63,914 nucleotides of DNA, filler included, from Rhabdomonas costata (GCA_019059605.1; 50 parts of 50 records of this genome joined end to end with filler, not necessarily neighbours in it); one strand, 5' to 3'. Shown: positions 1 to 63,914, counted from the whole stretch's first letter. Notes: generated by a model from the sequence alone, not told the origin. Program-made: numbers and translations.

Positions 1-575
1 TGGGTGTGTGCTTCAGCCGAACTGCTGGGGGGGGGGGTGCCATAGCCGAACTATTGCCGCAAATTCTTTTACCAAGAGACGCCGTCGTCCCAAATTTACG
101 TGATTGATGTAAATGGGAAGAGCGGGACAGTGACGAGTAAGTTGAGTGATTTCCCATCGGTTTCGTATGGAATATGATTGAAGCTACCATTCACACTGCG
201 TCGGCGAGATTGGGAGCATCACGGTTGTAAACAACTTTTTGGTGACGGAGCCTGGTTGGCCTTTCGGCTTTCATTGTGTTGGGCAAACCGGGCTCAAACA
301 CAAACACCTCCAACCTCGAGGGTGCGACAAAAAAGCGATTCTCCACTGGTCCACCTGTCCACTCCATACTGGTCAGAAAGAGCTGCACCCATAAATCAAC
401 GGAAAGCACCACACGGTGTAGGTCTGGTTCCCACGGGGCACTTATGGACAAATACATGGAGCAAACATCCCCACCAAACAGCCACCTCCAGGCTCTGCAC
501 AACCCCTCTCATGCGCACCAAGCATTTACACATGCACATAGGGTGCCTCGGAGTTTAAGGCACATCCACACGCAG

Positions 576-755
576 CTCTCGAGGTTACCACGCTTACTCT
601 CCGCCCTCGGCCTTGGGGGTGCCCTGCCTGAGCAGCAAAGCCTGCTGCTCTTCTTCGGTCATGGGCGGTGGCAGCTCACCTTCAACTTCATCCAGCTCAT
701 CCTCCTCTTGGTCCGGGTTGTCATAGTCCTGCTGGCCTTCCAGTTCCCCCTCCTG
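576..755 (+). CDS. Internal exon of a hypothetical membrane protein
   Basis: cacgcag|CTC...CTC CTG|gtgagt encloses a 180-nt open exon with the hydrophobic segment LTFNFIQLILLLVRVVIVLLAFQF. Confidence 0.5.
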
Positions 756-1181
756 GTGAGTGCAAATCCGCGGACAAAATGTAACTCGCCCAACTCTGAG
801 GAGGGGGGTGACGGTCACCAATAGTAACAGAAAACCACTCACCATTCCCCAACCTCCGGAGCATCCGAAAACTGCAAGGACGTGACATAAGATCTCCCGG
901 AACCCGAAGAGTAAAGAAAAAAGACCGGCCCGCTGTGGGGTGCTTGGCGGCATCCACAGCCGCTGAGTGTCTCCGGTGCAGTGTGCACCTATTCACAGCT
1001 GTGAATAGGTGCGCACAACAAACGAGTGCGAGTGCGTGATAATTCCCAATATTTTGATACCCCCACTGATCCCACACCATCGTCTTAACACACTAGCAAA
1101 GGTCCCGAAAATCGCATGGAGCACGGGAATGAAAAAAAAGGTTTCTTTTTTTTTGGGGGGGGGTGCGTTGCCACAACACCC

Positions 1182-1281
1182 NNNNNNNNNNNNNNNNNNN
1201 NNNNNNNNNNNNNNNNNNNNNNNNNTTAATTAATTAANNNNNNNNNNNNNNNNNNNNNNNNNNNNNNNNNNNNNNNNNNNN
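1182..1281. other. Artificial contig spacer (N44-TTAATTAATTAA-N44), first of 49 recurring about every 1.28 kb
   Basis: An identical 100-nt linker with stops in all six frames separates inserts of about 1175-1182 nt, consistent with length-sorted concatenated contigs. Confidence 0.99.
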
Positions 1282-3946
1282 GGTTTTTGGGGGCCTCCGC
1301 ACTTTGAGTTGCCGTTTGATACACTCCGTTTCAGCAAAGGGTATAGACCGTCTTCGAATGGCTTCCCCGCCCTTCTTAAAAGAAGCCATCTACACTCTGC
1401 TTCCACATCCTCTGCACCATTCACCTGCCTTTAGATCACCACCATGATGGTTCACACTTTTTAAAAATGTCCAGAATTGTTATGTACCAAACTTAAAGCC
1501 GCACAGCAGTAAAAAGTCAGCGTAAGTCAAACTGGGACTGTGCATATGCATGTATCATACGTCGTCGTACACGACCACAGTAATTGCCCCCGACTGCAGC
1601 GTCTCATAGATCCGGAAGCTGGTGCGGCCAAAGCCCCGGGGCCATAACACGAAGCGGGCACGCCGCAGGGCAGCCTTCCAAGGCAGCATGTTGGCAACAT
1701 ACATTGACGCGCCAAGAGACCGAGATCTCTTTTTCAGGGCAGGATCAGTTGTGTGTTCCTACCCTATTATCGAAATCTCGTGTTACAGTTCCTCATCCAG
1801 TGTGATGATCCAGAAACCCAAGGTTGGGGAAAACAAAATTGCATTGGACGTCGACTTTCGCAGGCAGCTGTTTAACAAAAAGGAAACAGCTTCGGCAGTG
1901 ATTTGGAGCACAAGCAGTGTTTTCGGGTGGAAGGGAAGAGCACCCAACCTGAATAGAGGCATTCAGGCGGCTGGAGTTGCGCGTTGCCTCAGCGAAGACG
2001 GTGCGGACTCCAACGCGTGTCTTGCCGCCGTATACCAGCAGAAGGTCCCTCCTCGGAGCCGCGGCCTTCGAGGTAAGATCCCCTGTAGCAAATGAAATGT
2101 AAGAACTATGGAGCATATGACAGTATGAGGTTCCAGGGACCAAGTTTCTGACCGGAAGCCCAGGACTGATGATACAACCTGACAAGGATGGAATTTTGGC
2201 TCGAATTTTGGCTTTAGATGGTGGAACCCGCTCGGGTGAAGCTTGTCAAAGAAACTTTCGTGTTGCGCAAGTGAAAGGCTAGCATCTAAAAAACTCATAC
2301 AAGAGAAGGTAGTCAAGAAATCAAGATTATGGCGCATTCGAAATCCTGAGTTGAAGAGCACCTCGCGCACGATCCGGGCGGGGTCATACGGCGCTATGAA
2401 CGGCATTTTGTCAAGTGCTACGCAAGCAAGCAAGCAAGATATAGAGAGTGTGACACAAAAACNNNNNNNNNNNNNNNNNNNNNNNNNNNNNNNNNNNNNN
2501 NNNNNNTTAATTAATTAANNNNNNNNNNNNNNNNNNNNNNNNNNNNNNNNNNNNNNNNNNNNGTGTTGGTTTCCCTGAAGGCGGGGCATTGTCCGATGGT
2601 CTGCCGCTGAATTTAGTGTGTTTGGCCCTGGAGGCCCGCGAGCTCATGCGGAAGGGAAAAAATGGTGAAGTTTGGTCGGAGGTAAAGTCCCAGTATAATG
2701 GCAAGTAAGGCCGGGCAACGGAAGGAAGGAAGGAAGGAATCAAAAAGGTGGGGCAGGTATGCGGGGCATAACCGAACAGAGGAAACATTCCGGCATATTG
2801 CGGGGCGGGGAAACATGATCGCTGGATAAACGGCCTTTTAGTGCCGGAATCATTTTCCAGGAGTTCGGCTTGCAGCCTAGACAATCAGATCCGTTTTGGT
2901 TACGCGCTGGAAAGCGGCAACGCAGTCAAAACAGTCAAACAATGGGCGGAAACGCGCAATGTAAAATGCTCAACAACGACGGGATGAGGCATTCTTCCTG
3001 CTGATATTAAAGGGTTCGCAGCTTGCGCATTGCCCCATGCAAAAACAAGGGGAGGCGAAACGAACCGTCTGCAAATGCTGCGTACGCAGAAACACACAGC
3101 GACAATGCTGACAGTACCCCATCCCCCATCCCCCCATCCCAGAAAAAAACCTTACGGTTCCCAAGTGTCATGCGCTTTGAACCACTCCCGGCACCGGTTT
3201 CGTTTCCAGTAGTGTGGCAGGCTCAGCACTCAGCTGGCGGCAGGCAGTGGAAGGAAAGTGCAGTATTCGCTGAGGGGGATTCGGCGGCAGCGGCTGCTGT
3301 TCAAAGGTGCATGGGCAGAAGATGGCCACCATCCTCCCCTATGACGGGGTGTGCTTGAGGAAGTCCACAAAGCTGGTCTCACCCCAGAGACTGGCGTCCT
3401 TCTTGCTCAACCCAACGGCCCCATCGGCACGGTCCTACGGAAACGGATACACGGTACAAACACCGAGTGCAAGAAAACCAGCATCCACGCAGCTCCACCA
3501 AAGACGTCTGATGCCAAGCGAACACTTAGAGCGACTTAGAGTGAAGTTTGCGCATTTTTGGGGGGTTGGGGGAGTCGCACATTCGATCGGACTTGCCAAA
3601 CCCTAATGCTAAATGAGCCCATCCTACTCCCTGCAACACCAACAACCAACCAGCCAACGCGAGGACGAGGAGCGAAGACAAACCAGTGCGCACATATAAA
3701 TCAAGCCACACACACACACACACCAACCACACACACCCAACACNNNNNNNNNNNNNNNNNNNNNNNNNNNNNNNNNNNNNNNNNNNNTTAATTAATTAAN
3801 NNNNNNNNNNNNNNNNNNNNNNNNNNNNNNNNNNNNNNNNNNNGGTTTGTGGTCAAAGAAACATCTGTGGGGCCATCCTCCTGCCTTCTCTTTTCGAAAA
3901 ACACCTTTGAGCTTTCCTCCAATATGTGTGTGTGTGTTGGTCATGC

Positions 3947-4820
3947 CCTCGACGGCCATGGCGTAGGCCCTGTCCTGCTCCTCCAGGCTGCACACCGCCA
4001 GCACGGCCGGGGGGTAGCGCTCCTGCATCACCCACTGGTGGGCGTTCACCGCCAGCTGCATCCCTGTGGAAAGGAAAGCATCAGAGATCAAGCCCAAGGA
4101 AAGAAGGGCGACTTGAAACCAAGCGTCCACTGGAAAGCGCCGGATTGCGCAGCAGGAAGACAACGACAAGGAAATTGGCAATGAGGGGGAGGGCGTGTTC
4201 TTCTTGAAATGGCAACGAAATGACAATGTGATGATAGTTGATGGAGGGGGGGTGACTGTTTATTGGTAACGGCTACCAGTGCACCGGTGGTAACCTTTAT
4301 CAATCATAACCGATAGCACAAGGTCACCCGTGGTGACAGAATCTGATCAAAAACCGTTGACTTGTTGGTTTAGGTTACTGAAGCCAACACCCTCTGACTT
4401 ATGGAGTGTCCTAGGGCACCGGCGAACCACCGCGGGTTCGAGATGCGCTAATCTCTCTTTTTCCCCACGGGTCGCGGGCCTTGCCGCCTTCGGAGAGAAC
4501 GAAGCCGTTGAGTGCCGGCTCACCGCCAAACGTTCCACGTGTGGTAACCTCTCTTCCCCTTAAACACACCTTCATATATGTGTGTTTGCGGTGCGTGGTG
4601 CAAAGGATAGAATAAAGGATGTACCCAGGGGCTTGGTCAGCACCAGCACGTCGCCCGGCACGGCCTCTGTGGGCTTCACAAAGTCCCCCTCGGAGCGCAC
4701 TGCGGAGGCCACCCCGCCGATCAGGGGCCAGGGGTTGAACACCGTCTGGCCTCCCAGGCACCGCGTGTTAGCCAGCGCGCAGGCATCCGCAAAGCCCTTC
4801 ATCATGAGCTGCGTGCACAC
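3947..4820 (-). CDS. SEPHS: Selenophosphate synthetase (SelD/SPS), two internal exons (4820-4625; 4063 to about 3947)
   Basis: Spliced translation ...GGQTVFNPWPLIGGVASAV...AVPGDVLVLTKPLG|MQLAVNAHQW...AYAMAVE matches the SPS/SEPHS signature. The GT-AG intron 4624-4064 is phase-consistent. Confidence 0.93.
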
Positions 4821-5147
4821 CTGTGTGACGCGAGCCCCAAAGGAAGTGACAGTTGTGTTGGCACCTCTCAGATGATGTTGATATTTCATAAATATAGAGA
4901 CCTGATAACATTGAATGGCTTTATATGTTTTGGCGTTAAACGTTTTGTGCCCCCACACTCACAATACCACAAACACTCGACCGTAGTCCACAGCCCAATC
5001 ATAAGGACCTCTGTGAAAAATGAANNNNNNNNNNNNNNNNNNNNNNNNNNNNNNNNNNNNNNNNNNNNTTAATTAATTAANNNNNNNNNNNNNNNNNNNN
5101 NNNNNNNNNNNNNNNNNNNNNNNNGTGGTGTTTTTTGGCGGCATTAG

Positions 5148-5664
5148 CTTTGACATCTACAAATCTTCCCACGAGACGCTGGGCAAGGTTCTTGCAGGCG
5201 CGTCCCTCGGGGATCGCTATCTCTGCGCTCTGCGCTACAAGGTGCCCCGTGAGCCCCGTGCACGCTGCCACTTCCCCTTTCATTGCATTTTTCATTGCGC
5301 CTTCTGGATCCACTTTGAAACACAAAAACATGAACACGTGGCAAGTTGCGGGGAACGTGGGCGTGGTGTAATGTAAGAGAACTGGAGAACACCAGCAGTT
5401 GTCCATTGCACGCCTCCCACTCTACGATGTGTCATATGTGTGCATCGTTATCAGGGACGTGCCTGCTCTTTTACCGCCCACCCATAGCTGGCCACGGAGA
5501 AGCTCCTGGCCGCGGAGCACGCACAGACGGAGTACCTTCACAGCACCGTGCAGACCCTGGTGGTGTCGGAGCGACAGCGGCTGGAGTTGTCCCGGACCAT
5601 CCTGCTCTCCATGGTCACCGACTGCCGCGCAATGTTGCTGCAGCAGCTTCAGCTTTTGGAGCAG
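5148..5664 (+). CDS. Two exons (5148-5241, 5488-5664) of a hypothetical helical/coiled-coil protein
   Basis: AG/GT-bounded GC-rich open exons join in frame (...YLCALRYK|LATEKLLAAEH...SERQRLELSRTILL...LLEQ). Confidence 0.5.
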
Positions 5665-6040
5665 GTGAGGAGGGATTGGGGGGGGTCTTTCCCATATGAT
5701 TCTGTGAGGACCTCTTTCAAATCAATAGGACTGGGTGGGCTTTGGATGTAGATGTTCCTTTTTTTTGGTGTGCATCTGGGATTGCTTCAAGGCATAATGT
5801 TTACATATTTTCGAAACAGGCATCGTAGGGAACGGATTCCGAACGAGTTTGAATTGTGCGATTTTATCTTTGCTTCAACCCAACCCCGCAGTATATTTAT
5901 GCGGGTGTGTGCTCTTACTTTTTGTGCGATGGTTGCTTTTTCGTCTTACAACAAGGTCACGTCGCGACGGGGGGGGGGTGCTGCAGACCTCTGATGCCCT
6001 TGGACTGGTGTCGATTCCAGATGATTCCGCTGGTGCCCAG

Positions 6041-6100
6041 TCCTCCTCCTCGTCGTCGTCATCGTCGTCGTCGTCGTCATCCTCCTCATCCTCCTCTTCT
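6041..6100. repeat. (TCC/TCG/TCA)n trinucleotide low-complexity tract
   Basis: Visible tract reading poly-Ser on + or poly-Asp/Glu on -. Confidence 0.85.
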
Positions 6101-7166
6101 AGTGGCTCCACCGAAGCCAACGCGGAACCTGTTTCGGGAAGGTCTCCTCCGCAGATTCCGTTCTGTTCTATAGGTGTCATTTGAGAGGGAAAGTCACAGC
6201 CGCAGGCACCATTCCTCAGAAAACATTTGAAACTGCCTGAAAGTCTCAACGCATTCACGGCGTGTTGAAAAAGGCAGGAGCCCACTTGTTTGCATACCAA
6301 AAAACNNNNNNNNNNNNNNNNNNNNNNNNNNNNNNNNNNNNNNNNNNNNTTAATTAATTAANNNNNNNNNNNNNNNNNNNNNNNNNNNNNNNNNNNNNNN
6401 NNNNNTTTGTTTGTGTCAACGCTTGTGTCTTGTTTTCTGCGTTCACTTTCGTTTTATTTGTCGATACACTGTCCATTCGTAACGTCATCACGGCCTTCCT
6501 TTGCTCGAAAGATAATAATTGGAGGAAAAGGAGAAGGACGGTGGATGACGGACGCATTTTCTTGGAAGCGTTGTCGGCAGTGTGCCCCATGCCCAGCTGG
6601 TCTTTTTTCTCAATTGGGGCAACTGCTCCATAGGTACTCACAAATGCTGCAGTTGTGTTGTGGGAGGTTGTCCTAGTTGGGATAGCCAGTATTTTTTTTT
6701 TTGCAGTCTCCTTCTCGGTTTTCGGCAGCATTTTCCAAAAAAAAAAAAACGGCAAAACTTTTGCCCCTGTCTCCTTTTTATGGTGGTTGGCATGCGAACC
6801 GTCTCAAGTCCGTCGGGTGTACCGCAGTTTTCGTGTCAGAGGATTGTTTGGCTGTGTCTTTTTTGAGGTGATGGTGGGGTGAGGTTGAGGGGAGGAGCAT
6901 TAAGGTTTAAACCTGTGACCCGGCAACTCGTTGCCCAGAGCTCATGACACATATGGCTCAGGGGGTCTCTTGCCGCATGCTTGTGTTTGACATTCCGCCA
7001 AGCCCGTTTCCTTCATGGACCTTACCCCCAATCCCAATAATCATTCCGGGCTGTGCAAACTTGACGGCGTCTTTGGCTTGAGTTGTTGCCAGACTCAGTT
7101 TTTTCTTGGTTTTTCTTGGCGTACACACCTCACACCACCGTTTCCCGGTGCCTTTTCCAAGAGAAA

Positions 7167-7283
7167 ATGGAAGCGCCGCCAGAGGTTTACGTACTTCGAT
7201 CAGAGACGGAGGTAGGGGCCCTCTTGGCGCAGCTGGTGACACCAATCTGCGAGGCTGCTATCCGCGACAGGGGCCGCTTTACG
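7167..7283 (+). CDS. PGLS: 6-phosphogluconolactonase, first coding exon
   Basis: MEAPPEVYVLRSETEVGALLAQLVTPICEAAIRDRGRFT|gtgcg matches the 6PGL N-terminus just before the LSGGS motif. The ATG is preceded by a pyrimidine tract and AG. Confidence 0.7.
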
Positions 7284-9979
7284 GTGCGACTACCCTGCCG
7301 CCCCACTCGTCACCGGACCACGCAAATGGTCCCAACGGCCACTTCTGGGTTTTAGTTTGCTTTTGGTGTGGTATCCATGCCTCCTTGATTTAGGGGGGGG
7401 GGCGGGCGGGCGAAATTCAAAGCTTGTTTTCCAAATGCCAGCTTTCAGGCGGGGTAGAAGAACGCCTAGAAGTTTCATATCGCTTTTGATTGCAGGTGAC
7501 GTCAATCTCGAAAGTTTTTTTTCTCTAAAACTCTAAACTCTAAATACTGTTTTCCTCGAGCTTCGGAGCCGACAGGACCCAAAAACNNNNNNNNNNNNNN
7601 NNNNNNNNNNNNNNNNNNNNNNNNNNNNNNTTAATTAATTAANNNNNNNNNNNNNNNNNNNNNNNNNNNNNNNNNNNNNNNNNNNNTGTGTTGTTGGCAG
7701 TATTTGTTGCTGACTGTTTCTCTTTTTGAAGTGCATTCTTTTGTTGTCCAAGCCAGGCGGTGTTACCCGTCCTCTTTTATTTCAGAAATGTCCTGATGGA
7801 TTGTTGTTCCACAGCGCCCGCCAACAGCAGGAGGGCGTGCGGTTCAGTCCTGACGGTTGTTGCCGAATAGTGCTTTGGCGGGTAAACGACACACCGCCTT
7901 AGAGATAACGGGAAGCATGGCTCCAAAGAAATGATTACCAAATTTTCTAACCAGGTTTCTGTTGCAACCAACGGATAGCTTACCGACAGCTTAGGAGGCG
8001 CAAAAAATATAAAAGATGACCCAATTTTCTTGGGGCTTTGCTTCACAATTCCTCTTCTCTTTAGCCCTTTAGCTTCTTGGCAGGTCGGGTACTGGAAAAG
8101 ACGACGAAGAAACCACAAAAAACGATAACTGCGAATAGGATAGGGACGAGCACAGCGCAGCACACGGAGGAGAAAAGCGGTCTTCTGCAGCCGAATTTCG
8201 CGCCATTGGCCGGCGCCGTGCCCAAGGGGGCGTGATTTTGGGGCGGCAGGACAGGAAGTACAGAAGGGAAAAGGCCACTCCAAGTTAGGCGTCGTATTCT
8301 TTAACGGCACGGCGTTTAAAATCGACCGCATTGACCCATGCACAATTGTTCACGCCACCCAAAGCGTCAATTCAGTCGCACGCATGCCCTGTCTCATTCG
8401 GCTTTACAAACGTTGGGACACCGACTTTACTTTCGCAGTGCCTTTCGTGTTTACCGACTGCGCTCCTCGAAGGGGTTCTCGGGGTTTATCGCTCGCTTTG
8501 CCCCTTCCGTCTAGCCGCGCGCCTTCATGCGCCCGGATTAAACAAGTCCCTTGGGGAGCGGAACTTCCGGCGATGTGTCACACTCCAACTATGCTGCGGG
8601 AACTCTTACGTGGCTCCTACCTCTTTGGGTGGTCGTGCCTCTGGATCCCACTCGGGATGGACTGTATCCCGACCTTGCTTGCACAAGGTGGGCGCTGCCT
8701 CGGCTTACCTAGGTGTCTTGGCACCTAGAACTGGGCGGAGGTCTCTTCCGTTAGTCCGGGGGTCGCTCTGGTACTCTCTGCGGGCGTCGCCTTTCTGAAA
8801 CGGGGGCGGGGGTGCCAACCACTTTTCGATTTACCAAGCCGCTTCAGAAAGGCGACGCCCACAAAACNNNNNNNNNNNNNNNNNNNNNNNNNNNNNNNNN
8901 NNNNNNNNNNNTTAATTAATTAANNNNNNNNNNNNNNNNNNNNNNNNNNNNNNNNNNNNNNNNNNNNTGGGGAAGGGGGTTCCTTTCTTTTTCTTTTTCA
9001 GTGGCCGGCTCCCCCGTTAGTTTGGGTTTTCTCTCGTTGTGCGCTCTTCCTGTGTGTTTGGCCTGAGGAGGAAGACTGCTTGGTGCGATCAACCTATAAA
9101 TCTCGTTCGAGTCTTGCTTGCTGGTCCAGTGTTCACAATGTATGTTTCGCACACACACACCCCCTCCCGCCTTTCTTTTTTATATAACTCCTTTGTTCAC
9201 GCATGCGGACGTTTCGCATGAGTCGTAAATGAATTGTAGTGGGAGTGCTGACTCTACGCAAATGTCTAAGGAAGACATTGATGCGTCTCATTTTTTTGTT
9301 GCTTTGCGAACCTTTGGTTGTGCTCAACCTGGGATGCACAAGTAAAATTACCCATGATTGAAACTTTCTGCGCCCTCTGGAGAGTGCGAAGAAGGAGCGC
9401 TGAAGTGAACGGCATACTACTGACAGCGCAGCTCTGCAAGTACGCTGACGAACACCAAGTGCCCTGTGCAACCACTATGACCCTCCCCCCCACTCTCTGA
9501 CACCTTTTGCAACGGGCCTTTTCTTTGGGTTAAATGCTCTGAGGGTGCGTGTGTGTTGCACAGGTACGGTTCTCGCCTGAACATTGACGTCACGAACCGC
9601 CCGGGCCCCGTTCCAGGCCGCGCTTCGACCCCGTCTCAGGCCACCATCTGCGGCGCTGGGTACCTATCACCACCACCCACCCACCCACAAGCCTCACCCA
9701 CACACTCACGCTTATAACGCTGTCCATCAACCGTTCAGCCTCGAGCTGGCCGTGGCCAGGTTACGAACGAAGGCCTTGCTTGTGCACACCGTCCTATAAT
9801 TCCCATTATCCGCCCTTCTTTGTCATCAGCGTCTGAGTCTTGCTATAAAATCTTCGCAGCGGTATTTGTACGTCGACCTTTTTCACCATGAAATGCGATA
9901 AACTCCCATTCTCCCAAGGTTTGGGACCAACGTTTGTGTCCTCCTTGCGTTGCAAGACGCATTCTTCTTTCTTTGCCAG

Positions 9980-10148
9980 GTTTGGGTTCCTGAACTACGT
10001 CCAGGAGCCCGCCGCGCACAAGACGTGGGGCGCCGTGTCCGCGGGGCCGGAGTGGGACAACGACCTGGTGCTCTCGGAGACGCACTACCACCACGGCGAC
10101 CACCACCACAACCACCACCAGCGCCACATCCACCACTTCCACCACCCC
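9980..10148 (+). CDS. Exon of a hypothetical protein with a His-rich tract (partial)
   Basis: Acceptor ttgccag| followed by FGFLNYVQEPAAHKTW...HYHHGDHHHNHHQRHIHHFHH with GC3-rich codons. Confidence 0.5.
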
Positions 10149-12858
10149 NNNNNNNNNNNNNNNNNNNNNNNNNNNNNNNNNNNNNNNNNNNNTTAATTAA
10201 TTAANNNNNNNNNNNNNNNNNNNNNNNNNNNNNNNNNNNNNNNNNNNNTGTTTGTGTTCCTCTGCTCAGAGAAGCACAAGAAAGCCGCACGGACGTGATG
10301 GACCAATGGCGGAGTAGCTGGAATCACATCAAGCAGCAGCTTGCGGACGCAGTGGCGCGCCTGGAAGCGGGGGCGAATCAACGGGCCAAAAAGGCCGCGG
10401 AAGAAAAGCTGATGAGGGTACTTGAGGCACTCTCCCGTTCCCTATACGAAGCCCTGAACGTGCAACCCGGCTCCTCCATAACGTTGATACGGGATGCCGG
10501 GAGGAGAACAGATAGGACGTGGCCGGGGAGCCGAGAGACAGGGAACGTGAGAGAGAAGGCAGGAGCCGAGGGATGGAGAGCCAGAGAAGGGACGGGCAAA
10601 GATGGCTGCGGGGATCAAGCATGGAGCATCCAAGGGAGGATAGAGACACAAAGCAGGAAAGGGACCCCCAAGACTCCCAGGGGCGAGACATGAAAGCCGG
10701 AGCCTAAAGAAGCGAAGAAAAGCACGTGTGCCCCAGGAGTACGATGCTGGCAAGGGATGGCATGCAAGTTCCAACGGTCTCTTTGTGTCTCTTTGTGCAC
10801 CCGAGGGAGGAGCGCCTTGAACGAACCCGCGTAGAGACGGACCCAGTGCACAGAGGTACTAGCGGACCATCGAGCATCGTAATCATCGAAATCAGAGCTC
10901 CTACGCTACCACCAACGGGAATCGACAGTACTCGCGGACGCACCAGGGCAAGCAGTCGGCGAGGCAACCCCGAGGTAGAGGGCAGGAATAGCCCGTAATG
11001 AAACTATAGAGTAATGTTCTGGCACGGCGACGCATGTATATACCGGTGCTGCCCGTTCATCCATTCGAAAGAAAAGCTCCAAGGGTCGTTCCCGCGAGAA
11101 AGGGCCCCGGTCGCCCAAGAAAGGAGTGTGGAGTCTCAGAGACCTGAGCAGGAATGGAACAATGCAGGTAGCCGCCGGAAAAGAGCAGCTGCGCGACAAA
11201 GGCCCGGGACCTGTGTGGGGCAGAAAGGAGGTTACCAGATGTGGAACGTTCGGCGGTGAGCCGGTTCCGGTTCCCCACGGCACCGCTCGCTCCAACGGCA
11301 CCTCGAGCACCGCGAGCACCCGTGGCCGACAGCACGTGCGCCAGTCAGTCTAGAGTGGTCACCACCAACCAACCCGTAAACCAGGCAACAGCCAGCGGCC
11401 GGTAAACCAGCCAATGCGTCCAACACCACNNNNNNNNNNNNNNNNNNNNNNNNNNNNNNNNNNNNNNNNNNNNTTAATTAATTAANNNNNNNNNNNNNNN
11501 NNNNNNNNNNNNNNNNNNNNNNNNNNNNNTGTTTGTGGTCATTGTAAGCACGAGATTGTCGGAAGTGGCGGGCCATCTGATATGGTCCATTTTTGGAGGT
11601 TGGTGTTAAGCTAAATACTGTCCGTATTTGTGAGGAGGGCAGCGCCCAAGATCTTAGACCGGGCGGTGACAAAGTGCGTGTGGATTATCTTTGTATGGAG
11701 TACCCCAGTGCGTGCATACTCTCTCTTGGACTCCGGGTACCAGTACGCGTGTCCGAATCTCAACGTTTTCTGAGTAATTCTTTTTTTAAGAGCCGGGGTA
11801 AGGTCAACTCACCTATGTCTTTGTGTGATAGTGTTAGGTCAATCAGCTATTGCTCGAGAAAGTTAGGCGCCACTCACATGGCTCTCAAGAGCCAATCCCC
11901 GCTTCTTTCCTCGAAACATTTCCAAAAAAAAATCGAATTTTCGTGCTGAATAAGTGCACCTCTACGTGTAGGTGCAGCACCTTGGAAACAAGCCGCGGCA
12001 CAACACATCTGTTTTTGTCACGGGTGAAGCTGATGAATTGCCGCGACACGCACACACACACATACGCACGCGTACACGCGTAGCGTTCTTCAGCAGCTTT
12101 GAATCCACCGAGCCTTCATTACGCAATACACCACGACACAGAAACCAGAGACGAATTTGCTGGACTCGGTCACTTCTGCTCCCATTCTTGATTCCTGATG
12201 ATTGGTGAATGGTGTTATCGCCCTAGTAACTGCTCGCGGTTCCCTGTGACACCGATATTGTTCTGTTGAAGCTGCTTTTTCCGTGATATGTTCCTGCTGT
12301 AGGTTTGGGTTGAATTTCTTTCTCTGGCTGTCGCTTTGAACTCTGAGTCGCCACAGGTGCTTCTGGGGCCCCCAGATTGCCTCCCCCATCAGCCCGCAGA
12401 AACTCTTCTCAAGGCTGTGATTAAGGAGTGTGACCCTGGGGGCAGCGTGTCCGTCGGGGTTGACGTCCCCTTGCCGTCCCCCGCAGAGGTGGAAGTCGTG
12501 GCGCGGTGCTCTACCACGGAACACTCCTCGGTGTGTGTGTCTGCCGATGCCTGAAGTGTGCTTCCCTTTGCTTCCCAGCACTCCTTCCCACCTGCTTGGA
12601 CTGGTAGCCGTGGTCGCTCTCGTCCCTGGTCTTCAGTGCCCAATCCGACTCCTCGCTTCTCTTCCGCTTGGTGTCGCACTTGGTTCATGACATCCAATGC
12701 ACCAACACCCNNNNNNNNNNNNNNNNNNNNNNNNNNNNNNNNNNNNNNNNNNNNTTAATTAATTAANNNNNNNNNNNNNNNNNNNNNNNNNNNNNNNNNN
12801 NNNNNNNNNNGGGGTGTGGTATTGTTGCATCTGGATTAATTTTAAATAGAATACAAAA

Positions 12859-13299
12859 ATGATACAAGATGAAAAAATACTTGTTAAAAAAATTAATCCA
12901 GATGCAACAATACCACAGACATATCTTGATTCAGCAGGATATGATCTTGTTTCATGTACTGATGGAACAATTGAACCATTAACAAGAAAAAAATTGGATA
13001 TTGGTATACAAATTGCAATACCAAACGGTAAATATGGAAGAATTGCTCCACGTAGTGGTTTAGCTTTAAAATGTGGTTTTGATGTATTAGCTGGTGTTAT
13101 TGATTCAAATTATCGAGGTGAAATTGGTGTAATACTATACAATACAGACAAAAACCATGTTTTTGAATATAAAAAGGGAGATAAGATCGCACAATTAATA
13201 ATCGAAACTTGTCATAATTATATATTCGAAGAAACAAATGATTTAGATATTACACAAAGAAATAAAGAAGGTTTTGGATCTTCTGATAATAATAAATAA
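12859..13299 (+). CDS. dut: Trimeric dUTPase, intronless and AT-rich, probably from a giant virus
   Basis: Complete 146-aa ORF with all five dUTPase motifs: SAGYDL, IAPRSGLA, GVIDSNYRGEI, GDKIAQL, RNKEGFGSS. Confidence 0.97.
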   Translation: MIQDEKILVKKINPDATIPQTYLDSAGYDLVSCTDGTIEPLTRKKLDIGIQIAIPNGKYGRIAPRSGLALKCGFDVLAGVIDSNYRGEIGVILYNTDKNHVFEYKKGDKIAQLIIETCHNYIFEETNDLDITQRNKEGFGSSDNNK

Positions 13300-13330
13300 T
13301 TAAAATTATTACACATAAATAATTTTAATT
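13298..13330. terminator. Perfect 13-bp AT hairpin overlapping the dUTPase stop codon, a putative Mimiviridae-type 3'-end signal
   Basis: AATTAAAATTATT-acacata-AATAATTTTAATT lies between two convergent genes. Confidence 0.6.
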
Positions 13331-13384
13331 CAAAAAATAAATTAATAAATTTACTAAATTAATGCACTATTTGTGAAAGATTTT

Positions 13385-13990
13385 TTATTTTAAAATAAAA
13401 TATTTTACTGTATCATAATACGTTTTATTTATATTGTGATTATTGTGTGAACCATTTACTGTTAACATTTTATAATTTCTTAAATATTTACAAATTTGTA
13501 ATGATTCATCATAGGATGTAATTTCATCATCAACACTGTGAATAACAAGAAATTTTGTTGTTGTATATAATTGTTGTGAAAGATAGTTACATGTATTATA
13601 TTTATGACCGTAAAATATACGTAAAACATACCATATTGGTTTTGTAACTATATTACTTGAATGTTTGTCAATATTTGCAAATCCTGAATTTAAAATAACT
13701 TTTGAAACACAAATATTCTGTTTACATAATGTATTATATAAATATGAAACAACAGTACAACCTAATGAATAACCATATAAAATTATATTTTCAGGTTTGT
13801 AATATTTTGTTAAATAACACCATACATAATATGCATCTTGATATATTCCATATTCTGATGGTTTCCCTGTACTTTTACCAAAACCACGATAATCAAACAT
13901 AATTATAGACACATAATTTTTAATTAAATTAGCTTTATAAATTGAATTATAAATATTACCAAAATTACCAGTAGCAAATAAAACAATTGA
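13385..13990 (-). CDS. Alpha/beta hydrolase (ABHD12/13/17-like), 5'-truncated at the contig end
   Basis: The frame is open to the contig end (IVLFATGNFGN...). It contains DYRGFGKSTGKPSE, the nucleophile elbow GYSLG, IHSxDDEI and the GSHN catalytic His. Confidence 0.92.
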   Translation of the reverse strand, partial: SIVLFATGNFGNIYNSIYKANLIKNYVSIIMFDYRGFGKSTGKPSEYGIYQDAYYVWCYLTKYYKPENIILYGYSLGCTVVSYLYNTLCKQNICVSKVILNSGFANIDKHSSNIVTKPIWYVLRIFYGHKYNTCNYLSQQLYTTTKFLVIHSVDDEITSYDESLQICKYLRNYKMLTVNGSHNNHNINKTYYDTVKYFILK

Positions 13991-15372
13991 TNNNNNNNNN
14001 NNNNNNNNNNNNNNNNNNNNNNNNNNNNNNNNNNNTTAATTAATTAANNNNNNNNNNNNNNNNNNNNNNNNNNNNNNNNNNNNNNNNNNNNGTGGGGGTG
14101 GTGAGAGCCTAAGCAATGCATCGGGTGGTGGGGCTAGAGCTAGAGAAGGGCTGATGACGATCGAAATAAAAACTATTGATCCAGTGCTTTTCAGAAGACC
14201 AGCATAATGAGTCAAGGTTGAGTTGAATCGAAAACACCCATTCAGGAAGGACCTTCCTGACTGGTATGCGCTGGTCTTTTTTGTGTTACGGAATATTACG
14301 GAATGCCTAAGGACCAAGGGGAGTTGTGACCATCGTGGTTGAGGTACGTGAACGGAATGGCGGGTTATCAGCTGGTGTCGACAAGCCTTTCCAGACCAAT
14401 GTTCTCAGGTGAGGGAGTGGGGCTCCAAGCAGTGCCAACAAATCATACACAACAAAACGCACAGGACATAAGATACTCTGCAAGCGGACCTTTTCATGCA
14501 AATCGGACACAATGACGACAACAATGTCGTCCGTTACGGGTGGGCAAGAACGCGGGACCCCCCCCCCCAGGAGAGGATAGTAAGTTGGGTGGTGATGGGA
14601 TATTTGGGCAGTGGAGGTAGTGGAAGCTACTGAACACATTGCGAGACGAAGAGTGAAGAACCCGCTGCCTTGAAAGCTGAAGTGCGATATTTCCGCCCGG
14701 CGAGAGTGCAGCAGCTCCCGCAGAGTAGTGCGCTTTTGCAAGCGGACACGCACAAACACACAAGAGCAACACACCCTGCGCCAGCTCCCGCCAGTGCACC
14801 CCCAACGGAGGCGACGGCTGAGGCGGCATTCTTGATGGTCTTCTGGCTGTATCCCTTACGGCTCAGGGAGCCTCTGATTAGCCAGGCCGTGTTCAAGCCC
14901 TGGCGGGCGACAAAGGTCGCAGTGATTCCCAGAACGCTCCCTGTCAGAGCAGAGAAGGCACGGGCCTCCCACTGACCGCAAGTGTTCCTTGCAACCAGGG
15001 ACGCCGTTGATGTGAGCACAATCCGCCCGTATTGATTTTTTCTCGCAAAAATCGGGGATGGCACTTTTAGCGATTCCCCCGTCCTTTTTTTGCGTTTTCT
15101 TTCTTCCCAACTGCAAAAGTGAGGACCCACCTTGCCCATAGTATTCTACATTTGAATTCAAAATAAAGAGGGCCTCTTAGACACTTCTGAACGGCAGATG
15201 GGGACTTACGTATGTATTTGTTCTGTAAGGAGCATCTCCAGCTGCTCTGCAGCGGGAGATGCCCCAAACAACNNNNNNNNNNNNNNNNNNNNNNNNNNNN
15301 NNNNNNNNNNNNNNNNTTAATTAATTAANNNNNNNNNNNNNNNNNNNNNNNNNNNNNNNNNNNNNNNNNNNN

Positions 15373-15650
15373 CCAATCGTCGGGGGCCTCATCGGAAATG
15401 GGGGGGTAGGACCACTTACTTCGGCCCAAAACCTCGCCCTATTCGCTGGGTGACATCCGCCATGGTCACTCCCGGACCGGACCGGACCGGAGACCTAACA
15501 TTGACCTCAGAACTCGAGCTAGAGTGACGGGTTGGGGCTCATATTTGCTGTTAAGGTAGTACTCCTGAGATGAGTTGGTTGGCCGCTTCCCGGCCTCGGA
15601 GTCCTTCTCTACGCCGAGATATGGCCCCAACATCCCGTTTTTCCCTTCAC
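15373..15650. repeat. Dispersed intronic repeat, copy 1 (modules C and A, with (GGACC)n)
   Basis: 15373-15468 is nearly identical to 16458-16546, and 15474-15645 aligns with 39716-39885. Confidence 0.9.
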
Positions 15651-15676
15651 TCATTCAAGTTCAGACCAGTGCAGAC

Positions 15677-16294
15677 CTGGACAAGCCTGGGGTCGTCCAG
15701 CACGGCAAGCAAGCCCAGCTCCTTCAGAGCGGAGTGCACCGTGACAATGGGCTTGTACGGCTTGAACCCTAGCGCCCGAGAGGCCTCCTCGGAGCAGGCA
15801 TCCTGCATCAGGTACATCAGCTTCCCGTACTCCGTCCGCATCTTGTCGGGGTTCATAATCTGGGAGCAGGCCACGTAGCGTGCACGCACATAACCAAAAA
15901 AAAAATCGGGAAAACCCACCACAAAGAAATTTCTTTTGCAAATCGATGAAGGTGTCATGCTGAACGACAGTTGTCACTTCATTGGATCCCCTAAAAACCT
16001 TCCCCTCTCCCCTCGTTGTCTGAGGGTTTCACGTGACACACACAACATGCTGTGACAGAGGAAAGCCCGCGGACCCATATTGTAAGAGCAGTCATCCAAA
16101 GGGATAAGTAATAGGCAAATCCAAAGCAGGTCAGGTGGTGTCGCCATGAATGAAAAATCATGGAATGATTGCGGCCTCAATGATGGGCGACCCACGGACG
16201 GGGCTCCGCCGCTGCAAACCTTGTATCGCCGGCCAATCTCAAACAGCGATGCGAAGAAGTCGGCATTCTCGCGGAGGCTGACCTTCTCTGTGAC
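15677..16294 (-). CDS. UPF0652/DUF2009 family protein, two exons (about 16294-16220; 15859-15677)
   Basis: The spliced NADFFASLFEIGRRYK|IMNPDKMRTEYGKLMYLMQDA...PIVTV is the conserved DUF2009 block. The intron is GT-AG. Confidence 0.85.
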
Positions 16295-16374
16295 CTCGAG
16301 GGAGCGCTGAAGACCCCCCACCCCCACAAATTGAGCCTAGCAAGGCGACATCGGAGGCTCTAAATAGGGTTTTT

Positions 16375-16546
16375 GACAGTTCTTTCTCTTTTCGCTGTTC
16401 TGGGGGTTCTACCAGGTGGGCCTATCTAGCCTCTTCAGCCGGCCTCGGGAACCTCACCAATCGTCGGGGGCCTCATCGGAAATGGGGGGGTAGGACCACT
16501 TACTTCAACCCAAAACCTCACCCGGGTGACATCAGCCATGGTCACC
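16375..16546. repeat. Dispersed intronic repeat, copy 2 (modules B and C)
   Basis: Module B (ttctcttttcgctgttctggggg...tatctagcctcttcagcc...aacctcacca) matches the reverse complement of 39963-40050. Module C matches 15373-15468. Confidence 0.88.
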
Positions 16547-17516
16547 CCCACACNNNNNNNNNNNNNNNNNNNNNNNNNNNNNNNNNNNNNNNNNNNNTTA
16601 ATTAATTAANNNNNNNNNNNNNNNNNNNNNNNNNNNNNNNNNNNNNNNNNNNNTTTTTTGGGGTTGTAGAACACGAAAAACACAGTTTGATGCTTCGATT
16701 CGACCACCTTGACGCTGAAAATGCCGATTTTTTTTGGCCGATATTTGGACCTTTTCGAGGCCTGCCTCGGTGGTAGTTAAAGGCCATTGAAAAGGGTCGA
16801 AAATGGGGTTTTCAGGGTGAAAGAAATTCGACCCTCCGGAAATCGACCCAACAGGATGTTTCTGATGTCGGAGGTGCCGAAAAACGCGTTTTTATGCGGA
16901 TTTGAGGGTTTTTTGAGCCTCTGGTGACGGATTTTTGAGGCAAATCCCTTGAAAAGAGGGCTTTTTGGCGTCAAAAAGGGCTTCAAAAGGGGTGAAAATG
17001 AGGGAATTTCGGCCACTTGGGTAATGTGGTGCTTCGGTTCCAATAGCTGCAAACCGGGGAATCCATGTTGGGATAAGCATGCACCCTCGTTTCGTTACGG
17101 GACACCTTAGCGCTGCGCCGCGGCGCAGCGCCCTTACTTGTCTTTTAGCTTTATTACCTTCTTCTCCCACTTCCTTCACTTTTTTTCGCACTGCTGGCAG
17201 GTCATGTTGCTTCAATTCATGCCTTCTCCCCCATAACGGTAACATTCATGCAACTCTGGTCTCATTCATTGTGGCGACTGTGTGGCCATTCGACATCAGC
17301 ACATTAGATCCCAAGTTGCTCCTGTATCCTCATTTTTCATGAGTAACGTCTAAATTTAGCTTTCTGTATATTAACGCCGATTCGCGGTGTGTACTGAGGA
17401 ACGTTCACACAAAATGTTTGGTTATGTTTATGACTGGAATAGTCCGTTCTTCCCCTGAAAGTTGTACCCTGGCCGCGCTCTTTTTGCTCTCCCACGCTTT
17501 CCCGTATCGCTCCCAG

Positions 17517-17614
17517 GTGGACTACTTCGACCCAACCGTCAACCTCGCTGCACGGGTTGCCTCGAAAGCGATGGGAGGGCAGATCCTTCTCAGCGAGGAC
17601 CTCTATGACAAGCT
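17517..17614 (+). CDS. Class III adenylate/guanylate cyclase exon (euglenozoan receptor-AC-like)
   Basis: cccag|VDYFDPTVNLAARVASKAMGGQILLSEDLY retains the NxAxR catalytic motif. Confidence 0.85.
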
Positions 17615-18666
17615 GTACCTCCCAAATTGGGACAGCTGCTCACCACTGGTTGCTTTTTGATTGGGTTACCGGGGTCTTGAAAAGTAGTGTGGGCCAAAAG
17701 TATGGTACCAGTGAGACTGAACCCGATTGAAACAAAAGAAATCTGAGTAGTCGAGGGTTAGCACGCAGGATCACGATACTTTTGGCCCACACTACTTTTC
17801 AAGACCCCGGTAACCCAATCAAAAACCAACCNNNNNNNNNNNNNNNNNNNNNNNNNNNNNNNNNNNNNNNNNNNNTTAATTAATTAANNNNNNNNNNNNN
17901 NNNNNNNNNNNNNNNNNNNNNNNNNNNNNNNTGAGTGAGTGCAAGTTTGTGCGGTGGATGTTGGAAGGATGCAGCAATGCCCACTAAGAAGGCATACTGG
18001 GTGCTTCACTGTAATGGGGTGGTTGTGAGGGAGGTAACATTGACGTGAGAACAGCATTGAATTTGCGGGCTGGCGGATAAACCAGAGAACACCATGGTGC
18101 TGAGGTGGATGTGAGCGGCTGGAGGTGCGATGGAAGGAGTACTGGAGGTTTGTGTGGTCGACGGTTCTGCTTCCGTTCTGTTCCGTTTGCCAAGGTGCTT
18201 CAAAACGCATGCGCACTACTCGCAACGAAAGCGCCATAACAGTGAAGTTTAGCCCGACAGTCGAATTGTCGAACGGAAGATCCGCATGAGGGGAAACACC
18301 CTCCGTGACGTGAGCAGCATCACAGAAACAAAAACGAACCCGTGCTAGTAATTTCTGATGAAGACGCAGGGTCTCGTGTATTAGTGTGTACGTGCGCGTG
18401 CGCGTGCGCGTGTGTGTACACAGGTGCCCGTGCAAGGCCCAAAATTAATTGAGCATTCGAGATTTAAAAACCTTGAATCTGGGGCGCGGAGTGCAGCGGA
18501 ATCATCTCCAAACATCCCAAAAATCCCAGGGTACACGTGCATTGCCACACTAACCCCCTGCAAAACGGAACAGCAGACAAACCCTGGTGCTTGTGGTACC
18601 CAGGGTACCCGCACAGACCACTTTACCAGCCCCAGGATTGATCGCAACAAAGCAGGGCAGCCATAC

Positions 18667-18863
18667 CGGCACCGGGCGCACATGGGCTCCCCCAGAGACT
18701 TCTCCCCGACACACGCCAGGCAGAGATGTGCAGCGCAGTACCGCATCCCATCCGTGACATGGCCAGAGCACGTCCCGCTGCTGTGAGCGCACCGAGAAGC
18801 GCAGTTCCGCATCCCACCCGTGACATGGCCAGAGCACGTCCCGCTGCTGTGGGCGCACCGCGC
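18667..18863 (-). CDS. Exon encoding a Cys/His-rich (zinc-finger-like) domain with an internal 66-bp duplication
   Basis: ccgcag|...|gtatgg boundaries enclose RCAHSSGTCSGHVTGGMRNCAS-RCAHSSGTCSGHVTDGMRYCAAHLCLAC...CARC. Confidence 0.55.
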
Positions 18864-21794
18864 CTGCGGACAGAAAGAGAGCACTGCATAACGTGCAGCG
18901 GTGAGCCAAACTGGGCGGCTGGAGCGAGCATCTCCTAAACCCTCACCTATCATCACACAAGACATTTCAGATCACATCGAGATTGTCGAGGAAGACGCGT
19001 AGTGGCCGCGATATGCGCGAACTGTGAAAGAGATACATGCAATCCATCGTAACGCGGTGTAGTTCGTCGACGACGTTTATCGCAGGCAACCGAGACTGCA
19101 ACACCACCAACCNNNNNNNNNNNNNNNNNNNNNNNNNNNNNNNNNNNNNNNNNNNNTTAATTAATTAANNNNNNNNNNNNNNNNNNNNNNNNNNNNNNNN
19201 NNNNNNNNNNNNTTGTGGTTTCGGCACTGAAGCAAACCAGGTTCGCACCAGACGCAGAGCTTCTGCAGGTGAGGTTGATTGACACGCTGGTGCCGCATGT
19301 TTCACTCACTCGTTTCGAGCGAGCGAGCGAGCGAGAATGAGAGAAGACACGCAGGTGTTGCTAGAGAATAGTTGGAAGTATGGAGCATTCAAGAGGGGAA
19401 AATAGAGGCAATGTGATGAAAGAAGTGAAGCGAAGGACGCAATCAAGGAAGAGCGCAGCGAGGGAAGGCGTGGATACAAGAGCAGTTGGGACCAAAAGGC
19501 AGAAGGCAGCGGATGAGATCAAGAGGTGTGGTGGCATCAAAGCATAGCATGGAGCGATGTTAGAGAGGAGGATTTTCTCCAAGTTTGGTTTCAGCAGGAT
19601 CCGAAGGAGATCAACGGCAGGTCATAGAGACGAAGAAGAAGCCCCTCAAGAACAAGGCCGACCACAAGCAAGGAGATCAAGGAAATCAATCAGAGATGAG
19701 AAGAGCGATGAAGGAAAACCCAACCGACAAAAAAAGGAGTAAGCCGCGCAAGGTGTGGTGGTTCCATTTCCTTCTTTCTTATATCACAGAATAATTTGGT
19801 GTGGTTTGGTGTGTTTTGAGCATTGGAATTGCTACTAGGTCCTTTGCGTCCCATTAGTTTGGCAAAACGGGGAGTGAGGAAGAATGCCATTCGGCTAATT
19901 CCCCAGCAAGCGGCGCCGTCCGCAGGACAAGTTCGAAGCGCCTGGTGCACGGGCAAGCGGGGCTGTTAAGTGGATTCAGCTTAGTTCCCTTGCGAGTGAT
20001 TCGGGTCGAAGAGAAGGCGGTCGAGTCCCCTACGCGGTGAGGAGATAATGGAAGCGGGAGCGTCAGTCGGGCATTCGATTACGCCGTTTGGGGTGGTCAG
20101 TGCAAACCTACCGGTGGCTGAGGGATCAGTTGACGGGGGATGGTACGCCATGAAGTCAGTAACATTGCTAGTGGCGATCGCGTCTCCGCCCAGAAGAGTG
20201 CCGTTTGTGAAACGCAGAGAGGCGCAAGACAACGCAGTTAGGACCCTGTCACCTAGACCCCCACCTTCGACGACAAGTATCCCCCTTTGGGGGGAAGCTG
20301 TTTGGGCAGCGCAAGAGGAGGATTCCACAGAATCATTTCACCGGTTAGATACGGACCAAGAGTAGGTGGTAGACTGGTGGTGGGACAGAGGTCCNNNNNN
20401 NNNNNNNNNNNNNNNNNNNNNNNNNNNNNNNNNNNNNNTTAATTAATTAANNNNNNNNNNNNNNNNNNNNNNNNNNNNNNNNNNNNNNNNNNNNTTGGGG
20501 GGGGGGGCGCGTAGGCGGGTTCGAATTTTACCCGAGCGGCCGGGTCGGCTTGTAGCTCGGCTTTTGTGTTAGGTTGCAGTTTCGTTTTTTTTGTCCTTGG
20601 GCGCGCGTTACTCCGGGGCGGGACGGCCGCGTCAAACTGTTCCGGCCAAACGGTTGCCAGACGAACGGTCTGACGATGAGTGGTTTTGATGGTAGCCGAA
20701 GGCGAGGCCCATCCGGAATCGGACCCTGGCGCGGTCGGCCGCCAATGCTGAAAATTCGGGGTCCCGCTTCCCAAGCGTTTTACCGTTCTACAAACGGAGC
20801 GTTTGATTCCAGATCCTGCGGCCCACGGAGTACCCACGGCAAGGCAATGGCTTCCGCTGAGGGCCTTGGGTTTTAGCGTGACACAACACACATGCCATGT
20901 ATTTGCGTCGTACAACCCCTCTCATTTCCCCTGCCTTTCAAAAGACAAACCACAAGACCACTTACCAGGAACCTTCATAGCAAGTGGGATCTTGCCCTCG
21001 GGAATATTCCAGAAGACGCACCACCCGGAGTGACGCCTGAACTTCTCACGAGACCCTCTGTCTTTCCAGTACTCTCGTGTAGCTTTTGTGGGCTGGGACA
21101 TCGCTGGAACCCCGATGAGTCCGCGAGAGTCGCGACGGGCGACCGCGGGTGGTGTGGTAACCACGGTGCAAGCACACACTCCAGGACGTGGTCCGCGGCA
21201 AGGTAGGAGTCGCACACGTGCCGAAACTCCTGATAGATCCCCGTAACGTGCTGGTGAGCCTTGCCCACACTGATGGAACCTTTGATGGGAAGGAGTTCAG
21301 CAACTTTAGTAACTTGATGGCTCTTAACCAACGCAGCAGAATGAACAGAAAAGTTAAACCAAATAACTGCACGCTACGTTCCGCTCCAACGCCCACTGGA
21401 AGGGTCCAACTTCGCAAGCAAACCGACCCACACGAAAAACATGCACGTGGGAGCACACACATTCAAGGAGGCACGGCTTGGCTTTTGATGCCTGCGCTTG
21501 GGCACGCACAAACAGACGTAATTCGTCCGGGTTGTGTTTATCCCATGTCAGCTTTCTATCACCCTGTTCCCTGGGCTTCTCCGTTGGAGAACGGCTGCAT
21601 CGTACCACACAGACATAAGAGCAAAACGGAAACGCGCAGCAGCACACGCACGCGCGGACATCTGTGCACACCACTNNNNNNNNNNNNNNNNNNNNNNNNN
21701 NNNNNNNNNNNNNNNNNNNTTAATTAATTAANNNNNNNNNNNNNNNNNNNNNNNNNNNNNNNNNNNNNNNNNNNNTTGTGGGTGTGTTTGGGGG

Positions 21795-22777
21795 GGTGGG
21801 GCGGCCAGGCTGCGGTGGAACAGCGCCTCCTCACTCCGCTGCAAGGCCAGCGTCGACCTTCGCAGAGCTTCAGGGTACGCACTCTCTTGGGAGGCCTGCC
21901 GCACCTGCCATTAAATGCAACAGGCAGTCAATATGCCGCCATAAAAAGTCAGACAGCCTTTACAGTCAGACTTTACATTCTTCAACTCCACACTCCTGCC
22001 TTTACAAAGTAAGAAGTAGACTTTCAAGCACATTGCAGTGAACTTTCCCAGTGTGGGGGCATCGCAAACTCTCCGCTCTGCTTCTGTCCCAATCTACATT
22101 TGCATACACTCTCCACGGACTCTGAGACGATCATCGCGAGTTCCGGGGTGATGCTCAAGTTAGGAAGCTCGCTGACAAGCCTGTGAAAGGCTTGCAGACG
22201 GTCAACAGCCCGCGCTAACAGGTGGTTCGCCAGGTTGTGGTGGAACAGATCCACTTCCCATAGTGGAACGGCCACGTCAAACTTTGCCGCAGCATCCTTC
22301 CAGCCACTGAAAATAAACAAGCACACGAAGAACTTCAACTTGTCAGGTAAACAGCCACTTTGATCCACATACCGGCGTGAGCCATGAGCGGCATGAGGCT
22401 GCTTCTTTTTCACAAAGCAAAATATGTTCACTTGGTTTGCGAAAAAATCTCTCGGCATTCAAGATGCGACCCAGAAATTATCAGACGTGGTGAGATTGGA
22501 AAATGAAATGGCCAGGTTTGGATGGGCAAGCACGCTCGATTGACATAGGAACGGAAAAAAAGACCACCGTGAAGCAAACAATTTCATACAATTTCGGAAG
22601 AAAAAACTGCGGGCACTTATCACGTGTGCATATTTTGAAACAAAACTGCCAAAGAAGCACTCACCTTGGAAGGTGCAACCGCCAATGAATTCCAAAAAGG
22701 GCCTTGAGCAGCTCTCGAACTGCAGCCATTGGGACGCTCAGAAGGTCACAGGTGAGGAAGTACTCCTCTAAAGAAGC
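21795..22777 (-). CDS. PIGS: GPI transamidase subunit PIG-S-like, three exons (about 22777-22665; 22306-22108; 21904 to about 21795)
   Basis: Phase-consistent GT-AG joins give PMAAVRELLKALFGI...WEVDLF...AVDRLQAFHRLVSELPNLSI...VSESV...SEEALFHRSL. This parallels PIG-S (QLRLLFGI...WELD...SELAFFDPSLL). Confidence 0.72.
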
Positions 22778-25328
22778 CTAACAAAATGACGTAAAAATCT
22801 TTATCGATTCCAGGAATAATAATGGGAATCTGGGGGTTTTGAGTGCGATTCATAATTTATACGTCGACCTTGGCAAACTTCTAACTGTTAAACGGAAACT
22901 GGCTTCGAGAAATTAAGTTCCTGTCGCACCATCCTACACACAGTACCCCCACCACCNNNNNNNNNNNNNNNNNNNNNNNNNNNNNNNNNNNNNNNNNNNN
23001 TTAATTAATTAANNNNNNNNNNNNNNNNNNNNNNNNNNNNNNNNNNNNNNNNNNNNTCAGTGGACGGCCTCTCCCCACTCACTCATCTCCCCTTTTCTCG
23101 CTCCCGCCTACCATCATTTGTTCAACTTTCCCTCCCGTGCCACCGTTCTACCCCTCCGTGTCTGGTCCTTTCTGTTTACCGCCTTTCTTTACGCGATACT
23201 ACCTTTGTTTGTAGACGCCGCCCCTAGCCCTGAATTCGGTTTCCTGGTTTCGTCCTTCCGGCCACGTTCCTTCGCAACATCCACCTCCACACCAACATGG
23301 GTCACCTCGAAACAAGACGCTGAACTTTACGCAGTTTTTCACGTGCGCCAGGCCGCACTCCACTCGGGTACCCTCCTCCTTGAATCCTGCCCGACGCTTA
23401 TTCCAGACCAAACCTCATTCCACAGTTCTCGTCTCCTGCATACACACCGTTTTACACCTTCTTTTATCACTCATTCGCATTCTCGGCGTTCCCGCGCTCT
23501 GGCATCGTGATCTTCTGGTCGAAAGGATGAATGTTCAGATGAAAGTTCAACATATACACAAGGAACCACCATCACTTTTGACATCAGTACATTCGTTTGG
23601 GTTCTCGATAAAAAAATTTCACCCCAGTGGGTTTGCATTTTGGGGAAATTAAGGCTCATAACTACAAATTCCGCCCCAAGTCATTCACCTGATCGGACCC
23701 CCCACCCTTACCGCTGCTCACCCACTTTTCCGTTCCGTCCCCAACTACCAATGCCATTTTTGTCACCCTCACATTCCTATCCTGTTTCAGTCTTTGCATT
23801 TCGTTAGTTTTGAGCTTTACCGTTTTTGTTTCTTTTGCGGTAAGTTTACCCCTGCTGTATCTCTCCCGCTCCTTCCAAATTGTTTGTTTTTGTGTTGCTG
23901 CACTCTTTCCAAACTCTTGTACCCGTGTCGCAGTGCCATGAAATTTCACCTCCTAAAACAACTATCAAAACACCACAAATGAACCAAAACAGCGAACCTT
24001 CTGCAGAAAATGTAGCGCAATATAAAGCCTTTCTTGAACAACACCGCTTCACGAGACAAGAGTCAGCACCGTGCAGGCTTCATCAAAGCTGGCGAAGGTG
24101 AAGAAGAAAAAGAAAAAGAAAAAGGGAACACGGGGGGAGACTGGTAGAAACGTAGAACACCCGCGCAAACTTGGGCAGGAGGTTAGTGAGTGACTGGGCA
24201 CTGGGACATGCCAGGGAAGCGGCGATGACAAAACCCCNNNNNNNNNNNNNNNNNNNNNNNNNNNNNNNNNNNNNNNNNNNNTTAATTAATTAANNNNNNN
24301 NNNNNNNNNNNNNNNNNNNNNNNNNNNNNNNNNNNNNGTTTTTGGTTATTCTGATCCATTGCAATCAAAATTATTAATTTCCCATCTATTCCAAAAAAGA
24401 GCCGTTCACGTCAACAGTCCAAAAGAACAAGGCTTGGTGTGGAAAAGGATAGAATCGAAGGTATCCCATAGCTGCCAGTTAAACCTAACTAGATGGGCCT
24501 CGAAAACAAGTATGAGCTCGTCGTGCAGGCTTGGATCGCATCCAAGACAGCCGCGTGGACCCTGCCCACGTCAACGCAGCTTGAGCTTAAGCTTGCGTAT
24601 GCACCAGCGTAGTGCCAGGGCAGTGCACTTCGAAGCAAAATTCCTCAGTTAAGCATAAAGTCGCGGTTCTTGATCGCCAAAAACTCAAGACACTTGCAGC
24701 CTGGCACCGGTCAAGCTCACAGATCCAGGGCTGAACCCTGCGGGGAAGGCAGGAGGGTCCAAAAAAATGCACCCGAAAAGCAACCTGAGCTTTTGGGGGG
24801 TATTCTTACCACATCGGAATCCATTCGAAAAGGCTAAAACACAAACAAAAAAGACAGACAAAACATGTTTTTCGAGATCGCGCCACACAGAGTTTGCCTG
24901 CTGTATATATTAGGCATGCTTCTAGGTAGCCCTCTGACTTCTTTTGTATGAGTTTCGAACGGAAAGGTTATTGAAGGCCATCCTCTAAGGCTGAAATGCA
25001 GTGGAGACGTGGAGAGATCCGCGGCCGCCCTGGAACACCTCACCACCTCAAGGGGCTGGGGAACCCCAGATCATCTCCCGGAAAAGAGTGCCAGCCACGT
25101 GCCAAGGCCCGCGAGTTCCCCCACTGTAGCGCAGCCCGAGAGAGCTTCCGCAGGCCTTCAAAGCTCTGTCATAGGAAGCAGCCCTTCACACCCTGTCAAA
25201 GCTTCAACCAGCAGCATCAGCAGCTTGAAAACCACAGGTTGGAGTCTGTATCTCCGAGGAGAAATTTCATCAAATTTCATCCCTGAACTTCTTTGAAGGC
25301 AGCATCAAGGCTGCATCCGCGCAAATCA

Positions 25329-25399
25329 TCCCTACCTCCAGTTCCGAAAGCTGCATCCTTGATTTGCGCGCATGCAGCTTTCGGAACTGGAGGTAGGGA
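25329..25399. repeat. Perfect 28-bp inverted repeat with a 15-nt loop
   Basis: tccctacctccagttccgaaagctgcat / atgcagctttcggaactggaggtaggga. Confidence 0.9.
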
Positions 25400-26901
25400 G
25401 GGGGGGATGTTCTCACTCGCTGACACACTTACCAGCAGTCCGTTTCGGGGGAGAAAATGACGCTGGCTCTTGCAGAAACGCACTGCAATTGTGCTTAACA
25501 ATGTCGCTCAAAGCCAAANNNNNNNNNNNNNNNNNNNNNNNNNNNNNNNNNNNNNNNNNNNNTTAATTAATTAANNNNNNNNNNNNNNNNNNNNNNNNNN
25601 NNNNNNNNNNNNNNNNNNTGTGTTGGTGTTGTTGTTGTTGTTGTTGTTTGCAGCGTGGTAGACTCTGTATCCAGCTATTCGTTGTAACACCCAGTAGCGT
25701 TCTTCTGTTAATCAGGGCATTTTGTTTGCAGTAGAGGAGTCTGTACGCAGCCACGTGTGTGTATGTGTGTGCGGTTTGTTCAGCATAGCGCCCGTTTTGG
25801 ACCACCTCCGCATGTTCCACGAGGTGGGGAGGGAGTCGGTTGGTTGCCGACTTCCCGCGCTACATATTTCTGGGCTTTTCGCATGCGCGGCGCTGTTCAT
25901 CTCCTCCTGCTTTTCCCGTTGGAAGAAGTGGGCTTCGTTGGATTCGCCACATCACCGTTCTGTTTCTTTTTGTGCTGGGTTTTTCGTTGTCTTCTTTTTT
26001 TCTTTCCGCTACCCGCGAAACGCATCGTTGTGTGGTCTGCCAATGTGTGCGGGATTTTTGTAGTGCGCTCTTCGTCCGATTTCTTCTGTGGGCTTCTTGC
26101 GCGTCTGTTCTCCTGCGGCTGAGCCGAGTGCCGGAGTAGTTTTTGGCAGCTCGTCTCGCTGCCATCATTCCGCTTGAGGATGCGGAACTCACACGATAAA
26201 TAAAGACTCGAATTTTCGGCGGCGGTTAATTGACAGTTGAGGATCCGGCGAAACCCTTTTCATGTTTGAGCTGAAGGGAATAGGGCTGCCTCAAGTCAGA
26301 AAGGGGGAACGTTTGGACTTCGAGGGATGGGATGAAACCTAGCTTGCACAAGCACAACACTACACTGCTTCGGGTGCTCGCAAAAATGAGGATTTGGTGA
26401 AGGATCACACTTTCTTTTCAGTTAATATATGCATTGTATGTCAGGGTGAGGTCTGGCGAAAAGCTTTTTCTCGGTTCGCTGCAGTTGGGGGGCTGCTCCG
26501 CGAAAGACAGATTCCAGCAAGGCTACCGCATGATCCGGAGTAAACAGCACAATAGCATTTTAGGTATTCTCCCAGTGGTGGAACAAAACTTACAAGTTCC
26601 CTGCCTGCGCTTCCCCAACCCAAGAATTTGGTTCCAGAATGTTGTTGTGCCGTGTACTCCGCATCCCCCGGTATTTTCATTCGATGTTAAATGCGGGCTG
26701 CATCCCCAACTGGCGCCATAAAAAACTTTTTCTGTGGTGGAATACGTCCAATCCCTGGAGAATCATTGATGTATTGTAAAAGGAGAACTCTAATATGGGN
26801 NNNNNNNNNNNNNNNNNNNNNNNNNNNNNNNNNNNNNNNNNNNTTAATTAATTAANNNNNNNNNNNNNNNNNNNNNNNNNNNNNNNNNNNNNNNNNNNNT
26901 T

Positions 26902-27441
26902 TTGGTGTGGAACTTGGATACGGGCAAGTTGGAGCGTACCCTTAAGGGGCACACTAAAGCCGTTAGAGCGGTAGCCGTTACCTTGGACGGGAAGCGCGTT
27001 GTCAGCAGCAGTGATGACGAGACGATTAGGGTGTGGAACCTTGATACTGGTAAGTTGGTGCGCGTCCTTAAAGGTCGCTCGCTTTCCCATAGGGCTTTGG
27101 TAGTGAGCTCAAACGGGAAGCACTTTGTCAGCAGCAGTGACGATGAGACCATCAGGGTGTGGACTCTCGATGCCGGATATGAGTATTTGTGCCAGGGAGC
27201 AGCGAGTGATTTTCTCACTTTTGCATTGGTTGGCGGCGTTGGAAACTTCCGCTCTGCGCTTCATTTTATGACCTGCCCGCCGATAACCCTCGGGTACAAT
27301 ATCAACGGGATTTGGCATGTTCTCATTTCTGAAGACTCGGCGGCACCTCCTGTGCTTCGCAGAGCCAAATCTTATCCACCTCCACCGAACGCTTTTCGAG
27401 GCGATAAAAGAATGGAAATGGATATGTTCGATGATCTGTGA
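26902..27441 (+). CDS. WD40-repeat protein, C-terminal part with highly similar tandem repeats
   Basis: Two near-identical 42-aa units of the form VWNLDTGKL..LKGH..V.AV....DGK.VSSSDDETIR. Confidence 0.85.
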   Translation: MVWNLDTGKLERTLKGHTKAVRAVAVTLDGKRVVSSSDDETIRVWNLDTGKLVRVLKGRSLSHRALVVSSNGKHFVSSSDDETIRVWTLDAGYEYLCQGAASDFLTFALVGGVGNFRSALHFMTCPPITLGYNINGIWHVLISEDSAAPPVLRRAKSYPPPPNAFRGDKRMEMDMFDDL

Positions 27442-28633
27442 CAGAATGCTGGCCAAAGTGGCCATTGGTCCCTCTTTCTGTCGATTTTCATGGTGGACAC
27501 AAGGTTTTTGAAATTGTTCATCAACTTCTGCATGCTGTTGTGTTCCCATGATATCTGTGTGACTTTTGTACAATACTCTCTCCTCTCTCTCCTTTACGCG
27601 TTTACATGTGGAGGCGTTGCGGTTCTAATTGGTGCTCTTTTGCTTTTGATTTTGTGGATTCCTGTAAGCCTGGCTGGCTTGGCAAAGTTGAAGCGCACCC
27701 CTGTGGCCCGCAACTGTACAACAGTACGTTGATCAATCACCACACCACGGGATGAGGCCAACCCTGCAATCATGAACTTTGCACTCGGTACTACGTAGAT
27801 GGGATGGATAATCAGGATTAGGAGACATCGTTCTGCGAGTCGTCCCATGTCGATGTGTCCAGTTGGAGTCCCCATTGCGAGTGCTTGACCGCAGCATGAT
27901 TGTGGAGAACTTATTGTAGACCGTCTGGTAAAGTTGATATTGGCGCCCTCCATGTTACTGCAAAGGATGATACGCTACCTGATTGTGGTGGGGCGCTCAG
28001 GAGTTCAGCTCAGCGGAATGTTTTTTTACCGTTCATCTCGCACTGCGTAGTTTGATAGCCAACATTTTTCCCACCCCAACNNNNNNNNNNNNNNNNNNNN
28101 NNNNNNNNNNNNNNNNNNNNNNNNTTAATTAATTAANNNNNNNNNNNNNNNNNNNNNNNNNNNNNNNNNNNNNNNNNNNNGTGGTGTTGTCCGTGTGGCT
28201 TTTTTTGGAGTGGGTAAAAAAAGCCCCTTTTTTTACCCACTCCAAAAAAAGCCACACGGACAACAGCAGATCTGCCCACGTCGATTCAATGCCTGAATGT
28301 ACAGGTAGTGAAAACCACCAAACCACTCCCCCTCAGAAACTCATGACCACGACATCACGGCTCCGGGTCGGGGTCGGGTTCGGGAGAGTTTCAGGGGGCC
28401 TCCTTCTGACTGATTAAATCAGCCAGCCTGCCAGTACAATTTGCAGCGAGCTCTGGGGGCCTCTCCAACAAGACAGCTCGATCTCACGAAAACAGGTCCA
28501 TAAAATGGAAGCAAAGTAGCCGTGCGATCGGTGAGGTCAAACTTTGTGTTCGAAGAGTTCGAAGTCGGCGGGTGGGTGCACAATCTTGGTCCGCAACCAT
28601 ATTGAACAAGGCTGCTGCAGATATATGGAGGAG

Positions 28634-28816
28634 TTATGTTCGCTTTGGTTTCCCCGCAGAGGAGGCGGAGGCGGTGGCGGTGGAAGAGAGTTGGCGGCCC
28701 AGCGCAATCATCCCCAGCAAGGGGAAAACCAGCCACAATGAGACGGGCAGCACCCAGAACAGCAGCGCATCTTGGTAGCTGCAGTGGCGGGTGTACTTGA
28801 AATCTTCCAGGTACTC
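28634..28816 (-). CDS. EXPERA/emopamil-binding-protein-like membrane protein, last exon
   Basis: cctcag|EYLEDFKYTRHCSYQDALLFWVLPVSLWLVFPLLGM...stop resembles the EBP/EXPERA C-terminal transmembrane segment (W...LWLV.P). Confidence 0.55.
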   Translation of the reverse strand, partial: EYLEDFKYTRHCSYQDALLFWVLPVSLWLVFPLLGMIALGRQLSSTATASASSAGKPKRT

Positions 28817-29688
28817 CTGAGGATTCCCACACACATGCACACACCACACGCCGCCAAAAGGACACGCCGCGCCGAATGGAACCATGGAACCATGCATTTC
28901 GCAAGCTTGACCCCTCCCCAGATAAACTACTTTCTGCTTCCCTCACTTTCCCGACTCATGTCTCAGCGGCATCATAATTCTTCATAACCCGAACCCATTT
29001 CACCCCCTTCCCTACTTTCTTTCATCCCTTTGCCTTACGCATCAATAAATGCTGCACGTCTGGAAACCAAGACCACACCAGAAAAAGTGAACACCATCCT
29101 CACTGATCCACAGCTGCGACGTGATCTTTCTTCTGCGCAATCGATGCAAGCGGGAAAACGCTTTGTCAAACGAAGCAAACTGAACGCGCTTGTACGAGGA
29201 GCTCACACAAAGCTGACGACTGTTAGCAATTCAACCAAGAAAAAGAGAAAGGCACCAGGAAGAGAGGTCCACTTTTTCACTTGCACCTGCGGCTTGCGGT
29301 GGTGGTACTGAGGACGATATGAGTATTAGCAGCAGCATCACACCCATACACTCCCAACACANNNNNNNNNNNNNNNNNNNNNNNNNNNNNNNNNNNNNNN
29401 NNNNNTTAATTAATTAANNNNNNNNNNNNNNNNNNNNNNNNNNNNNNNNNNNNNNNNNNNNGTGTTGTTTGTAAGTAATATGCAGAATTTTATATAAATG
29501 GTTGCGTTAACATGCCGGGTATGGGGAAATAAGAACCCCACTCTACCATGTAGCATGCTCAACGGTCACCACATGTAACAGTCTGAAATTCAGCGATGGT
29601 GCTCATCTGAAAGCAATTTAATCTTTAAAAGCGTTTAATACACCCCCCCCCCCGCAAAAAGTGATGGTCTCGCTCGGAAGCCTCATAC

Positions 29689-30525
29689 TTGGCCAGCGTG
29701 CACAGCGCCAGCCCAAAGTCTCGGCCCAAGAAGGCCCTCACCGCGCACGTGTACAGGTCCGCAGCGGCGGCCTCCGCGGGCTCGACCTCCGCCGTGAACC
29801 CCAGCACCTCGTACACCTCCACGCCCTGGGTCTTGCCCTTCACCGCAACCCGACCCAGCAGCCGACACACAAACCTCGAGGAGACGTCGTCGCTGCGGTA
29901 CATCTGTAGAGGGGCGGTGTTTGAATTTCGTGCAGAAAGGTGGGGACTCCATGGCAAGCGTGGACCATCAGACTTATTTGAGCATCAATAGATGCCTGGG
30001 GATGGTGTGGCCTGCGCCCTTTGTTTGCAGAAAGAAAGACTCTTCAGTGCTGAGGCACAGATTATTACAACCTTGGCATCTTCAAAAGGCCATGCGACGC
30101 ATTTGCAGATGTACTAAACCCCTGAGCAGCTTCACTTCATCATTATACACTCCTTCTTCGTTTCGCTCCGCCAGAAGTCGTTGCGAATGCTTAAAGATGT
30201 CACGTTCAAAACCACAGGGGGTTCTACGAGGTGCCCGAGCACTGCGGACGCTTCGGTGCGAGTCGTCTTTGTGCTTTCAGCAAGAAGGGGATGGTGGCAC
30301 GCAGACCTGCGCTAACTGCCACACCCGTGTTGCAGCGCGTGCATGGTTATGCGATGGCAGAATGTTGTCACAGAACTCCTGTTGCGTCCCCTAGGTAGGG
30401 AGGGAGTAGCCTAATCTTCTAGTCCCTGAAACCCGAGCTTTGGGACACCTGCTCCGAGATCAGAATGGAGGTCCCGTACTTCTTATTGAGGCCTTCCAAG
30501 CGGGAAGCGAGGTTCACCGGGTCAC
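29689..30525 (-). CDS. Class III adenylate/guanylate cyclase, two exons (30525-30449; 29903-29689)
   Basis: GDPVNLASRLEGLNKKYGTSILISEQ|MYRS...RLLGRVAVKGKTQGVEVYEV with a GT-AG intron in phase 0. Confidence 0.93.
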
Positions 30526-30888
30526 CTAACGAAACCAAGAAGCATCCATTCAAACGGAGACAGCGAAGCCCATTCTCAGACATAAGTTGGCTTCCCGAGA
30601 AAAAACACCACAGCACCCACATCCCCGAAGAAAACCCACACANNNNNNNNNNNNNNNNNNNNNNNNNNNNNNNNNNNNNNNNNNNNTTAATTAATTAANN
30701 NNNNNNNNNNNNNNNNNNNNNNNNNNNNNNNNNNNNNNNNNNGTGGTGGGTGTGTTTGGTGGTGTTGGGACTCCAGGGCGCTGCAATCCATTGGAATGCT
30801 TTGCGACCCCCTTTTCTAGAAAAAGAAGAAAGGTCCATTAGGTATTCAGTAGCATTGGTAGACGGCGTTCCTATTTGAACAAAAAAAG

Positions 30889-31822
30889 GGTGAAAGTCCT
30901 TTGCCTTGTTGCCTTTGACGCGGAGACCGCGGCGGTGGTACGGGCTCTGATCGTCACCCTTTCCAAGGACCGCGACGCCCGAGTCCGTTTGGTGCGTGGA
31001 GTTGTGTGCATATTCGTCATGCTGAGTTTCTTCAGTTCTGTTGTCTCGCGTCTTCTTGCGGGTTTCAGAATAGAAAGAGTGAATAGGTGTGGAAGGTTGT
31101 GTCAAGACTACCCTTACCCTTTTCCGCGCGAGCGTTTAGAATTGTTAACGGTCGAAAATATGGTTTTGGTTGTTTGTCTGAACTCCCGGCCTTCCGCCGG
31201 AAGCCTTCCTAGCTTTTTAGACGGCCGGGTTTCATCACACCTGAAGTTTTTCTCTCGGGGTTTGCATAGGCTTGCTTGCAGGGCTTCCTGCTTCTCTTCC
31301 GAAAAGGTGTGTTTGCATGGGCGTATGTCTGCTTCCGTGTCCAAACTGACGTAGCGGACGTCTGGGATCTGCATATGCCTGCTTTTACCCGACCAAGCTA
31401 CCTAGTCACCGCTCAGTTTGAATATCCTATCGACTCAGCTGCAGACTACAAACGACTCCTCCGAGTTCTGAGTTCAATTACTGAGTTTAGAACCCGTGGC
31501 CAACTGTATCTTTGGGCAGTCATGGCGTCATGGCGTTTACATTTACACTTGGGTTGATGGCTACTCCTGCGGACCGGGGATACCCTCTTATACCTCTGTG
31601 ACACCGAAAACACCACATCTTTAGGATGGCGGGATTGCTGTGCGCTCTTTCTTGCCGTTTGAAAAGAGTTGCCTCCTTCACCTTCATACATCCTCAGCCA
31701 TCCTTTACACATCTGTTTCTGACGCTCCTCGCCCTTCAGGCCTTCTTGAGGGTGATTCTGAAGTCTTCACCGTGGCCTCTCGGGCACTCCTGGACAGAAG
31801 CGCTGACGTTCGGCAGCACGGC
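30889..31822 (+). CDS. HEAT-repeat protein exons (about 30889-30991; about 31740-31822)
   Basis: LSKDRDARVRL and ASRALLDRSADVRQH are HEAT-type D...VR motifs with splice-like boundaries. An intervening exon is unresolved. Confidence 0.4.
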
Positions 31823-33309
31823 GTGCTACTTCTGTGGTGCGCCTATTGTGTGGAAAAAATCGGGAGCGACACGAAAAATTATCCATTATCCAAGACGACA
31901 TCAACCCTGGCGTACCAACACCCNNNNNNNNNNNNNNNNNNNNNNNNNNNNNNNNNNNNNNNNNNNNTTAATTAATTAANNNNNNNNNNNNNNNNNNNNN
32001 NNNNNNNNNNNNNNNNNNNNNNNCTTAGGTTGGATGCGACCTGGGGGTTTATTTTCAGGGTGCGGTGTGCGGGGGGCTCTTTCGTCGAGGCTAGGTATTG
32101 TTGCATGTGAAATGGAGTTATTGACTGAAAACAACTGGAGAACGAGAGTGAAGGTATGTTGAAAAGTGGTCTGTTTCGTGTTTATATCAAGGCTTTTCGT
32201 CTAAATTTGGTTTTTTGGGGAACGCAAAACCAGGCAAAGGACGAAGAAACACGATTCCAATCTTGCGTGTTAAAAAGCACGGGAAAGTTTAGAGAAACCT
32301 GGATGACAGGGCAGTACTGAGGACGAATGGTCAAAACGGGAAGCGGCAGAGCCTCCTGAGCAACAGCAGTTCCTGTTTTGTGAAGGGATAATCGGGTTTA
32401 TCGTCGTGCATGCGCTTGAAGGGTGGATCCCCGCGCTGGATACAACTCGCCGTCCAAGTTTTCTGGACCGCTACCCTTGACAATGACGGCGGCCTCGCCC
32501 TCCGAAAACGGGCCGGTCAAACGTGACAATTTCCGCCTTCGTTGTCCGCGCCAGCATTTTTCGGGCCAAAATCGATAAGGGACCTTTTTTAAATCGTGAA
32601 ACATGCCCTCCATGTCTTGTCGACCGCTTTCGTCCCGTGCGCTTCCCGTTCTGACCAAATCGAGGGCATAAGCGGCGAGACGCGCCCAGCGGAACCCTTC
32701 CAAAGCCCGGTTGGTGTGGGCCCCAAAGGCCCAACAATTCGACCCCACCTGTGCCCAGAGCAGCCTTCCAGAACCACACGTGCATCCCCCTCCGCGCCAA
32801 TTGGCAGAAGGGGCGCCCCGAAAGTTTTCCAGATTCCAAACCGGCTTCGTGAAGGCCAGTGGTTGGCGCCCTCCCCTTATTTCAGAAAGGCGACGCTTGA
32901 GGAGCGCGCGCGCGCGGCGAAGAAGGGAAGCCACGGTTTATGGGCTGGATCGTTTTCTTTTCTGCCCTTCCCTGCGCCTCCGTACGCCGTTCCTACGTCT
33001 GCCCGCGCGCCTCTCCCAGAAGCCTCCCTTAAATTCGGCCCTTTTGTGCCTCTGTGCTTCTGCTCCTGGGAATTGCTTTTTTGTGTCAAAGTTTTGTGCT
33101 CGGTCTACCTTGCGCACGTAACATTGTGTATTGACATCGGGTGTAAGGAGCTATGTTTTCTCTGAGCGCGGCCGCGGCCGATCCCTTCCTTTCTCTTTCT
33201 TTTNNNNNNNNNNNNNNNNNNNNNNNNNNNNNNNNNNNNNNNNNNNNTTAATTAATTAANNNNNNNNNNNNNNNNNNNNNNNNNNNNNNNNNNNNNNNNN
33301 NNNTTTGTG

Positions 33310-33465
33310 GGGGGCAGAGATTGCGGACTTTGCTGCGGGAGCGCCGCACCGGTGCTCAAACGAGATCGTCACCGTGGTGGAGCCCTTCTCCACGCGCAGG
33401 CCAGGGAGGTGGGGGGCTTTCTCCAGGAGCTGCAGCACCTGGCACCCCACACAGCTCTCGGCCAT
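33310..33465 (-). CDS. First exon of a hypothetical protein
   Basis: A long pyrimidine tract and AG precede ccATG and a GC3-rich ORF, MAESCVGCQVLQLLEKAPHLPGLRVEKG... Confidence 0.45.
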
Positions 33466-35029
33466 GGCTTGATACGGAGAAGATGGGGTGGGCGGAGGAA
33501 AAGGGAACAAAAAAAACGAGGACAGACCCTGTGCAAGGGGCCCGACTATGGGCGAAAGCGGTGCCTTTGATCTGTTAAGAGATGTGTGAAGGTAGACGTA
33601 AAAAGCAAAGAGAACAGAGAGATGACGGCGATAATTGAAACCACAAGCGCAGAGCGCGCTTCTCCATTCTTCACACCAACTGACTCCTTTATGTTTTATT
33701 TGAAGGTTTCCGACTAAACACGAGAATCTGAACTGCAGGAACCAACGAAATTTGTTCTGACAGGCATAAATTCGAGCAAAAACAAAGCTAAAGCACTTAC
33801 AACGCTAGCAGGCACTCAAGAGCATTCGAAAAACATTTCCTCGTGACTTCCTTCACCTGTCCGCCGCGATAACACCCCATATGGGCACCGCAGCTATGTC
33901 ACGCAGCTCTTACTACCTGGAATGCTGTCTTACTGTAGGGCAATCTTACTACATACGCTCCTATGCTTTCGTGTACTCCATCATATTTACCAGAGTAGTG
34001 TCTTTCATCGGGTTTGGCATCTCACCTTGTAGCCTTCCTTGCGGGTTATGCGTTCTAAAGTTCTAAACTCAGGACTGGTGTCTGTGGCACTGAAAGGGAG
34101 TCGTGTGGCAATGAAAGGGATCCGGTTTCGCCTTCGGCTTCAAACTCCGCTGGGCTTGTATCTGACTCGGTATGGCGTTGGTGGTGGACTAGTAACTGGT
34201 TTGGGTTGGGTTGGATTTGTTTTGGGGTTGGAAGCATTGTGTGTTTGGGATATTGCTTTGTGTGTGTGGTGCTGGTGCTGTGTGTGGATATGGCATTTGA
34301 TGGTGTTGGATCGATGTCAAATGACTTTTTGGGTGTGTTGGGCGAAGATCAGGTGCCGCTGTCCCGTATAAAATAACGTCTTCTTGACATTGGGACATTC
34401 TCTCTGGGGCACCTTATATTCACATCTGCGCCAATCGTGCCGAACTGTGACACAAAACAGGCTCAGGAGGCTCAGAATCANNNNNNNNNNNNNNNNNNNN
34501 NNNNNNNNNNNNNNNNNNNNNNNNTTAATTAATTAANNNNNNNNNNNNNNNNNNNNNNNNNNNNNNNNNNNNNNNNNNNNAACGACTGATGCGGGGTAGG
34601 GCTTTATTGATGACAAACGGCCGCAGTCAATGCAGAAAAATGGTTGCCCATTGCAGCCGTTGTCTTGGTGATGGAAGTGATGGTTTGCAGGGAGGCTGAT
34701 ATCACTTCGGCGATAGAAGGCAGGATGCCTGGTGGGGCTACTGGTGTTGAGCTAGGACCAGTGTCAGGCTTACCGGCCGCTGATCTGGAGCGTTGCGCCG
34801 ATTGATATCAGCGGGCATGCCGTGTGTGAGCATGGTGTGGACATCGTCAGGCAGGGCTCCAGAACTAACGGGTTCCATGTCATGGTTTCGGTGATGGATC
34901 GCTGTCCGCGTCAGGCCCGCGCATGAGCCATGTACGCAGGAACCTCTGAGGCTGCTGGTAACCGCACAAAACCCCCTTCGAGCATTTGCTTCTGCACACA
35001 CAAAAAACCCTTCTGAAACAAATCTGCGC

Positions 35030-35480
35030 CTTCCACAAGTTCCTCCAGAAATTCTATCGATTTTGATCACATCTTTCCCATCCACCCTTTTTCTACCACG
35101 AAATTCTGTTTCCTGTTGTGCCACTTGGCAAGTCCCATTCTCCACCACTACCGTCAGATTTTATGGCAAATTCTTTCTCTCTCTCATTCTTCCATCATCC
35201 ATCTAGTGGGCCAAATCATGGATGGACAACGCACTACACTTGACACAACACAGTTCTTTGGACAAGATGTTTCTTTTCTTCACACTCGTGCTGCGCAGTG
35301 GCCACAACCCGCGCCTTGTTTCTAGTCCCTTTGCGTTGCATTGTGCTTTTCATCCCCTCATCCAATCATTGGCCCTGTTTTGTACAGTATTGCGTGTTTT
35401 CCCCCTGATAGGCTTCCAATTTATTAAAAATGCAGGTCTACCGCTGAAATTTGTTGGAAAATTTCCTTCACTGTTTTCCC
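35030..35480 (-). pseudogene. Possible degenerate non-LTR retrotransposon 3' region (CCHC zinc finger)
   Basis: Frameshifted, stop-riddled fragments CGHC..ECEEKKHLV..C followed by WW..GLAKWHNR resemble the C-terminus of LINE ORF2. Confidence 0.3.
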
Positions 35481-36642
35481 TAGTAACCATAGGGCTTTAG
35501 AATTAATCTACCTTTTTCTGGGGGTTTCTCTACGTACAGCGTACTCGTTTCGTTCTCATAGCAAATTCCTCGCATTGCAACCCCGATAATTAGAGGGAGG
35601 AGGGAGATGCAGAGCAACCGTAAAATCCAGCTTGGTCCCAGCATCCCAATTTGAAATTCGCACGAACAAAAAGGTCTCAAGGAAATCCCGCTCAGCTCAG
35701 GTGCACCGTGTTCAATCACACACACATGCACATTCAAGTCTGCATCCACCACCCCACACACNNNNNNNNNNNNNNNNNNNNNNNNNNNNNNNNNNNNNNN
35801 NNNNNTTAATTAATTAANNNNNNNNNNNNNNNNNNNNNNNNNNNNNNNNNNNNNNNNNNNNGGTGTGTGGGGTAAGGCAAACTCTGCGAGCTCAAGATGC
35901 GTCAATCCAATTTTAGGATCCTGGTGAGACCAAGCCCAAGCAAGAATTGCTGAACAACGGCTGGCACGTTGTATTGTTGCTGGTCATAATGACCTCAGAC
36001 AAGTGGGGCAGGTTAAGTTTAGGAGGCGGAGGGAAGTCCTCGACGGGGTCAAATGGAGCTATGCGGGTGGCAGCTGTCATGGCGCAGCCGTAATCAAACG
36101 GTCCACAGGGGAAATCGTTACTGTTGGTGATATTTAACCCTTGCCCCAAATTTTCTGCATACGGCAATGAGCCCATGAAGTGATGGCAACCTTTGGATTT
36201 CATTCAGCGCAATGGTGCAGGTAGAGACCTGGCGGGATTGGAGTACCGGAACCCCCCACCTTCCGGGCCAGACTCAGTCCGTCATTCTATTCAGTGGACG
36301 AATACTTTCCCACACAAAAAGCGTTTTACAAACTACACTGCAACATCAAACCTCACAGCACAGAGTGACGGTGAAAAGTTCAGTGGAAAACAGCCCACGG
36401 CACAGCACAATCCTCAGCAAGACGGCAATTTGTACACTATCTTTATGTAACATGCATAAGAACACGACTTCAGCAGAGCAGGCCGCCAAGAGGTAAGGCT
36501 TCTTCAATGCTTCCTACCACCCCTGAAACACATGCTCCGCAGTCGCAGAGCTGTTTCAGAAAGCGGAGTATCCCCGAAGGGCCTCCTCGTTCATCCGCTT
36601 CAGCGAGTTCTGGTACCCCAGCGAATCGGGGCTGAAGACCAG

Positions 36643-37042
36643 ATTTCTCGGAAGGACAGTCGGCAAGCTTGCTTGGGATGGAAGTTCGGCTGGATAAGCT
36701 ACTTCAGCGAATTTTCGTGAACATTTCCAACATCACTGTTAAGCTGAGCTTTCCGATTCCTCCCCAGGCAAGCGTCTCGGTTTCCCAAAAACTGACGGTG
36801 CTGCTCCACATTCCCTCTCTCACCCTTTTCGACCTTACGTCGCTGACCGCTGTCAATTCAACTTCCCCCTCTCTTCCCTCTTCATACAAGAAGCAGGCAT
36901 GTGTGGGCGCGGTCCTGATGCAGTTGTACCAGGAGGATACCTCTGCAGACTCGCACGGGAACCCCTTGCATGTTTACTCTCGCTACCTGCTCGGCACTGA
37001 CTATACCACACCTCTTGTGGTCACCTTTACCCTTTCCCAAAA
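36643..37042 (+). CDS. ATG2/VPS13-like lipid-transfer protein exon (partial)
   Basis: LGMEVRLDKLLQRIFVNISNITVKL...LLHIPSLTLFD resembles the ATG2 segment following chorein-N. The frame is open to the contig end. Confidence 0.5.
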
Positions 37043-37619
37043 NNNNNNNNNNNNNNNNNNNNNNNNNNNNNNNNNNNNNNNNNNNNTTAATTAATTAANN
37101 NNNNNNNNNNNNNNNNNNNNNNNNNNNNNNNNNNNNNNNNNNGTGTTGTGTTGGTGGGTGTGTTTGCGTCATTTTGATCATTTTCGGCTGCACACCATTG
37201 AGCTTAATTTTCCCAGCGTTCTTTTGTCCCTTCTGGCGAGCAAGCAGTATTTGTTTTCTTCCGACACTTGTGCTTTCCCGGGCTCACGCGCGCGCTGAAA
37301 CAGGTGAACACACCGCCACAGAGTCATGGTCAACGTGACCACTTGAGGAAGACTTTCGTTGTGCGGTAAGGCTTTCTTGGGAAAGGGAAAAATCAAACCG
37401 GGAGCAGTCACGTTTGAACACGGGCCCCTCTGTAAATCACAGTTTCACGAATGTTCTACACCCGACGAAGCTTCCGATGCATAGCGTTGCCACCAGTCTT
37501 TCCGAGGACAGTGCGCGTCCATTGCAAGGGTATTCACAGCGGTAAAAGCTGCAACTGAAAAGATCTTAGCCACTTATTCTTGGAGCATACGTGCGACACC
37601 GAAACGACACCCGAAAAGG

Positions 37620-38323
37620 ACAGGGAACCATCAGCTATGCTGAAAAGGTCAGGAAACACCTGACCCCAAAGACCGGCCACCCAGCGTTTCGGGAGGCCTG
37701 CTACAGATACCAACAGGCCTGCTTCGGCTTTGCCCAATGACGCGTAACACACGCTTATTTGGTTGTGTGTGGAAAATTCTTTTTTTTTTGACTCTCTTCT
37801 CAAAACCGGGAAACAGAGGCTGGGGTTCACTTGGAGGATAGCCTGACCACCGCCCGGCAAGCCCACCCTATCCTCTGCAAGGTCTACGGGGTACTTGGTG
37901 CCCTCCTTACCGTACTTATGGTTGCCTGGGACTGCACTTTCCCAGCCCTGGAGGCCGGAGGCTGTGACAAGTACGTCCAGAGGTTTTTCTGCCGGATCAT
38001 CAATGTGCTGGTGGCCTTCTTGCTGACTTTTGTCCTGGCAATATTGGCCGCGCTGTGGGTCCTGGAAAAGCCGCTTCGGGTGTTTGCTTTATTTTGCGAC
38101 GAGCTGCTGCAACTAACTTTGAAATCGGAGCTCAGGATTTTTTTTCTAGAAAAGCGCCGCTGCAGTATGACGGATCTGACACTGAAGGATGCCTTTGAGA
38201 GGGCAAGCCGAAGCAGGCCTGGGGTCTTTTGTATATACAGCAGGCCTCACGAAACGCTGCGTGGCCGGTCCTTGGGGTCAGGAGAGTCCCGACCTTTCAC
38301 CCTCGGCCGGTGACGGTGCCCCT
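37620..38323. repeat. Diverged ~120-bp inverted repeat pair (37620-37735 and 38200-38323) flanking an exon
   Basis: cctgaccccaaagaccggccacccagcgtttcgggaggcctgct...caggcctgcttcggctttgccc matches the reverse complement of 38200-38323 with several substitutions and indels. Confidence 0.88.
37842..38079 (+). CDS. Exon of a multi-pass membrane protein
   Basis: Two hydrophobic helices (VYGVLGALLTVLMVAW; IINVLVAFLLTFVLAILAALWVL) between AG and GT boundaries. Confidence 0.55.
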
Positions 38324-38927
38324 NNNNNNNNNNNNNNNNNNNNNNNNNNNNNNNNNNNNNNNNNNNNTTAATTAATTAANNNNNNNNNNNNNNNNNNNNN
38401 NNNNNNNNNNNNNNNNNNNNNNNCTTTTCTTTTCCTCTTGCCCTTCCTCTTCATCCTTGTTTGTGTTCCCTCCTTCCCACTCCTCTCTCCCGCCACTCCC
38501 TCGGCCTCTCACTTGAATTCTTGCCTTCTTTGTTTAGATGTGTGGCTTGACCCACCCCCAGTCGGTTATGCAAAGCCTCTCTGGCCTTTCATTGAATCTT
38601 ATTGGCTACACTGCCTCTGGACAAGATGTTACGCCGAACTTCGTTCACTGTTTAGGGATTTAAAATGAAGTTTAAGGATTCAATGTCTCCAATTCAGAGA
38701 GCGCGTGCAATTCTTTCCTCAAGGTCGTTCTAGTGCCAACCTCTGAAAAATACAATATTTTGCCCCCGCCAAGCTGGGAACCCAGCTGGCTTTCGCCCTG
38801 CCTTTCCGCGAAGGGCGTTTCACAGGCGTTGTGTATCAAAACCAAAACGGCTACCCATGCTGAAATCCGAACTTAAGCTTACAAGAGGAAGCAAATATAT
38901 CCAACAGTCAGCCGAGCACTCGCATAC

Positions 38928-39604
38928 GTCCAGAAGGTCGTTGATCAAGTATAACAGCGCACTTCCACTGCAGCTGATGCTGCGGGTGCACTCCCGCTGC
39001 TTGGGGTCCAGCGTGGTGGTCTCCAAAAGGATCTGCAAAGGAAAAATCACATAGCCAAATGAAAGCACTGGAGTGCCCACAGTGGTCTGCAAAAGGATTT
39101 GCATGAACAAACCAGAGCCATATATTGTAGAACGCTGAAAAAGTCACATCCAGCGTTTTAGCGACCAAATTTCCACCAAGGGATGCCCACGCTTTCCACT
39201 GAGACCCTGTGGCATCCCCACGCGGCGGCTGACTGAAGTGAAATCTGACTGAACTGACGAGCGGATAGAAGCTAGGCTGTGGGTAATGGCAGATGCGAAA
39301 GAACCTCTGCGACCGTGCAGCCTTCGCAACCATGCCAGTGAGCGTAATTTTTGGACAATTAACAAGACCTACCATGCGGCACCACAACTGGCCGCGGGTG
39401 AAAAGTCCGAAAACACCAAGAGAGAAGAAAAGAAAACATCATATCCACGAATTTTGGAAAGACAAAAATGGTTCTGCAAGCCCATGTTTAATGAAAACAT
39501 TCCTCGGCCATCCCAATGCACGCCGTAAGCGGCGTCCGCATCTCGTGGCTTACCATCGCAAAGAACATCTCCTTCGACCGCATCAACTCCCGGGCCTGCT
39601 CCTC
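38928..39604 (-). CDS. Sensor histidine kinase HisKA domain, two exons (39604-39503; 39032-38928)
   Basis: The H-box SKEMFFAMVSHEMRTPLTACIGMAE (not in the ORF track) joins ILLETTTLDPKQRE...SGSALLYLINDLLD. Confidence 0.92.
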
Positions 39605-39715
39605 NNNNNNNNNNNNNNNNNNNNNNNNNNNNNNNNNNNNNNNNNNNNTTAATTAATTAANNNNNNNNNNNNNNNNNNNNNNNNNNNNNNNNNNNNNNNN
39701 NNNNTTGTGGTTGGA

Positions 39716-40055
39716 GGACCGGACCGGACCGGACCGGATCAGACCGGTCCGCCTCAGAACTCGAGCTGGAGTGACGGTTTGGGGCTTATATTTGGTGGTA
39801 TGACAGTGCTACTGAGATGAGTTGGTTAGCCGCTACCCTGCCTCCGAATCCTTCTCTACGCCCTTCAACGTCCCGTTTTGGCCTTTTAAAGAGCATTTTC
39901 GACGATTTTCGAAAGTTTTTCAGGGCCCGGGGTATGTCACCAAGCGAATAGCGGGCGGTTTTGGACGACTGGTGAGGTTCCAGAGGCTGGCTGAAGAGGC
40001 TAGATAGCCCACCTAGCAGACCCCCCAGAACAGTGATAAGAGAAAGTACTGAAGC
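39716..40055. repeat. Dispersed intronic repeat, copy 3 (module A plus inverted module B)
   Basis: Homologous to 15474-15645 on the same strand and to 16375-16465 on the opposite strand. Confidence 0.88.
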
Positions 40056-40139
40056 TACGAACCACAAAAAAAAGAGTTTGAAACCGACTCTACGATGAAA
40101 ACCAGAAAAAAAAACAATCGGAACAGTGTCCGTGAGCAC

Positions 40140-40650
40140 CTGCGATCTCACCGTCTCCGTCACCAGCACACGCACCCCAAGCGTCCGGCAGCCCACCTTC
40201 TGCAGCGCAACGGCCTCGCCGACGGCATCCCCGACAACCACAAACCAGCTCAGCTCACTGCTGCCCACCTTCCCACATCTCACCGCGGAACAAGCGATGC
40301 CCACCCGAGGAAGCCCAACATCACCATTCCCGGTAGCCCGGACCGGTGCTGGCAGATTGGAAGCTGCACCCCCAGAGGACGGCAGTCCAAGTAATGGGTT
40401 CTGGGGCTCCGTTAAATTCTCAGGAAACTGGAGCTCAGGGGAAAGCGGTCGGTTCTGACTGTCTCCTGAGATCACGGCCAAAGCGCAGCTCACGGCCCGG
40501 TACCCGGGGTGGTCGCAACTACGAGGAACGTTCCAAAGGGCGAACGCGGAGTTTCCGACGATCCTTTCCAGGACCCCATCGTGCTTGTTGACGAGGTCGT
40601 GAAGATTTCTAATGATACGGCCATGGTGACATGCAAGCTGCGACGAAAGC
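40140..40650 (-). CDS. Degenerate (probably catalytically inactive) class III cyclase domain exon
   Basis: HDGVLERIVGNSAFALWNVP...RVGIAC....G.VGS....F.VVGDAV.EA..L has the cyclase layout, but GD is changed to GN and the NxAxR motif is lost. Donor GT at 40139. Confidence 0.75.
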
Positions 40651-43204
40651 AGGTGCCCCACATGTAATGGAAAACGCATAGGCCCCACGGCACAGATTAA
40701 ATCAAAACAGCCTATGCAAAAAATGACGCTACACGAACCGGCACCAAATATACCCGAGACCCTGAGACACGGCGAGGAGTGCGCTCAACGTCCCGTTGCT
40801 TCCAGAAAACGGACCACCCTTCACACCCTTCACGACAACCACAGCGAGGGAAATGGGGGAGAAGAGGAAGCTAACCCCAAAACCCNNNNNNNNNNNNNNN
40901 NNNNNNNNNNNNNNNNNNNNNNNNNNNNNTTAATTAATTAANNNNNNNNNNNNNNNNNNNNNNNNNNNNNNNNNNNNNNNNNNNNGCGCGCTGGCTGTTG
41001 CCTGATTGACTATTGGTGACTGCTGGGGACTGACAGGCGCGAGTGCTGTGTTGGCCTCTGGTTCTCGCGAGAGAGATAGGTCTTACCATAGCCATTCAAC
41101 TAGGCAGTTCAACCTTCTGCGGAGGGAGCGGTTGGGAAGCTAAAGTAGAGGGAGTAGAGGAAACTATGGCAAACTGCAGTTCGTCGCCCTTCGTTGACCT
41201 CCGTGCCTCAGGCGTCTTCGTTTGTATGACGCAAAATGCTGTGGTTACCATTCCGAAGAATTCTCTGAGTCCCTCACTGTTGGGGCCCGTCTCTCCTTTT
41301 TGCTCTCCCAGGGGTCCACCGGGTTGCCATGCGAGAGGCAGCAGTCTGCATGGCATCCGTGAGCAGCCGAGGACGGTGCGCCATGCTTATCCGCCCGCCC
41401 CATTTGTCTTTTTTGTGTTCGCCACGGCAGATTCTCATGGGGACGTCCGCTGCTGCCGTTTGTTTTGGAAGAAGGCACGGGGCTCGGGTCACGGAGCAGT
41501 GCTTGACTTCGATTGAGTGAGGTGCTCTGGCATCCGCTGTTGTGTATGTGTGCCTTTCAAACACGTTGCCTCTGACGGTGCTATGAAGAGCGTAAACAAA
41601 TTTCACATTCGGAGAGTTTCCAGGAAGATTGAGAGCCGCGCTCTACGCCGACAGGGCAGATAAGCTGCCCCTCGCTCCACATTTGCACACGTTTCCGTAT
41701 CTTTTGCAGCATCTTTCTGGGCTCCGCCAATGGCCACATCTACGACGTTGAGGTTTGCCTGCCCCTTCAATGTGCTTACCATTGTGAGCTTGCTTCAGTG
41801 TTCACACTGCTTTGATGCCCTGCACGACAAATTGAGCCCAATTGGGAGCTCTTGCATTTGGGTGGCTGGGGGAGAGCTTTGCACATCTCCTAATCCACAA
41901 GTTTAAGCGATTTTTGTGAGCATGAGGCAGTCTTTCAGCAAGTCTGTGTGGGGTGCGCCGCTTCGCTGACCATTTATGAACCAAGAATAGTGGGTGCGGG
42001 AGCTGAGGCAGATGACTCAGATTACGGCCATGGGCTGCTGGGTCGCAGTGTGTGCAGTCTGAAGGTGGATGCGACTCCCGCCAACCGCATCATTCCACCG
42101 GCACCTGTCCCGCCGACTCCTCGTACTTATCTTGCATCCACCTTCAGACTGCACACAACCNNNNNNNNNNNNNNNNNNNNNNNNNNNNNNNNNNNNNNNN
42201 NNNNTTAATTAATTAANNNNNNNNNNNNNNNNNNNNNNNNNNNNNNNNNNNNNNNNNNNNGGGGGTTGGGGCACTTGGTTGGCACACCGGCAGCGCGCAA
42301 GTGCCAACAGCTGATTTGCGTTTGTGTGATGGTCTGCTGTAAGGGCGGAGCCACGATCCGGGAGAAAAGCTCGAGACACCACAGCAGCAGTGTCACGTCC
42401 GCGCTGTGCGGTGTGCTTTCATGCTTGTGTGGAGCAGTGCAGGTATTATGGAAGTTGAAGGCGTCATGAAGCGAATTATTCCCCCAGAGTGGCGCACTTT
42501 TTGAAAGGACAGTTGCTAAGGAATGTGAATGTGACTAATGGAGCACCACCCACGATCAACTGAGCTTCCAGAGGGAGACCTATGCAAACCAGACCAACAG
42601 AAGCCTCTGCTGCTGAATGCCGACGCTCCCCGGGCATCTCGCCCACGATTCTCTTTTCTGGAGCACTGGAGCCGACTAAGTTGTGGTGTGCATGTGTGCA
42701 TACCAAGAAGACAGCACAAGCAATCGGGCGGGAACATCCATTCACTTCTGCCAACTATTCACGGGACTCAGAGGGACGCCTATTTTCCCTTGGTGCTTGG
42801 AAGAAAGCCCCCCGCTCCAGCTACACTCGGCCCGTTGTACACAGAATCAATCTCGGGCTTGCTTCGGTTGGGCAAGGTTACAGTTTCCATCACCCTTCCC
42901 GCATACCTTCCAGTTGACCGGAATATCCAGAACTACCAGAGAGAACGGAATCGCCCAACGTCATTGACGGCGTGCTGTCTTACTAAAAGCCACTGGCAGT
43001 CTCTTCCAACAGCTGCAGTGGTTTCAAATCAAGGGCGGCTGTGAAATACGAACAAGGCTGGCTCCCTTGCAGCCTCCACTGAGGCGCACAGGGTGATAAA
43101 TCATCATCATTGGGCGACTCCCATCCACTTGCCCGTTCCCTCCCCCCTCCCCCCCCAAAAGGCAGGGATGCTGGGGCGGGGAAGAGAGGCTTGGCTGGTC
43201 CCAC

Positions 43205-43391
43205 CTAAGGTGTTCACTGTGCTCCAGCAGAGCTTTTCCCGGGCCTCGAGAAGGCCATGGGCCATCCCTCGCAGCAGCGGGACACTCCCCACAGCCTCCT
43301 TTAGGTGCCCAAAGAAGGGGTGCCTCAGCGCCGTGCCCAAGTCCACCCGGAGGTACGGATTGACCTCCAGCATGCTCAGCACCAGAGAGAC
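43205..43391 (-). CDS. Ser/Thr protein kinase exon (subdomain XI)
   Basis: LVLSMLEVNPYLRVDLGTALRHPFF fits the L..ML..NP..R....AL.HPFF motif, with AG/GT boundaries. Confidence 0.75.
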
Positions 43392-43632
43392 CTGATCCCA
43401 CAGACCTCCCCCCGGGTTACCCACATTCTCACCCACAACANNNNNNNNNNNNNNNNNNNNNNNNNNNNNNNNNNNNNNNNNNNNTTAATTAATTAANNNN
43501 NNNNNNNNNNNNNNNNNNNNNNNNNNNNNNNNNNNNNNNNGGGTGGGTGGTTGATTTCAGAGGGGTCGAGTTCATCTCATTCCCACCCCCTGAGTGGAGG
43601 TCAGCTCAATTCCAGAGGTGGGTTCCGATTTG

Positions 43633-44721
43633 ATGTCAGGAAATCCGCCACCTTCAAAGCCGAGCGCAGCCCCCGCACCACAGATGGAGCAGACTTTTCT
43701 TAACCAAATGGTATCCTTTTTCCAGAGCATGTAGCAGCAGCAGCGGGCCAATCACGATCTTACACAGGAGTTGCTGCGGAGAGTGGTGGCTGGACCCTCA
43801 GCGGAAGGTTTACAGAGTGGAGGAGGTGCGCCAGCTTCCACAGTTCCAGAGGCGCTGGGAGCATTGCGAAAATTGCAGGAGAAAGCTCCAGAGTTCCAGA
43901 AGTACGATGGAAACCCAGCTAATTTCCTACCGTGGCTTGTGTCGGTAGAAGAGCTGAAGGACTTTCGCAGGCTTCCAGATCAAGTTGCGATCATTTATGC
44001 CACAGGCGCCTTGGGTGCACATTCCAGAGGAATTGTTGCTCCAGGTCAAGTCTTTACAGACTGGAAAGAGTTTGTAGAAACGTTGAAGAGGCGGCTGTGT
44101 GCACAGACGTGGGACTACAATGTAGTGTGGAGGTTGGAGCAATTAAAGATGTCGGAGGGGAATTTCCAATTCTACCACCAGCAGTTTGTGACCGGGATGA
44201 ATCTGTTGAAGGGGACGAAGTTTGACAACGAAACTCTTTTTCAGTATCTGTTTGTCACAGGTTTGGAAGGGGACATTCAGGCCAAAGTGATGGCGAAGAA
44301 TCCACGGACCCTTACAGAGGCAATGTATAAGGCATGTGAGTATTTCAAAAAGACGAGACCCCCTCCACAGGTGATTGTGGCGGTTCCAGACAGCACTGTT
44401 CAGAGAGGAATCGCGGCGTGGGGTGCGGCAATGGAATTAGATGCCATACGTTATGGGTACACTCCTTTCTCTGGGAGTACGGCCTTTCTAACCTCTACAG
44501 AGAGAAATGTCAGTGGTGCCCCTTCCACAGTTTCCAGAGGTATGGTTAACGTAAGTGCGGTGCAGAGAGGTGCAAATTTGTTCGAAATGGTGATACCGCC
44601 AACGTTAGCAGCCACAGTTCCGGCGAGTTCTGTAATGTTTTCCGCCCCTCCACAGCCACAATTTAATGCGACGCGTACGCCTTCTCCAGAGAGGAGGGTG
44701 ACTCCATCCAGAGGAATGTTG
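43633..44721 (+). mobile_element. gag: Ty3/gypsy LTR retrotransposon Gag (partial; one in-frame TAG at 43732)
   Basis: Long intronless ORF with KYDGNP..F..W, W.EF...LK, L..LK, F..GL..DI...V....P.TL.EA and MELDA, the retrotransposon Gag pattern. Confidence 0.85.
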
Positions 44722-47700
44722 NNNNNNNNNNNNNNNNNNNNNNNNNNNNNNNNNNNNNNNNNNNNTTAATTAATTAANNNNNNNNNNNNNNNNNNNNNNN
44801 NNNNNNNNNNNNNNNNNNNNNCGCTAAGGAGTTTCAATGGAGACACAACATTGGCTCTGCTGACCCTTTCGTATCCCTCTGTGAGTGTTTCCGGGACGGC
44901 TACTTCCAGTGATTGAGTTGTGTCCGTGCCCTTTTGGATATTATTTAGCCTCGCAGAGGGTTAGGGAGACTTAAACCAGGAGGGGGGTCCCCCCGGGAAC
45001 TTGCCTATACCCTTTGGGCACAACAGTAAAGTAATGCCATTTATTTATTGTTGAATTAATTCCGGGACACCCCCACCTTGTCGCTTCAGTCCGGCCTCTG
45101 AACCTCCAGCAAAGAAAGGGGAACCTCAGAATAGGGGCACTTCATTTGGCTCCAACCTCTGCCCAAATCACTGGGTAACACGCCACCCAATGACTTCACA
45201 TGGAGTCATTGGAGCTGGGGACCTGACATGGATTAGACGGGATACCGCCTGAAACCGAAACAATCGGAAACGCATTTCCTTGCACATTGGGGGCACACAA
45301 TGAAAGCCTGCTGTTGTATTGCAACACATGAACTGAACCGCCCTTCAAAATGTTCCATACTGACTTGCAATACAGCAAAAGAGGGGGCCAGGGGAGAGAA
45401 AAAGGTGGAGTGGGAGGTGGAAAATGGGGCAGAACCCTACTTCCAGCACCCGCCGAGGTCGCAGGGAGACAAACAGCCCAGTGAGATTGGCTGAGGGCTC
45501 CCCCCGCTCCCACTGCTCGAGGAAACAGCTGAGGCTCTGGTTTCCACCAGCCGCGAGCCGCTGTGAGTGAAAGAGCGAAAGGGGGGTATGATACCCAGAC
45601 AGGACAATGAGGTCACAGTGTGGAACATTCACACATCCACATCCACGGAGAGGCACGGGCAGGAAGTGAGAAACAAATTCAAAGATATGGTGCCCGTTTC
45701 ACTGAAGAAGGTTTACAGCGAGCTGATCGATGACTGCCACGCAGCAGAGCTTTGCGTCACGCTACAGCCCAGCAGTCGATACAGTTCGCTTGGAAACGCC
45801 TGGGAACAAGAACCTGTACAGAAGAATTTTCATCTTCATCCTTTATGCGAAGAAAATGCAGGAGTTGAAATCTGCCCTTTGCACAACAGGGTAATTTTGC
45901 ATGGATTCTTTCTTCGTTGTCCTCGTTGACGTTACCTCTTTTTCTTCCATTTCCTCCTCCATGGGAACAGCACTGCCAAGTGGAGCTCCTGTGAGCACCG
46001 TNNNNNNNNNNNNNNNNNNNNNNNNNNNNNNNNNNNNNNNNNNNNTTAATTAATTAANNNNNNNNNNNNNNNNNNNNNNNNNNNNNNNNNNNNNNNNNNN
46101 NGTGTGGTGTTCAGGAGGAACGTATTAAAATTGCAACGAAGGAAGAAGAGTATTTTGGTCTCCTCCGGCGGGTGGAATCTGAGTACACCAACTGCTTTTG
46201 TTGGTCTGTGGGCGGATCTTCAGTAGACCCCATCTATCGTCCACTGCGGACCTCCAGGTCTGCACCAGTTGTTGGGGTCACTACAGCAATGGCCTGAGCT
46301 TTCTACCGGGCCTGATTCACATACCTTGGGTAAAGCCCAGGAGTACTTGATGCTGGCAGCCGACTGAGCGGTATGCATCGGTTGTGTGCCCCACAAGCTC
46401 CAGTTTGGTCTTAATGAAATGCCCGAACAATGACGAATACCGACCCACACCAAAAGTGCACCAACTCAAGAGATCTGTTCTGCGCGGTTGCGAGTCTGCA
46501 CATCAACGAGGAGGTAGTGCGGTGAAAAGTGTTACGAGGATTCTCCTCTCCACTCCTCAGTTTTGCTCTTTACCGGAACCACATGCAAGGCCTGCGCTGC
46601 AGGGCCAGGCCCCTTCGGCTCCCAACTTTCACACAGACGCTGGTTGTCTTTTTCTTTTGCTTCTTGACCAATTTTCTGTCTACTGTTGTGGTTTGCCTCT
46701 TGACTCTCTCCCCCCTTTCCTCCTTTTGACTCCCAGCCGCTCCGTCACGCACAAGCGAATGAACTATGTGTGAATGTGAGTGGAATATAAAAATGGCTCT
46801 GCAATTTTTGGAGGACGGTTGCGAATGTGTTCTTGCCAAAGTCGCTGCGAAGGTCGACGAGCGATGCTGCTGGAAACTTTTGCCAGCGACTTCGCGTTTC
46901 GGGGGAGGCTGAGACACCCCCCGGACTTTGGCGACTTCTGCCCGATTCGCACTACCGCAGTCGTCATTTCTTTCCTCGCGCAGGTGGGCTTTTCCTCGCT
47001 CGCTCCCGGCCCCACATTCTTTTTGAGCCGACGGCAGCGACTGCCCTTTTTGGCGTTGGCGTTTGGGTAGGCTTTCGATGCTTTCTACCGTCGAAGGTGG
47101 ACACACGTTGGCTGTAAAGTACATCTCTCTCACACATTGTCACACTTTCTCTGTGAATATTACCCTGTCCCTCTCGCTAGTGAAGCTGCGGGTTATGATG
47201 TTGCTGATCAAGACACGCCGGTCCAGTCCTGGATCCGCCGCCACTTACAAGCCCGGGACCGAGAGATCCACCCCACCCCCCNNNNNNNNNNNNNNNNNNN
47301 NNNNNNNNNNNNNNNNNNNNNNNNNTTAATTAATTAANNNNNNNNNNNNNNNNNNNNNNNNNNNNNNNNNNNNNNNNNNNNCCAAGGACTCCAATAGGAC
47401 GAAAAAAATGGCAAGAAATCCGGAAGACCGCACAGGACAAAATCCACACACTGCTGTTAGCCTAGGCATGGGAAGCAATACCGCAAAACGCTTGCCCACC
47501 TCAACAGAGACCATGCGCCATGAGCACATTCGTCAATTCATTGAACAGCGTCATCAAAACCACTCAAAAACAAACAGAAATAGGCAAGCAACTTTCTTTC
47601 CACCCACCCAGCAACCCACCCAAGCCAACACACCACGATGAAAACAAAAAAAAAATGTGGCTATCGGATACAGATCGATGACAGCAGGAAGAATACAAGG

Positions 47701-47839
47701 AATGATAATGGGAACGCAGAGAGAGAATTAGCAACACAGTTCGGAGCGCAACTCGTCAGAGATCTCGCGGAAAAGCCCCAAGCACAGAGCGTTCCCCTCC
47801 GCGTGCCCTTACCTCTGCAGCCAACCTCGCAAGGAAAGC

Positions 47840-48506
47840 TCAGCGAATTTGACGGTGAGCAAGGTAACCTCCTCCAGAGTCTTCGGCAGGGGATCCCCAG
47901 GCTCGGGGCCCCCGAAGCATACACAGCACAAGCCCCAGAGAAGGGTGGGCCGCACGGATCCGGCTGTCGACCTCCTTGAGGTTGGTCTGACAAACCCCTG
48001 CAGCACCACCCAGCCCCTGTCCGAAGGAGCGCATGTTGCGCCGGACGCGGGACATGTTGAAGGGTCATGCCCAATCATTACCGCATAGTTCGCTTGATGG
48101 AGCTAGGTCTGGTTCCGAACTCTTGAACGCCGAACCACCTCACACCCCTTTTCGGTCCACTCTCGGGGTCGCTGCCCCACTGTGCTTTCCCACTGCCTCA
48201 CAAGGTTGGCCTCGCGACTAACGGTCGATGGCATACGCGGGGCCTAAGGATAACGCACACAAACCCACACAGACCGCAGGGCTCTAAGGGATTCCGCCAC
48301 GAGCCCATAGTGACCACCTCCCGCACCCTGCTCAACGCCACGTTCCGCGCCCGCAGCGCGCCCAGCGCGTTCTGCTCTGCGCACCGCGAGCCTCCGGTGC
48401 GGCTGAGCTCGTAGTTCAGCCCCACCACGTGCCCGCGGCGGGGGCACCCACAGGGCAGTCCGACGCACGCACAGCCCCGATCCACGTACGTCATCCCACA
48501 TACGAC
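47840..48506 (-). CDS. CDA-like zinc deaminase, possibly the LmjF365940-deam subfamily, two exons (48506-48275; 47997 to about 47840)
   Basis: Spliced GLNYELSRTGGSRCAEQNALG...NPLEPCG|VCQTNL gives the CAE and PCxxC zinc ligands. The GT-AG intron is in phase 1. Confidence 0.8.
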
Positions 48507-48707
48507 CTGATCGAAGGTATGGCCATGTCAAAGTGTGAAAAATTTAAGAAGCAAAAAACTANNNNNNNNNNNNNNNNNNNNNNNNNNNNNNNNNNNNNNN
48601 NNNNNTTAATTAATTAANNNNNNNNNNNNNNNNNNNNNNNNNNNNNNNNNNNNNNNNNNNNTGTTGTTGGGAATCTCCTCGAGGGGTTCGCGCGCCGTGC
48701 GACGCAG

Positions 48708-49758
48708 GGCACAGATGACGAGGGGTTTGCCGTGCTAAAGGAGCTGGTCCCCCACAGGCTTCTCCCGGAGTACCTCGAGGGAGAGCTCGACGTGCTGTCC
48801 GTGCTGGGCACCAACCTGGTCGTGACATGGGAGCTTGCCTTTGAGGCACCTTCCCCGCCTTTGCCTTCTCCTTCGCCTCCCGTGCTCTCCCTCTCTCATC
48901 GGTTGCTTGCGCAAGGCAGAAAGTAGTGTTTGTGTGTCACTCCCCGTGACACTTTTGCATGCGGTTTTCGTTTGGCGATGATCCGGTGTTGCTTTCCTGT
49001 AGAAGCAAATGGAAGAGGGTCTTCGCCTGCTTTGAGCTTGCTGGAGGACGTCAAAAACTGCCAGTCCTCATGGGTGTGTGAGTGTGGATGTGGTGAGTGT
49101 GTGGTGTGTGCCGTGGCAGGCTGCATGCGTGCTGCACACCCTGGAGGACGACAATGTGGAGCTTGCCTCGCGATTCTTCCGTTGGTTGCTCTTTCGGAAC
49201 CCCCCGGTGCTACCCGAGGAGGAGCTTCTCGAGGTCCCCTCATCTCAGCCCTATGTGCGTGTGTGGGTCACATTCGATGGCAAACACCTCAAGGCAGGGG
49301 GTGTTTACATTACTTGGACCAGCCCTTCACCTACCTCCCTGGGGTCGACATCCACAGTGTTTCCATTGAGGAAGCCAACTTGATTATGACGGCACTTCCG
49401 TTCTCCCAGACGAAGCTGCCTGAATGCGCAGTGTATGGCAGTGATGTAGACACCCGTTCAGGAGGAGAGAAGCGAGGGTATGGTCAAGGCGATGCTTTTG
49501 GATGGCTTTCAGTTGTGTATTTTAGTGCATTACTGCCTCTTCTCTGCCTACGAGGTGGATGTATGGAGTGCTTCGGGTTTTTTATTGTGTGGCTGATGGG
49601 TGGTTTTTCACCAGTCTCGGTTGCAGCAGCTGGGCCGTCTTCGGCTCGCCGCCGCCTCGGTGCAGGACCCCTTGGCTGACCTAGGCACGGGGTACTCCTC
49701 CGCGGTGCTGCGGCGGGTGCTGTTCTGTGAGGCTTGCCTGCCGTCGGATGCCGAGCAG
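48708..49758 (+). CDS. Three phase-0 exons of a hypothetical protein (48708-48818; 49120-49233; 49615-49758)
   Basis: Each exon is AG/GT bounded and GC3-rich, and they join in frame. No recognised domain. Confidence 0.55.
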
Positions 49759-52700
49759 GTCAGCGTCGGATCGACGTCGCATAAACATAAAAAATGCGGT
49801 ACAAGCCGAATGAAAATACAAACCACACCAAAATGTTTCCANNNNNNNNNNNNNNNNNNNNNNNNNNNNNNNNNNNNNNNNNNNNTTAATTAATTAANNN
49901 NNNNNNNNNNNNNNNNNNNNNNNNNNNNNNNNNNNNNNNNNCTCCTCCCAAGCGCCTGGCCTCGCTGAGCGCGGGTGGGAATGGGGTGGGAATGACTTTG
50001 TGCCGCCCTCGCCTGCTTTGTCTTGGCTGGAGTTGGTTTGCTGTTCACGAAGGAAGCAATTGTCACACGAATCATGGCAAGTTGGAAGTTTGAAGGGGGA
50101 GGGAGAAGCTCCCCGTTCGCGATTGTATTGGGGGGGGGGGGCATTAAACGTTTTTGGACCGAACGAGCGGCACAGCATTCAAAAAAGGCATTGCATGTAC
50201 CACCTTAAAAGCAAGAGGTGGAAAAAGCGCTACCAAAATTACCTTTCCGACATACACGGGGTTTAGGGATAGTAAAAAGTTCTCAAGTTTGCAAACCTAA
50301 CCATGAAAGCATAGTTGTTTCTTATGCACTGGAAGCTCTTAAGTTCATACTACTTCTTCTGGGACATGTGCCGGTGACATGAGCAAAAATTTCTCGCTTA
50401 TCACTTTTAACATGGCCGGGGCGATTCTAATATAATTCTAGTAGTTACACGAGAGCGCCTTTCATTTCGGAATGGATGAAGCCCCCCTCCCTTCAGGTTT
50501 TCTGTGGGAAGTAGCTCAAGCCAAACCTGGTAGGTCTTCCCCAAGGGGCCACGGCATATACAGCGGCTGCGCCCCCAGCGGGCTGCAAGGCGGTCCTCGT
50601 CTGCCCCACTGCTCGAGTCGCCGCCGGGGCTGCTGCTGCTGATCGCAACAGCAGCAACCACGCGGTCCACCCGAAAAGAAGGGCTTCTTACGCTGCAAAG
50701 AAGAAATGGAGAGCAGGGAAGGACATAGGAGATGTGCGTTTTGAAGAGCCAGCATTGATCGAGATATGAGTGCACAGCGCCTCGTTTTGAGATCGACGCC
50801 ATTTTTATCTATGAGGCAAACGTTTTTGGCAACAAGCAGGACTAAATGGCGTGAGACGTCAGAAATTCGTTCGTGAAGATCTGCATCCACACCAAGACTT
50901 GCACCGGACCAAATGCAGCCACCTCCAATACAGAGCGGGTTTCTCCTCCTTTGTGTATTTCTTAGCCTGAAAGGTCTCATTTACTTACCTTTGGCCGCAC
51001 TCTGCCTTCAACTTCGGATAACCTGTGACGCTGAATTTCTAGAGTATTTTCACAGGCGCGAAAGGTCTCATTTTGGTCATTGGCTCCCTTGTGAAATGAC
51101 GCCATAATGACACCAAAAAAANNNNNNNNNNNNNNNNNNNNNNNNNNNNNNNNNNNNNNNNNNNNTTAATTAATTAANNNNNNNNNNNNNNNNNNNNNNN
51201 NNNNNNNNNNNNNNNNNNNNNCCACGTTTGTGAGCAGACCCGGTTCAGTGGGCGAGCGCCGGAGTGGCGCGGGAGTGCCCGCATTCAGGGCGAGGACGCG
51301 GAAACCCTCTAAGAGAAGATCGAGACTTGGGAATTCGGGACGGGGATGGAAAGAGGGGCAGAGAAAGTGTTTTTCTGAGTCCTGGACTCCTGACCAAAGG
51401 AGATGGTTCGGATTCATGTTGGTAGATGTTGCTGAGCAAGGGATTTCGGGTGTGGTTTTAGTTATGTTCCCTTGTTGTGAATGCGTTTTTGTTTTGGGGG
51501 AAGTCGTGGGTGAGGCTTTGGGAGGACCAGGCGAGAGTTTTGGTCCCCAACGTGCCTTTGGCGAAGCGTACGGTGGTTGGGTGGTTGGGTGGTTGGGTGA
51601 GTCGGGTAGTAACCGGGTGCGTCCTGGTTTTGGGTTTCTATCGCTTTGCCGCTGGTACAGAATGAGGCAAGCCGATGCCTCACTGCCATTGGTATGGGAT
51701 TCTCAATTCCGTGGTTTGCCTGCTGCTGGGACGGATACTTAATTGGGAAGAAGAGGGCGGGTTGGAATTCCTTCGTCTGGGAAAGGTCTTCGTCGGTATC
51801 GGCAGGGCCGTTTTTAAATGAGCCCTCCCTTGGTCCTTCAACGAATTCATCACGTTCACTTTTTATGCGGAGGGGGCGGGTGTACCACCTATTGTCAGAA
51901 GCTTTTGCAGGCCGCGCATAATCGAGCTACTAACCGCGCAAAAATCCGGCTTCCCCCCCCTTGTGGAAGCAGAGCGTTCTCCAAATCGCGTTTGGTTCGT
52001 CGGCTAGCCGGTCCGCCTTCTGCCTATTTGCCGGTGTGCCCATGTACTCGTTGGGTGTTGGGTGAATGGGAGGTGAGGTGTCCCTGTTTCGGCCGCTTCT
52101 CAGGTTCGTGAGCTTCTTTCTTTACTGTCTGCCTTCATCAAGCGAAGCTAAATGGCTGCCTCGGAGCCGGAGAACCACCTCAGGTGCGGTGGCAGGCATC
52201 CCCCTTTCCCCCGCCATGTGCTTGCTCCGCTCACCTCTCCGTTCTTTGGTAACGCATGACGGGGTGACACGGGGTGACATGAAGGATGCTCCGTCGGAAT
52301 GGAGGTGCCTCCAAGTTCCTAAGGGAAAGAGGAAGAAGAGAACTGATCAAAAACAAACACCGTTCGCGACCCAAGACCAAGACACAGACCCAAAAACCNN
52401 NNNNNNNNNNNNNNNNNNNNNNNNNNNNNNNNNNNNNNNNNNTTAATTAATTAANNNNNNNNNNNNNNNNNNNNNNNNNNNNNNNNNNNNNNNNNNNNCT
52501 CTGCAACTCCCGCGGGAGCCTGGGGACGCAAAGGGGCGTTCCACCGCTCTCTTTTTTACAAACTATTTCTTTCCGACCTTTTTCAACCCCGTGCGGTCAC
52601 GGAAGAACAAAACGTTTGTGTTGATGCATTCCCTTGCCAAGAGGGAAACGGACGTTTCCGAAGGAAACCAGACATCTCGTCAAAGGTATTCAAGAAGCCA

Positions 52701-55494
52701 CGAAAGAAAGGGAAGCAAGGGCACGCGCGCAGGCAAAAACAAAACGAAATGGTCAAGCCTTTCAAGCATTTGCGTTCGCCTCTGTCTCTCGCATCCGTAT
52801 GTTGGTGGGTACAATAGCGCACTTATGCCGTTTAAATATATGTGAGGATTGGATAAGCGCAAAAAAAAAAAAGAAAGAAATGAAGCCTTATAAAGGCCAA
52901 AGGAAAAGCCTTAGGTAGTCTGGCAAGGGGTGGAGTACCACACAGAGCTCCATTCATCAGGGATATCGTGGCGGCGCAAAGCATCTTCCAGGGCACCCAA
53001 AGGGGCAGTGCACATCATCACAGCCGGGGAAACTCGGAGCAGCACATGCTCCACAACGGAGCAGACCAAGACCTTGCAGGCTCGAAGAGCGAGCTGATCG
53101 CCGCCCCCAAGCTCGCTCAGACCGTTATTAATCGGATGCGGCTCTCCGCGAGAGTTCAGGGTGCAGCGAGGTGTGGGTTGACCAGAAGGGTTCCCTGGAA
53201 GGCTGGCAGAGGAGCCTGTCTGCGCTGAGGCGTAGCCCAAGCCCTCCATGCCAGAGGCTTCAGTAAGTTTGCGCAGCCTGCAAAGGACCTCCAGGATAGT
53301 CTGCGTGGCAAAGAAAAAGATCATGGAACCTCGCACCACGGAGAGAAAGTGGACGGTGACAGGTGTGAGGGGATAAAAGCGAGCAAAACGGGTGCGTAAG
53401 CTGATAGGTCTGTTTCGGAGAGAGGCTTCTAAAGCGGAATTCTCTGAGGTGCAGGCCGAAACGACTATAGAAGCCTCCAGGAGAATGGGATCCCCCAGTT
53501 GCCTCAAGCCAAGAAAGGAAAGCGGCAAGCATAGAAATGGACGCAGTTTCAAGATACACTGGCCAGCTGCACTCAGGCACCACATAGCATCACCTTCTTG
53601 CCCACCCAGGCTCAACGCATCAAAAACAAGTTTCAACATGTGACTCCTTCGACATAGTTGGACCGTCAAACACCAACCNNNNNNNNNNNNNNNNNNNNNN
53701 NNNNNNNNNNNNNNNNNNNNNNTTAATTAATTAANNNNNNNNNNNNNNNNNNNNNNNNNNNNNNNNNNNNNNNNNNNNTGTGGGGGGGGGGGAGGTCACG
53801 TGTACCAGTGGTAACATTTTTTCAGTGGAGATTTTTTAAAATTCGACTTCAAAGCCACGTTCCTGCTTTAGTAGCTGGCTCCGGCCGCGTCGCTGGCCTT
53901 CGCCTTCGGAACTGATGCTGTTATACTCGACTGTTAATTCCTGCTGCCAATAGCAATTGAAATTTCGTTGATCTTTCGGAATAGCAAACTTGTTGTGCCT
54001 TTATCAACAATTTGGAAGGTTGGTGGACCAATGCTGTGCTTGCCAATTGGTGAATGTCGAAGGTGAGCTGTTGAGGTTGTTCCTGCTCTTCTTTGACTCG
54101 TCGGATTCAGCAGATGAGCGGTTTTGGCAGGGCTTTGAATGCCACCACGTCTGGTACCCGCTTGCCGGCTACCATGGATTCCAGCGTAGCTTCGCGCTGT
54201 GCACGAGCCGACCCTGACCCTGAAACCCAGCGCACTGCTAGCCACCTTCTTTGCGAGTCCGAAATTCAGTTGCTGGGTGCCAGTGGCGTGCCACTCACGA
54301 ACTCATCGCCCAAGGCGCCAAAGGGATTTCTTGGGGCTCGACTTGATGGCCCGAAGCAGTCTCCTCTTTTGCCGTCCACCCCGAACTCCTGCGCGGGCCC
54401 ATCTCTGTTCGAGCCGGGGGAGTTTCGAGTCCGAAGAGGGGTTTCTGCAGATCCTGCGGTGGAATTCTTTTTTGGGCGATCCAGGGAACGCCCTCTGGGA
54501 GCTTTTCCCCAGATTTCGGGAGCAGCGTGGCCGCTCTGCGGATTGAGCTGTGTAAAGGTTACTGCATCTGTGCGCGATGCCTGTCTATGTGAGCATGACT
54601 GTCAATGCCGGTGCATGCATGTGTTTGTGCTTGACGTTGAGCAGTTCAAGTAGTTTCTTCCTCGACATCATGGATACAACAAGGCCCTGCCACCACCGGC
54701 AAGCTCGACGTTTTGAATGCCACCGGCAAAGGGAAAGGGTCATGCTGGGTTACTCCCAGAGAATCCCTCAAATGTCCCCGCCCCACATACTGTCTTTCGC
54801 ACAACAAGTGTTTCCCCACACCTATCGTTCCCAGAATGTGCCTTTATCATTCAAGTATCATGCCTTCTGCACTGTGTGTGTTTGAGTTTCGGCTTAGCAA
54901 TCCCTTCATCGCGGCTTGCACATGGAATGTCATTAGCAGTTATCATTGTGAAAACAAANNNNNNNNNNNNNNNNNNNNNNNNNNNNNNNNNNNNNNNNNN
55001 NNTTAATTAATTAANNNNNNNNNNNNNNNNNNNNNNNNNNNNNNNNNNNNNNNNNNNNTTGTGGTTGTAAGTGTTTAAAAGGTGATACGCAATTGTTTTG
55101 CTGTTTTTTTTGCTTTTGGGTGGCTAGAAGGCACTAACACATCCCTGCACACCGCGACAGTCTTCTAGCCACCCAAAAGCAAAAAAAAAAAAACAGCAAA
55201 ACAATAGCGTATCACCTTTTAAACACTTACAATAACACATAAACACGCACACAACACAAAAAGGCACGACAGATGAATCTTGCTCAAAGAACTGCTTCAT
55301 AGGGACCAATGCTTTGGTGGATGAGGGTGGAGGCTTGCCTTTTCCGCGCAGAACAGACGGCTGAGGCGGGAACGCAGTCTGGGTTTATCACGCATAAGGT
55401 CGTAAGAATGGTTGCCACCGTCCCCCCCCCCTTCAGAAAAAAAAAGGACAAGAGCACCCCTACATGGGCGCACATTGACCAGGATTCAAGTTGA

Positions 55495-56235
55495 AGTTAA
55501 GAACACAGCCTTCCACCAAAACTTCCTTTTAAGTTAAGAACACAGCACAAAAAACTGCACTTCTGCAATAGTCGACACATCGCTTCCCACCCATACCACA
55601 AAAATTTGCAGGGGCAGGGGCGCGGGCAGCAACGGGCGGGTCATCTGAGGGCAAAGAGGTGCTGTCCCAGTGAATAACTCGGGCTCAGGCTGCTGCTGCG
55701 GCTGCGGAGGCGGCGGCGGGAGCAGTGGGCGCGGGTCTGTGAGGTCAGCGGGGCTTGCGTCACCGCGTTGAAGGGCAGGTGGAGAGGACGCTTTGAGGTG
55801 GAGGCCACTCCCTTCGAGCGACAGCATGCCGTCCTGCAGGGAGGTACTTGCTCGCCTGTCACGAAGGATGACGCTATGAGGCAGGAATGTTCCCAAGACA
55901 AGGTGAGCGGCTTGGGAAAAAGATGAATTATGCTCAGGACCTCAAAAGTACTCTGTGCCTCCCTTCCAGAAACCACAATGAATGGGGCCCCCGTTATAAA
56001 CCAGGTTGCCCAGTATCGGCATAAACCAGGTCACCCAATTTTCGCAATGGAAGAAGAAAAAGCAAAGAGACCACCAACAGGGACAGCGAGCGCGTATCAG
56101 AGTAATTCTGTGCAAGCGGAAAGGTGATTGCTGTTGAGTTAAGAACACAGCCTTCCACCAAAACTTCCTTTTCACACAGCACAAACTGCACTTCTGCAAC
56201 AGTCGACACATCGCCTCCCACGCATACCACAAAAA
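55495..56235 (-). repeat. ~100-bp diverged direct repeat (55495-55604; 56137-56235) forming the 5' ends of two successive introns
   Basis: On the minus strand both copies read GTATG(G/C)GTGGGA.GCGATGTGTCGACT.TTGCAGAAGTGCAG...AAAGGAAGTTTTGGTGGAAGGCTGTGTTCTTAACT. Confidence 0.85.
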
Positions 56236-56703
56236 CANNNNNNNNNNNNNNNNNNNNNNNNNNNNNNNNNNNNNNNNNNNNTTAATTAATTAANNNNNNN
56301 NNNNNNNNNNNNNNNNNNNNNNNNNNNNNNNNNNNNNGCCTACATGCCTCTGTTGCACCCGTCGCAGAGATGTGGCGATTGCCCGATGCACTCTCCTGTC
56401 CTTTTTATTAAGCGGCCTGCGGGTATGCGATTCTGCACCTGTAACACAAGGAGACAAGGGGCAGCAAGAGAAGGTGGATGGTTCCCGAAAGCAGCAGGTT
56501 GCACCTATAAACTGAGAAATCAATAAACGGGGGAATTCTAATATATTTTGTGCTGCTTGAACACGGAACTCACGGGGGCAGCGGAGAGCATCACAGAAAG
56601 GCAGAAAACCCAAAAGCAGCCAATAGTAGATGCAGCCTTTTTCCCCCCTTAGTCAGCGCTCGCTTTGCCCTCCGCGCGCGCCTTACACCCTGCTTTGCCA
56701 CAG

Positions 56704-57152
56704 GCTCGGGGAAAACCTACAGCATTCAGGGCGACCCCGGAGACTGCACAGGGGCTGGGATTGTGCCGCGGTTTTGCGCCGACCTGATGGCCTCGGCGCA
56801 GCGGCTGATGGAGGCCGACCCCACGCTGTTCGTGAAGCTCAGCCTGGCCATGATTGAGGTGTACAACGAAAAAGTCCGGGACCTACTGGAGTCTCGGCGC
56901 GGCGGCGGGGGGCAGCCCGTCGAGCTGACCTCTCTGGACCTGCGCGAGGACAGAAACAAGAAGGTCGTCAAACTCTCTTTTGAAGCTTTTGAAAAAGGGG
57001 CTGTGGATGTCGCTGATTGTTTCCCAGGCTCCCCTCCCTCGCCATTCCCCTTTCTCCGCACAAAGGTGTTTGTGGAAGGTCTCAGCCTGCACACCATTAC
57101 CAGTAACGAGCGGTTGGTCGCGCTGATCCGGCAGGGGCTGGCGAACCGCCAG
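56704..57152 (+). CDS. Kinesin motor domain, two exons (56704-56963; 57066-57152)
   Basis: GSGKTYS P-loop, GIVPRFC, EVYNEKVRDLL and LRED...|VFVEGLS...G..NR. Confidence 0.95.
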
Positions 57153-57664
57153 GTTCCGTGGTTTTTTATTGAAACTTCTTTTGCACCGCAAGTGGTTGTG
57201 TGGGTGTGATCTGCTTGACTGTGCATAAAAAGTAAGACAAAAGCCGAACGTCCAGTCACGGTGAAACCAAAGTGGAATGAGACAAGAAGATTTGCGCTGT
57301 GGTGGATATATTTAGGGGGAGCAGGGTGGGTGATTACTATTTCGGCTCTGAGTGGGCCGAACCCCTGAGGAATTACGCTGCTCGATTTGTGCACCATCTC
57401 TCCTCCTCCCTTTCTCCAACTCTCCCACCTCCTGATTGTGGTTATGGTGTACCTGCTGTCCCTCTATCTTGTACACTGCGCTGCCTTTGGGCGTGAATAG
57501 AACGAATTGTTTTTTCTNNNNNNNNNNNNNNNNNNNNNNNNNNNNNNNNNNNNNNNNNNNNTTAATTAATTAANNNNNNNNNNNNNNNNNNNNNNNNNNN
57601 NNNNNNNNNNNNNNNNNGTTTTTGGTATGCATTTATTCGATTGGTCGCAATCTTTCTTTCTCAG

Positions 57665-58779
57665 CTCTTTCATGTGCTGGTTTGTGTACCTGTGCGACTT
57701 CACGGACCGCCGGGCCCGCGATGCGTGCCGGTTCGCGGTGATGGCCGTGGTGCTGGTGCTGCAGGAGGGCGCGCCGTGGGACGAGCGGTTCACGTTTGGG
57801 CCCGTGTTGGCGACTGCGCTGCTGTTCCTGCTGAAGCGATGGTGTGCGTGCGGGGATTGGCATGTGTGGCAGGTGCCAGCAGCGCCGCCGCCACTGGAGA
57901 GCGTTTGTAGTTGCGCAGTCGTCAACATCTCTGTCCGTCCATTCGTTTTGTGAGGGCTGCCCCGGATAAATCCAGAGTTTTTTCCGGCATCTAGCTGTCT
58001 CTGCGCTGGCTGAACACACCGTTTCCCTGTGTTTCGTAATCACATTCTGTCTGATTTTTGATTTGTTTCTCTGTGTGCGTATGTATGTGTGTGTGTGTGT
58101 GTGCGTGCGCGCGCGCCCGCCATGCGCTCGAGTTTCTTCATGTTGCTGCCGCGGTTTGAGGTGGTGCGCAGTGGTGTGTTTGCCGCTGCGGCATAGGTTG
58201 GTGGACGGGTGCGGCCCGAAGTGCGACCCCAACAAACTGCGGGCGGGTTTGCTGCTGCAAGTTCTGGGCGTGCTGTGCTTTATTCGCGGGTATAGCGCAC
58301 ACCTTTTCTGCTGCGAGGATTGACATTAGAACTGAGGTGTAGTGGGCGCCGAGGTGGGCATTCCGAGAGTCGACTGAAGCTTGGGAAAGAGAACGACGGC
58401 AGGGCTCCGCTTGGCTTGGCTCCGCTGAGCGTGCCGCTCAGGTCGCCGAAGAGAGGGTCAACCAAATTTGTGTTCTCATATCCCTCGCAAAGGCCAGAAA
58501 CGATTCCACCTTCAGCTCATTGGCTGGAAACGTGTGCATTTAGTTCGCTGCGGATGGGGGGTGGGATCGCCCAGGCTGGACAAGCCTACTGACCCTCTGC
58601 GGATCTTCCACGGGCTGTGGCACGTGTTTATCAGCGGTGCGTGCTACTTCCTGTGGGACATCGTGCAGCCTAAGGCCACTGCGGTGGCCCGCGGCCACAG
58701 CGGCGGCCACCTCGGCACGTCCCTCTCGGGTGGCACCCACGTCACCCCGTGCAGGGACCCCCGGGCAGGGGGCTGCTAA
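57665..58779 (+). CDS. TMEM8/PGAP6/myomaker (CREST superfamily) membrane protein, three 3' exons (57665-57841; 58197-58289; 58575-58779)
   Basis: Phase-consistent GT-AG joins give multiple transmembrane segments and GLD...LRIFHGLWH, the CREST HxxxH motif. Confidence 0.7.
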
Positions 58780-59230
58780 CCAACCCTTCCCCCGCAANNN
58801 NNNNNNNNNNNNNNNNNNNNNNNNNNNNNNNNNNNNNNNNNTTAATTAATTAANNNNNNNNNNNNNNNNNNNNNNNNNNNNNNNNNNNNNNNNNNNNGGC
58901 GTCTTGTAATTACAACGGCGCCAGCTGGACGTACAGCAACCGCGGTGTGTGTGTGTGTGTGTGTGTGCGCGCGCCCGCGCGCCTGCTTTTGGTTTTCCCT
59001 TCGCGAAGTGACGGAGGTCAAGTTTGAACCGTATTGTCGTGCTCTCTAGATGCGTTCATAATTATAGAGAAAAATGAATTCATAATTACAGAGAGAAATG
59101 AACACCACAGCGGCGGAGGGTGTAAAATGATCCCGGATCTGATTTGGCCTCATCCAATATTCACCGTGTCAATACGAAAACTGAGAAGTGTTTAAGTGTT
59201 TAAGTGCTTCTCCCTTCCTCTTTGCTCCAG

Positions 59231-59695
59231 TGGTAATTCCCGCGCTGAGGAACCCCTCCCCTCAGCTCACGGAAGAGACCATCGCGGAGGAGTTGGCCAC
59301 CCGCATTTCCAGCCTGCACGCCCTGGTGGTGGGCCCAGGTGCCCCCTCCCTCTGCACCGGGCCTTCCTCAACCTTTGCAATGGGGAGTTCTTCTCTGAAA
59401 TGTGTAGGGGGTGGGGGGCGGTCGTTTGTATCACCCATCTGCGCTTTGTGAATTAATGACCTGGAGTCTACAGTGCGACCTCCAACTGACGAAGCCAAGC
59501 AGAAGTTTTATATGCATTGCATATTTTGTGAATTGGTAGCTGTTTATTTCGCCTTGGATGGTTTTTGGTCATCTACTTTTCGGCGCCTCTGCTTACAAAG
59601 GACTGGGCCGGTCGGAGGCGACGTTTGCGATCATCTCCCGGCTGTTTCGGATGATTCGGGAACGAAAGCTTAAGCTTCCAATTGTCATTGACGCG
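59231..59695 (+). CDS. NAXD: ATP-dependent NAD(P)HX dehydratase, two exons (59231-59338; 59601-59695)
   Basis: Spliced LHALVVGPG|LGRS...LPIVIDA is the CARKD/YjeF-C signature. Confidence 0.88.
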
Positions 59696-60914
59696 GTATG
59701 CTCGGCGTGCGTTTTTGTATCAACATTCGCGCAGCCTCAACCCTCAACCCCTGTGCAACGGCTGCAATTTTTTTAGAAGGGTTCAGAACAATGCAAGCAA
59801 CGAAGCAAACTCCAAACAACCCCTCAACCTGGCATTGAAATTGCAGGCATCCCTGCGAACCAAACGTCCGACCGTGCAAGATGCACTGGCCTGATAACCC
59901 CATCAGAACCAGGGCTCCGTACACCAGCCTGGCAAAAAACGACGTGCACTTTCGAAACGAAATGCGAAGAAATTTCCGCTGCGCAATTGTTTCGTTTCCC
60001 CCTCAGTCTCTTCACGTTCTCTATTCCATCCCCCGACTCTCCCGACTTGCTTCGTCCCCCACTGCTCACCACCAAAANNNNNNNNNNNNNNNNNNNNNNN
60101 NNNNNNNNNNNNNNNNNNNNNTTAATTAATTAANNNNNNNNNNNNNNNNNNNNNNNNNNNNNNNNNNNNNNNNNNNNGTTTTGTTGTAATTCTTCTTTGT
60201 CTTCTCTAGAGGAAAGAAAATCAATGTTTCGGAGCTACACAGCCCAAATCACGGGACAATCGCATTGAGGGGGAGATCAAACATTTCACACCGAAACGTC
60301 GAGCGTCGGACTGAACCAAATGAACGGAATAGAATATTAAAATTAGATCTATATTTTTTTTTGGGGGGGGGGCAGGCCAGGAAGAGGAGAGGCCGCAGGT
60401 ATATGCGATATTTCCATAGAGTTAAAGACCGCTTAAGAATGACGGCAAAAACGATCACGTTCCGGTGATGATACTAAAGCTAGCACTTCTTGATGATGGT
60501 ATCTTCCGAGCAGAGGGGTTGGGTAAACTATGCTCGCACTTCAGATCTCAGTAGGCGCCTCCGTTCTTGTGAGCATAGCGGTCGCTATGGTGGCTTACCA
60601 AATAGAATATTGTGCTGAGCGAAGGGCGGGGATATAAACGACGTTGAATCTAGTAGTGAAGTGGTATCGGGGGCGTGGCCCCTGCCCTGCAGAGCCCCAC
60701 CTGACACCTGACATACTTTGCCAAAGGGGACAGGGTCATGGTATACTGCATACTGCACCAGTGTCCCCCTGCGCGCAGTTATTTTATGTTTTTGTTTAAG
60801 GAGGTTAAGTGATTTTTGACTGTTTGGCAGTGCCAAATCTTTGATGCCCCCCCCCCCTCCACACACATTTTACAAGAGGATCAGCCTATATAAGGTGTGC
60901 AAGCGAAAGCAACA

Positions 60915-61345
60915 CCTGCGATCGGCGCCTCTCTTCCGCAAGCTCACGCTGAAGCTTGTTCAAAGCTTCTTCCAACTCCGCATTTCGCTTGGCGCTCTGG
61001 TCCGCCTGAGCCGATGCAGGAGAAGCACCACAGCAAGAAAAAAATACCCAAAATGGGGGAACATGGATGAAAAAAACCTGAGGATATGCTCATAACTGTC
61101 ACAAGACTCGACGCGTGCTCCACAGAAAGAAGCAAATGGAGAGAACCAACACTTTGCGCAAAAAACCGTATTACCATCTGGGGCCGTGTTCACGAGGGAA
61201 AAATCCAGAACCTGCACACGCAGAATTCAGCACACCAGATCGGAAAAACTTCTACGCTGAAGTTGCTCCGCCCGACCCGTCTCCTCGAGCTTGAGCAGCT
61301 TCACCTTGTAATTCTCTACAGCTTCCTTCATCGATTCCCGCTCCC
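60915..61345 (-). CDS. Coiled-coil protein exons (hypothetical)
   Basis: ADQSAKRNAELEEALNKLQRELAEERRRSQ|gt with an upstream segment MKEAVENYKVKLLKLEE. Confidence 0.4.
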
Positions 61346-62440
61346 CAAAACCCCNNNNNNNNNNNNNNNNNNNNNNNNNNNNNNNNNNNNNNNNNNNNTT
61401 AATTAATTAANNNNNNNNNNNNNNNNNNNNNNNNNNNNNNNNNNNNNNNNNNNNAAACCACTCTGTTCTATTTTTGGCGGGAGAGGGATGTGGGGGGGTA
61501 CTGCAGGCCGGCCACCTTTGGGCCCATGGGCACGAAGACGCAGAGGGCCTTCACTGTGGTCTCGCCGTGCGTCCCCCGTGGGCTGGTTCTGCAGAAGCTG
61601 GCGAAGCTGGTGCCCTTCGGGGTGTGTCTGCCTGTGTGGGATGGGCGTGTTGAAGTGGTGAATTGTTGAAGTGTTGCTGTTGCCGTGGTCCTTAGCAACG
61701 TCCTGACCCTTTTTTGCTTTAGCTTTTTTGCCTTCGCGGAGGGTAGCTAAGGTTTTGCATTGATTGAAGTTGTTTTGCGGAAATCTTTGGTTGCTGAAGT
61801 CCGGCGGCTGTGGTGGAATGTTGGAAGTCAGTTTACTGTGGTGCCGGTCGTTCGTAACTACAGGCCAGCAACCAACGGAATCAGTCAAGCTTTCCAGCAC
61901 CAGCACCATAGCCACAGACGTGAACGCCAAGTCCGGTTCACGATAATGAGTCCAGCCAGCAACACAGAATACTGCCTCCTGCCGCTTCTCCAGCGCCACC
62001 GACAGTCATACCCACGACCGCCAAAGTGAGCTGGTTTGCCAGCACCAAACCTACTGGTATGGCGAACATCTACTCGAGAGAAAGACTACACATATAGTAT
62101 ACCGTTCTCTTCGACCTGAGGCTGTTTCCTCGTTGAACTTAGGAGGCCATTGCAACGTACTCTAATATGAACAGCAGGACCATATCCCTTAACGCCCGAG
62201 CAAAGATCACACCGAGCTTCGGTGCGTATGGATGGTCGTTCGAGAGTGCTACCATGCATCGCTCTTGGAAGAAGGAGAAGCAAAATCAAAATGGTACCGC
62301 ACTGGTACGGCCTTCCGGCCTTCGGCGTGAATGGATAAAAGGAAGGATCGTGTGAAATAGAGCGCTGTGCAGATAAGTCAGCAAGACTGACAGTTGGCAG
62401 TTTCCTGCCTTTGCATCTTGTCCTGCTGCTTCTGCTGCAG

Positions 62441-62602
62441 GTCTTGGTGGACCACACCGTCTACTCCCATATCAGCATCAGCGTGCAGTGCCGGCTGGCG
62501 TTTGTGCTGCCTCTGGGCGAGGGCAAGGCGGAGAAGGCCTACGAGGTCATTGCTGGGCCGCAGCAAGCGGACGATGAGTGGATGTACCAACTGAAGGAGA
62601 AG
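62441..62602 (+). CDS. Exon of a hypothetical protein
   Basis: ctgcag|VLVDHTVYSHISISVQCRLAFVLP...YQLKEK|gtcgg, GC3-rich. Confidence 0.5.
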
Positions 62603-63914
62603 GTCGGACAGTTCTCCTGTCCTCCCCAACCCACNNNNNNNNNNNNNNNNNNNNNNNNNNNNNNNNNNNNNNNNNNNNTTAATTAATTAANNNNNNNNNN
62701 NNNNNNNNNNNNNNNNNNNNNNNNNNNNNNNNNNTTTTGGGGTGACGTAAGAGAGAGGTGCATCGGGAGGTGCGGGGGAAGGGGACTGCGGAGCAAAGAG
62801 GCCCCGAGAGCAGAAAGAGAGGGAACGGTTTAGAGAACGGTGAGAATGGGAACCTTTGTGGAGGTGTGTGATCAGGGGTGACCGCAAAAGAGAAAAAGCC
62901 CAAACAGAAAACCAAAAGAAGAGGAGAGGAATCAGAATTATGAGTGGGCATGTGCAAGCAAGAGGTAACGTGAACGTACTTCAGGAGCTGTGGGACTCGC
63001 TCAAGGGCTTCATGATCGCTGTCCGCAGAGAAGGCAGGCGAGGTCAGCACCACGAAGTGGGATGGCGGGGGACCATCCTCATGCCCAATCCCATCACAGG
63101 GGAGACCACCACCCTCAAAGCCTCCGACGCTCATTACCCTCACCACGGAATCATCACATGGGATCGCCATCGTGCACACGGCCAAGGTGGAGGTGCGGCG
63201 TAAATAGAAGGTAGAGGGAGAGAAGAAGGAAAGGGACAAACTCAGAGGGAGAGGGTCAAATGGGACTCACGTTTTAAGAGGAAATGGGGGAGGGAGAGGG
63301 GATTCAACCTGATATGGACTGAAATCAGGACAGAAAGGATCTGAAATCAGGCACCGAGCCAAACAAAGGGATCGGAACATTCCACTCCCCGGGGCCCAAA
63401 CAGCGACAACTGTTCCATTTCCATTGGTGGGGTTGTCCTTTGCCGAGGAGACCTTTGCAAGCCTCAGAGTAGATTTCCGTTTTCCAAAATGTTCCCAAGT
63501 CTATAGCCGGGACTAATGGCTAATAACACCGTCAGCTCCTCTTGCATTTCTTTTTTGCCAAACGGCATTAACATTCTGCCTGGGAAACAAATGCCCAAAC
63601 CTGCAGCGTTTGACACAAACAGCAGCACAAATGCAAACGGAGAGGGGAAGGACAGCGTCAAATGTTTTGGCGTCCAGGGTCTGCACTGCCAATAAACCCA
63701 AGAACAAGACCAAGGTTTCCGCCTTTAGGAAGACCTGGCTGAGTGCCCCACAACTCCGCTGGAGCCTTCAACACAGTTGGCATTGTGGCAACCAAGCCAA
63801 GCAATCAAGTTATCTGTTCGATGACAAGCCGAAGCAAGCTCTGGGTTTTTATACAAATTGGTCTCCAAAAAACGCGTGTGGCCGGTCCTTGGGTAAGAAT
63901 TTGTAAAAAAACCC

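What the first reader, a model, noticed from the sequence alone, without database searches (positions are those of the whole stretch)
12811..13991. AT-rich, intronless dUTPase plus alpha/beta hydrolase contig: probable giant-virus (Mimiviridae-like) DNA in a protist assembly
Seen: this contig is about 20-25% GC by eye, against about 50% elsewhere. It has no introns, two tightly packed convergent ORFs, no Shine-Dalgarno before the dUTPase ATG (..tacaaaaATG), and Asn/Lys/Ile/Tyr-rich proteins. Known: trimeric dUTPases and ABHD-type hydrolases occur in Nucleocytoviricota, and Mimiviridae genomes are very AT-rich. Inference: this is a fragment of a giant virus infecting, ingested by, or endogenised in this apparently euglenozoan host, for which few viruses are described. 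Both ORFs are intact, which suggests active virus or a recent insertion.
Basis: partly seen in the sequence, partly recalled or inferred. Interest (0 to 1): 0.8.

Follow-up and report, generated by a model that had tools for sequence, protein, structure and literature searches.

The report
Probable giant-virus fragment in protist assembly
One 1.2-kb, very AT-rich contig in a fragmented eukaryote assembly carries a dUTPase and part of a serine hydrolase whose nearest classified relatives sit in mimivirus-like giant-virus genomes, so it is probably a small piece of giant-virus DNA, which is a known kind of find.

Summary
The window is 50 concatenated contigs of about 1181 bp. Contig 12811-13991 is 23.8% GC; the other 49 are 48-60%. 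It carries an intact trimeric dUTPase and, convergent with an 85-nt gap, an alpha/beta hydrolase cut by the contig end (about 70-90 N-terminal residues missing).

The hydrolase carries the evidence. Its best relatives among 1.84 billion proteins are N/K/I-rich proteins of about 270 aa. One is named Hyperionvirus. Others lie on IMG/VR giant-virus contigs, two of which I checked and found to hold major capsid protein and MutS genes. The query shares three indels with this clade that 15 of 15 named bacteria lack. No relative exists in 50,697 phage records. However, an AU test does not reject a placement next to bacteria.

The dUTPase is uninformative. It is about 55-60% identical to many unnamed proteins, and the closest fetched loci that I classified by flanking genes are tailed phages.

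A 13-bp AU hairpin at the dUTPase stop and the lack of a Shine-Dalgarno motif fit Mimiviridae weakly.

Not tested: the host's identity and linkage to host DNA. Giant endogenous viral elements of 25-37% GC are already published for Euglena gracilis.

Verdict: probably Imitervirales-like DNA (0.63), and ordinary in kind.

The parts
12811..13991 (.). AT-rich foreign contig, 1181 bp, 23.8% GC, bounded on both sides by artificial N/TTAATTAATTAA spacers
   Evidence: the other 49 contigs of the window are 48-60% GC
12811..12843 (+). Fold-back end, probably an amplification or assembly artefact: 12815-12843 is the exact reverse complement of 12889-12917; the first 10 nt contain only G and T
   Evidence: I1: 29 nt, 100% complementary, 45 nt between arms; 5 of 50 contigs have such an end; G/T-only starts in 34 of 50 contigs
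12859..13299 (+). Complete trimeric dUTPase gene, 146 aa, TAA stop, 28.3% GC
   Evidence: PF00692, E 4.5e-33; all 29 columns invariant among 30 relatives are kept, including AGxDL, PRSG, GVIDxxYRG, IAQ and the C-terminal GFGS; best solved structures 117 bits; GC
13298..13330 (.). Perfect 13-bp A/T-only palindrome with a 7-nt loop. It starts at the dUTPase stop codon and lies 55 nt past the hydrolase stop. Candidate shared 3'-end hairpin of the convergent pair
   Evidence: I13; -6.7 kcal/mol, z -4.3, 0 of 200 shuffles fold as well; 0 of 300 contig shuffles and 7 of 2000 intergenic shuffles reach a 13-bp stem
13385..13990 (-). C-terminal 201 codons plus stop of an alpha/beta-fold serine hydrolase, 21.6% GC. 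The 5' part is cut off by the contig end
   Evidence: PF00561 49.8 bits, PF12146 30.1 bits; Ser75 in GYSLG, Asp155 and His182 lie in invariant columns; relatives, tree, indels

Best explanation
The contig is a small fragment of the genome of an AT-rich giant virus (Nucleocytoviricota), most likely of the Imitervirales/Mimiviridae kind, co-assembled with a roughly 52% GC eukaryote. It carries two ordinary auxiliary genes. The first is a trimeric dUTPase, which hydrolyses dUTP to dUMP and pyrophosphate and so keeps uracil out of thymine-rich viral DNA and feeds dTTP synthesis. This function is inferred from the family and from motifs shown to be intact. The second is a serine hydrolase of a family whose full-length members carry a hydrophobic N-terminal anchor, so it is probably a membrane-bound esterase or lipase. 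The catalytic triad is shown; the substrate is unknown. The two convergent transcripts probably end at the shared A/T-only hairpin, as Mimiviridae transcripts do (inferred). Whether the DNA came from virions, from an infection, from ingested particles, from a contaminant, or from an element integrated in the host genome cannot be told from 1.2 kb. If the host is Euglena gracilis, a published low-GC endogenous element is a real possibility.
For: HYDROLASE SIMILARITY. phmmer against 1.84 billion proteins gave a best hit of 39% identity (132.6 bits). All eight close relatives whose sequences I read (seven of the top hits plus P0121) are N/K/I-rich proteins of 263-284 aa with a hydrophobic N-terminus. 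The 12th hit (P0170, 104.7 bits, 36% identity) is named 'Hyperionvirus sp.' by NCBI. It is the only named protein scoring above 226 bits in the profile search; the other named proteins are bacterial MAG proteins at 225 bits or less.

GIANT-VIRUS CONTEXT. An IMG/VR scan with the family alignment returned 35 loci. 13 lie on contigs named GVMAG and 15 on contigs over 130 kb. Their GC is 23-46%. The two records that could be searched (G001, 357 kb; G002, a 1.04-Mb 'giant virus bin') each hold 5 matches to the NCLDV capsid family, against 0 of 14 control genomes, and each holds a MutS_V match in an open frame of about 985 aa.

TREE AND INDELS. In a 91-row tree the query lies in a clade with SH-aLRT 95 made of 43 unnamed rows and 6 giant-virus rows. 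All 15 named bacteria lie on the other side of a branch with support 90. Three indels agree with this:
- A 1-residue deletion: query yes; clade 48 of 49; bacteria 0 of 15; other rows 1 of 26.
- An insertion of 5 or more residues: query 9 residues between landmarks; all 49 clade rows have 6 or more; 14 of 15 bacteria and 23 of 26 other rows have 4.
- A 2-residue insertion: query 11 residues; 44 of 49 clade rows have 10 or more; 15 of 15 bacteria and 25 of 26 other rows have 8.

PHAGES. No relative was found in 50,697 phage records at E <= 1e-3.

WEAK SUPPORT.
- The 13-bp hairpin at the stop codon. Passages I read in PMC6163669 and PMC4402537 list hairpin-forming 3' motifs as a key Mimiviridae feature.
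- Perfect stems of 10 bp or more within 60 nt after a stop codon occur in 77 of 340 and 5 of 65 genes of giant-virus loci, in 4 of 151 genes of phage loci and in 7 of 125 genes of bacterial and archaeal loci.
- Shine-Dalgarno-like words before genes occur in 15 of 420 giant-virus genes, 69 of 202 phage genes and 53 of 129 cellular genes; the query has none.
- The contig's GC (23.8%) matches clade loci L242 (22.9%) and L254 (23.0%).
Against: - The dUTPase points elsewhere or nowhere. It is 54-65% identical to 120 unnamed proteins.
- The closest fetched loci that I classified by flanking genes are tailed phages: L161 (T4 baseplate and Mtd_N, 56%), L286 (tail sheath and T4 baseplate, 56%), L277 (DnaB and Toprim on a 244-kb genome with terminal repeats, 58%).
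- 0 of 26 searchable IMG/VR records with close dUTPases hold an NCLDV capsid. Of the 16 of these tested, 5 match a terminase family at E <= 0.001, 2 of them over the curated cut-off.
- dUTPases on two giant-virus-bin contigs whose neighbouring genes are of eukaryote/giant-virus type (L376 with topoisomerase II; L387 with collagen and PAN) are only 41-46% identical.
- In the mixture-model tree the dUTPase is an unplaced long branch of 1.12.
- For the hydrolase, the AU test does not reject the query joined to the bacteria (log-likelihood difference 2.3, p 0.463). The query's end branch is long (1.58 against a median of 0.75).
- A shared AT-driven amino-acid bias could inflate similarity to the AT-rich clade.
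- Only 2 of the 35 IMG/VR loci were verified as giant viruses by capsid. No named eukaryotic homologue was available for the tree.
- No hallmark gene is on the contig, and no fetched locus carries both genes. G001 and G002 have no dUTPase match.
- In the clade's own giant-virus loci hairpins are uncommon (5 of 65), and stems of 13 bp or more are rare everywhere: 9 of 405 giant-virus genes, 0 of 151 phage genes, 2 of 125 cellular genes.
Confidence: 0.63

Rival explanations
1. The contig comes from an AT-rich large tailed phage (a T4-like jumbo myophage) of a bacterium present in the sample. The dUTPase would be a normal phage nucleotide-metabolism gene and the hydrolase an acquired accessory gene.
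For: The fetched loci with the most similar dUTPases that I classified by flanking genes (54-58% identity) are tailed phages of 29-34% GC, often with the dUTPase next to ribonucleotide reductase genes. 0 of 26 such IMG/VR records have an NCLDV capsid. Of the 16 of these tested, 5 match a terminase family at E <= 0.001, 2 of them over the curated cut-off.
Against: No relative of the hydrolase exists in 50,697 phage records. In IMG/VR the family was found only on contigs named GVMAG or other mostly large contigs, two of them verified by capsid. No Shine-Dalgarno-like word precedes the dUTPase, whereas 34% of genes in the phage loci have one. The contig is 5-10 GC points lower than those phages. 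The dUTPase is not in any supported clade with them. Isolate phage dUTPases reach at most 48% identity.
Confidence: 0.1
2. The contig comes from an AT-rich cellular organism: a bacterial symbiont, prey or contaminant, or a second AT-rich eukaryote.
For: The AU test does not reject the hydrolase branching next to named bacteria. Bacterial and archaeal dUTPases of the same type exist at up to 49% identity, for example in candidate-phyla-radiation bacteria, DPANN archaea and Coriobacteriia. The best solved-structure matches of the dUTPase carry eukaryotic names ('mitochondrial', 'shrimp') at 97-118 bits. Atlas neighbours of the hydrolase include bacterial and eukaryotic clusters (one labelled BEM46) with scores equal to the viral cluster.
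Against: All 15 named bacterial hydrolases lack the three indels that the query shares with the giant-virus clade. One search lists no bacterial protein above 225 bits on the clade's profile, and no named bacterium appears's unnamed top 150 (75 bits or more); the only direct bacterial score, Chryseobacterium, is 66 bits, against 104.7 bits for Hyperionvirus. No named eukaryote protein appears among the 120 listed profile hits. The 16 bacterial and archaeal dUTPases form a starred clade that excludes the query. There is no Shine-Dalgarno-like word. An 85-nt gap between intronless convergent genes is unusual for most eukaryotes (general knowledge). TAA is used as a stop directly after dUTPase motif V, which rules out ciliate codes.
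Confidence: 0.12
3. This is a sub-case of the best explanation and concerns the physical state of the DNA. The contig would be a piece of a giant endogenous viral element integrated in the host's nuclear genome, already described if the host is Euglena gracilis, rather than DNA of a free or replicating virus.
For: The sections I read of PMC12455990 report eight such elements in E. gracilis: 86-311 kb, 25-37% GC against about 51% for the host, more than 90% coding, with many genes of normal length. One outlier, CP87_12, has 25.4% GC. The window's other contigs are 48-60% GC.
Against: The host species was not identified here. The published elements are assigned to Asfuvirales, whereas the verified carriers of the nearest hydrolases encode MutS, and one relative is named Hyperionvirus. 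That points to Imitervirales; the link from MutS to that order is recalled, not tested. The words dUTPase and hydrolase do not occur in the paper's main text, and its supplements could not be seen. No host-like flank exists on the contig.
Confidence: 0.25

Closest known systems
Alpha/beta hydrolase of Hyperionvirus sp. (a metagenome-assembled Mimiviridae-type giant virus; protein P0170) and its homologues on IMG/VR giant-virus contigs (L242, L243, L245, L254, L261)
   Same: Same Pfam families. The catalytic Ser, Asp and His are aligned. It shares the three clade-specific indels and the AT-driven N/K/I-rich composition. The carrier genomes are 23-29% GC.
   Different: Only 32-38% identical. The query has Thr-Gly where 19 of 20 relatives have the His-Gly motif, and Glu where all 20 have His at query position 162. 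Its branch is twice the median length. Its N-terminal anchor region is missing because the contig ends.
Trimeric dUTPases of eukaryotes and large DNA viruses (Pfam PF00692)
   Same: 146 aa with all conserved motifs. It scores 117 bits against the best solved structures (chains named 'mitochondrial' dUTPase), versus about 50 bits for the 152-aa chains that I recall to be E. coli.
   Different: No relative above 65% identity among 5.8 billion protein clusters. It sits on a long, unplaced branch. It has Asn where most relatives have the second Asp of the IDSDYRG motif, a position that varies among relatives.
Giant endogenous viral elements of Euglena gracilis (PMC12455990) and Bodo saltans virus, the only giant-virus isolate from Discoba according to that paper
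   Same: Low-GC (25-37%), densely coding giant-virus DNA in or with a euglenozoan whose own DNA is about 51% GC.
   Different: Those elements are assigned to Asfuvirales, whereas the relatives here look like Imitervirales. No sequence comparison was possible, and the host of this window is unverified.

Membership tests
Trimeric dUTPase (PF00692) | Profile match above the curated cut-off over the whole domain | tested here: met
   114.2 bits against a cut-off of 22; residues 19-142 match profile positions 7-128 of 129
Trimeric dUTPase (PF00692) | Conserved motifs I-V, including the motif III Asp and the C-terminal GFGS arm | tested here: met
   All 29 columns invariant among 30 relatives are kept: A26 G27 D29 L30; P64 S66 G67; G79 V80 D82 Y85; A111 Q112; R134 G138 G140 S141. 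Motif numbering is recalled.
Trimeric dUTPase (PF00692) | Homotrimer with active sites shared between subunits | not tested
   No structure or complex prediction was run
Alpha/beta-fold serine hydrolase (PF00561 / PF12146; ABHD13/BEM46-like is a lead only) | Profile match above the curated cut-off | tested here: met
   PF00561 49.8 bits (cut-off 25.8); PF12146 30.1 bits (cut-off 27). The BEM46 label comes only from an Atlas feature neighbour at 0.96, which is no better than the bacterial clusters.
Alpha/beta-fold serine hydrolase (PF00561 / PF12146; ABHD13/BEM46-like is a lead only) | Catalytic triad: Ser in G-x-S-x-G, Asp, His | tested here: met
   S75 (GYSLG), D155 and H182 are invariant columns in the 21-row alignment
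Alpha/beta-fold serine hydrolase (PF00561 / PF12146; ABHD13/BEM46-like is a lead only) | His-Gly oxyanion-hole motif (HGNAGN in relatives) | tested here: not met
   The query has TGNFGN; 19 of 20 relatives have His. The role of this motif is recalled.
Alpha/beta-fold serine hydrolase (PF00561 / PF12146; ABHD13/BEM46-like is a lead only) | Hydrophobic N-terminal anchor, seen in close relatives | not testable with these tools
   The contig ends about 70-90 codons short of the start
Nucleocytoviricota genome fragment | Hallmark genes (major capsid protein, PolB, A32 ATPase, VLTF3) on the same molecule or in the same bin | not testable with these tools
   The contig holds only two genes.
Nucleocytoviricota genome fragment | A gene nested in a clade whose classified members are giant viruses | tested here: met
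   Hydrolase: a clade with SH-aLRT 95 containing 6 giant-virus rows and three shared indels that are absent from 15 of 15 bacteria. Carriers G001 and G002 have capsid genes.
Nucleocytoviricota genome fragment | Likelihood test excludes a cellular (bacterial) placement | tested here: inconclusive
   AU p 0.463 for query plus bacteria. The dUTPase is unplaced.
Mimiviridae / Imitervirales | Hairpin-forming palindromes at gene 3' ends | tested here: met
   A 13-bp perfect palindrome at the dUTPase stop, shared by the convergent pair. The criterion comes from passages of PMC6163669. It discriminates weakly in my control.
Mimiviridae / Imitervirales | AAAATTGA early promoter motif upstream of genes | not testable with these tools
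   Only about 15 nt of genuine upstream sequence exist, because the rest is a fold-back copy. The motif is not in them.
Mimiviridae / Imitervirales | AT-rich genome (over 70% A+T) | tested here: met
   76.2% A+T; the criterion comes from a passage of PMC4402537
Tailed phage (Caudoviricetes) fragment | Genes whose relatives occur in phage genomes | tested here: inconclusive
   dUTPase yes: 54-58% identity to phage-borne copies. Hydrolase no: 0 matches in 50,697 records.

The most novel reading that the evidence does not exclude
The contig is the visible tip of an undescribed Imitervirales (mimivirus-like) virus physically associated with a euglenozoan cell, either infecting it or recently integrated. 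Going by the passages I read of PMC12455990, Discoba so far has one isolate (Bodo saltans virus) and Asfuvirales-type endogenous elements in Euglena, so this would be a new virus-host link in a poorly sampled supergroup.
Probability: 0.12. Interest if true: 0.6.

Novelty: new member of a known kind. Interest (0 to 1): 0.3.

Why it matters
Giant-virus DNA in protist assemblies is a recognised phenomenon, so one more 1.2-kb fragment changes little. Its practical value is as a flag. The assembly holds foreign low-GC DNA that should be binned out or examined, and the two genes should not be annotated as host genes. If the rest of the low-GC bin proved to be an Imitervirales genome linked to a euglenozoan, it would add a host-virus pair to a supergroup with very few. 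The case also shows that a dUTPase alone cannot separate giant viruses from large phages, whereas a lineage-specific accessory gene with indel signatures can.

Tried and rejected
- Whole-assembly binning and searching the window's own genome: no genome is held.
- Searching metagenome records behind the loci for capsid genes: the records are not held.
- Rfam on the window for host-diagnostic RNAs: 0 matches.
- Host placement from a kinesin fragment in the protein Atlas: shows only 'Eukaryota'.
- Names for the top dUTPase and hydrolase relatives: none informative in 20 clusters.
- Single-sequence scan of IMG/VR with the hydrolase: nothing. The alignment-based scan worked.
- Looking for one locus with both genes: 0 of the 355 loci held. 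At, with 240 loci, there were no hydrolase matches at all.
- A FastTree run of 389 dUTPases joined the query to 13 very AT-rich unnamed proteins (plus L162 and P0011) at support 90. The mixture-model tree dissolved that grouping, so I do not rely on it. Those proteins have no relative above 65% identity in IMG/VR.
- Reading the 13-bp hairpin as a bacterial intrinsic terminator: rejected, because the stem is A/T only and no T-run follows it on either strand.
- A ciliate genetic code: rejected, because TAA ends the dUTPase right after its last motif.
- The hydrolase's best solved-structure match is the hydrolase domain of chains named RTX toxin RtxA (42.7 bits, residues 15-109). I take this as generic fold similarity and did not pursue it.

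Full report
WHAT IS THERE. The window is not one molecule. It is 50 contigs of 1175-1182 bp, apparently sorted by length and joined by runs of N around TTAATTAATTAA. Forty-nine contigs are 48.2-59.8% GC. The contig at 12811-13991 is 23.8% GC. It carries two convergent open frames that fill 89% of it. The first, 12859-13299 (+), encodes 146 aa and matches Pfam dUTPase at 114 bits. The second, 13385-13990 (-), encodes 201 aa and matches Abhydrolase_1 and Hydrolase_4. Only 1 of 500 Markov shuffles of the contig gave an open frame as long as 146 codons, so these are real genes.

The dUTPase keeps every column that is invariant among its 30 closest relatives. The hydrolase keeps the Ser, Asp and His that are invariant among 20 relatives. 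It differs at 5 of 38 strongly conserved columns, including Thr for the His of the HG motif. That retention (87%) lies within the range of other family members, 82-100%. The hydrolase is not complete: relatives are 260-290 aa and align from about residue 70-90 onward, so the contig end cuts the gene.

ARTEFACTS AT THE CONTIG ENDS. Positions 12815-12843 are an exact inverted copy of 12889-12917, which lies inside the dUTPase gene. The same kind of end occurs in 5 of the 50 contigs. In addition, 34 of 50 contigs start with a run of 6 or more bases that are only G or T (median run 10), and 34 of 50 end with a matching A/C-only run. None of 50 shows such a run at an internal control position. I read both features as traces of amplification or library construction. 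They mean that only about 15 nt upstream of the dUTPase start are genuine. Promoter arguments therefore cannot be made, beyond noting that no Shine-Dalgarno-like word is present.

THE HYDROLASE POINTS TO GIANT VIRUSES. An exhaustive phmmer search of 1.84 billion representative proteins gave 6490 hits at E <= 0.001. The best is 39% identical. All eight close relatives whose sequences I read (seven of the top hits plus P0121) are N/K/I-rich proteins of 263-284 aa with a hydrophobic N-terminus. The 12th best, P0170 (104.7 bits, 36%), is named by NCBI as an alpha/beta hydrolase of a Hyperionvirus MAG. In a profile search it is the only named protein scoring above 226 bits; the other named proteins are bacterial MAG proteins at 225 bits or less.

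A scan of IMG/VR with the family alignment returned 35 loci. Thirteen are on contigs named GVMAG and 15 on contigs over 130 kb. Their GC is 23-46%. Two of these records could be searched whole. G001 (357 kb) and G002 (labelled a giant virus bin, 1.04 Mb) each gave five matches to the NCLDV capsid family, which matched none of 14 control genomes. Each also has a MutS_V match in an open frame of about 985 aa. From recall, a MutS of that kind is typical of Mimiviridae-like viruses. Loci L242 and L254, at 23% GC, carry a class I tRNA synthetase fragment, DEAH helicases and an AMP-binding enzyme, which is compatible with such viruses. No relative of the hydrolase exists in 50,697 phage records.

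TREE, TEST AND INDELS. I built a 91-row tree with the LG+C20 mixture model and a quick search. The rows were the query, 30 distinct IMG/VR proteins, the Hyperionvirus protein, 15 named bacterial proteins, and 44 unnamed top hits of 200-330 aa (longer and shorter hits were left out). The query falls in a clade with SH-aLRT 95. That clade holds 43 unnamed rows and 6 giant-virus rows: Hyperionvirus, L242, L243 (G001), L245 (G002), L254 and L261. All 15 bacteria lie on one side of a branch with support 90.

The query's branch is long (1.58 against a median of 0.75). An AU test does not reject a tree that joins it to the bacteria (log-likelihood difference 2.3, p 0.463). So substitutions alone do not settle the placement.

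Gaps are ignored by the likelihood, and they do speak:
- A one-residue deletion: present in the query and in 48 of 49 clade rows, in 0 of 15 bacteria and in 1 of 26 other rows.
- An insertion: the query has 9 residues between landmarks and all 49 clade rows have 6 or more, while 14 of 15 bacteria and 23 of 26 other rows have 4.
- A two-residue insertion: the query has 11 residues and 44 of 49 clade rows have 10 or more, while 15 of 15 bacteria and 25 of 26 other rows have 8.

These characters are independent of amino-acid composition, and I weigh them most. There are two caveats. No named eukaryotic homologue could be added to the tree. And the 'giant virus' label was verified by capsid for only two of the loci.

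THE dUTPASE DOES NOT DISCRIMINATE. Against solved structures it scores 117 bits with chains named mitochondrial dUTPase and about 50 bits with the 152-aa chains that I recall to be E. coli. So it is of the eukaryote/large-virus type. Among 5.8 billion protein clusters it has 6148 hits. The top 120 are unnamed and 52-65% identical over 82-99% of the query. Bacterial and archaeal genomes reach 49% and isolate phages 48%.

The most similar fetched loci that I classified by flanking genes are tailed phages. L161 is a 372-kb contig with a T4 baseplate protein and Mtd_N. L286 has a tail sheath and a T4 baseplate protein. L277 is a 244-kb genome with terminal repeats, DnaB and a Toprim primase. None of 26 searchable IMG/VR records with close dUTPases holds an NCLDV capsid. 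Of the 16 of these records tested, 5 match a terminase family at E <= 0.001, 2 of them above its cut-off.

dUTPases on two giant-virus-bin contigs with eukaryote/giant-virus-type neighbouring genes are more distant, at 41-46% (L376 with topoisomerase II; L387 with collagen and PAN domains). A FastTree of 389 rows joined the query to 13 very AT-rich unnamed proteins, plus L162 and P0011. A mixture-model tree of 73 selected rows left the query as an unplaced long branch, outside a starred clade of 16 cellular sequences. The 73 rows were chosen from the 389 by me: all loci I had classified, 16 cellular rows and 41 unnamed rows.

SIGNALS IN THE SPACER. A perfect 13-bp A/T-only palindrome with a 7-nt loop begins at the dUTPase stop codon (13298-13330). 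None of 300 Markov shuffles of the contig reaches a 13-bp stem, and 7 of 2000 shuffles of the spacer do. The fold has z = -4.3. No T-run follows it, so it is not a canonical bacterial terminator.

Passages I read in PMC4402537 and PMC6163669 describe hairpin-forming palindromes at transcript 3' ends as a feature that strengthens assignment to Mimiviridae. My control shows that this is only weak evidence. Perfect stems of 10 bp or more within 60 nt after a stop occur in 77 of 340 and 5 of 65 genes of giant-virus loci, 4 of 151 genes of phage loci and 7 of 125 genes of cellular loci. Stems of 13 bp or more occur in 8, 1, 0 and 2 of those genes respectively. Shine-Dalgarno-like words precede 15 of 420 giant-virus genes, 69 of 202 phage genes and 53 of 129 cellular genes, with a crude first-ATG choice of start.

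HOST AND PRIOR KNOWLEDGE. The other contigs include a kinesin motor fragment and a Ty3-gag-like ORF, so the assembly is eukaryotic. Nothing I could run shows that it is euglenozoan. A literature search found PMC12455990. I read its abstract and its Results section, parts 1 and 2 of 3, plus passages from the Introduction and Methods. It reports eight giant endogenous viral elements in Euglena gracilis: 86-311 kb, 25-37% GC against about 51% for the host, more than 90% coding, assigned to Asfuvirales. One outlier has 25.4% GC. The paper states that Bodo saltans virus is the only giant virus known to infect a member of Discoba. If the host here is that species, this contig may simply be a piece of such an element. 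I could not compare sequences, and the paper's supplements, which may list dUTPase or hydrolase genes, were not seen.

VERDICT. My probabilities are:
- Giant-virus (Imitervirales-like) origin: about 0.63. This is the best explanation and rests mainly on the hydrolase's relatives and indels.
- Large AT-rich phage: about 0.10.
- AT-rich cellular source: about 0.12.
- Something else: the remainder.

Whether the DNA is free, infecting, ingested, contaminating or integrated is open. In kind this is a new member of a known class, and its interest is modest unless the rest of the low-GC bin turns out to be a giant-virus genome linked to the host.

Noticed in passing
window 1-63914 (spacers, e.g. 12711-12810 and 13992-14091): The window is 50 contigs of 1175-1182 bp, apparently sorted by length and joined by N runs around TTAATTAATTAA, a linker that has a stop in all six frames. 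Neighbouring contigs are therefore not physically linked, and context arguments across spacers are void.
   Followed up: yes
first and last ~10 nt of the window's contigs, e.g. 12811-12820: 34 of 50 contigs begin with a run of 6 or more G/T-only bases (median 10), and 34 of 50 end with a matching A/C-only run. None of 50 shows this at an internal control position. This looks like primer-derived ends from whole-genome amplification with G/T-only degenerate primers. That such kits exist is recalled, not tested. It would imply a low-input or single-cell sample, in which co-amplified foreign DNA is common.
   Followed up: partly
contig ends at 12811, 28181 and 55059 (5' ends) and at 17831 and 42160 (3' ends): 5 of 50 contigs have an end whose terminal 20 nt or more are an inverted copy of sequence within 300 nt. 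These are fold-back chimeras, so terminal sequence of these contigs should not be read as biology.
   Followed up: partly
window 43735-44721 (+) and 56511-57206 (+): The host-like contigs include a weak Ty3-capsid-like ORF (E 1.6e-5, below the cut-off) and a kinesin motor fragment (E 6e-17). Only 7 frames of 220 codons or more are open in about 59 kb, which suggests low coding density or introns in the host.
   Followed up: partly
L366 (a contig named GVMAG, 8.8 kb) compared with L161 and L356: This contig of a giant-virus bin has a 551-aa ribonucleotide reductase large subunit directly upstream of its dUTPase, the same layout as L161 (which has a T4 baseplate gene) and L356. Its dUTPase also clusters with that of L302, whose record has only a weak terminase match (18.6 bits, below the cut-off). 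It may be a phage contig mis-binned into a giant-virus MAG.
   Followed up: partly
L161, L356, L366: A conserved block of genes (ribonucleotide reductase small subunit, large subunit, dUTPase) recurs in AT-rich (29-34% GC) large viral contigs from metagenomes. Their dUTPases are of the eukaryote-like type.
   Followed up: no
proteins P0001, P0003, P0006-P0010, P0012, P0016, P0020, P0023, P0028, P0038: This is a tight group of 13 extremely N/I/K-rich dUTPases (71-99% identical to each other, mostly 146 aa) from contigs of up to 59 kb. They have no relative above 65% identity in IMG/VR and no name, so their carrier is unknown.
   Followed up: partly
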